Assembly: GCA_035317625.1 (NCBI GenBank)
Contig: DATHGL010000419.1
Coordinates: 1 to 26,112 of the forward strand
Reading direction: 5' to 3'
Length of the DNA stretch: 26,112 bases
DNA from: Gemmatimonadales bacterium
GTDB lineage: Bacteria; Gemmatimonadota; Gemmatimonadetes; Gemmatimonadales; GWC2-71-9
In this document: positions 1-26,112 of the stretch, piece after piece
Layout: the number at the start of each line of letters is the position of its first letter
How positions within the stretch are numbered: the stretch's first letter is position 1
Notes under the pieces: generated by a model
Told to the model about the DNA's origin: nothing
Seen by the model: the letters and a program-made list of their open reading frames with translations, nothing else
The model's database searches: none
Translations under genes and position numbers: made by a program

Positions 1-1
1 C

Positions 2-1609
2 CTCGCTCACCAGCTCGCCGACGAAGACCGCGCCAAGCAGCGCCAGTACCTCCTCGCCAACACACGCGCCCGCTGGGGATTCGTCGGGTTCGGCATCGCC
101 CTCCTCGCGATCGTGCGTGTCACCCGGCTGGTGCCGGTCTCCTGGCTCTTCATTGTGTCCTTCGCCGTCGCGTTCACCGGGGTCAACTATGCGATGCGCC
201 GCCTGGCGCGCGCGCGCGAGCTCGCGACCTGGTACGCGCACGCCAACATCGCCGTGGGCTCGGGCCTGATCTCGGCGATCCTCTACGCCGTGGGGCCGAC
301 GGGACACCTGTTGTACGCCGCGTACCTGATTGCGCCGCTCCAGGCGGCGCTGTCCCTCGGTCGGACGGAGGCGTGGCAGGCGCTGCTGCTCAACCTCACG
401 GGCTTCGGGCTCGCCACCGCGATCCGGGTCACCCAGGGCACGCCCGGCTGGGCCTGGAGCGCGTTCGCGCAGGAGGCGCTCGTGCTCGTGTTCGCGAGCG
501 TGGCGCTGGTCCCGATGCTCACGCGGTTCGTCGCCCGGCTGCAGGCCACGCGGGCGATCCTGGCGCAGGTGGAGCGCGGCGATCTTGCCGTGAAGGTCGC
601 GGACGCCGAGCTCGACGAGCTGGGCTACCTCGGTGTGAGCGTGAACCGCACGACCGACGCGATCGCGGGGATCGTCGGGCAGGTCCAGCAGCAGTCCCAG
701 GAGCTCGCGGCCATGGCGCAGCAGGTGGCCGCGTCGGCCGAGCAGCTGCAGGCCGCGTCCCAGGAAATCTCCGCCACGGCACAGCAGCTGTCCGATGGCA
801 CGGCACGGCAGCGGACCCTGATCGGCCACGGGCGCGACGACTCGGAAGCCGCCGCGGGCATCGCGGCGCAGCTGCACGCGCGGGCGCAGGAAGCCGAGCG
901 CCGCATCGCCGGCGTGGCGCAACAGGCGCAGCGCCACGGCGCGGAGATTGCCCGGGCGAGCGAGCTGCTGGTGACGCTGGTCGACCACCTGGACCAGGTG
1001 GCGCGGGCTGCCGGCACGCTGGAGCAGGGCTCGCGCGAGATCGGCAAGCTCGTGGACGCGATCACGCGGATCGCCAGCCAGACCGACCTCCTCGCCTTGA
1101 ACGCCGCGATCGAAGCGGCGCGGGCGGGGCCGCACGGCCTGGGGTTTCGCGTCGTAGCCGACGAGGTACGCAAGCTGGCCGAGCAAAGTGCGCGCTCCGC
1201 GGAGGAAGTGCGGGCCCGGGTGCGGCAGACGCAGGATCAGATCGGCCAGTTGATCGCGGCGATGGCCGAGGGTCGGCGCACGGCCGAGGGCGTCGGCGCC
1301 GTCTCCACGGCGGTGCGCGAGGCGCTGGACGCCATCTTCGGCGACTTGAACGCGACCGTGCGGTTCGCCAGCGCCTTCGCGGGCGAGACCGAAGGACAGA
1401 CGCAGCGGATCAAAGAGGTGGTGCGGCGCATGGAAGAAGTCGCGGGGATCGCCGAGACGGCGGCCGAGGGCGCCGAGCAGGCGTCGGCCGCCACGGAGCA
1501 GCAGATCGCGTCGCTCAGCGAGCTCACCACGACATCACAGCAGCTCTCCGTCGCGGCGGCGCGGCTGAGCGACACGATTCAGCGGTTCAACGTGAACGGC
1601 AGGGCGTGA
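2..1609 (+). CDS. Methyl-accepting chemotaxis protein, 5' end outside window (polytopic membrane sensor, HAMP-like segment, MCP signalling domain)
   Basis: Frame is open from base 2 ([18 protein letters not shown]...), so the GTG at 113 is internal. Several hydrophobic helices, then ELDELGYLG (HAMP-like), then the hairpin motif [40 protein letters not shown]. Confidence 0.93.
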
Positions 1610-1624
1610 CGGGCACGCTCCCGG

Positions 1625-2149
1625 CTATTTCGTAATCACGCCACAGGCAATCCGGTCGCCGGCGTTGCCGGCCGGGTCCGTCTTCATGTCGTCACCCTTC
1701 GCGTGGATGACGAGCGCCGTGCCCCCGTTACTGAAGACCGAATGACTCCCCGTTCCCAGCGTGACGTTCCGATTGGTGACCGTCGCGCGCGCCGTGCCGT
1801 CGGCGCCGGCGGTGAAATTCTTCATGTCCCCCGCATGGGGCCCGCTCGAATTCCTGAGGCCGTGCTGCTTCCCGTCGGGGTTGAAATGCGGTCCCGCGGA
1901 TTTGAAGTCGGGCGCCGTGCACTGCGCCATTTGGTGAATGTGGATCGCGTGCTCACCGGGCGGGAGATTTTGCAGATCGAGCTTGATCCTGATGCCCTGC
2001 TTCGCTGCGGACAACGTCGCGCTGCCGACGCTCTCTCCCCCGGCGTTTTTCACTTCGACCGTGACGCCGGGCTCCTGTGGATACCCGGCGGTCCATACTG
2101 ACAGGGCAAGGACTGCCCCGATCAACGATGGCGAGACGGCTCGTGGCAT
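1625..2149 (-). CDS. sodC: Exported Cu/Zn superoxide dismutase (174 aa)
   Basis: C-terminal part of the 1625..3088 ORF. HIH, GPHFNP, KQHG, GPHAGD, LVIHA and GDRIACGVI give the full Cu/Zn ligand set, the catalytic Arg and the disulfide Cys. ATG at 2149 has GGAGG upstream and starts a signal peptide. Alternative ATG at 2167. Confidence 0.95.
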
Positions 2150-2181
2150 GATTGTCCTCCCATTCATGGTGTCGCGTAAAC

Positions 2182-3174
2182 CTACCACCCGCGGAACAGC
2201 GGCGCGTCCCCGAAGTCCCACAACAGAAACGCGATCAGCCGGGGATGCCGCGGCTCCGGGCCCACCGCCGGCAGCTCGGCGCCGAGCGATCCCGCGACGT
2301 GGCCCAGCCGAGAGAGCTGCACCCAGACCTGCGGATAGAGCGACAGCGTACGCACGCCGTCCACCGGAACCGTCCAGCCGGCCTCGAGCATCGGCACGAC
2401 GCGCCCGATCTCCCGCCCCACGCCCAGTCGGTAGGAGAAACCGCTGACGCCCTCTGCCTCCTCCCAGGCGCTCACGATCTCCCCCTGGACGAGCAGCGCG
2501 CGTCCCGGATTGGCGCCGAAGGCGACGAACGGCTCGAGCTCCCAGCGCTCGGCGCGGCCGAGCGGCGGCGTCGCCTCGAGCCCGAGGCTCACGAGCGCCC
2601 GACGATCCAGGCTGTGCCACGCATTGTACTTCACCGCCCCGGTGACGCCGTCGAACGCGTTGGGTGCTCCGTCGAACGCCGTGCGCGCATTTGCCTCCAG
2701 CTGGAGGCGCTTGCCCAGACGCCGCTCGTAGATCACCTCCGGCGTGCGCCCCCGGTCGGTGACCACCCATTCGTTCTCTGGGTATGCCTTCTCCACGAGG
2801 AACGCCCGCGGGAAGTTCAGCTCGCCGGGCGGCCAGCCGAGCTCGCCGCACAGCGAGCGCGCGTAGCGCACGACGGCGCGAATCTGCGCGGGTGTCGCCG
2901 CGTCGCCGAACGCCGGCATGTCGAGCGACAGGCCGAACGCCGCGCCGCCCTGCGTCACGATCGCCACCCAGTGGTCTTCCGTCTCGGCGCTCGAGCCCGC
3001 GCAGTCCTTCAGGTCCGCCGGGGGAACCTCGAGCCGGGTCGTGGCCGCGGCGGTGCCCCTGCCATCCGCCCCATGGCAGGACTTGCACCAGGCCTGAAAC
3101 AGCGCGCCCCCCGAGTCCCGAGGGGGACCCTGTGCTGCGAGTGCGAGCGCCAGGGTCACCGCCGAGGGGATCAC
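2182..3174 (-). CDS. c-type cytochrome (one CxxCH) fused to a C-terminal beta-strand-rich, possibly outer-membrane barrel, domain
   Basis: Signal peptide, CKSCH, DMPAF (likely distal Met), then amphipathic beta-like segments ending in ...FRGW. GTG start overlaps the upstream TGA (GTGA at 3171-3174). Confidence 0.8.
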
Positions 3175-4538
3175 GCGAGCTTCGTCACGCGCTGGAGCTC
3201 GGCCGCACAGCGATCGGCCTCACGCACGATCTCCTCGATCGGCGCGGTGAGCAGCTCGTGCCCCAACACCACCGGCCGCCCGTCGACAAACACGTCGCGT
3301 ACGTCGCTGGCGCGCGCCGCATATACCAGCAGGGACACCGGATCGCCGGTCCCCGGATGGAGGTGCGGCTCGCGCAGGTCGAGCACCGCGAGGTCGGCCC
3401 GCTTGCCGGGAGCGATCGAGCCGATCTCCCGCTCGAGTCCCAGGGCGCGGGCGCCTCCGAGCGTCGCAAGCTCGAGCACCTGGGCCGCTGGCAGCGCGTC
3501 CGCGCCGAGCCGCGGCTTCTGGATCAGGGCGGCGAGGCGCATCTCGGCGAACACGTCGAGCCGGTTGTTGCAGGGCGCGCCATCGGCGCCGATCGCGACC
3601 CGGCACCCCGCGGCCAGCAGCTCGGGAATCTTGGCCACGCCGCTCGCGAGCTTCAGGTTGGACGACGGGCAGTGCACCACGCTGGTCCCCTGCCGTGCGA
3701 GCCGCGCTATTTCATGCGCGTCCACCCACACACAGTGAGCGAGCGCGGCACGGGGCCCCGAGATCCCCAGCGAGTCGAGATAGGCGATTTCTCCGAGCCC
3801 CGTGGCGCGGAGCACCGTCTCTCGCTCGACGATCGTCTCGGCGGCATGGGTGTGCAGCTGGGCGTCGAACCGCTCCGCCAGCTCGCTCGCGGCGCGGAGC
3901 AGCGGTCCCGAACAGCTGGGCACGAACCGCGGGGCGAAGCACACCCGCAGCCGGCCCCCGGCGCTGCCATGCCAGTGTCGGGCCAATGCCTCGGCGTCCG
4001 CGAGCGCGGCGTCCGTCGACTCCGTGAGCTCGAGCGGTGCGCCCTCGGGATGCGCGTCCATCAGGCACTTCCCGGCCGCGGCGCGGATCCCGATGCGCTC
4101 GAGCGCCTGGAACGCCGCTCCGGTGTGGCGCACCGTCTCCATGTCGAGGATCGCCGTGGTGCCGCCAAGCAGCAGCTCCGCGGCGCCGAGCATGGCGGAC
4201 CAGTAGACGGTCTCTTCCGTGTGGGCCGCCTCGAGCGGCCAGATGCGGCGCACCAGCCAGTCCTCGAGCCGCAGGTCGTCGGCCAGCCCCCGGAACAGGG
4301 TCTGGCACAGGTGGACGTGGGCTTGGATGAGCCCGGGTATGACGAGGCAGCCGCGGCAGTCGCGCACCCGCAAGACGCGCCCCTTCCCCTTTCCCCCTTC
4401 CCCCTTCCCTGGCCCCTTCCCCACCGCCTCGATTCTCCCGTCCCGCACCGTCACATCCGCCCGCTCCACACGCCACCCGTCCTCGTGCAGCAGGACGTCG
4501 CCGCCGGCGAGGATCAGCTGGGGAGAATCGGGCGGCAC
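3171..4538 (-). CDS. Metal-dependent amidohydrolase, ATZ/TRZ type (5'-deoxyadenosine / MTA-SAH deaminase-like)
   Basis: [18 protein letters not shown] (HxH), [47 protein letters not shown]. Confidence 0.9.
4380..4422 (-). repeat. Low-complexity purine tract with seven G-runs on the coding strand, encoding [14 protein letters not shown]
   Basis: + strand CCCCTTCCCCTTTCCCCCTTCCCCCTTCCCTGGCCCCTTCCCC inside the amidohydrolase gene. Confidence 0.85.
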
Positions 4539-4543
4539 GGCGT

Positions 4544-5065
4544 TCAGGTCGTGATGCGCGGCTGGACGCTGGTGGTATCATCCGGCAGATCGAAGTAGGC
4601 GCGCAGCTCGTCCATCAGCTCCTCGTCCGCGTACACCCCCGTCAGGATCCGCTCGGGACCGCCCGGGTCGATCAGGAGATAGCCGAAGGGATAATCGAGA
4701 CCCGACAGCAGGATGGTGCGGCGCGTGTTGTTCGGGAGCGCCACGTAGACCGTGTCGACGTTGGTCGCGAGCAGCCTGACCCCGTTCGCTTCGAGAGCGG
4801 AGGCGACCTGCTCGGTGTAGTATTTCAAGTCGTCGAACGTGTCGGCGCGCTCGTCGGCGCCCAGCGTGTCCGCCGCGCGCAGCCAGAACAGCACCACGCT
4901 CGGCTCCGTGATCACGCGCGGGATGAGCAGCGTGCTGTCCGTCGAGTCGCGCGGCACGAGCCGGGTGAAATCCAGCGAGTCACCCCGCGACGTCTCCCTG
5001 GCGAGCGGTCGCGTCTGACACGCAGCCACCCACATGAGCGCCGGCACCAGCATGGCGAACTTCAT
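4544..5065 (-). CDS. Hypothetical lipoprotein (173 aa)
   Basis: C-terminal part of the 4544..5977 ORF, from ATG 5065 (MKFAMLVPALMWVAAC). Signal peptide with lipobox VAAC and normal globular composition. Confidence 0.75.
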   Translation of the reverse strand: MKFAMLVPALMWVAACQTRPLARETSRGDSLDFTRLVPRDSTDSTLLIPRVITEPSVVLFWLRAADTLGADERADTFDDLKYYTEQVASALEANGVRLLATNVDTVYVALPNNTRRTILLSGLDYPFGYLLIDPGGPERILTGVYADEELMDELRAYFDLPDDTTSVQPRITT

Positions 5066-5086
5066 GACCCGTAATATATTCGCCCC
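5066..5086. promoter_or_regulatory. Putative bidirectional -10 core for two leaderless divergent genes
   Basis: TATATT (+, 5075-5080) lies 6 nt before ATG 5087. TATATT (-, 5078-5073) lies 7 nt before ATG 5065. No SD on either side. Confidence 0.65.
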
Positions 5087-5761
5087 ATGAACCAGAGCCC
5101 GGCGCCGGTACGCCGCCACCACTGGATCGTCCGCCTCACGCATTGGGCGACGGCCATCGTGCTCGCCGGGATGATCGCGAGCGGGCTCCAGATCTACGAA
5201 GCCTACGCCCGGTTCGGGAGCCGCGGCGGCCCATTCCTGCCGAGCCCGTTCGACGGCGCCCAGCTGCCGCGCTGGAGCCGGCTGGGCGGCTGGCTCGCGG
5301 GCGCGCTCAACTGGCACTTCGCCCTGATGTGGCCGCTGGTCGCGTTCGGTCTCCTGTACCTCGGCTATCTGGTCCAGAGCGGCGAGTGGCGGGTGCTGCT
5401 GTTCCGGCCCCGCGACGTGCGGGGCGCCGTCGACATGGCGAAGTACTACTTGCACCTCCGCCGGGACCACCCGCCCCAGGGGAAGCACAATCCGCTCCAG
5501 AAACTCGCCTACACCAGCGTCATCGGACTGGGCGCGCTCGCCGTGCTCACCGGCCTCGCGCTCTACAAGCCAACCCAGCTCGCCTGGCTCACCGCCCTGT
5601 TCGGCGGCTTCCAGGCGGCCCGCTACTGGCACTTCTGGATCGTGTGGATCTTCGTCGGGTTCACAATCACGCACGTCATTCTCGTGTTCGCCGTGGATCC
5701 CGCGTCGCTCCGCGCGATGCTCACGGGATGGTACCGGGGGCGGTTTCCGAGCCATGACTGA
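5087..5761 (+). CDS. Di-heme cytochrome b subunit (Ni_hydr_CYTB / cytochrome b561-like), MsrQ-like redox partner
   Basis: Four TM helices with His in LTHW, NWHF, YWHF and ITHV, plus KHNPLQKLAY. Overlaps the next gene by 8 nt. Confidence 0.88.
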   Translation: MNQSPAPVRRHHWIVRLTHWATAIVLAGMIASGLQIYEAYARFGSRGGPFLPSPFDGAQLPRWSRLGGWLAGALNWHFALMWPLVAFGLLYLGYLVQSGEWRVLLFRPRDVRGAVDMAKYYLHLRRDHPPQGKHNPLQKLAYTSVIGLGALAVLTGLALYKPTQLAWLTALFGGFQAARYWHFWIVWIFVGFTITHVILVFAVDPASLRAMLTGWYRGRFPSHD

Positions 5762-6479
5762 CGCCAAGTCGCAAGACCTCGACAGGCGGGGGTTCGTCAA
5801 GCTCGGCGTGGCCGGGGGTGCGGCGGCCTTGGTGGCGGCATGCGGTTGGGACGGCGGCCCCCTGCTTCGGCCCGCGCTGCTCGACGTGAGCCGGGTCAAC
5901 GATTGGGTGGGCGAGAAGATCGTGCTCTCGCGCACGCGCCTCGCGCCGACGTACGACGCGGCCGAGCGGAGCGCCACGCTGCCCAGCTACTTCATCTCCC
6001 ACAGGATGCCGATCCTCGCCGACCCCGCCGCTTGGCGGCTCCGCGTCGACGGCTCGGTGTCGCAGCCGCTCGACCTGTCGCTCCACGACCTGATGGGGAT
6101 GCCGCGCGTGTCGTACACCGTGAAGCATCATTGCGTAGAGGGCTGGTCGGCGATCGCGAGCTGGCACGGCGTACCGGTGTCGGCGGTGGTGGAACGTTGC
6201 CGGCCGCTCCCCGCCGCGCGCTACATCAGTTTCAGGTCGTTCGACGCAGACTACTGGAACGGCTGGGACATGGCGAGCGCGATGCACCCGCAGACGATTC
6301 TTGCATACGGGATGAACGACAACCCGCTCCCTGCGGCGCATGGGGCGCCGCTCAGGTTGTACTCGCCGACCAAGCTGGGCTACAAGATGACGAAGTACCT
6401 GGTGTCGATGACGTTCACGGATACGAGGCCGGGGGGGTACTGGGAGGATCAAGGGTATCCCTGGCTCGGCGGGATCTAG
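5754..6479 (+). CDS. Tat-exported molybdopterin oxidoreductase, sulfite oxidase family (MsrP/YedY-like)
   Basis: Twin-arginine DRRGFVK, HHCVEGWS (Mo-ligating Cys), HGAPLRL, KLGYKMTKY, GGYWEDQGY. Confidence 0.9.
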   Translation: MTDAKSQDLDRRGFVKLGVAGGAAALVAACGWDGGPLLRPALLDVSRVNDWVGEKIVLSRTRLAPTYDAAERSATLPSYFISHRMPILADPAAWRLRVDGSVSQPLDLSLHDLMGMPRVSYTVKHHCVEGWSAIASWHGVPVSAVVERCRPLPAARYISFRSFDADYWNGWDMASAMHPQTILAYGMNDNPLPAAHGAPLRLYSPTKLGYKMTKYLVSMTFTDTRPGGYWEDQGYPWLGGI

Positions 6480-6495
6480 GAAAAGGGCTGAGGGT

Positions 6496-8739
6496 TTGAA
6501 CGGTAACACCGCTCCCATTGCACTTGCGCTGGTCATTGTGCTCCCGTACCCACGGGCCCTTGCCAGCCAGATCCCCGCCTCCGATGCCGGCGCGCCGGCC
6601 ACTCCCCGGTCGGCGCCTCGTCCGACCGCAGTCGCGCACGCCGCCGTGGCGCCGCCCGTCATTGACGGCCGCCTCACAGATCCCGCGTGGGTGGAAGCCA
6701 CGCCCGTCACGCGGTTCGTGCAACGCGAGCTGCACGAAGGCGCGCCGGTCACCGAACGCACCGAAGTACGCATCATCACCGACGGCCAAGCGCTCTACGT
6801 CGGGGCGTGGCTGTACGACTCAGACCCTGCCGACATCGTCTCGGGCGCGCAGGTGCGCGATGGCGACATTTCGAAGAGCGACTACTTCGGGATTCTGCTC
6901 GATACCTACCACGACCGGCAGAACGGCTTCGTCTTCACGACCACACCCGCGGGCATCGAGTATGACGCGCAAGTCGTCAACGAAGGCGAAGGTGGTGGTG
7001 TACAGCTGCCCGGCCAGACGGCGGCGATGGCTGGAGCGCTCGGAGGCTTCAACCTCAACTGGGACGGCACCTGGACCGTCGCCACATCAGTCGACTCGCT
7101 CGGCTGGTACGCGGAGTTTCGCATTCCGTTCACGACGCTGCGTTATGGTCCGGCTGAGTCACAGACGTGGGGACTCAATCTCGTGCGCTCGATCCGTCGC
7201 AAGAGTGAAGAGGCGTTTTGGTCCTTCATTCCGCGCCAGTTCAGCCTGATGAAGGTTTCGCGCGCCGGAAAGCTGGAAGGCATTCGCGTGCCCTCGCGGC
7301 GGGTATGGACCGTGACGCCATACGCGCTCACGGGGATAGAGCGCAACTACACCGTCGATCCGGAGGCTCAGGGGCGCGGAGAGGTCGGTGGGGAGATCAA
7401 GTACGGCGTGACGCCCAGTCTCACCCTCGATCTCACGTACAACACCGATTTCGCGCAGGTGGAGGTCGACGAGCAGCGCACCAACCTCACGCGCTTTCCG
7501 CTCTTCTTTCCTGAGAAGCGGCCGTTCTTTCTCGAGAATGCCGGCATCTTCTCTGCGGGTACGCCCCAAGCGGTCGATCTGTTCTTCACCCGTCGCATTG
7601 GCATCGACAGCCTCGGCCAGCCGGTGCCCATCGTCGGTGGCGGACGACTCACTGGACGCGTCGCCGATTTCACCGTAGGGGCCCTGCAGATCTTCACCGA
7701 GCATCAAGGATACTCTGTGGCGCGCGTGAGCCACGCGCTCGCCACGCGATCGCGCATTGGCGTCATCGCTATTCAGCGCATGGCGACCAGCAACACTGGA
7801 AACTGGAACCGCGTGTACGGCATCGATGGCCGGATCGGAATTCGTGATCCTTGGACGATCGACTGGTGGGGCGCGGCGTCGGCGCTACCCGGTCCCGACG
7901 GTGACGCGACCGCATACAGCGCGCGGCTCGGGTACGAGACGCAGCACTGGAGCAACGTCGCGCGCTTCATCCAAGTCGGCAGCGACTTCGATCCGCAGGT
8001 CGGATTCCTCAATCGGCGCGGGGGCTACCGCTACTACGAGGCTGGCGTCATGTGGAAGAAGCGCTTCCCGAGTGCGCCGTGGATCAAGGAATGGATCCCG
8101 CACGTGAACTATCGCGGCTACTCCAACCTCGACGGCTTCTGGCAGGAAGGGCGAATCCACATCGACGTGACTGAATTCGACCTCGCCAATGGCGGACGGT
8201 TCGGTCCCGAGGTCAACGTCGAGCATCAGGGTCTCGAGCAACCGTTTCCGATCGCGAGTACGGTCACGCTGCCGGCGGGCTCGTACGACTACACGTCAGT
8301 CGGGTTCGACTTGGACACCGACCCCAGCGCGCCGCTCTCGCTGACGCTCCGCGCTGATGTCGGTGGGTTCTACAACGGCACGCGCCGCGGGGGCAGCGTG
8401 ACACTTGGCGCGCGGCATTCGAGCTCGTTGACGGCGTCCCTCACGGTCGAATACAACGACGTGCGTCTGGACCAAGGCGACTTCATCCGCTCGCTGGTGG
8501 CGACGCGCGTCGCATACTTCTTCACCCCGCGCGTCATGCTGCAAAGCCTCGTACAGTACAGCAATCAGGCGCGCGTGTGGACGGCCAATGCGCGGTTCGG
8601 CTGGCTCAGCACGGCCGGCACTGGTTTATTTGTGGTCTTCAACGAAGGGCGCGACGCCGACGGCTTCTTCCAATGGAATCGGCCTCAGGCCCGGTCTCTG
8701 ATCGTGAAATACACGCGCCAGTTTGGCCGGCGCGGCTGA
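6496..8739 (+). CDS. Secreted CBM9-like domain plus DUF5916-type beta-barrel protein
   Basis: Signal-like N-terminus, PVIDGRLTDPAW (CBM9-like), DLTYNTDFAQVEVD and FPLFFPEKRPFFLE (motifs I associate with DUF5916), long beta-rich C-terminus. TTG start is uncertain. Confidence 0.8.
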   Translation: MNGNTAPIALALVIVLPYPRALASQIPASDAGAPATPRSAPRPTAVAHAAVAPPVIDGRLTDPAWVEATPVTRFVQRELHEGAPVTERTEVRIITDGQALYVGAWLYDSDPADIVSGAQVRDGDISKSDYFGILLDTYHDRQNGFVFTTTPAGIEYDAQVVNEGEGGGVQLPGQTAAMAGALGGFNLNWDGTWTVATSVDSLGWYAEFRIPFTTLRYGPAESQTWGLNLVRSIRRKSEEAFWSFIPRQFSLMKVSRAGKLEGIRVPSRRVWTVTPYALTGIERNYTVDPEAQGRGEVGGEIKYGVTPSLTLDLTYNTDFAQVEVDEQRTNLTRFPLFFPEKRPFFLENAGIFSAGTPQAVDLFFTRRIGIDSLGQPVPIVGGGRLTGRVADFTVGALQIFTEHQGYSVARVSHALATRSRIGVIAIQRMATSNTGNWNRVYGIDGRIGIRDPWTIDWWGAASALPGPDGDATAYSARLGYETQHWSNVARFIQVGSDFDPQVGFLNRRGGYRYYEAGVMWKKRFPSAPWIKEWIPHVNYRGYSNLDGFWQEGRIHIDVTEFDLANGGRFGPEVNVEHQGLEQPFPIASTVTLPAGSYDYTSVGFDLDTDPSAPLSLTLRADVGGFYNGTRRGGSVTLGARHSSSLTASLTVEYNDVRLDQGDFIRSLVATRVAYFFTPRVMLQSLVQYSNQARVWTANARFGWLSTAGTGLFVVFNEGRDADGFFQWNRPQARSLIVKYTRQFGRRG

Positions 8740-8762
8740 TGAAGACACGCCAGTATTGCCGT

Positions 8763-10385
8763 CTACCGCCCGACGATTCTCGCGAGCAACTCTACGTCGG
8801 GATCGAACACGAGCTCCACCGGTGCCGTATCGAGCGGCGGGTCGAGCGTGACCAGGGTGCTCGTCTGGGCGGTGACGTCGACGTGGGTCCGAACCCGCCG
8901 TCCAGCCGCCGTCGTGATATCGATGGTCAGCGGGAAGCGATAGTTGCCGAAGCGCGCGCCTTGGGCGATCGAGAGGATGACGCGCTTCGCTGCTGCATCG
9001 TAGACCCATGAAATGGTCAGGTCGGGGAAACCGGGCCGGCGGAGCCACTGGTCAAAGAACCAGCCGAGCGGTGTTCCGGATGAGGCTTCCAGCTCCCGGC
9101 GAAGATCGTCACTGAGCGCGTTCCCATTGCGATACCTGTCGTAGTAGCGGTGCAGGCCACGGAAGAACGCCGAGTCGCCGAGCGTGGTGCGCAGCATGTG
9201 CAACACGAAGCCACCCTTCTGATAGCTGTTCTCGTTGAGCAACGCCATCAGGTTCCGTTCCGCCGTGTCGATCACGGGCCGCTCCGCCACGACTCGACTC
9301 GACAGCACGGCGCGCCGGATCTCCTCCATCTCCGCGCGAAAGGCCGAGTCGCCGGCTGACTTCCGCGTCCAGAGCGCTGCAAAGTAGGTCGCGAAGCCTT
9401 CGGACAGCCACAGGTGCGACCATTCGGTCTCGGTCACGGCGTCGCCGAACCATTGGTGAGCAGTCTCGTGGGCTATCACTCCATCGGTCATGGTCCGCTT
9501 CCGGAATGGCTGGTCGGCGTAGAAGATCGCGCTCGCGTTCTCCATGCCGCCGAACCGGGTCGACGATTCCAGATGGGCCAGTTTTTCGTAGGGAAACGGG
9601 CCCACCAATGCTCCGAAAAGGGACACGATGTCCGCCGCGCTCCTGAATGGACCCGGAAGAAAATCTTTCATCCGCGGCTCCACATAGACCCATTGGTGGA
9701 CGCAGCGACCGACCAACGTCAGACCGCACGCGGTCTCCCCCAGGTCGTATTCGTAGAGCGGAGCGGCAGCGATCACCATGAGATAGACCGGGATCGGCTC
9801 ATTCATCCGCCAACGGGTGACGGTCCTGGGCGGGTTGGAACCGTTGACCGGAGCCTCCCCGAGACGGTCGCCGTTGGCGATGACCTTGAGGCGGCTCGGC
9901 GCGCGCACGGTCCAGCTCACGGTTGCCTTGTCGCTCGGATGATCGACACTGGGAATCCAGTGACGCCCACGGCTGGGCCAATTGTCCGCGAAAGCCGTCC
10001 AACCCCACGCGGTGTCATCCCGGATGATGAGACCGTCCGTGACCGGGCCACCGTAGCGCACGGCTATGGTCAACGTGTCGGACGACCCGGCCCGGAGCGG
10101 AATGCGGATGGTGGCGCTGTCCCGGCGGAATCGTGTCGCGCGCTCGTCGACCAGTACGCTGTCGACTCTGAGGCTCAGGAGATCGAGCACCAGCGTGTCA
10201 GTCCGGCCGGTTCGCCGAACGGTGAGCACGGCGCGCCCCTGGATGCGGTTCCCACTGTCCGGCAGATCCAGGGACAACGCGTAATCCAGCACGTCGACGC
10301 CCGGACGGTACGGCCGTGGAGAGGGGGCGGGCTGTTGGGCTGCGAGCCAACCGGCGGCGAAAAGGGTGAAGACCACGATAGTCAT
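8763..10385 (-). CDS. Secreted M1-family zinc aminopeptidase (540 aa)
   Basis: GGMEN, HETAHQWFG (HExxH), EGFATY, YQKGGFVLHMLR. ATG 10385 overlaps the kinase TGA (ATGA). The 8763..10853 ORF is over-extended at the 5' end. Confidence 0.93.
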   Translation of the reverse strand: MTIVVFTLFAAGWLAAQQPAPSPRPYRPGVDVLDYALSLDLPDSGNRIQGRAVLTVRRTGRTDTLVLDLLSLRVDSVLVDERATRFRRDSATIRIPLRAGSSDTLTIAVRYGGPVTDGLIIRDDTAWGWTAFADNWPSRGRHWIPSVDHPSDKATVSWTVRAPSRLKVIANGDRLGEAPVNGSNPPRTVTRWRMNEPIPVYLMVIAAAPLYEYDLGETACGLTLVGRCVHQWVYVEPRMKDFLPGPFRSAADIVSLFGALVGPFPYEKLAHLESSTRFGGMENASAIFYADQPFRKRTMTDGVIAHETAHQWFGDAVTETEWSHLWLSEGFATYFAALWTRKSAGDSAFRAEMEEIRRAVLSSRVVAERPVIDTAERNLMALLNENSYQKGGFVLHMLRTTLGDSAFFRGLHRYYDRYRNGNALSDDLRRELEASSGTPLGWFFDQWLRRPGFPDLTISWVYDAAAKRVILSIAQGARFGNYRFPLTIDITTAAGRRVRTHVDVTAQTSTLVTLDPPLDTAPVELVFDPDVELLARIVGR

Positions 10386-12382
10386 CCGATAGCAGCAAGC
10401 GCGTCGTGCATTTGCTCCGCGGTCTGGTATCGGTCTGCCGGCTCCTTCGCCATCGCCGTCAGAATCACCCGCGCCAATGCGTCCGGCACGTCCGGGTTGA
10501 GCGTCCGTGGATCGGGCAGCGTCCCCTCGAGGTGCTTCGCGATCAGCGCGTACGTCGTGTTGGCCTCGAACGGCAGCCGTCGCGTGAGGCACTCGAACAG
10601 CACCACGCCCGCCGCGTACAGGTCGCTGCGCGCGTCCAGCTCCATCCCGGAGAGCTGCTCGGGCGACATGTAGTCGGGCGTGCCGATCGACATCCCTTCC
10701 TTCGTCAACCCTTCGTCCTTCGAGCGATTCGCGAGCCGGGCGATGCCGAAATCCATCACCTTCAGGACGCCGCTCGGCTCGACCACGATGTTGTGGGGCT
10801 TGATGTCGCGGTGGATCACGCCCTGCTCGTGGGCCACTTCCAGCGCCCGGCACAGCTGCTTACCGATCGTGAGGGTGACGGGCACCGGCAGCGGGCCCCG
10901 CGTGCTGATCAGCTGCTTGAGCGAGGTCCCCTCCACGTACTCCATGGTGAGGTAGTACATGCCGTTCGCCTCACCCAGATCGTACGTGCGCACGACGTTA
11001 CGGTGGGCGATCTTGCGCGCCAGGCGGATCTCCTGCTTGAAGCGGTCTAACGCCACGCCGCCGCCCGCCAGCGCCTCGGGGCGGAGCGTCTTGATCGCCA
11101 CCGCCTCCTGCAGCTCGCGGTCGAACGCGCGGTACACCACGCCCATGCCGCCCATCCCGAGGATCTCCTTCACCTCGTAGCGGTTGGCGAGCAGCGTGCC
11201 CGGCTCGAGCGCGGCGCCGCCAGCCAGCAACGCCCGGCGTGCTCGCAGTGGCTCGGTGGGCACCGCCCCCGACGCGGACATCATGTACTCGACCAGCTTC
11301 GCCTTCTCCCGGAGGTCCGCCACCAGGCTCTGGAACGCCTGCGACAGCATGCCGATCTCGTCCGCTGCTCCGACGTCGATCTCCACGCTGTAATCGCCGT
11401 CCTGCACCCGGCGCGTGGCCAGCGCGAGGCGGCGGATCGGGCCCGCGATCTGTCGCGCCAGCACGTAGGCCGAGGCGAGCGCGAGCACGATACCGAGCAC
11501 GACGGCGAACCCGATCGTGCGCTGCAACACCCGGAACGCCGTCAGCTCGCGGTCCAACGAGCGGAACGCCACGAATCCGCCGAATGCGTCGCCGCCCGCC
11601 GAGCGGATGGGACTCGCAAGGCCGACGAGGTGCTCCCCCGCCACGTCCGCCGTCAGCTCCGTCCCGGCGGAGTCGCGCGGCAGCGCCTTCATGGCGGCCG
11701 TGTCCGCCACGAGCGCCGGCTCCACCGCGTCGCGCGGCAGGGTGGTCGCGACGACGGAGGGTCGATTGAGGGTGTCGAGGGCGAAGAAGACGACGTCGGT
11801 GGTGGTCGCCCGCTTGATCTGCTGGGCGAGCGTGTCGTCGATCGCGTACGCCGCGACGAGGGCGCCCTGCGGCGTCGCCGTCGGGGAGGTGCGGAGCGGC
11901 ACCGCCACGGCGATGTACAGCTTGCCCCGGCGCTCGTCCAGCCAGGCGCCGCTCGTCTGGTCGCCCGACAGGGCGTTGGCGATCAGCGCGCCGCGCGAGA
12001 GGTCGATCTCGGATTCGGCGGGAGCGTCGGTGCGGACCAGGAGAATCCCGCGCTCGTTCGTGACGAGCACCCACGCCGCTCCCAGCAGCTGGCGGTATTC
12101 CTCGGCCTGGTCGAGCACGTTGCTCCGCTCCGAGGCCTTGAGCAACCGCTCGCGGAACTGCGGCACCCCGGCCGAAACCACGCTCATTCCGGCGAACGTC
12201 GCGGTGCGCCCGGTGAGGAAGGCCTCCACGCCGCGCCGCACGCCTGCCAGCGCGCGGTGGATCGACTCGTCGGCCGTCCGGTTGGCCTGCAGCGAGGTGA
12301 GCCCGAGCGTGACGCCCTGGACGCCCGCGACCGAGAGCGTGGCCGCGATGAAGATCTTGGCGCGTAGTCCCATCCACGGCAT
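10382..12382 (-). CDS. Membrane sensor (TM - Cache-like extracytoplasmic domain - TM - HAMP) fused to a Hanks-type Ser/Thr protein kinase
   Basis: HAMP: GPIRRLALATRRVQDGDYSVEIDVGAADEIGMLSQAF. Kinase: LGMGGMGVVY, VAIK, FKQE, HRDIKPHN, DFGIAR, GTPDYMSPE. Start at 12382 or 12373. Confidence 0.92.
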   Translation of the reverse strand: MPWMGLRAKIFIAATLSVAGVQGVTLGLTSLQANRTADESIHRALAGVRRGVEAFLTGRTATFAGMSVVSAGVPQFRERLLKASERSNVLDQAEEYRQLLGAAWVLVTNERGILLVRTDAPAESEIDLSRGALIANALSGDQTSGAWLDERRGKLYIAVAVPLRTSPTATPQGALVAAYAIDDTLAQQIKRATTTDVVFFALDTLNRPSVVATTLPRDAVEPALVADTAAMKALPRDSAGTELTADVAGEHLVGLASPIRSAGGDAFGGFVAFRSLDRELTAFRVLQRTIGFAVVLGIVLALASAYVLARQIAGPIRRLALATRRVQDGDYSVEIDVGAADEIGMLSQAFQSLVADLREKAKLVEYMMSASGAVPTEPLRARRALLAGGAALEPGTLLANRYEVKEILGMGGMGVVYRAFDRELQEAVAIKTLRPEALAGGGVALDRFKQEIRLARKIAHRNVVRTYDLGEANGMYYLTMEYVEGTSLKQLISTRGPLPVPVTLTIGKQLCRALEVAHEQGVIHRDIKPHNIVVEPSGVLKVMDFGIARLANRSKDEGLTKEGMSIGTPDYMSPEQLSGMELDARSDLYAAGVVLFECLTRRLPFEANTTYALIAKHLEGTLPDPRTLNPDVPDALARVILTAMAKEPADRYQTAEQMHDALAAIG

Positions 12383-12498
12383 CGCCCGCCCCGTTGCGCG
12401 TGAGGCGTTGCAGCTTAGTGGAGTCCTACCAAAACCGCCAGGAGCCCGCGACGCGCGTCACGCCGTACGGTGGGGCGCTCACCTGACGCCGCGAACCT

Positions 12499-13656
12499 CT
12501 ACAGACTCCTCAAGAACTGCACCAGATCCGCCTGCTGTGCGGCGGTGAGTCCCAGGCTCCGGCAGCTGTTGTAATGCGTGACCACGTCGGCCAGCGTCGC
12601 GAGGCTGCCGTCGTGGTAGTAGGGCGCGCGCTGCCACAGGGCCCGCAGCGGCGTGGTCCGGTACTTTCCGGTCGTGCCCCGGGCCGCGAGGCCTGAATCG
12701 GCGCACACCTCGGAGGGATCGTGCAGGCCGAAGCCGGCGTCGGTGTACTGCGGGGGTACGTGGCAGTTGGCGCACGTCCCGGCGCCGAAGAACACCGTCT
12801 GCCCGCGCGCCGCGGCGGCGGCGTCGAAGCTCTCCGCAGGAGCGGGCGGCGCCGTGAGACTCAGCTCGTACTGCTGCAGCGCCGCGAGCTTCGGGGTCAC
12901 GAGGTCGGGATCAGCGTGCACGTCGTCGCCGGTGCGAGGATCGACGAAGCGGCCGCGGCCGTGCATCTGAGTGACCGCGACGTATGCGTTCCAATAAGGA
13001 ATGCCGCCCTCGCCCGTGTAGGTCTCGAGGTTCACGCCCGCGAGCCCGTAGGCCGGCGGGATGAGGACCGGGCCGTTCACGCCGTCGTGATTCCAGTGCG
13101 CGTCGTACCGGCCGGCACCCCACGAGGTCAGTACCGCCTGCGTCGCCGGCGCCTGCAAGGCGGGCGACAGGGACAGAATCAGCCCCGGGTTCAGGTCCCG
13201 GTTGGGCCAGCCGTCGAGCCGCCGCCCGATGCCGGACGCGAGGGAGTTGTCGACCGTCGAGTGGCACAGCGCGCAGGTGACACCGAAGCGGGTGATGGTG
13301 TTGTCGGCGTCCACGTCGGCCTGCACGCCGACGACGGCATTGAGCTTGAGCAGGACAACCGTGGTCGCCGGATCGTCGAGATTCACCTGGCCCGCCTTGA
13401 GCTGCGACACGAGGCGGTCGGGGAGCGCGGTCACGTCGACCTTGAGCCCGACCGCGAGCGCAGTCGTGGGACTCACCCCCTGGACCACCTGATTCATGTG
13501 CAACGTATCGGTCCAGAAGGCCTCGTCGCCGTAGGTGTCGAACCGGAAGATGTGCTGCCCGTCGAGCAATGTGCGCTCGATTGGAGAACTGGTAGTGGAT
13601 TCGGTGCAGGCGAGGAGACAGCCTAGGAGCGCGGCCAGCGGCCAATGATGCCTCAT
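12499..13656 (-). CDS. Di-heme c-type cytochrome lipoprotein, bacterial cytochrome c peroxidase / MauG superfamily (385 aa)
   Basis: Lipobox LLAC, heme motifs CALCH and CANCH, C-terminal YRTTPLRALWQRAPYYHDGS...DLVQFLRSL. ATG 13656 has GAGGT upstream. Confidence 0.82.
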   Translation of the reverse strand: MRHHWPLAALLGCLLACTESTTSSPIERTLLDGQHIFRFDTYGDEAFWTDTLHMNQVVQGVSPTTALAVGLKVDVTALPDRLVSQLKAGQVNLDDPATTVVLLKLNAVVGVQADVDADNTITRFGVTCALCHSTVDNSLASGIGRRLDGWPNRDLNPGLILSLSPALQAPATQAVLTSWGAGRYDAHWNHDGVNGPVLIPPAYGLAGVNLETYTGEGGIPYWNAYVAVTQMHGRGRFVDPRTGDDVHADPDLVTPKLAALQQYELSLTAPPAPAESFDAAAAARGQTVFFGAGTCANCHVPPQYTDAGFGLHDPSEVCADSGLAARGTTGKYRTTPLRALWQRAPYYHDGSLATLADVVTHYNSCRSLGLTAAQQADLVQFLRSL

Positions 13657-13694
13657 ACGAACCTCGCATTCGAGGAATTCCGACGGGTCGATCC

Positions 13695-13718
13695 AATATA
13701 ACAAGTGAACGCTTGTTA
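13695..13718 (-). promoter_or_regulatory. Extended -10 promoter (TGTTATATT) overlapped by a perfect inverted repeat TAACAAG-N6-CTTGTTA
   Basis: AT-rich island upstream of the di-heme gene. Arms at 13699-13705 and 13712-13718. Confidence 0.6.
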
Positions 13719-13756
13719 AATAGATAACGCTGCGGACCCACGAAGCGGATGGGGGG

Positions 13757-14941
13757 CTAGGCGGGGAGGCGGTTCTTCAGATCCTGCGGCTTGAGCGGAC
13801 CGGGCTGGGCGATCAATGCCCGCGCATGGTCCACCTGTCCCCAGGTGTTCCACAGGAGCACGCCGCGCACCCGGCCTTCCTTCACGTAGTAGACCACTCC
13901 CTCGCGGAACGGCTCCTTCCAATCGGCCACGGTCTCGAGGCGCGCGTCGACGTCGCCGACCGCTTCGTAGCCCAGATCGAACAAGTCGGAGTAGAAGAAC
14001 GGCAAGTGATGATAGGGAGTCGCGCGGCCCGCCATGTTGAGGCCGGCCGTCCGTCCCATGGTGTTGGCGTTGTCCTCGTGCTCTACGCGGAGCCGCGTGC
14101 CCAGCGCGGGATTCTCGAAGTTGGCCACGTCGCCAGCGGCGTAGACGTCCGGGTGGCTGGTTTGGCAGTACGCGCTCACCAGGATCCCGTTCTCCACCCG
14201 CAGCCCCCCCTGCTCGGCGAGCTCCACGTCCGGCACGATGCCGAGCCCGGCGACCACCACCTCGGCCGTGAGCTCGCCCCCCGTCGTCGTGTGAACCACG
14301 CAGGAGCCGACCCGCCGGTCGAGCCCCGCCATGCCCTCCCCCGTCCGCATGGTGACGCCCTTCTCGCGGTAGTAGTCCACCAGGAAGCGAGCCAGGTCAG
14401 GGGGAAACACGCGCGCGCCCAGGCCCGCCTCGGGGACGAGCATCGTGACGTCGCGTCCCTGCAGGCGCAGCGCCGCGGCGACCTCGCTCCCGATGAATCC
14501 GCCGCCCATGACGGCGAAGCGCACATTCTGACCCGCGAGGGCGCGCAAGCGGCGGTAGTCGTCCAGCGTGCGGAAGTAGATGATCTGGTCGCTCGTCAGC
14601 GACACCCGCCGCGGCTGGCCGCCGGTCGCGAGCAGCAGCTTCCGGAACCGGTAGACCGTGCCGCGGTCGTCGGTGGCCCTGTGCCCCGCTGGATCGAGCG
14701 CCGTGACCCGCCGCCCGAGGTGCTGCGTGGCGCCGGTCTCGCTCGTGGTGCGCCAGATGCTCGCTTCGGGCTCGCCCTTCCACAGGGCCTTGGAGAGCGG
14801 CGGCCGGTTGTAGGGCGGATGCGGCTCGGCACCGATCAGGCCGATCGACCCCTTGGGGTCCACCTCGCGGATGGCGTGCGCGGCGGCGTCGGCAGTCATG
14901 CCGCCGCCGACGATGAGGTAAGCGTAGTCCGTACCGGTCAC
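13757..14941 (-). CDS. FAD/NAD(P)H-dependent oxidoreductase (ferredoxin reductase / monodehydroascorbate reductase-like)
   Basis: YLIVGGGMTA, LLLATGG, GGGFIGSE, YAAGDVA, PFFYSDLF. GTG 14941 has GGAGGAG upstream. Alternative GTG at 14953. Confidence 0.9.
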   Translation of the reverse strand: MTGTDYAYLIVGGGMTADAAAHAIREVDPKGSIGLIGAEPHPPYNRPPLSKALWKGEPEASIWRTTSETGATQHLGRRVTALDPAGHRATDDRGTVYRFRKLLLATGGQPRRVSLTSDQIIYFRTLDDYRRLRALAGQNVRFAVMGGGFIGSEVAAALRLQGRDVTMLVPEAGLGARVFPPDLARFLVDYYREKGVTMRTGEGMAGLDRRVGSCVVHTTTGGELTAEVVVAGLGIVPDVELAEQGGLRVENGILVSAYCQTSHPDVYAAGDVANFENPALGTRLRVEHEDNANTMGRTAGLNMAGRATPYHHLPFFYSDLFDLGYEAVGDVDARLETVADWKEPFREGVVYYVKEGRVRGVLLWNTWGQVDHARALIAQPGPLKPQDLKNRLPA

Positions 14942-14959
14942 GGCTCCTCCCACGGGCGT

Positions 14960-14989
14960 TTCTAAGGAGAATATACGCCGTCTTTAGAA
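14960..14989. promoter_or_regulatory. Candidate operator TTCTAAGGA-N12-TCTTTAGAA flanking a minus-strand TATATT -10
   Basis: 8 of 9 bp inverted repeat (14960-14968 and 14981-14989). AATATA at 14970-14975 lies in the spacer. Sits between divergent reductase and regulator genes. Confidence 0.6.
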
Positions 14990-15030
14990 GTATGGATCGC
15001 GCGGCGGACCGACGACTGTAGATTGTACGC

Positions 15031-15759
15031 GTGCACGCCTCCGAGCGCGAAGATCCGATCGCGGCCATTGCGTCGCTCGCCGAACCGATCCGGAGGGGCC
15101 TTTATCGCTACGTCGCCCGGCAGCAGCGCGATGTGGGTCGGGACGAAGCGGCCCGGGCGCTGGGCATCTCACGCGCCCTCGCCGCGTTCCATCTCGACAA
15201 GCTCGTCCGGCAGGGGCTCCTGGAGACCTCCTACCGCCGCCTGACGCGCCGGCGCGGGCCGGGCGCGGGTCGGCCGGCCAAGCTGTACCACTGCTCGTCC
15301 CGCCAGCTCGACGTCACGCTGCCGCCCCGCCGCTACGAGCTCGCCGGCCGCATGCTGGCCCGGGCGCTCACGGCGGCTGCGTCGCCCGCCACGCGCCGGG
15401 CGCTCACGCGCGCGGCACGCGCCGCGGGCCGGAGTCTCGGCGCCGAAGCGCGCCGCCGCGCCGACCGCGCCGACCGCGCCGGCCGCGCCGCGGGCGCGGA
15501 CCGCCTGTTGGCGAACACCCTCGCTATGCTCGAGGAGTGCGGCTACGCTCCGGCGCGCGGCAACGGCGTCGTACGACTCCGGAACTGCCCGTTCGACGCC
15601 CTCGCCAACGACTGCCGGCCGCTCGTGTGCGGGATGAACCTCACCTTGCTGCGCGGCGCGCTCGCGGCCGCCGGAGCGCGCGGCGTACGGGCGGAGCTCC
15701 GACCGGAGCCGGGGTCATGTTGCGTGATCTTGAAGACCACCCGCCACTCGACGCGCTGA
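15031..15759 (+). CDS. HTH transcriptional regulator with Cys-rich C-terminus (COG2345 / SufR-like ArsR-type)
   Basis: LAEPIRRGLY...FHLDKLVRQGLL...GRPAKLY winged HTH, then NCPF, CRPLVCGMN and SCCV. TAGATT lies 6 nt before the GTG. Confidence 0.88.
   Translation: MHASEREDPIAAIASLAEPIRRGLYRYVARQQRDVGRDEAARALGISRALAAFHLDKLVRQGLLETSYRRLTRRRGPGAGRPAKLYHCSSRQLDVTLPPRRYELAGRMLARALTAAASPATRRALTRAARAAGRSLGAEARRRADRADRAGRAAGADRLLANTLAMLEECGYAPARGNGVVRLRNCPFDALANDCRPLVCGMNLTLLRGALAAAGARGVRAELRPEPGSCCVILKTTRHSTR
15460..15486 (+). repeat. Three tandem 9-bp units (GCCGACCGC x2, GCCGGCCGC) encoding ADR-ADR-AGR
   Basis: Read directly in the regulator linker region. Confidence 0.7.
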
Positions 15760-15787
15760 AACCCCCGCCCCACACTCGCCGCTTACC

Positions 15788-15946
15788 TCACTCGCTCTCC
15801 CCGGGCGGACGCCGATGCTTCGCCTGCCGCTGATACTGTTTGGCCGAGCGATGCACCTTGTGCGACGGCGTCTTGAGCCGCCCCTTCACCGGCGCCTCCG
15901 GATTCGGTACCCGCACGGTCATTTTGTCTTTCTTGCGGCGGGTCAC
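15788..15946 (-). CDS. 52-aa basic small protein, candidate ArfA/BrfA-like ribosome rescue factor
   Basis: MTRRKKDKMTVRVPNPEAPVKGRLKTPSHKVHRSAKQYQRQAKHRRPPGESE. GTG start overlaps the DinB-like TGA (GTGA). 43 of 52 codons end in G/C. 16 K/R versus 4 D/E. Confidence is for the CDS; the function is less certain. Confidence 0.72.
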   Translation of the reverse strand: MTRRKKDKMTVRVPNPEAPVKGRLKTPSHKVHRSAKQYQRQAKHRRPPGESE

Positions 15947-16446
15947 GACGCGAGCCGAGCGCGGATCTGCTTGGCGTGATGCGCGCAGTGCCGCACGTGA
16001 AACCGCTGCCATTCGGGCAAGGTGAGATCGCCGAACGCCGGATGCTTCACGAAGAGATCGTCGCGGCGAGCGGGCAGGAGCTCGCGCGCGAGCGTGAGAA
16101 AACGAGCCACGCCGTCCCGCAGCTGCCGCTCCACCGCGCCGGCATCCGGTGCCTCCGCCGGGCGGGTGGCCTCCGGGGCCGGGCGGCCCGAGGGAATCCA
16201 CCCGATATCGAGATACAGCACCTGGCCGAGCCGTTGCCACGCCGAGCGCGGCCGACGGCGCATCGCCGGCTTGGCGCGCCGCTCTTCGAACAGGCGGCCG
16301 CTGGCCTCGAGCGAGATGGCGAGGTGGTGGACGATCTGGACGGGCGTCCACTTGCCCGGCGGGGCACGGTGCCAGTCCGCCTCAGGCCGGCCCACGAGCG
16401 GCCCGAGCACCACGTCGGGAATCGTGGCAAACCCGGCCGGCGTCAT
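15943..16446 (-). CDS. DinB / DinB_2 superfamily protein
   Basis: GKWTPVQIVHHL and HPAFGDLTLPEWQRFHVRHCAHHAKQI (His triad pattern). ATGA overlap with the upstream gene. Confidence 0.85.
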   Translation of the reverse strand: MTPAGFATIPDVVLGPLVGRPEADWHRAPPGKWTPVQIVHHLAISLEASGRLFEERRAKPAMRRRPRSAWQRLGQVLYLDIGWIPSGRPAPEATRPAEAPDAGAVERQLRDGVARFLTLARELLPARRDDLFVKHPAFGDLTLPEWQRFHVRHCAHHAKQIRARLAS

Positions 16447-16784
16447 CGCAGCGCCGCGTCCGCCAGCTGCCGCGCCTGCGCGCCCGCGGGCGACCCCGGC
16501 CGCACCCGACCCACCAGCGTCCCCGCGCTATCCACGATCGCCAGGTCGGACTCGGCGAGCGCTGCGCTGTCGGTGCGGACCGACAGGGCCCACTCGTGCC
16601 GCGCCGCGACCATCTGGAGCCGGCCCACCAACCGGTCGACGACGTTCGCCGGCAGGTAGACCGTCACCACGGTCCCGGCGTCGGCGGGCGGCGGGCTCGC
16701 GCGCGGGGCTTGTCGGCACGCGAGACCCGCGCCGGCCAGGCTCCACGCGAGCAGGTGGCGGCGTGTGGCGTCGATCGCTCTCAT
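16443..16784 (-). CDS. Hypothetical exported protein, possible Tat lipoprotein (113 aa)
   Basis: MRAIDATRRHLLAWSLAGAGLAC has a twin-Arg-like motif and lipobox GLAC. TACAAT lies 7 nt before ATG 16784. Stop is coupled to the DinB-like gene. Confidence 0.65.
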   Translation of the reverse strand: MRAIDATRRHLLAWSLAGAGLACRQAPRASPPPADAGTVVTVYLPANVVDRLVGRLQMVAARHEWALSVRTDSAALAESDLAIVDSAGTLVGRVRPGSPAGAQARQLADAALR

Positions 16785-16800
16785 ACCCAAGATTGTACGA
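16785..16800. promoter_or_regulatory. 16-bp bidirectional leaderless promoter core
   Basis: TACAAT (-, 16797-16792) is 7 nt from ATG 16784. AAGATT (+, 16789-16794) is 6 nt from GTG 16801. Confidence 0.6.
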
Positions 16801-18003
16801 GTGAACCTCCTGCGCCGCCACCCGACCGCGGTTGCGCTCATCGCGCTCCTCGTGTTCTCCGCACTCACTCCCCTCCCTCCGATCGTGGACGCCGTGAGCG
16901 GCGCGCCCCCGCCGGACGTGGACCTCGTCCGCCCCATGCTGTACACCGTGCTCGCGCCGCTCTCGAACGTACTGGACGCCCTCACATTTCTGACCACGGA
17001 GCGCGCTACGGCGTTCTTGGTCGTGTGGACCCCGGCGCTCGCCCTGTGGGGGCTCGCGCGTCGCGGCTCGGTGCGGCGGCGGCTCCTGGCGGCGCTGCTC
17101 GGCGCCCTCGCGCCCGCACTGCTGGGTGTCGCGGCGGTGCTGCTCCCGCGCCCCGTTCCCCGCCTCGTGGCGGCGGACTCGACACTGACCGTCATCGACT
17201 ACCACGCGCACACGGTCGCATCCCACGACGGGCGCCGCGGCTGGACGCTCGAGCAGCTGGCGCAATGGCACGCCGCCCAGGGGTTCGGCGCCTCCTACGT
17301 CACCGACCACAACGTCGTCTTCAACGGCGGGATCGACGACCCGATCCGTCTCCTCCCCGGGGTCGAATGGAGCGTGTACGACCAGCACGTCGTCGCGCTC
17401 GGATCGGTGACGCCCGTGGACCGGGCGGCGTTCAGCCGCGACACCCGCGCGATGCTCGGCCTGTTCGCCGAGCTGCACCGCCACGGCGCGATCGGCATCG
17501 CGGCGCTCCCCGAGTACTGGCGCAGGCACTGGGGCGACCTGGACGCCTTCGTGGCGGCTGGCGTCGACGGCTTCGAGATCGTGGACTGCGCCCCCAAGGC
17601 GATCGGCTTCCCGGCGGCGGCGCGCGCGGAGATCCTGCGGCTCGCCGAGGCGCACGATCTTCTGGTGGTGGGCGCAAGCGACAATCACGGCTGGGGCAAG
17701 GTGACGTGCGTGTGGAACCTCTCCAGTCCGAGCGCGCACGGTTACCGATCCAACCGCGTGATCGCCCGACCCATCGCGCTCGCCCAGGGCGACTGGCAGC
17801 CGTGGACCGCCGCGTACACCCAACCGTGGCTCATGCTCGAGGGGCTGTCGCGGAGCGAGCGGTCCAGCTGGATCACCTGGATCCTGGTCATCTTGATCTA
17901 CCGGGCCGTGCCCCGGCGTGACGGCGACCCCGGGGGGATCGGGATCTTGGCGCGCAGCCTGTCGCTGAAGATTCTCAGGCTGCGGCGGCCCCCGCCCAGC
18001 TGA
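16801..18003 (+). CDS. Membrane-anchored PHP-domain phosphoesterase-like protein (400 aa)
   Basis: N-terminal TM helices, DYHAHT..SHDG, VTDHN, PGVEWS, HVVAL, GASDNHG, and a C-terminal TM. Likely start GTG 16801. Confidence 0.8.
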   Translation: MNLLRRHPTAVALIALLVFSALTPLPPIVDAVSGAPPPDVDLVRPMLYTVLAPLSNVLDALTFLTTERATAFLVVWTPALALWGLARRGSVRRRLLAALLGALAPALLGVAAVLLPRPVPRLVAADSTLTVIDYHAHTVASHDGRRGWTLEQLAQWHAAQGFGASYVTDHNVVFNGGIDDPIRLLPGVEWSVYDQHVVALGSVTPVDRAAFSRDTRAMLGLFAELHRHGAIGIAALPEYWRRHWGDLDAFVAAGVDGFEIVDCAPKAIGFPAAARAEILRLAEAHDLLVVGASDNHGWGKVTCVWNLSSPSAHGYRSNRVIARPIALAQGDWQPWTAAYTQPWLMLEGLSRSERSSWITWILVILIYRAVPRRDGDPGGIGILARSLSLKILRLRRPPPS

Positions 18004-18006
18004 GAG

Positions 18007-18876
18007 GTGCCCGAGCTCCGTCTCCTCCGTGCGGGCGACGAAGCCGCCCTCGACACCTTCCTGGCCGGCCATGCGGACACATCCATGTTCCTGCGCGCCA
18101 ACGCCCGGACCGCCGGCCTCATGGACCGGGGCGAGCCGCTGCAGGGCACGTACGTGGCGACGTTCGAGGGCGGCCGGATCGCCGGCGTTGCGGCGCACTA
18201 TTGGAACGGGATGGTGTTGGTACAGGCGCCCGAGCGAGAGCACGCGGCGGCCGCGGCGCGCGAAGCGGTGCGGCGGTCGGGCCGCCCGGTCACCGGGTTC
18301 TCGGGGCCGTGGGATCAAGTGGTCACGGCGCGCCAGGGGCTCGGCCTCGCCTCGGCCCCGGCGCTGAAAGACAGCCGCGACGAGCTCTACGTGGTCGACC
18401 TCGCGCGCCTTGCCCTGCCCACGGGGCTCGCCGCCGGCGAGCTGCGCTGCCGCCATCCCGCCGCGGGCGAGCTCGATCTGCTCGCGGACTGGCGCGTGCG
18501 TTTTTCCATCGAAGCACTCGGCGCGGTGGACGGACCCGAGCTGCGCCGCGCGAGCCGCGCCGACGTGCTGCTCCACCACGACCGCGGCGCCGACTGGGTG
18601 CTTGTCGCCGATTCGCGGCCCGTCTCGTATGCGGTGTTCAACGCGATGCTGCCGGAGATCGTGCAGATCGGCGGCGTGTGGACGCCGCCCGAGTGCCGGG
18701 GCCGAGGCTACGCGCGCTCCGTGGTCGCGGGCTCGCTCGTCGCGGCGCGCAAGCAGGGGGTGCAGCGGGCGGTGCTGTTCGCAGACCCGCTCAACGCCGC
18801 GGCCCGGGCGGCGTACCTGGCCCTCGGGTTCCGGATCGTCGGGGACTACGGCCTGGTGCTGCTCGCCCCGGCCTGA
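18007..18876 (+). CDS. GNAT family N-acetyltransferase (C-terminal GNAT domain)
   Basis: QIGGVWTPPECRGRGYA (motif A) and NAAARAAYLALGF (motif B). Confidence 0.88.
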   Translation: MPELRLLRAGDEAALDTFLAGHADTSMFLRANARTAGLMDRGEPLQGTYVATFEGGRIAGVAAHYWNGMVLVQAPEREHAAAAAREAVRRSGRPVTGFSGPWDQVVTARQGLGLASAPALKDSRDELYVVDLARLALPTGLAAGELRCRHPAAGELDLLADWRVRFSIEALGAVDGPELRRASRADVLLHHDRGADWVLVADSRPVSYAVFNAMLPEIVQIGGVWTPPECRGRGYARSVVAGSLVAARKQGVQRAVLFADPLNAAARAAYLALGFRIVGDYGLVLLAPA

Positions 18877-18886
18877 GGCCGCCGCC

Positions 18887-19711
18887 CTACACCACCGCCG
18901 ACAGATTCAAGAGCGTCCGCCACGCCCGAAACACCGCGCCATACTCGGCATGCGTGAACGCCACCGTGCGCCCCGCGGTGCGCGTGGCCCCGGGGCACAG
19001 CTCCGCCATGTCCGCGTGGATCGTCAGGGCGAAGTCGACCTCCAGCGCCACCGGCGCGCGCAGGACGAAGGGAGCGTGTCGGCGCTTGAGCGCCTGCGTG
19101 ACCTCGTCCCGAATCATGCGGCAGGCGACCGCGGGCGCCACGCTCTTCGCGGCGTGGCGGCTGACGGCTTCCTTCACGACGACGGTTGCGACGCCGTCCC
19201 CGAGCAGATCCTTCGCTTCGGCCGCGAGCGCCGCGTCGCCGCTGACGAGGGCCACCGGCACGCCATGCACGCCGGCGAGCGCGGCGTTGATGCCGAGCTC
19301 GCCGACGGGGCGGCCGTTCAGGCGCACTTCGTAGATGCGATCGGCGTAGGTGTGGTCCAGGATGGCGTGGCGCGTACCGGCGCGCGCGTGGTAGCCGATG
19401 AACACCGCCGCGTCGAACCCGGCGTCGATCCCCTCGACCATCGACTGCGGCTTGGGATCGCCGGCCACGAGCTCCGCCCCCGGGTGGAGCTCTTCGGCGA
19501 GCAGATTGCGCATGAACCAGTGGCTGTCGTTCACGACGATCCGCGTGGCGCCGGCGGCGAGGGCGCCATCAACGCCGGCGTTCGCTTCTGCGGTCATGAG
19601 GCGGCGGAACCGCCCGTACTCGCCGGCGCACGCCGGGGTGACCGGGTCGGTTTGAGACTCGTGGACGACGCCGGCAATCCCTTCCATGTCGACAGAGATG
19701 TAGACGCGCAT
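18887..19711 (-). CDS. dppA: D-aminopeptidase, peptidase M55
   Basis: MRVYISVDMEGIAGV, VNDSH, GYHA, LDHT, LVSGD. TAGCTT lies 7 nt upstream of the ATG. Confidence 0.93.
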   Translation of the reverse strand: MRVYISVDMEGIAGVVHESQTDPVTPACAGEYGRFRRLMTAEANAGVDGALAAGATRIVVNDSHWFMRNLLAEELHPGAELVAGDPKPQSMVEGIDAGFDAAVFIGYHARAGTRHAILDHTYADRIYEVRLNGRPVGELGINAALAGVHGVPVALVSGDAALAAEAKDLLGDGVATVVVKEAVSRHAAKSVAPAVACRMIRDEVTQALKRRHAPFVLRAPVALEVDFALTIHADMAELCPGATRTAGRTVAFTHAEYGAVFRAWRTLLNLSAVV

Positions 19712-19736
19712 GGCCTCAAAGCTATCTTTCGATGCG

Positions 19737-19753
19737 ACTTTGTATTACAAAGT
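19737..19753. promoter_or_regulatory. Perfect palindromic operator ACTTTGTA-T-TACAAAGT
   Basis: 8-bp arms with a 1-nt spacer, 2 bp upstream of TTGACA, between divergent promoters. Confidence 0.8.
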
Positions 19754-19755
19754 AC

Positions 19756-19784
19756 TTGACATTGCTGCCGCGAAGTCGCATCGT
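19756..19784 (+). promoter_or_regulatory. Sigma70-type promoter TTGACA-N17-CATCGT, leaderless to ATG 19792
   Basis: Perfect -35 at 19756-19761, 17-bp spacer, weak -10 at 19779-19784, ATG 7 nt later. Confidence 0.7.
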
Positions 19785-19791
19785 GTACGTC

Positions 19792-20376
19792 ATGGTCGCT
19801 CCCCGGCCGCTGCATGACCGCGCCCTCGACAACCTCCGCTACATCCGACAAACGATGGAGCGCGCGGGGTCGTTCACCGCGGTGCCCGGCTGGGGGCAGG
19901 TCGCGGTCGGGGCCACGGCCCTCGCCGCCGCGTGGCTCGCCGCGCGCCAGCCCACTCCGGAGCTGTGGCTCGCCACCTGGCTCGGTGCCGCCATCGTGGC
20001 GCTCGCGATCGGCGGCACGGCGATGGTCCGGAAGGCGTACGCGGTGAACGACCCAATCCTCTCCGGCCCCGGACGGCGGTTCGGCCTCAGCTTTCTGCCG
20101 CCGATGGTGGTCGGCGGGCTCCTCACCGTGGTGCTGTACCGCGCCGGCCTGGCGCACGCGCTCCCCGGCACCTGGCTGCTCTTGTACGGCACCGGGTTCG
20201 TGACCGGAGGCGCGTTTTCGGTCCGGATCGTCCCGGTGATGGGCGTGTGTTTCATGCTCGTCGGCTCCGTGGCGCTGTTCGGGCCCGCAGCGTGGGGAAA
20301 TTGGCTGATGGCCGTGGGATTCGGCGGCCTGCACATCGTGTTCGGCACGATCATTGCCTGGAGGTACGGTGGCTAA
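19792..20376 (+). CDS. Hypothetical integral membrane protein (about 6 TM, 194 aa)
   Basis: ALDNLRYIRQTMERAG followed by hydrophobic helices. The 19732 start would run through the operator and promoter, so ATG 19792 is preferred. Confidence 0.8.
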   Translation: MVAPRPLHDRALDNLRYIRQTMERAGSFTAVPGWGQVAVGATALAAAWLAARQPTPELWLATWLGAAIVALAIGGTAMVRKAYAVNDPILSGPGRRFGLSFLPPMVVGGLLTVVLYRAGLAHALPGTWLLLYGTGFVTGGAFSVRIVPVMGVCFMLVGSVALFGPAAWGNWLMAVGFGGLHIVFGTIIAWRYGG

Positions 20377-20737
20377 ACAGGGAGCGGCCCGGAAGACCGA
20401 GGCGGTCGAGCATGGGCTGAAGGGCGAGCGCGGTGGATTGCGCGCCGCCGAGCTCGACCGGCTGATCCACGAGCGGGTGCGTCTCGGCATCGTGAGCGCG
20501 CTTGCGGTGAACGATGCATTGAGTTTCAACCAGCTGAAGGCCCTGCTCAAGACGACGGACGGCAACTTGAGCGTGCACGCGCGCCGCCTCGAGGAGGCGC
20601 AGTACATCACCTGCGCCAAGTCGTTCGAGGGGCGGATCCCGAAGACCGAGTATCGGCTCAGCGCCGCCGGTCGGCGGGCGCTGGAACGCTACCTCGACCA
20701 CATGGAAGCCCTGATTCACGCCACCCGACAGGGGTGA
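20369..20737 (+). CDS. Winged-helix transcriptional regulator (MarR_2 / HTH_34-like)
   Basis: [57 protein letters not shown] 20369 has GGAGGT upstream. Confidence 0.9.
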
Positions 20738-20749
20738 GGCATTTTTTTT
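20720..20749 (+). terminator. Possible weak intrinsic terminator between the regulator and uppS
   Basis: CACCC-GACAG-GGGTG stem-loop with two extra pairs past a bulge, followed by A and T8 (20742-20749). Confidence 0.35.
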
Positions 20750-20757
20750 GAGGTGCA

Positions 20758-20774
20758 ACTTTATGCTACAAAGC
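20758..20774. promoter_or_regulatory. Degenerate second copy of the 19737 operator overlapping the uppS start codon
   Basis: ACTTTATGCTACAAAGC matches ACTTTGTATTACAAAGT at 13 of 17 positions. ATG at 20763 lies inside it. Confidence 0.65.
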
Positions 20775-21398
20775 TCTTCTCTCCACGTCGCCATCGTGAT
20801 GGACGGCAACGGCCGCTGGGCCACCCGTCGGGGCCTGCCCCGCGCCGCCGGCCACCGCGCCGGCGCCGAGGCCGTGCGGCGGGCGGTCGAGGCCGCGCCC
20901 GGGCTCGGGGTCGCCGCGCTCACACTGTACGCGTTCTCCGCCGACAACTGGAAACGCCCCCCGGGGGAAGTCGCCGCGCTGATGCGCCTGCTCGCCCGTT
21001 ACCTGCGTACCGAAACCCCTCGGCTCGTGAAGAACGGCGTGCGGCTCGAGCTGGTCGGTCGGCGCGACCGGCTGCCCGCCCCCTTGGTCGCCGCCATCGC
21101 CGCCGCGGAAGGCGCCACGGCGGGCGGCGCGCGCCTCCGGTTGCGACTCGCGGTCGACTACTCCTCCCGCTGGGCGATCGGCGCGGGCGCGATCCTTCCC
21201 GACGTGGATCTCCTCATCCGCACCGGCGGCGAGCAGCGGCTCTCCGACTTCCTGCTATGGGAGTGCGCGTACGCGGAGCTCCACTTCACCACGACGATGT
21301 GGCCGGACTTCGGGGCCGTGGAGCTGGCCGCCGCGGTCACCGACTTCCACGCGCGCACGCGCCGCTTTGGCGGGCTACCGGAGGCGGCGGCAGGATGA
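20763..21398 (+). CDS. uppS: cis-prenyltransferase (undecaprenyl diphosphate synthase family), short form (211 aa)
   Basis: [65 protein letters not shown] 20763 has GAGG upstream. Confidence 0.9.
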
Positions 21399-22897
21399 GC
21401 GCCATCAGCGACAGGACGAGGCTCGGCCTCGAGATCCTCGGCGCAGGCGTGGTGCTCGGGATCACGGGCGACGGGCTGTTGCGCGCCACGCCGTGGGGGC
21501 TCAATGCCCTCCTCTGCACCACGGGGCTCGTCACGGCCGCGGTGTGGCTGGTGCGTCGCCACCGCGTCGCGGTGAGCGCCGACGCGCCGTGGCTCGGGGC
21601 GGCGGCCCTCCTCGTCGCATCGACGTTCGTCGCCCGCGACTCGCGCACGCTCCACGCATTCGACACCATCGGCCTGACGATCGTCCTGGCGGTCTCCTTC
21701 ATGAGCATCCAGGGAGTCGGGCTGCGCGGTCGCCAGGCGTGGCACTACGTGCGGGCCGGCTTCGACGCCGCCGTAAGCGCGTGGATCGGCGTGTTCCCCC
21801 TCATCGGTCGCGACGTGACGTGGAGCGAGCTGCCTCGGGGCGGCCGGCTGGGGCAGGCGCGTGCGGTCGCGCTCGGGGTCGCCCTGGCCTTTCCGTTGCT
21901 GGTCGTCTTCGGCGGCCTGTTCAGCTCGGCGGATGCCGTGTTTCACGACGTCGCATCCGATCTCTTCGCGATCGACTTCGACTCCGTGCGGGGGCACCTC
22001 GGGCTGTTCGGGATCTTCACGGCACTCACGGCGGGATATCTGCGCGGCGCGCTGCTCCGCGCGGCTCCATCGCGCTCGGTCGCGGAGGGCGACTCCCGTC
22101 TGTCCCTTGGCATCATTCCGGTGGCCACGGCGCTGGGCCTGGTCGATCTGCTGTTCCTCATGTTCGTCGTTATTCAGCTGCGCTACCTGTTCGGCGGCGC
22201 GGAGCTGATTGCCACCGCCACCGGCCTGACATACGCCGAGTACGCCCGGCGGGGATTCTTCGAGCTCGTGACCGCCAGTGCGCTGGTGCTCCCCCTGCTC
22301 GCCGGCGCCGACTGGTTGCTGCGGAACGAGTCGCGCGAGCACCAACGGACGTTCCGGCAGGTCGCGATCGTGCTGCTCCTGTTGCTCGCGGTGGTGATGG
22401 CGTCCGCGCTGGCGCGCATGCGCCTCTACGTCGGTGCGTTCGGACTGTCGGAAATCCGCGTCTACTCGACGGCCTTCATGCTCTACCTCGCAGGCGTCTT
22501 CGCCTGGTTCGCGTGGACCACCCTGCGCGGGGAGCGCCGGCGCTTCGCCTTCGGCGCCCTGGTCCTGGGGTTTGTGGTGCTGGGTGGCCTGCACCTGGTC
22601 AATCCCGACGCGCTCATCGTCCGGACCAACCTGGCACGCCCCCCCGCCGAACGGCCATTCGACGGCTGGTATGCCGCCTCGCTCAGCGCCGATGCCGTGC
22701 CGTTGTTGCTGGAAGCGCTCCCCCGTCTTGACGGACGCCAGCAGTGCACCGTTGCGGCGGGACTCCGCGAGCAACTCGGGAGGCTCGAGCGCGATGACTG
22801 GCGCAACTGGAACTTCGCCCGGGCCCAGGCTCGTCGCCTGTTGCGCGACCAGTCGGCCCGTCTGCAGACGGACGTCTGCCCGAAGGCCCGGTCATGA
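21395..22897 (+). CDS. DUF4153/DUF4173-type polytopic membrane protein (500 aa)
   Basis: [58 protein letters not shown] overlap with uppS. Confidence 0.82.
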
Positions 22898-22958
22898 TCA
22901 CAGCCCGTTCCTGAGCCGCGACCCTCGCCGCGGGCGGGAAGCAGGCTACCTTAGAGAC

Positions 22959-23747
22959 ATGGGTCTGCAGATCGTCCAGGTGGACGCCTTCGCGAACCGC
23001 CCCTTCGGCGGCAACCCCGCGGCCGTGTGCATTCTGGCCGAGCCCCGGGACGAGCGCTGGATGCAGGACGTGGCGCGCGAGATGAATGTCGCCGAAACGG
23101 CCTTCCTCCACCCCGAGAACGAGGGCTACCGGCTCCGCTGGTTCACGCCCGTGCTCGAGGTCGCGCTGTGCGGTCACGCGACCCTCGCGAGCGCGCACGT
23201 CCTGTGGGAGGACGGCCATCTCCCGGCGGGGCGGCAGGCCCGGTTCCACACGCAGAGCGGGTTGCTCACCGCCGACCGCCGGGACGACTGGATCGAGCTC
23301 GACTTCCCCGCCACGCCCCCGGTGGCCGCGCCGCCGCCTCCCGGCCTCGCCGCCGCCCTCCGCGTCGCGGCCCGCTGGGTGGGGCGGAGCAAGTTCGACT
23401 ATCTCGTCGAGGTCGATTCCGAAGACGCGGTGCGCGGTCTCAAGCCCGACCTGTTCGCGCTCGAGCGGATCGAGGCGCGCGGGATCATCGTGACGAGCCG
23501 CGCCACGACGGCGGGCTATGACTTCGTGTCGCGCTTCTTCGCGCCCCGGAGCGGCGTGCCGGAAGATCCGGCCACCGGCTCCGCCCACTGCGCGCTGGCG
23601 CCGTTCTGGGGCGAGCGTCTCGGGCGCACGGCAATGACGGCCTACCAGGCGTCGGCCCGCGGGGGCGTCATCCGCGTCCGGCTCGCCGGCGACCGCGTCG
23701 TGCTCGGCGGTCAAGCGGTCACCGTGCTGCGCGGAGAGCTCGTGTGA
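22959..23747 (+). CDS. PhzF family isomerase/epimerase (262 aa)
   Basis: VQVDAFANRPFGGNPAAV, EMNVAETAF, LRWFTP.EVALCGHATLA, EDPATGSAHC. TACCTT lies 6 nt before ATG 22959. Confidence 0.93.
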   Translation: MGLQIVQVDAFANRPFGGNPAAVCILAEPRDERWMQDVAREMNVAETAFLHPENEGYRLRWFTPVLEVALCGHATLASAHVLWEDGHLPAGRQARFHTQSGLLTADRRDDWIELDFPATPPVAAPPPPGLAAALRVAARWVGRSKFDYLVEVDSEDAVRGLKPDLFALERIEARGIIVTSRATTAGYDFVSRFFAPRSGVPEDPATGSAHCALAPFWGERLGRTAMTAYQASARGGVIRVRLAGDRVVLGGQAVTVLRGELV

Positions 23748-24217
23748 AGCCGGTGCGCTTCGAATGCAGCGGCTCTCCCGCCGACGCCCGGGCCCGGCTC
23801 GAAGCCGTCATCGACGGCCGCCCCTGGAACACCGCCGGCATGGACGGCTGGATCCGCGGCGAGAGCGTGGTCCTCTACTACCGCGATGGGGCCAAGTATC
23901 GGGCCTTATTCCGGCCCACCTTCGTAGGGCGCTTCCGCGAGCGTGAGGGGCGGACGGTGCTGGACGGCCGGTTCCGCATGACCTGGTTCGCGCGCGCCCT
24001 GCTGCCGGTCTGGCTGGCGCCGGCGATCGTGTGCCTCGTCGTCGCGCTCGCCCCCACCCGGCTCGAGCCCCAGACCCCGGGCATCCGGATCGCCCTGGCG
24101 CTGCTGGGCGGCTTGCTCGGCGCGCTGGCGTTCGGCCGGTTCGCCCTCGAATGGTGGGGCCGGCCGGGAGACGTCGCCGCGGTCTCGCAGGCCATTCGGA
24201 CGGCCGTCAAGCCCTAA
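23744..24217 (+). CDS. Hypothetical membrane protein (two C-terminal TM helices)
   Basis: GTGA overlap with the PhzF stop. Two hydrophobic segments. Confidence 0.65.
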   Translation: MKPVRFECSGSPADARARLEAVIDGRPWNTAGMDGWIRGESVVLYYRDGAKYRALFRPTFVGRFREREGRTVLDGRFRMTWFARALLPVWLAPAIVCLVVALAPTRLEPQTPGIRIALALLGGLLGALAFGRFALEWWGRPGDVAAVSQAIRTAVKP

Positions 24218-24236
24218 GGGCTCTCTCCTTCGGCCC

Positions 24237-25175
24237 ATGACTGCCACGACTCCGCAACCGACCGTGCGGGCGACCCGCCTCGCGGGTTACCTCTTTGCCC
24301 TCGGCGCCGGCGCCGTGTGGGGCACCACCGGCCCCCTGTCCACGGCGCTGTATCGCGCGGGTGAGGCGATCACGGGAATCGGCTTCTGGCGCCTCGTCGT
24401 GGGGCTCGTCGGCTTCATCGTGTACGGCCTGTTTCGGCCGCAGCTGTTCCGGATCGACCGCAAAGCCTGGCTGCTGGTGGGCCTGGGCGGCGGCACGCTG
24501 GTCGCATTGTTCGAAGTCGCGTATCAGTTCGGCATCGCGGGGACGGGTGTCGCGGGCGCGGCGGCGCTGCTCTACATCGCACCGGTGCTCGTCGCCATCC
24601 TCGCGAAGCCGATCCTGGGCGAGCCGCTGACCGCGCTGCGCGTGGCGCTCGCCCTCGTCGTGATGGCGGGCGCGGCGCTCACGGTCCAGGGCGGCAGCCA
24701 CGGCGCCGGGTCGGCGGCCGTCCCGCTGCCCAGCCTGATCGAGGGCGTGGCAGGCGGGCTCCTCGCCATGCTGTCCTACGCCGGCACGACCCTGCTCGCG
24801 CGCTACGCAGTGCCCCGATACGGAGCGCTCCAGGTGCTGTTCCTCGAGATCGTGGGCGGCGTCGTGGTGCTCGGAATGGTGCTGCCGCTCGCGGGGCACG
24901 CACCGCTGGCGCCGCACACCGCGGGAGCGTGGACCTACATCCTCCTCCTGTCCCTCGGCTCGGTGCTCGCCGCGAACTTCCTGTTCTTCGCCGCCCTGCG
25001 GCGGATCGACGCTGCCCCGACCGCCGTCGCGGCGACGATCGAGCCGGTGGTGGGGACATTACTCGCCCTGGCCCTGTTCAATCAGCAATTGACCCCGCTT
25101 GGCTGGCTCGGTCTCGCGATGGTCGTGGGTGGGGTGGCGACCGGGTACCTGCAGGAAGGGAAGCCGACGGTCTAA
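24237..25175 (+). CDS. EamA / DMT family transporter
   Basis: About 10 TM helices in two repeats, with AGAVWGTTG, ALLYIAPVLV and ATIEPVVG. Confidence 0.9.
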   Translation: MTATTPQPTVRATRLAGYLFALGAGAVWGTTGPLSTALYRAGEAITGIGFWRLVVGLVGFIVYGLFRPQLFRIDRKAWLLVGLGGGTLVALFEVAYQFGIAGTGVAGAAALLYIAPVLVAILAKPILGEPLTALRVALALVVMAGAALTVQGGSHGAGSAAVPLPSLIEGVAGGLLAMLSYAGTTLLARYAVPRYGALQVLFLEIVGGVVVLGMVLPLAGHAPLAPHTAGAWTYILLLSLGSVLAANFLFFAALRRIDAAPTAVAATIEPVVGTLLALALFNQQLTPLGWLGLAMVVGGVATGYLQEGKPTV

Positions 25176-25558
25176 GAGGACGACCTGGCCGTCGTGGCGT
25201 CCTGGCGTCGGGTAACGCCATTCATGACGAGCTCCAGCGCGACGAGGAAGACCCCGCCCCACACCAGCGCCGGGAGGTCGCTCAGATCCCGGCCCAACCT
25301 GACCCAGAGCCAGCGGGCGATCAGGTAGCACCACAGCCCCCCGGCGAACCAGCCGGCGACGCGTACCAGACGCCCCACGCCGCTGCGAATGTCGGGGAGG
25401 GTGAGCAGAATCGCCTCGATGTAGTGGCCGAAAAAGGTGAAGCAGAACGCGACGGTGAACGCGTCGACGAAGTCCGACACCAACGACGCGTGGCGCGGCA
25501 GCGCAAGCAGCAACCCGAAGCCCAGCACGAGGGCCGCGACCGTGTTGCGGGTCAGCAT
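25172..25558 (-). CDS. Hypothetical membrane protein (128 aa, about 4 TM)
   Basis: C-terminal part of the 25172..25897 ORF from ATG 25558 (MLTRNTVAALVLGFGLLL...). Hydrophobic throughout. Confidence 0.65.
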   Translation of the reverse strand: MLTRNTVAALVLGFGLLLALPRHASLVSDFVDAFTVAFCFTFFGHYIEAILLTLPDIRSGVGRLVRVAGWFAGGLWCYLIARWLWVRLGRDLSDLPALVWGGVFLVALELVMNGVTRRQDATTARSSS

Positions 25559-25578
25559 CTGAGGGAACGGCTCGTCCA

Positions 25579-26112
25579 CTAGTGGCCTCCCGTCGGAGCC
25601 GGCTTGAGGTACTGGTCGAGCCAGTCGAGCACCGTCCCCCACCACAGGCGGCGGTTGCGCGGCCGCGTGATCCAGTGACCCTCGTCCGGAAAATACAGGA
25701 ACTTGGCGGGCACGCCCATCACTTTGGCGGCCGTGAACGCCTGGTAGCCCTCCGAGAGATCCACCCGATAGTCGAGCTGGGAGTGCACGATCAGGATTGG
25801 CGTCTTCCAGCTCCGCACGAAATTGAGCGGCGACCATTTCTCGTACAGCGGGCGGTTGGCGTACGGCGTGCCCGCGAACTCCCAGTTCGGGAACCACAGC
25901 TCCTCGGTGGAGCCCGCCATGCTCGCCGGGTTGAACACGCCGTCGTGCGCCACCAACGCCCTGAAGCGGTTCGTGTGTCCCTCGATCCAGTAGATCATGT
26001 AGCCGCCGTAGGAGGCCCCCGCCGCGCCCATGCGGGTCGAGTCCACGTACGGCAGCCGGGCCACGACGTCCAGCCCCTTCATCAGGTCTTCGTACGGGTA
26101 GTCCCCCCAGTG
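25579..26112 (-). CDS. S9 family serine peptidase (acylaminoacyl / dipeptidyl peptidase-like), 5' end outside window
   Basis: GASYGG nucleophile, DYRV acid, DEGHW His. Frame is open to the window end (HWGDYPYEDLMKG...). Confidence 0.92.
   Translation of the reverse strand, partial: HWGDYPYEDLMKGLDVVARLPYVDSTRMGAAGASYGGYMIYWIEGHTNRFRALVAHDGVFNPASMAGSTEELWFPNWEFAGTPYANRPLYEKWSPLNFVRSWKTPILIVHSQLDYRVDLSEGYQAFTAAKVMGVPAKFLYFPDEGHWITRPRNRRLWWGTVLDWLDQYLKPAPTGGH

What the first reader, a model, noticed from the sequence alone, without database searches (positions are those of the whole stretch)
15788..15946. Hidden 52-aa basic protein resembling ArfA/BrfA ribosome-rescue factors
The ORF track shows it only as the tail of a junk-looking 187-aa ORF. 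Its coding signals are good: GTG start overlapping the DinB-like TGA, 43 of 52 codons ending in G/C, and it fills the gap to the convergent regulator. It is very basic (16 K/R, 4 D/E) and ends KVHRSAKQYQRQAKHRRP. E. coli ArfA, as I recall it, reads RVEKNKKGKGSYMRKGKH, with the same Y-x-R-x-x-K-H spacing at almost the same position (Y38/K43/H44 here, Y39/K44/H45 there). Bacillus BrfA also has a C-terminal KH motif. It lacks the GKGS segment, and I see no internal terminator or clear RNase III hairpin to make the non-stop mRNA that regulates ArfA and BrfA. It may be a new release-factor-recruiting rescue factor with different regulation, or another small ribosome/RNA-binding protein. The motif is short, so this is a hypothesis.
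Basis: partly seen in the sequence, partly recalled or inferred. Interest (0 to 1): 0.72.

Follow-up and report, generated by a model that had tools for sequence, protein, structure and literature searches.

The report
Conserved small basic protein, possible rescue factor
The hidden 52-codon frame is a real, strongly conserved gene for a tiny basic protein found only in one order of soil bacteria. It is not a detectable relative of ArfA, but it occurs almost only in genomes that have lost the back-up ribosome-rescue enzyme ArfB, so it is a testable candidate for a new rescue factor.

Summary
Window 15946..15788 (-) encodes a 52-aa protein whose GTG start overlaps the TGA of a DinB_2 gene. About 150 homologues of 42-66 aa share a fixed core (VPNP..P.K.RL..P.....K.Y.R..KH), and the frame is under purifying selection. 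The gene lies under metatranscriptome contigs.

The family ("S") has no Pfam or NCBIfam model and was found only in Gemmatimonadales and a few phage-like contigs. It is not a member of the ArfA family. Nothing matches the ArfA HMM or any solved ArfA or BrfA chain. hhalign gives 7.7% probability, with only Y-x-R-x-x-K-H in register. There is no KGKGS motif and no 3' hairpin for a non-stop mRNA.

A prediction of the rescue hypothesis held. Of 181 genomes of the order, 39 of 41 carriers lack ArfB and 127 of 140 non-carriers have it. Both exceptions among carriers look like mixed bins. Two separate clades carry S at different loci. That is only two or three independent events, so a formal test has no power.

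tmRNA and SmpB are present. AlphaFold predicts an extended chain.

Best reading, at about 40%: an ArfA-like analogue that binds empty-channel ribosomes. Two earlier first-reader notes of this scan flagged the same gene pair in other genomes.

The parts
15788..15946 (-). Gene for the 52-aa basic protein S (RLKTP subtype). GTG start, TGA stop. Core V11-H44 is conserved, with K43-H44 invariant across the family.
   Evidence: homologues and conservation; dN/dS 0.12; covered by metatranscriptome contigs, variants synonymous.
15943..16446 (-). DinB_2/DUF1569 gene (167 aa). Its TGA overlaps the GTG of S by 4 nt, which suggests translational coupling. This arrangement is kept in every clade-A genome examined.
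   Evidence: PF12867 E=1.9e-13, PF07606 E=1.9e-10; synteny. Orthologues in clade B and family f3 have no S gene beside them.
16443..16784 (-). Probable first gene of the operon, about 113 aa, unknown function. It overlaps the DinB start by 4 nt. The start is inferred from the homologue in L003.
   Evidence: residues 169-248 of the 250-aa ORF are 59% identical to the 114-aa gene upstream of DinB in L003. No Pfam family.
15031..15759 (+). Convergent ArsR-like HTH regulator, not a conserved neighbour of S. In L003 a Pyr_redox_2 gene follows S directly.
   Evidence: HTH_20, 26.2 bits, just under the cut-off.

Best explanation
S is a lineage-specific, intrinsically extended basic peptide that binds the ribosome. 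It most likely acts as a back-up rescue factor for ribosomes stalled at the 3' end of non-stop mRNA, taking the place of ArfB in the genomes that carry it.

Inferred mechanism, by analogy with ArfA and BrfA: the basic C-terminal half (H-K-V-H-R-S-x-K-x-Y-x-R-x-x-K-H) threads into the empty mRNA entry channel of the 30S subunit. K-H would contact the 16S backbone near U534. The conserved N-terminal strand-like V-R-V-P-N-P segment and the proline-rich linker would recruit or activate a release factor to hydrolyse the peptidyl-tRNA.

Shown: the gene is real, conserved and under purifying selection. The protein has no predicted fold of its own. It is not detectably related to ArfA. Carriers lack ArfB and related non-carriers have it. 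tmRNA and SmpB are present.

Inferred: ribosome binding, the channel site, release-factor dependence, and any link to trans-translation. In clade A, expression is coupled to the upstream DinB gene. No ArfA-style non-stop mRNA control is seen.
For: 1. Real, constrained gene.
2. The size, charge and lack of a predicted fold resemble those of ArfA-type factors. The AF2 model has no secondary structure, pLDDT 80 and pTM 0.21.
3. Y-x-R-x-x-K-H lies in register with ArfA (Y39, K44, H45) in the only hhalign alignment. K-H is invariant. The BrfA paper reports a Lys-His motif shared by ArfA and BrfA that contacts U534 of 16S rRNA (PMC6881298).
4. Pre-specified phyletic test. In 181 Gemmatimonadales genomes, 41 carry S and 39 of those have no ArfB. 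Of 140 non-carriers, 127 have ArfB. Eleven of the 13 genomes with neither are fragmented f3 bins that also lack the otherwise near-universal gene next to S, so their S locus is probably unassembled.
5. The two genomes with both look like mixed bins. The S contig of G044 carries an f3-type neighbour gene (83% identity, against 56% for its own copy). G213 has two rpoB genes.
6. Carriers fall into two separate, well-supported clades (clade A of f1, and f3; RpoB tree). S sits at a different locus in each.
7. Carriers show exactly two GGQ-domain matches (RF1 and RF2). Non-carriers show three.
8. tmRNA and SmpB are present and ArfA is absent in the window's genome.
9. ArfT shows that such factors need not be regulated through non-stop mRNA (PMC6299226).
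Against: There is no statistically supported homology to any known rescue factor.

The motif is short, and enterobacterial ArfA itself varies at Y39 and H45. KGKGS is absent.

There is no conserved hairpin or terminator in the 3' part of the gene.

The complementarity with ArfB rests on only two or three independent events. The sign test on independent pairs gives p about 0.5. Any gene gained on those two stem branches would show the same pattern.

ArfB is missing without S in G160 and G114 and in 56 of 63 genomes of other classes of the phylum. Loss of ArfB therefore does not require S.

The nearest family by profile is DUF7230, along with phage small proteins of unknown function. Neighbouring genes (DinB; a LeuA-regulatory-domain-like protein) say nothing about translation.
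Confidence: 0.4

Rival explanations
1. S binds the ribosome or another RNA but has a different job, such as an accessory ribosomal protein, an assembly or hibernation factor, or a modulator of translation. The ArfB pattern would then be a coincidence of clade history.
For: S is an extended, highly basic, strongly conserved peptide, like small ribosomal proteins. The f3-type gene has its own promoter and a structured leader of about 130-170 nt, as many ribosomal-protein operons do. The phyletic evidence amounts to only two or three events.
Against: S is absent from most of the phylum and from half of its own family, so it is not a core ribosomal component. Nothing in this reading predicts the exclusivity with ArfB. 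There was no match to any ribosomal protein in PDB.
Confidence: 0.22
2. S is a domesticated member of a wider set of phage-borne small basic proteins (DUF7230, phrog_6310 and the like). Its role would be unrelated to rescue, for example binding DNA or a host protein.
For: 28 of 48 members give sub-threshold matches to DUF7230 over the C-terminal half; the best score is 23 bits against a cut-off of 27. A 42-aa homologue lies in a contig with a strong PHROG hit (L020). IMG/VR contigs hold a 43-aa ORF ending in the motif K-K-A-Y-R-R-K-P-K-H, whose N-terminal half matches mycobacteriophage small proteins. S sits at different loci in the two clades, which suggests mobility.
Against: All these matches are below family thresholds and cover only the basic tail. 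The function of the phage proteins is unknown, so this is an origin story rather than a competing mechanism. The chromosomal genes are single-copy, syntenic within each clade and not in prophage context.
Confidence: 0.2
3. S is a partner, substrate or metal-binding helper of the DinB_2 enzyme to which it is translationally coupled.
For: The 4-nt overlap with DinB is kept in every clade-A genome seen. S has three conserved histidines in the RLKTP subtype.
Against: f3 genomes have a DinB orthologue (about 60% identical) and S on different contigs. Clade-B genomes keep the DinB orthologue without S. H29 is not conserved in the RLDAPP subtype.
Confidence: 0.06
4. The frame is not translated, and the conservation belongs to something else.
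For: There is no direct protein evidence. Metatranscriptome contigs cannot give strand or prove translation.
Against: Conservation is at the protein level across 45-98% identity. dN/dS is lowest in this frame. The same protein occurs at unrelated loci. The start position is conserved.
Confidence: 0.02

Closest known systems
ArfA (alternative ribosome-rescue factor A, Pfam PF03889)
   Same: Similar active length, about 50 aa. Very basic, with no fold of its own. A C-terminal Y-x-R-x-x-K-H lies at nearly the same residue numbers. It coexists with tmRNA-SmpB. The distribution is narrow and clade-specific.
   Different: No significant sequence or profile similarity. No KGKGS motif. No hydrophobic C-terminal extension. 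No RNase III hairpin or non-stop mRNA design. The spacing between the strand-like segment and the basic tail is longer. Found in Gemmatimonadales rather than Proteobacteria.
BrfA (Bacillus) and ArfT (Francisella), independently evolved release-factor-dependent rescue factors
   Same: Small basic proteins restricted to one lineage, unrelated in sequence to ArfA. BrfA shares the K-H contact motif (PMC6881298). ArfT, like S, shows no sign of non-stop mRNA regulation (PMC6299226).
   Different: A profile search of PDB did not find BrfA. S has no predicted N-terminal helices like those of BrfA. No ArfT sequence was at hand for comparison.
ArfB (NF006718), the factor S appears to replace
   Same: Back-up to trans-translation. 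It uses a basic C-terminal tail to sense the empty mRNA channel (literature). Its distribution is nearly mutually exclusive with S within the order.
   Different: ArfB is about 140 aa and has its own GGQ catalytic domain. S has none, so it would need RF1 or RF2 or some other partner.
DUF7230 (PF23876), phrog_6310 and related phage small proteins
   Same: Length of 42-55 aa. The C-terminal K-x-Y-R-R-x-P-K-H-like tail gives repeated weak matches.
   Different: All scores are below the curated cut-off. The VPNP..P.K.RL half of S has no counterpart. The function of DUF7230 is unknown, and no paper mentions it.

Membership tests
ArfA (PF03889) | Significant match to the family profile | tested here: not met
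   No ArfA hit for the window protein or for 58 family members at E up to 10. hhalign of A2 against an ArfA alignment gave 7.7% probability. Against an ArfA HMM the window protein scored 1.9 bits and the family median was 4.0; 10% and 2.3% of shuffles reach those scores.
ArfA (PF03889) | Conserved KGKGS motif in the channel-binding tail | tested here: not met
   The aligned positions read H-R-S-[AK]-K-x. KGKGS is invariant in the ArfA set.
ArfA (PF03889) | C-terminal basic tail with K-H (the U534 contact shared with BrfA) | tested here: met
   K43-H44 are invariant in 37 diverse members. Y-x-R-x-x-K-H is present in 136 of 139 members. Its role is taken from PMC6881298 and was not tested for S.
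ArfA / BrfA | Made from a truncated (non-stop) mRNA through an internal hairpin or terminator | tested here: not met
   Fold z-score is +1.0. The scan found no terminator in or after the gene. Thirty-four homologous 3' ends share no hairpin. Transcript ends could not be mapped from contigs.
ArfA / BrfA / ArfT (functional class) | Recruits RF1 or RF2 to non-stop ribosomes; synthetic lethality with ssrA | not testable with these tools
   This needs biochemistry or genetics. The only indirect evidence is the exclusivity with ArfB.
BrfA | Sequence similarity to the solved BrfA chain | tested here: not met
   A profile search of all PDB chains at E up to 10 returned only the yeast Lsg1 tail, at E=0.31.
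ArfT | Sequence similarity to Francisella ArfT | not tested
   No ArfT sequence was available from a tool. The paper reports homologues only in Francisella.
DUF7230 (PF23876) | Score over the gathering threshold of 27 bits along the 42-position profile | tested here: not met
   The best score is 23 bits, covering profile positions 17-38 only. The window protein itself gives no hit. No genome of the phylum scores over the cut-off.

The most novel reading that the evidence does not exclude
S is a fourth, independently evolved family of small release-factor-dependent rescue factors. It would have displaced ArfB at least twice within Gemmatimonadales, without the non-stop-mRNA feedback used by ArfA and BrfA. 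Its weak relatives in phages (DUF7230-like proteins) would then hint that phages carry ribosome-rescue peptides.
Probability: 0.33. Interest if true: 0.8.

Novelty: new variant of a known kind. Interest (0 to 1): 0.6.

Why it matters
Only three families of release-factor-dependent rescue peptides are known: ArfA, BrfA and ArfT. Each was found by genetics in one lineage, and their discoverers predicted that more exist but would be invisible to homology searches. Here a candidate comes from sequence plus a phyletic test. It is an unannotated, strongly conserved 50-aa protein that tracks the absence of ArfB in an under-studied soil phylum.

If confirmed, it would add a new solution to an essential problem. 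It would show that the K-H channel contact recurs by convergence. It would also give a recipe (small basic orphan protein, K-H tail, exclusivity with ArfA/ArfB) for finding further factors. If refuted, the family still needs a name and a function, because it is among the most conserved small proteins of its clade.

Tried and rejected
- **Family and structure searches.** Pfam, NCBIfam and PHROGs gave no family for the window protein. A PDB profile search gave only a chance hit to the Lsg1 tail.
- **AF2 model of S.** It has no secondary structure, so no fold search was run on it.
- **Non-stop mRNA regulation.** Nothing was found.
- **In-situ displacement of arfB.** There is no DinB gene beside arfB in eight non-carrier genomes. 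There is no S remnant beside the DinB orthologues of ten non-carriers or at the sigma54-activator/p230 locus of f1 and f2.
- **A neighbour shared by the two S loci.** None exists. The f3 neighbour p230 is near-universal in the order whether or not S is present. It has a LeuA-regulatory-domain-like C-terminal half, so it gives no link to translation.
- **Other phyla.** The genome-contig scan returned only Gemmatimonadota.
- **RNAalifold on the f3 leader.** The MAFFT alignment gave no consensus structure. Single folds do show a hairpin.
- **First RpoB tree.** It was wrong for eight rows because the wrong frame was picked. It was rebuilt.
- **Literature.** No paper mentions DUF7230, and none discusses rescue factors in this phylum beyond one ArfB count.

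Full report
**1. What is in the window**

The ORF list shows a 187-aa frame at 15788..16351 (-). Its upstream two thirds overlap, in another frame, a DinB_2/DUF1569 gene at 15943..16446 (-). The last 52 codons begin at a GTG whose last two bases and the next base form the DinB TGA.

The product has 16 K/R, 4 D/E, three His, and Y38/K43/H44. 43 of 52 codons end in G/C, in a window of 69.7% G+C. It stops 28 nt from the end of a convergent ArsR-like gene. All the factual points of the finding hold. So does the recalled ArfA stretch, which I read from E. coli K-12.

**2. It is a real gene**

A search of 5.8 billion proteins gave 124 relatives of 49-63 aa, all unnamed or "hypothetical" and some labelled Gemmatimonadales. 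They are 63-98% identical to the window protein. In 48 of them, 17 columns are invariant.

A profile search of 1.84 billion cluster representatives added a second subtype that reads R-L-D-A-P-P instead of R-L-K-T-P-S. It also added a few short low-GC versions. Across both subtypes P16, K43 and H44 are invariant. V13, P14, N15, K21, R23, L24, P27, K36, Y38 and R40 are nearly so.

Homologues start with MSR or MTR at the window's GTG, which fixes the start. dN/dS on 20 distinct copies is 0.12 in this frame and higher in all five others. That set was picked by a motif, which favours the frame somewhat.

Four metatranscriptomic runs hold contigs over the gene. One perfect 432-nt contig spans 15518-15949. 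The three variants inside the gene are synonymous. Contigs give neither strand nor proof of transcription.

**3. Distribution and loci**

The family, which I call S, has no Pfam, NCBIfam or PHROG assignment. In 201 genomes sampled across the phylum it is present once each in 28. All 28 are in the window's order, and presence is all-or-none by genus. A pattern scan of 185,579 species genomes returned only Gemmatimonadota.

An RpoB tree of 53 rows gives the order as (f2,(f3,(A,B,C))). It was built with IQ-TREE in quick mode under LG+G4. Rows without a usable rpoB (G139, G217, G027, G202, G205) were left out, and G201=G210 and G203=G208 are duplicates. SH-aLRT support is 100 for f2, f3, A, B and C, 97 for f3+f1 and 95 for f1.

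S of the RLKTP subtype is in all sampled genera of clade A. There it always overlaps the end of the DinB gene by 4 nt. S of the RLDAPP subtype is in family f3. There it always lies between a sigma-54-dependent activator and a conserved protein of about 230 aa.

DinB orthologues exist without an adjacent S in f3 (about 60% identical) and in clade B (40-47% identical). No trace of S remains at the f3-type locus in f1 or f2. The link to DinB is therefore a clade-A arrangement and not a functional necessity. S reached its two hosts, or moved within them, by separate events.

**4. Is it ArfA?**

No. The evidence:
- The ArfA model does not match the window protein or 58 relatives, even at E of 10. 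It finds nothing in the genome, while it does find E. coli's gene.
- A profile of the family finds no ArfA or BrfA chain among all PDB sequences.
- hhalign against 17 enterobacterial ArfA sequences gives 7.7% probability. Its one alignment puts K30-E52 on ArfA K31-A53, so Y-x-R-x-x-K-H is in register and nothing else is.
- Against that ArfA profile the family scores a median of 4.0 bits, which 2.3% of shuffles reach. The window protein scores 1.9 bits, which 10% reach.
- KGKGS is absent.
- The gene region does not fold better than shuffles (z = +1.0), has no terminator-like site, and shares no 3' hairpin with 34 homologues.

The membership tests therefore fail, apart from the K-H tail.

**5. 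Does it work like ArfA?**

The literature says that ArfA and BrfA, though unrelated, both use a Lys-His pair to contact 16S U534 in the empty mRNA channel, and both add a short strand to RF2 (PMC6881298). It also says that ArfT is a third, unrelated factor without non-stop regulation (PMC6299226).

S has an invariant K-H near its C-terminus and a conserved V-R-V-P-N-P strand-like segment. AlphaFold predicts no secondary structure (pLDDT 80, pTM 0.21).

The hypothesis predicts that S should substitute for another back-up factor. I tested ArfB (NF006718).
- **Family f1 (97 genomes):** 24 have S only, 71 have ArfB only (one copy is cut by a contig end), one has both (G044) and one has neither (G160).
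- **Family f2 (57 genomes):** none has S and 56 have ArfB.
- **Family f3 (27 genomes):** 16 have S. One of them (G213) has a sub-threshold ArfB match.

Carriers show two GGQ-domain matches and non-carriers show three.

The exceptions are doubtful. The S contig of G044 also carries an f3-type copy of the 230-aa gene (83% identical to the f3 query, against 56% for its own copy). G213 contains two rpoB genes from different f3 lineages. The 11 f3 genomes without S also lack the 230-aa neighbour, which all 57 f1 genomes have. They are fragmented bins, so the locus is probably missing from the assemblies.

tmRNA and SmpB are present in the window's genome.

One unpublished genome, G157 (f2), is among the f2 counts for ArfB, DinB and p230. 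Leaving it out changes no conclusion.

**6. How strong is that?**

It is suggestive, not decisive. On the tree S changes state three times and ArfB five times. Independent-pair analysis finds about two pairs in which ArfB goes the opposite way and one with no difference. That cannot reach significance.

There are two possible histories. S may have been gained two or three times, with ArfB lost on the same two stem branches. Alternatively, the ancestor of f1+f3 had both genes and each of the four descendant clades kept exactly one. Both fit redundancy. But many other genes must also have changed on those long stems, and I could not build that null.

ArfB is also missing without S in G160, in G114 and in 56 of 63 genomes of the other classes. 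Many bacteria have no known alternative factor at all (PMC4235212).

**7. Other leads**

Many members give weak, sub-threshold matches of their C-terminal half to DUF7230; the best is 23 bits against a cut-off of 27. A language-model search ranks DUF7230 clusters, a phage L5 gp78 cluster and one ArfA cluster among the nearest named neighbours. That is a lead only.

A 42-aa homologue lies in a contig with a strong PHROG hit. IMG/VR contigs hold a 43-aa ORF with the same K-K-A-Y-R-R-K-P-K-H tail. Its N-terminal half matches small proteins of cluster-A mycobacteriophages. None of these has a known function, and no paper mentions DUF7230.

This suggests a possible mobile origin. It leaves room for an unrelated function.

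**8. Verdict**

The claim of kinship with ArfA or BrfA is not. The functional hypothesis survives one real test and is the best available reading at about 40%.

Rivals:
- another ribosome- or RNA-binding role, about 22%;
- a domesticated phage peptide with another function, about 20%;
- a DinB partner, about 6%;
- not a gene, about 2%.

About 10% is left for functions I have not thought of.

Two first-reader notes from other genomes of this scan describe the same DinB-coupled ORF, one with the same ArfA guess. They are not independent evidence.

Noticed in passing
L117:2829-3025, L024:4853-5033, L032:2835-3027 and 12 further loci (f3-type S genes): The standalone RLDAPP-type S gene has a conserved promoter-like element: an A-C-T-T-G-A-G box, then A-A-G-T-x-C-T-T-G-A-C, then 17-18 nt, then a T-A-x-x-x-T-like -10. 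A leader of about 130-170 nt follows. It holds a conserved A-C-A-A-C-A-A-C-T-T-A-G motif and, shortly before the start codon, a GC-rich hairpin whose stem sequence differs between genomes but stays paired. Rfam has no match. It could be a new cis-regulatory leader.
   Followed up: partly
G000:C411:6184-6819 (L122:2285-2917); L024:5205-5855: A protein of about 215-240 aa without any Pfam family is near-universal in the order (123 of 141 genomes). It lies directly downstream of S in f3. The AF2 model (pLDDT 86) has a C-terminal half like the LeuA/CimA regulatory (amino-acid-binding) domain and an N-terminal alpha/beta domain.
   Followed up: partly
L020:4001-4129; L131:5013-5144; L133:1174-1347: Phage contigs carry 42-57-aa basic ORFs with a K-x-Y-x-R-K-x-K-H-like tail. 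One has an N-terminal half 79% identical to small 'hypothetical' proteins of cluster-A mycobacteriophages such as Peaches gp80 (phrog_855, phrog_2057). Function unknown.
   Followed up: partly
G044 contig C115 (L018/L030/L063); G213 contigs C15 and C16: Two species-representative bins look mixed. G044 holds an f3-like contig with S and a second, f3-type copy of the 230-aa gene. G213 holds two different rpoB genes.
   Followed up: partly
e.g. G058:C1:2449373-2449573, G061:C1:2227907-2228107 (families f6, f7): Genomes of two other families in the same class lack a full ArfB. They give 43-58-bit matches to ArfB positions 72-138 only, inside open frames of 130-345 aa. This may be a divergent or domain-shuffled ArfB relative.
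   Followed up: no
window 14900-17300: Metatranscriptome contigs cover 15497-16300 (the 3' end of the HTH gene, S, and most of DinB) and 14900-15324. They leave 16358-16762 (the first gene of the operon) uncovered in all four runs.
   Followed up: no
window 13757-15759 versus L003:4168-5346: In a relative, a Pyr_redox_2 gene follows S on the same strand. In the window, the ArsR-like regulator lies between them and the Pyr_redox_2 gene (13757..14953) follows on the minus strand, so the regulator looks like a local insertion.
   Followed up: no
PDB 6n8n_W residues 601-629: The only PDB hit of the family profile is the C-terminal tail of yeast Lsg1 (V-E-G-R-L-S-T-P-F-H-K-V), a pre-60S GTPase, at E=0.31. 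It is most likely chance.
   Followed up: no
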